Source of the DNA: a phage
Reading direction: 5' to 3' (one strand)
Sequence record: KM389366.1
Length of the DNA: 534 bases
Shown: positions 1 through 534 of the stretch, piece by piece
Numbering within the stretch: the first letter of the stretch is position 1
Layout: every line of letters starts with the position of its first letter
The notes under the pieces: generated by a model
What the model saw: only the letters and a program-made list of their open reading frames with translations
Database searches by the model: none
Told to the model about the DNA's origin: nothing
Program-made: the position numbers and the translations under genes

Positions 1-2
1 CC

Positions 3-179
3 GAGTTTCGCAAATGCCTGGCGGAAGTGCGGGCGCAGGCGTTTAATGACCTTTGCTCGGTGTTCGTTAAGAACGCGACGGTTGTCGGGCTGGACGATGG
101 CGACATCGTTACGGTGAAAGAGGCGACGGACGCCCTGCTGGATTGTGCGGAACAGCTTCGCAAAGGAGGAAACAAGTGA
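3..179 (+). CDS. 3' end (58 codons plus stop) of a hypothetical protein, probably a prophage early-region gene; 5' end lies outside the window
   Basis: Frame 3 is open from the window start to TGA at 177-179 and translates to EFRKCLAEVRAQAFNDLCSVFVKNATVVGLDDGDIVTVKEATDALLDCAEQLRKGGNK*. Codon usage is mostly enterobacterial-preferred (CTG, GCG, GAA, AAA, ACG), and the stop overlaps the start of the downstream gene (GTGA), a typical operon arrangement. I recognise no family-defining motif. It is absent from the supplied ORF track, presumably because it has no in-window start. Confidence 0.6.
   Translation, partial: EFRKCLAEVRAQAFNDLCSVFVKNATVVGLDDGDIVTVKEATDALLDCAEQLRKGGNK
163..169 (+). promoter_or_regulatory. 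Shine-Dalgarno ribosome-binding site (AAGGAGG) for the downstream CDS
   Basis: AAGGAGG at 163-169 is a perfect match to the core anti-SD complement, with a 6-nt spacer (AAACAA) before GTG at 176-178. It lies within the last codons (K-G-G) of the upstream CDS. Confidence 0.65.
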
Positions 180-534
180 GCAAGATTGACTATCAGGCAC
201 TGCGTGAAAAGGCAGAGAAAGCAACGTGTGGTGATGGTTGGGGGCGTACATGGCAACTTGTTCCGTTCGGTGGCGCGTCTACTGACCCGCAGATGCTTAA
301 CAAGCGTGGGGAGATGTTCAACTCATGCAAGACATGGCTGAGGCTGGGCGGCATGCTGGATGACCAGGAAACAGCGGACGACCTGTCGGCGGCAGAGTAC
401 AAAGTTCGCGTGGACGGTAAAATCGTTATCGAACCGAAAGAAGATATCAAGGAGCGGCTTGGGCGTTCTCCTGGTAAAGGCGATGCGCTATTGCTGACGT
501 TTGCTTTCCCTGTGTCGAAGCGTCTGCGAATTCC
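176..534 (+). CDS. 5' portion (119 codons seen, continues past window end) of a probable Ead/Ea22-like family prophage protein; start GTG at 176
   Basis: Frame 2 is open from nt 71 to the window end with no in-window stop. GTG 176-178 is the only start with a strong SD and overlaps the upstream TGA as GTGA. Translation: MSKIDYQALREKAEKATCGDGWGRTWQLVPFGGASTDPQMLNKRGEMFNSCKTWLRLGGMLDDQETADDLSAAEYKVRVDGKIVIEPKEDIKERLGRSPGKGDALLLTFAFPVSKRLRI... The N-terminal block I-x-x-QALRE-x-AE-x-A...D-x-WG matches the conserved N-terminus of lambda Ea22 / Ead-like proteins as I recall them; this is from memory, not a search. Codon usage is coding-like with a few rare codons (AGG, CGA, CTA, CGG), typical of prophage genes. 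The family call is tentative; the CDS call itself is firmer. Confidence 0.72.
   Translation, partial: MSKIDYQALREKAEKATCGDGWGRTWQLVPFGGASTDPQMLNKRGEMFNSCKTWLRLGGMLDDQETADDLSAAEYKVRVDGKIVIEPKEDIKERLGRSPGKGDALLLTFAFPVSKRLRI

Follow-up and report, generated by a model that had tools for sequence, protein, structure and literature searches.

A chimeric ead–terL reading frame in phage record KM389366.1, probably the scar of a deletion in a Uetakevirus prophage

The DNA analyzed here is a 534-nucleotide stretch from a phage (sequence record KM389366.1; the whole stretch is hereafter referred to as the window). It carries the 3′ end of one gene and the start of a second open reading frame (ORF) on the same strand. 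The best single comparator was record KM389362 (hereafter referred to as L003), an unverified contig of 4,647 bp from Escherichia phage Phi05_1387 B, genus Uetakevirus. The features of the window are as follows:

1–179, plus strand: 3′ end of the upstream gene, with its last 58 codons and the stop codon TGA at 177–179 (from the translation).
165–169, plus strand: Shine-Dalgarno motif GGAGG, 6 nt 5′ of GTG176 (read from the sequence).
176–534, plus strand: second ORF, starting at GTG176, with 119 codons in the window and open at its 3′ end.
176–229, plus strand: Ead/Ea22-derived codons 1–18 (V/M-SKIDYQALREKAEKATC), from the PF13935 score and the DNA match to the start of ead in L003.
230–233, plus strand: crossover interval GGTG, common to both parents (three-way comparison with the arms in L003).
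234–534, plus strand: 3′ part of terL, TerL codons 374–474 of 491, with G373 at 230–232 (DNA identity to terL genes).
176–534, plus strand: chimeric in-frame ORF Ead(1-18)-G-TerL(374-491), with a predicted total length of 137 aa.

The upstream ORF is 98% identical to its counterpart in Phi05_1387 B, a 148-aa protein of unknown function encoded by an ORF at L003 54–500. It also corresponds to ORF9 of ST104 (match to orf9 at 92%), for which the record notes a similarity to HK620 hkaH, and it matched phrog_27745 (1.8e-22) and phrog_492. The start codon of the second ORF overlaps the stop codon of this gene (TGA177-179) as GTGA. The same overlap is annotated in an E. coli prophage (L002; CDS 7685-8161 and CDS 8158-9054), and the CDSs named “ead/Ea22-like family protein” by PGAP in E. 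coli prophages, including the second of these two, start at the base equivalent to GTG176. The window has the same start codon, ribosome-binding site (RBS) and upstream partner gene as annotated ead genes, and the overlap suggests, from its sequence, that translation of the second ORF is coupled to that of the upstream gene. One profile, phrog_368, matched the upstream ORF at its C-terminus (window 3–176, profile positions 176–239) as well as the N-terminus of Ead (window 176–235, profile positions 1–21), and some plasmid annotations name both adjacent genes ead/Ea22-like; by these matches, the upstream ORF and ead look like mosaic relatives of each other. A serine-rich antisense ORF of 85 aa is present on the minus strand at 193–450, inside terL; the intact parent has it too (L003 4391-4636), and there is no sign that it is a gene. 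No Rfam match, promoter-like site or terminator-like site was found in the 534-base window.

The N-terminus of the second ORF matched the Pfam family Ead_Ea22 (PF13935) at 29.9 bits (E 1e-6), above the gathering score of 27. The Ead/Ea22 signature placed at 176–250 by the initial annotation is therefore real, but it is confined to the first 18–19 codons. The 20-residue N-terminal peptide alone reached the full 30 bits (aa 2–20; positions 1–19 of the 139 in the profile), and with the whole ORF the aligned stretch extended to position 37 with an unchanged score. A Pfam match over the N-terminal ~30–60 residues had been expected; the actual match covers 19. The other 100 residues yielded no Pfam or PHROG match, and profile positions 20–139 were left unmatched by the hybrid. 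For comparison, the native Ead of L003 scored 83 bits over profile positions 1–89. The signature had been described as a QALREAAE-like block followed by D-x-W-G. This description is accurate for lambda Ea22 (NC_001416), the N-terminus of which is MSEINSQALREAAEQAMHDDWGFD and which, like the hybrid, carries QALRE, but residues D20-G21-W22-G23 of the window are residues 374–377 of the large terminase subunit (TerL). At the corresponding point, the closest native Ead, that of L003, reads ...ATCGVWSLEYGEG (CGVWSLEYGEG). The misleading resemblance between G-x-W in Ead and G-D-G-W in TerL is the same microhomology that joins the two genes. Ead/Ea22 proteins are mosaics with unrelated C-terminal domains, and in lambda Ea22, a coiled-coil region, which carries the Ead_Ea22 signature, makes up more than half of the protein (PMC10834534); pro-lysogenic activity and tetramer formation have been described for Ead/Ea22-like proteins (PMC7093339, PMC10834534). 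The hybrid resembles the members of this family (lambda Ea22, P22 Ead) in its first 19 residues, but has neither the coiled coil nor a C-terminal domain of the family.

When the window was compared by megablast with 5,426 complete genomes of E. coli, 50,697 phage records and 72,556 plasmids, the search yielded matches that split into two non-overlapping classes. One class corresponds to window 1–238 and matches the ead region only (the 3′ end of the hypothetical gene and the start of ead); the other corresponds to window 230–534 and matches terL only. None of the records searched covered at least 80% of the window. The terL arm was 98.4% identical at the DNA level to E. coli M21816 (hereafter referred to as L001), 96.1% to vB_EcoP_ZX5 and 95.7% to the “putative terminase large subunit” gene of phiV10. 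Its counterparts, which include many E. coli prophages at 95–100% identity, are annotated as terminase or terminase large subunit. Up to seven copies of window-like segments were present per E. coli genome. Window 146–238, which spans the last part of the upstream ORF together with the RBS and the first ~19 codons of ead, is 91–95% conserved in many non-mobilizable E. coli plasmids of 94–120 kb and is also kept in otherwise dissimilar P22-like and Stx phages; this pattern suggests that the block is a shared recombination boundary. A protein search with the 119-aa translation returned only C-terminal fragments of TerL, with the Ead leader in none. This translation does not represent an Ead/Ea22 protein: it has 18–19 Ead residues, and the remainder is the last quarter of a large terminase. 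About 86% of the chimeric ORF is terminase.

Both arms are present in L003. Window 1–233 corresponds to L003 322–554 (230/233 identical positions, 98.3%) and window 230–461 to L003 4416–4647 (232/232). They lie on the same strand, 3,865 bp apart, and the window lacks L003 555–4419. At the junction, the window reads ...GCAACGTGTGGTGATGGTTGGGGGCG, the ead parent ...GCAACGTGTGGTGTATGGTCGCTCGA and the terL parent ...GTCAATCGGTGATGGTTGGGGGCG (both parents from L003). Base 229 is specific to ead and base 234 to terL, placing the crossover inside GGTG 230–233; past this tetranucleotide, an imperfect similarity extends up to position 238 (ead GGTGTATGGT vs terL GGTGATGGTT; (T)ATGGT). The two marks of a microhomology deletion, colinear flanks on the same strand in a relative and a breakpoint sequence shared by both parents (GGTG), were both found. 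Base 230 opens both codon 19 of the ORF and TerL codon 373 ((6001-4885)/3 = 372, from L001), and, since it occupies the same codon position in ead and terL, the fusion is in frame. The hybrid consists of Ead M1-C18, a glycine common to both parents and TerL from D374 onward. In relatives, 18 further codons precede the stop codon, giving the predicted length of 137 aa.

The identity of the terminase arm rests on PHROGs: the full-length TerL of L001, encoded between terS (Terminase_2) and the portal gene, matched phrog_2 (terminase large subunit) at 1e-52, and Pfam gave no significant match for this TerL, even at full length. No Pfam or PHROG match was obtained with the retained fragment alone (residues 373–491 predicted; 373–474 in the window). 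In the parent TerL, GHGIGKS is found at about residues 78–84 and VVFDEAS at about residues 179–184. Residues 1–372 are missing from the hybrid, and the ATPase domain with Walker A/B is absent with them. The lost part would include a Walker A-like motif (GHGIGKS), a Walker B-like motif (VVFDEAS) and the putative nuclease-domain strands IIGVDPAYSG and FIDFGYG, with the last acidic motif, GKGDALLLTF, as the only such motif predicted to be retained. Over window 230–534, the DNA is 95–100% identical to the Uetakevirus terL genes of phiV10, vB_EcoP_ZX5 and Phi05_1387 B, but the hybrid lacks the ATPase domain and presumably an N-terminal stretch of the nuclease domain. The AlphaFold models of the hybrid (pLDDT 48) and of a 202-aa C-terminal fragment of TerL (P0004; pLDDT 44) were of low confidence and unusable; Foldseek comparisons of these models with the PDB gave nothing at E ≤ 0.001 (Sf6 gp2 and the E217 TerL nuclease appeared at E 0.05–0.1), and no meaningful match to a PDB structure came from sequence or profile searches with TerL.

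Compared with Phi05_1387 B, the window lacks the remainder of ead (in full 242 aa, counted from GTG), a 105-aa ORF, the gene for a 205-aa dATP/dGTP pyrophosphohydrolase-DUF551 protein, a 115-aa ORF, terS (Terminase_2) and TerL residues 1–372. In intact relatives, the order is repressor region, DnaT-like, P, DUF1064, hypothetical, ead and a few accessory genes, followed by terS, terL, a minus-strand gene, tRNA-Arg, portal, Bbp19, protease and capsid, which is the phiV10/epsilon15-type layout. Phages of this type integrate at the 3′ end of guaA (PMC9782041), and a prophage adjacent to guaA was also seen in a Logan contig (L004, see below). By extrapolation from these relatives, the window would come from a prophage in which ead occupies a nin-like slot between the replication and packaging genes. 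In the P22-like phage ST104, the same two-gene module lies in a classical ea region between abc/erf and xis/int (abc1/abc2 - orf10 - orf9 - orf8(ead) - ... - xis - int), and the upstream ORF and the start of ead are about 210 nt apart, as opposed to the GTGA overlap in the window, L002 and L003. The ea-region location attributed to these genes holds as a general statement for lambda and ST104, but the proposed position of ead between int/xis and exo/bet/gam does not apply to the Uetakevirus relatives, in which ead lies between the replication genes and terS/terL, and in the window ead is joined to terL. The suggestion of a lambdoid ea-region origin stands as far as the Ead/Ea22 family N-terminus and a temperate enterobacterial phage are concerned, but not in view of the phiV10/epsilon15-like arms and the replication-to-terminase setting. 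Nor are ea-region cargo genes the neighbors to be anticipated: beyond a deletion junction, the expected downstream neighbors are the terL stop codon and the head genes. Between terL and the portal gene, the relatives have a tRNA-Arg and a variable slot for a minus-strand gene, occupied by four different genes in four prophages (all minus strand: L001 6451-6882, L002 13363-14064, L005 6281-6703 and L013 7493-7864); only one Pfam family (Phage_gp49_66) and no PADLOC matches were recorded for these genes. Accessory cargo just outside the window is probably to be sought in this slot.

Other lesions of terL were found in relatives. In a 39-kb Logan contig (ERR4221103; L004), in which the prophage lies next to guaA, an ORF at 8001–8492 (P0001) fuses the N-terminus of a replication protein in frame to the C-terminus of TerL; the two parts overlap by 11 nt at a junction 32 nt upstream of the terL breakpoint of the window, and further downstream the block of head genes is inverted. 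P0078 is a TerS::TerL fusion, and P0006 has lost eight codons in frame (GYG[TGLKSIGD]GWG). In related E. coli prophages, three different terL lesions lie within 20 nt of each other (L013 ~6970-7000, L014 ~6985-6995 and L015 ~2480-2490), in the codons for FEDQYQADAVF: one is an insertion of GT and the other two are different CAG>TAG nonsense mutations, and each splits TerL into ORFs of ~352–369 aa and 133 aa. This site is ~50–70 nt upstream of the equivalent of window position 230 in intact terL. P0087 is a further TerL C-terminal remnant with a foreign or deleted N-terminus, and the P0007 family (L016/L017 7001-7576) is a 191-aa TerL remnant present on more than 20 contigs, in a context that does not look like Uetakevirus (SLT, Rap1a, AlpA and KilA-N/ANT genes). 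All these remnants and lesions were found by similarity to the same terL fragment and are subject to ascertainment bias, which leaves a hotspot, or selection for keeping the 3′ end of terL, unsupported.

The exact junction and the 39-nt and degenerate 23-nt patterns spanning it were absent from the genome_contigs, viral_contigs and metagenome_contigs collections (GTDB representative genomes, IMG/VR and JGI metagenomes). Likewise, three reconstructed (guessed) 137-aa hybrids and a version starting with V were absent from a collection of 15 billion proteins. The exact junction, which did not occur among the complete E. coli genomes, phage records and plasmids either, is a singleton, previously unrecorded in the collections searched.

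In our judgment, the window is probably the scar of a ~3.9-kb deletion in a phiV10/epsilon15-like (Uetakevirus) prophage, in which ead codon 19 was joined to terL codon 373. This reading accounts for the two-arm structure (1–238 matching the ead region only, 230–534 terL only) and for a PF13935 score derived wholly from aa 2–20, against 83 bits over positions 1–89 in native Ead; it is further favored by the colinear occurrence of both arms on one strand of L003 (230/233 and 232/232), by the independent terL lesions in related prophages and by a 4-bp overlap that would be far too short for a misjoin by a k-mer or overlap assembler. Against it stand the singleton junction, the absence of the reconstructed hybrids from the protein collection and a terL arm with no decay mutations. 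An undiverged arm (232/232) implies that the event was recent, or did not occur in vivo at all; on balance, the other independent terL truncations in relatives point to genuine decay as the preferred interpretation. Illegitimate, RecA-independent recombination at the 4-bp GGTG and the imperfect ATGGT would have joined ead to terL, and the loss of terS and most of terL would have left the prophage unable to package DNA, as a step in its decay. The 137-aa hybrid is probably still made upon transcription of the early-right operon, because the junction is in frame and neither the ead RBS nor the coupling with the preceding gene has been disturbed. Most likely this product has no function and is a by-product of the deletion, since the Ead coiled coil is missing and probably no TerL domain is complete.

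An artefact, in which a library, amplification or assembly chimera would have linked two genuine segments of an intact genome of the phiV10 type, is unlikely. Junctions with microhomology can also result from template switching during PCR or MDA, and such an origin would fit both a junction found in no other record or collection searched and arms essentially undiverged from a single known phage contig. However, a perfect 4-bp overlap should be unable to seed a de Bruijn or overlap misassembly, the arms keep the order and strand of the parent, which a simple deletion would require, and comparable terL deletions and fusions occur in independent assemblies, including the 39-kb guaA-adjacent prophage contig.

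Recombination between two prophages, joining a lambdoid or P22-like ead to a Uetakevirus terL with a large chromosomal deletion or rearrangement, seems improbable to us and is less parsimonious than a deletion within one prophage. In its favor, the DNA block at the start of ead is shared, at 91–97%, with phages of the P22-like and Stx groups and with many phage-like plasmids, and E. coli genomes contain as many as seven window-like segments; nevertheless, the left arm is closest (98.3%) to the very Uetakevirus contig that also holds the right arm at 100%, and the GTGA overlap of the window is that of L002 and L003 and not the ~210-nt spacing of ST104.

The TerL C-terminus contacts the portal in some phages, which would favor a selected functional hybrid, either a new Ead mosaic with a TerL-derived C-terminus or a TerL C-terminal decoy, made from the translation signals of ead, acting against the packaging of related superinfecting phages. 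This is highly improbable: the frame, RBS and coupling are intact, Ead/Ea22 proteins are known mosaics (PMC10834534) and several degraded prophages retain TerL 3′ remnants, but an in-frame outcome has a one-in-three chance, the coiled-coil region is absent, the nuclease domain would be incomplete, with no confident fold, PADLOC gave no match, a singleton junction shows no sign of spread or selection, and ascertainment explains the recurrence of remnants. In its most specific form, an Ead-leader::TerL(373-491) hybrid kept and expressed as a decoy that, upon induction or superinfection, would compete with the terminase of the incoming phage, perhaps at the portal or in the TerL ring, and thereby prevent related Uetakevirus phages from packaging their DNA, the idea is equally improbable; if it were true, the repeated finding of terL 3′ remnants among E. 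coli prophages would reflect more than decay.

Prophage decay leaves deletion and pseudogene remnants, of which the cryptic prophages of E. coli K-12 are an example. The deletion scar proposed here resembles such remnants in being an internal deletion with a short microhomology, in the loss of packaging genes and in the fused ORF left behind; it differs in that its particular junction is recorded in no collection searched. As a prophage deletion scar yielding a chimeric ORF, the feature belongs to a well-known kind, of which it is an instance not recorded before, and its value is mainly corrective, opening no new biology: a PF13935 match above its own threshold would prompt the label “ead/Ea22-like family protein” for an ORF that is mostly terminase. 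For the phage itself, the consequence is that the host prophage is very probably packaging-dead, which bears on whether it can spread.

Follow-up and report, generated by a model that had tools for sequence, protein, structure and literature searches.

The window analysed here is a 534-base stretch of phage DNA (KM389366.1), both ends of which lie inside genes. One long reading frame occupies its + strand; the frame starts like an ead/Ea22-like gene and carries, further downstream, a block reminiscent of a nuclease motif. The locus therefore raises the question of what such a block is doing behind an Ea22-like start. The preliminary description of this DNA, made from the letters alone, placed the block within an Ea22-like protein and offered three readings, namely a chimera generated by recombination, an undescribed nuclease-like module of the ea region, or a coincidental short resemblance.

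Composition of the reading frame

The window begins with the 3′ end of a conserved hypothetical gene (58 codons and a TGA stop, positions 3–179, + strand), recognised by its translation and by a match to PHROG 27745 (E = 1.8e-22). In phiV10-like prophages its place is upstream of the Ea22-like gene, and in one of them (L002) the homologous gene, 158 aa in length, is found directly 5′ of the Ea22-like gene. A GGAGG sequence at 165–169 on the + strand, which is likely to function as a Shine-Dalgarno site, is positioned 6 nt 5′ of a GTG start codon (176–178), so that the translation signals of the long ORF, here called the fusion ORF, appear intact. The stop codon of the upstream gene overlaps this start (GTGA, 176–179) in the same, unchanged manner as in the intact Ea22-like gene. 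The overlap, combined with a GGAGG 6 nt upstream, suggests translational coupling. The fusion ORF has 119 codons (translation of 176–532, VSKIDYQALREKAEKATCGDGWGRTW...DGKIVIEPKEDIKERLGRSPGKGDALLLTFAFPVSKRLRI) and is still open at the window end. Neither promoter-like nor terminator-like sites were found in the window, and there was no Rfam match in it, on either strand.

Of the Ea22-like gene, only the first 19 codons are present (176–232, + strand; VSKIDYQALREKAEKATCG), as judged by Pfam PF13935, PHROG and alignment, and the Ea22-derived portion of the fusion is limited to residues 1–19. The start of the fusion is identical to the starts of the Ea22-like genes in L002 and in a second relative, L003 (Uetakevirus contig KM389362.1), and in a BLAST search of complete E. 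coli genomes window positions 19–238 match sequences annotated as 'hypothetical protein | ead/Ea22-like family protein'. The fusion scores 29.9 bits with the Pfam model Ead_Ea22 (PF13935; cut-off 27) but aligns to profile positions 1–37 of 139 only, and it was by passing the cut-off through these positions that the ORF looked 'Ea22-like'. The true member of the family encoded by L002 scores 108 bits and covers positions 1–130. An Ead/Ea22-like protein is expected to span most of the PF13935 profile, and the fusion ORF does not. PHROG matches on the Ea22 side are likewise confined to residues 1–22. In alignments, the Ea22-like proteins of L002 and L003 diverge completely from the fusion past 'AEKATCG', and the nuclease-like block is absent from both. 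The likeness to the ead/Ea22-like family (early-region proteins of lambdoid and P22-like phages) thus consists of the first 19 residues and the context of the upstream gene, while past residue 19 the fusion is unrelated to it. The placement of the motif within an Ea22-like protein was accordingly mistaken, and the alignment that the preliminary description had proposed shows that the block is not a conserved part of the family. A module inserted into an otherwise intact Ea22-like protein was also considered and was rejected, since the likeness of true Ea22-like proteins to the fusion stops at residue 19.

The remainder of the window (230–534, + strand) is, by DNA and protein identity, the 3′ portion of a gene for the terminase large subunit (TerL), codons 373–473 of 491, reading on in frame from the Ea22 start. 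The TerL-derived part amounts to 101 codons (230–532), the gene continuing past the window end, so that about 85% of the fusion ORF is a terminase fragment. Fusion residues 19–119 are identical at 101 of 101 positions to residues 373–473 of the 491 aa TerL of an E. coli prophage (L001), and at 100 of 101 positions to phiV10 TerL. At the DNA level, L001 TerL was the best match in a BLAST search of 5,426 complete E. coli genomes (98.4% identity over 230–534), the matching genes being annotated 'terminase'. The phage collection gave the same split into two arms, the right arm matching the large terminases of phiV10 and other members of Uetakevirus. Window 230–534 therefore corresponds to the 3′ part of the TerL genes of phiV10 (PhiV10p02, YP_512256.1) and of phiV10/epsilon15-like Uetakevirus prophages (e.g., WP_175610561.1), and the matching residues 373–473 include the block ...GRSPGKGDALLLTFA. 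What differs is that codons 1–372, which encode the ATPase domain along with the beginning of the nuclease, D309 and D362 included, are replaced in the window by 19 foreign codons. Full-length parent TerL matches PHROG 2 (terminase large subunit) with E = 1e-52; this match, the sequence identity and the family profile described below all establish homology of the fusion to the TerL C-terminal domain. With 101 of 101 residues identical to TerL, the block does not owe its appearance to a coincidental short resemblance.

The standard domain models do not recognise terminases of this type. No Pfam-A family matched phiV10/epsilon15-type TerL at E ≤ 0.01 (L001, 2885–4360; phiV10 itself, L004, 712–2187), the nearest being three unrelated families at E values of 0.03–0.19, under their own cut-offs, and no NCBIfam model matched at E ≤ 0.01. 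The fusion ORF likewise had no terminase match in Pfam or NCBIfam, and a single-sequence search of PDB sequences with full-length TerL gave no match. The Pfam search recommended in the preliminary description was thus negative for both the fusion and full-length TerL, while the family profile, run against the PDB, found Sf6 gp2. Terminases of the phiV10/epsilon15 type were identified only by PHROG 2, by the family profile search of the PDB and by a fold search, and many copies carry the RefSeq label 'hypothetical protein'. A word-index protein search with the 119 aa fusion returned TerL fragments of 67–202 aa only. The full-length 491 aa TerL, abundant in E. coli genomes, was missing from these matches, and full-length relatives came from the search of representative proteins.

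The junction

Base-by-base comparison with L003 placed the junction at a GGTG microhomology (230–233, + strand) that is common to both parents: the left parent agrees with the window up to position 233 and the right parent from position 230. If a 1 nt gap is allowed, the shared sequence can be written as GGTG[T]ATGGT, with 9 of 10 positions matching. In L003 both arms occupy one strand, separated by 3,865 bp. Window positions 1–238 correspond to KM389362.1 322–560 (98.3%), and positions 230–461 to 4416–4647 (100% over 232 nt, to the contig end). The left arm has three mismatches to this contig in 229 bases and the right arm none in 232, counts that are compatible with a single parent genome. 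The TerL ORF of L003 starts at 3300, and position 4416 is the first base of its codon 373, which is joined in frame to codon 19 of the Ea22-like gene.

Compared with L003, the missing segment comprises the Ea22-like gene apart from its start, four small ORFs, the gene for the small terminase subunit (TerS; L003 2629–3303) and TerL codons 1–372. The related prophage L002 shows the same succession, with the hypothetical gene, the Ea22-like gene, small genes, TerS and TerL following one another in one orientation. In an intact relative, then, the two arms share a strand and are co-linear, and in the window they meet at a simple breakpoint, as expected of a deletion junction. Of the earlier proposals, a chimera generated by recombination is borne out, its arms coming from the Ea22-like gene and TerL. 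The undescribed nuclease-like module of the ea region is instead the 3′ end of TerL, moved next to the Ea22 start by the 3,865 bp deletion.

Read most simply, the junction means that a phiV10-like genome lost a segment through an intramolecular deletion mediated by microhomology. The 4 nt GGTG would have been the site of illegitimate recombination or of replication slippage, linking codon 19 of the Ea22-like gene with codon 373 of TerL and removing the rest of the Ea22-like gene, the four ORFs, TerS, the TerL ATPase domain and the first 40% or so of the nuclease domain. The join is in frame by chance, and the Ea22 ribosome-binding site and GTG now head an ORF of about 137 aa, made up of 19 Ea22 residues and TerL residues 373–491.

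The junction was not found elsewhere. BLAST searches revealed no place with at least 80% coverage of the window in the 5,426 complete E. coli genomes, and none in 50,697 phage records. An exact 42-mer and a degenerate 23-mer spanning the junction had no match in GTDB species genomes, IMG/VR or JGI metagenomes, and an exact protein look-up with the 119 aa fragment and three guessed 137 aa full-length forms had none among 15 billion sequences.

The TerL nuclease motif and the fusion product

The nuclease-like block, DGKIVIEPKEDIKERLGRSPGKGDALLLTFA, lies at 413–505 on the + strand and corresponds, by profile alignment and by the model described below, to the last beta-hairpin and two helices of the TerL nuclease domain. 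It is 31 residues long (fusion residues 80–110); the preliminary description had drawn it slightly longer, as 413–511, which is residues 80–112. The complete C-terminal domain of the parent TerL (P0004, 202 aa) was used as a query against 1.84 billion representative proteins and retrieved 3,762 relatives, mostly of 440–530 aa and with the domain at their C-terminus. An alignment of 40 sequences of this domain served both as the basis of a profile and as the input for AlphaFold. The profile matched Sf6 gp2 (PDB 5C10/4IDH) with E = 8e-11, and its top-scoring stretch, 'NGKLELMTKVEMKQKLGIPSPNLADALMM', falls on the nuclease-like block. The AF2 model of P0004 made from the 40-sequence alignment (pLDDT 90.8) has strands at domain residues 15–20, 29–35, 38–45, 69–73 and 92–94, and a helix at 51–65. 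When this model was searched with Foldseek, the Sf6 gp2 nuclease was the best match (E = 5e-10, TM 0.64), followed by the TerL nucleases of E217, G20c and P74-26, and then by RuvC. The structure prediction and fold search that had been suggested thus relate the parent domain to TerL nucleases and RuvC, and the proposed resemblance of the block to a TerL C-terminal or RNase H-fold nuclease motif is upheld both by the identity to TerL and by the Sf6 gp2 profile match.

Sf6 gp2 is an RNase H/RuvC-like two-metal nuclease, the native length of which we take to be 470 aa. Its PDB chains have about 20 extra N-terminal residues (490 aa), and chain residues D264 and D464 are the D244 and D444 of the published numbering. 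Two metal ions are bound by D244, D296 and D444, the active site is reached by K428, and in one of the bound states N441 is a ligand of metal ion A (PMC4678813). The Sf6 stretch 'NGKLELMTK428...SPN441LAD444AL' aligns with the nuclease-like block, although identity to the phiV10-type parent domain is only about 19–20%. In this alignment, K88 of the fusion (nt 437–439, + strand) is equivalent to TerL K442 and Sf6 K428, G100 (nt 473–475, + strand) to TerL G454 and Sf6 N441, and D103 (nt 482–484, + strand) to TerL D457 and Sf6 D444, the third catalytic Asp. The other two acidic residues, TerL D309 (in GVDPA, aligned with Sf6 D244) and D362 (in FIDFG, aligned with the Asp of 'LWD', which was taken as Sf6 D296), are deleted from the fusion. 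The window ORF therefore differs from Sf6 gp2 in holding the equivalents of K428 and D444 without those of D244 and D296. Among 117 representatives of the family, D309, D362, K442, S452 and D457 are invariant (D309, D362 and D457 being D20, D73 and D168 in domain numbering), as is the Pro of the nuclease-like block. On these alignments, the block is a native TerL nuclease motif.

The Gly in the block had been described correctly: it occupies the position of the first Asp (SPG100-KG-D103), and the preliminary description suggested that nuclease function may be altered or lost as a result. A Gly is also the residue that the phiV10 subfamily has in place of Sf6 N441, and at TerL position 454 the 117 representatives have Asp in 82 cases, Asn in 24 and Gly in 11 (about 9%). 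The Gly in 'SPG' was therefore rejected as an inactivating lesion; being native to viable phiV10 and recurrent in the family, it gives no evidence of decay. Loss of nuclease function is still to be expected, as had been supposed, but its cause would be the deletion of D309, D362 and sheet strands rather than the Gly.

The fusion starts at domain residue 84 and so is without D309, D362, R34, the helix at 51–65 and four of the five sheet strands of the model. Of the catalytic triad (D309/D362/D457) it keeps D457 only, together with the active-site residue K442, and it does not contain a complete RNase H-like fold, which has a mixed beta-sheet at its centre and helices on the sides. The N-terminal ATPase (translocase) domain is absent, TerL 1–372 being missing. 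Modelled by AF2 from its single sequence, the fusion came out unfolded (pLDDT 39), a result to which little weight is given. The loss of D309, D362 and most of the sheet strands makes nuclease function of the product very unlikely, and on its anatomy the product should not fold as a nuclease or cut DNA. Since TerS and most of TerL are also lost, an element carrying this deletion would not package DNA by itself. The product is best regarded as the remnant of a broken gene and not as a new nuclease.

Comparable remnants and the origin of the junction

A textbook precedent is found in the cryptic prophage e14 of E. coli K-12, where ymfN (oweE'/aaaE') is annotated as 'chimeric replication protein/phage terminase YmfN' and combines the 5′ end of an early gene and the 3′ part of TerL in one ORF. 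Comparable in kind, ymfN results from a deletion in a prophage undergoing decay, but it differs in phage family, breakpoint and N-terminal partner (a replication protein instead of Ea22). It also resides in a well-characterised chromosome, whereas the junction of the window is known from 534 bases alone.

Further, independent cases were found. P0001 (L005 8001–8492, Logan ERR4221103_160) has an N-terminus of about 36 residues that is replication-protein-like, followed by TerL from 'YGTGLKSIGDGWG...' to the end. Its TerL portion starts at residue ~364, placing the breakpoint 9 codons upstream of that in the window. The P0001 locus is on a 39 kb contig carrying a rearranged phiV10-like prophage beside guaA, with the prophage head genes (portal, Bbp19, GP7) downstream and in inverted orientation. 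P0218 (282 aa, on a JGI contig) joins the N-terminal ~130 residues of TerS in frame to the TerL C-terminus ('DDLIMAKRIADF...'), an internal deletion in which the TerL ATPase domain is gone. For P0216, P0214, P0227 and P0007, what is left is a truncated TerL 3′ ORF, located on a complete genome or a long contig. From P0218 and these four it can be seen that the 3′ end of TerL survives prophage decay repeatedly. The breakpoints and N-terminal partners of the TerL remnants are all different, which is the expectation under random decay and not that of a selected architecture.

Two other groups of unusual sequences were noticed among the relatives. P0064 (202 aa, representative library) has a TerL nuclease domain with systematic replacements (A>V, T>I/M, P>L, S>F, R>C/W and H>Y), all of which are C>T on the coding strand; it looks as though reads altered by bisulfite conversion or deamination had been assembled and their translation taken into the protein collection. 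In nine proteins of 810–850 aa (P0062, P0074, P0091, P0093, P0115, P0122, P0157, P0159 and P0200), the TerL nuclease domain forms the very C-terminal end; they exceed normal TerL by about 320 residues, which may reflect an N-terminal extension of TerL, a fused upstream gene or gene-calling merges.

The window is probably the junction of a deletion of about 3.9 kb in a phiV10-like (Uetakevirus) temperate phage or prophage, its product being a gene remnant. The main challenge to this reading is that the join was made in vitro, when templates switched or fragments were ligated as the library was prepared or amplified, or was a mis-join of the assembly, and is present in no replicating genome. The junction is indeed unique across all collections searched, its source is a fragment of 534 bases with both ends inside genes, and a microhomology of 4 nt is also typical of template switching. 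Random chimeras would have no preference for arms that are co-linear, on the same strand, in natural gene order and 3.9 kb apart, and an overlap of 4 nt is too short for a k-mer mis-join. The fragment is also unbroken for 229 and 301 bases on either side of the junction, flanks which, if the assembly was of the de Bruijn type, suggest that there was no competing intact allele, and long contigs document comparable deletions in vivo. A technical origin is accordingly regarded as unlikely, though it carries real weight, and we infer that a decaying prophage underwent the deletion in vivo and that neither library preparation nor assembly produced it.

A functional chimera, in which the in-frame fusion was selected, is hardly probable. 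It could act as an altered nuclease-like module of the ea region or as a dominant-negative C-terminal fragment of TerL, the latter blocking packaging in related superinfecting phages by binding to their portal or terminase. The fusion is in frame, although one in three joins would be so in any case, and a strong ribosome-binding site and start codon have been kept. The C-terminal tail region of TerL, which has been proposed to be a portal-contacting arm (PMC5727402), is also kept, and prophage-encoded systems that target terminase are known (bioRxiv 10.1101/2025.02.27.640495). TerL 3′ fragments do recur in genomes, but with varying breakpoints and N-terminal partners, and the junction of the window, being unique, gives no sign of conservation or spread. 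Only one catalytic Asp out of three is left, most of the beta-sheet has gone, and the unfolded single-sequence model (pLDDT 39) adds only a little to the case against selection. One specific version would have a defective prophage express Ea22(1–19)::TerL(373–491) from its early operon as a catalytically dead decoy against superinfecting phiV10-like phages, competing for their portal or terminase and so blocking packaging; very little credence is given to it.

The deletion junction is an ordinary finding. PhiV10/epsilon15-type TerL is missed by the Pfam and NCBIfam terminase models and has a natural Gly at the position of Sf6 gp2 Asn441, but neither of these opens a new biological question. 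The junction matters mostly for annotation: a pipeline would call this ORF an "ead/Ea22-like family protein", and the case illustrates that a prophage deletion junction can mimic a novel combination of domains.
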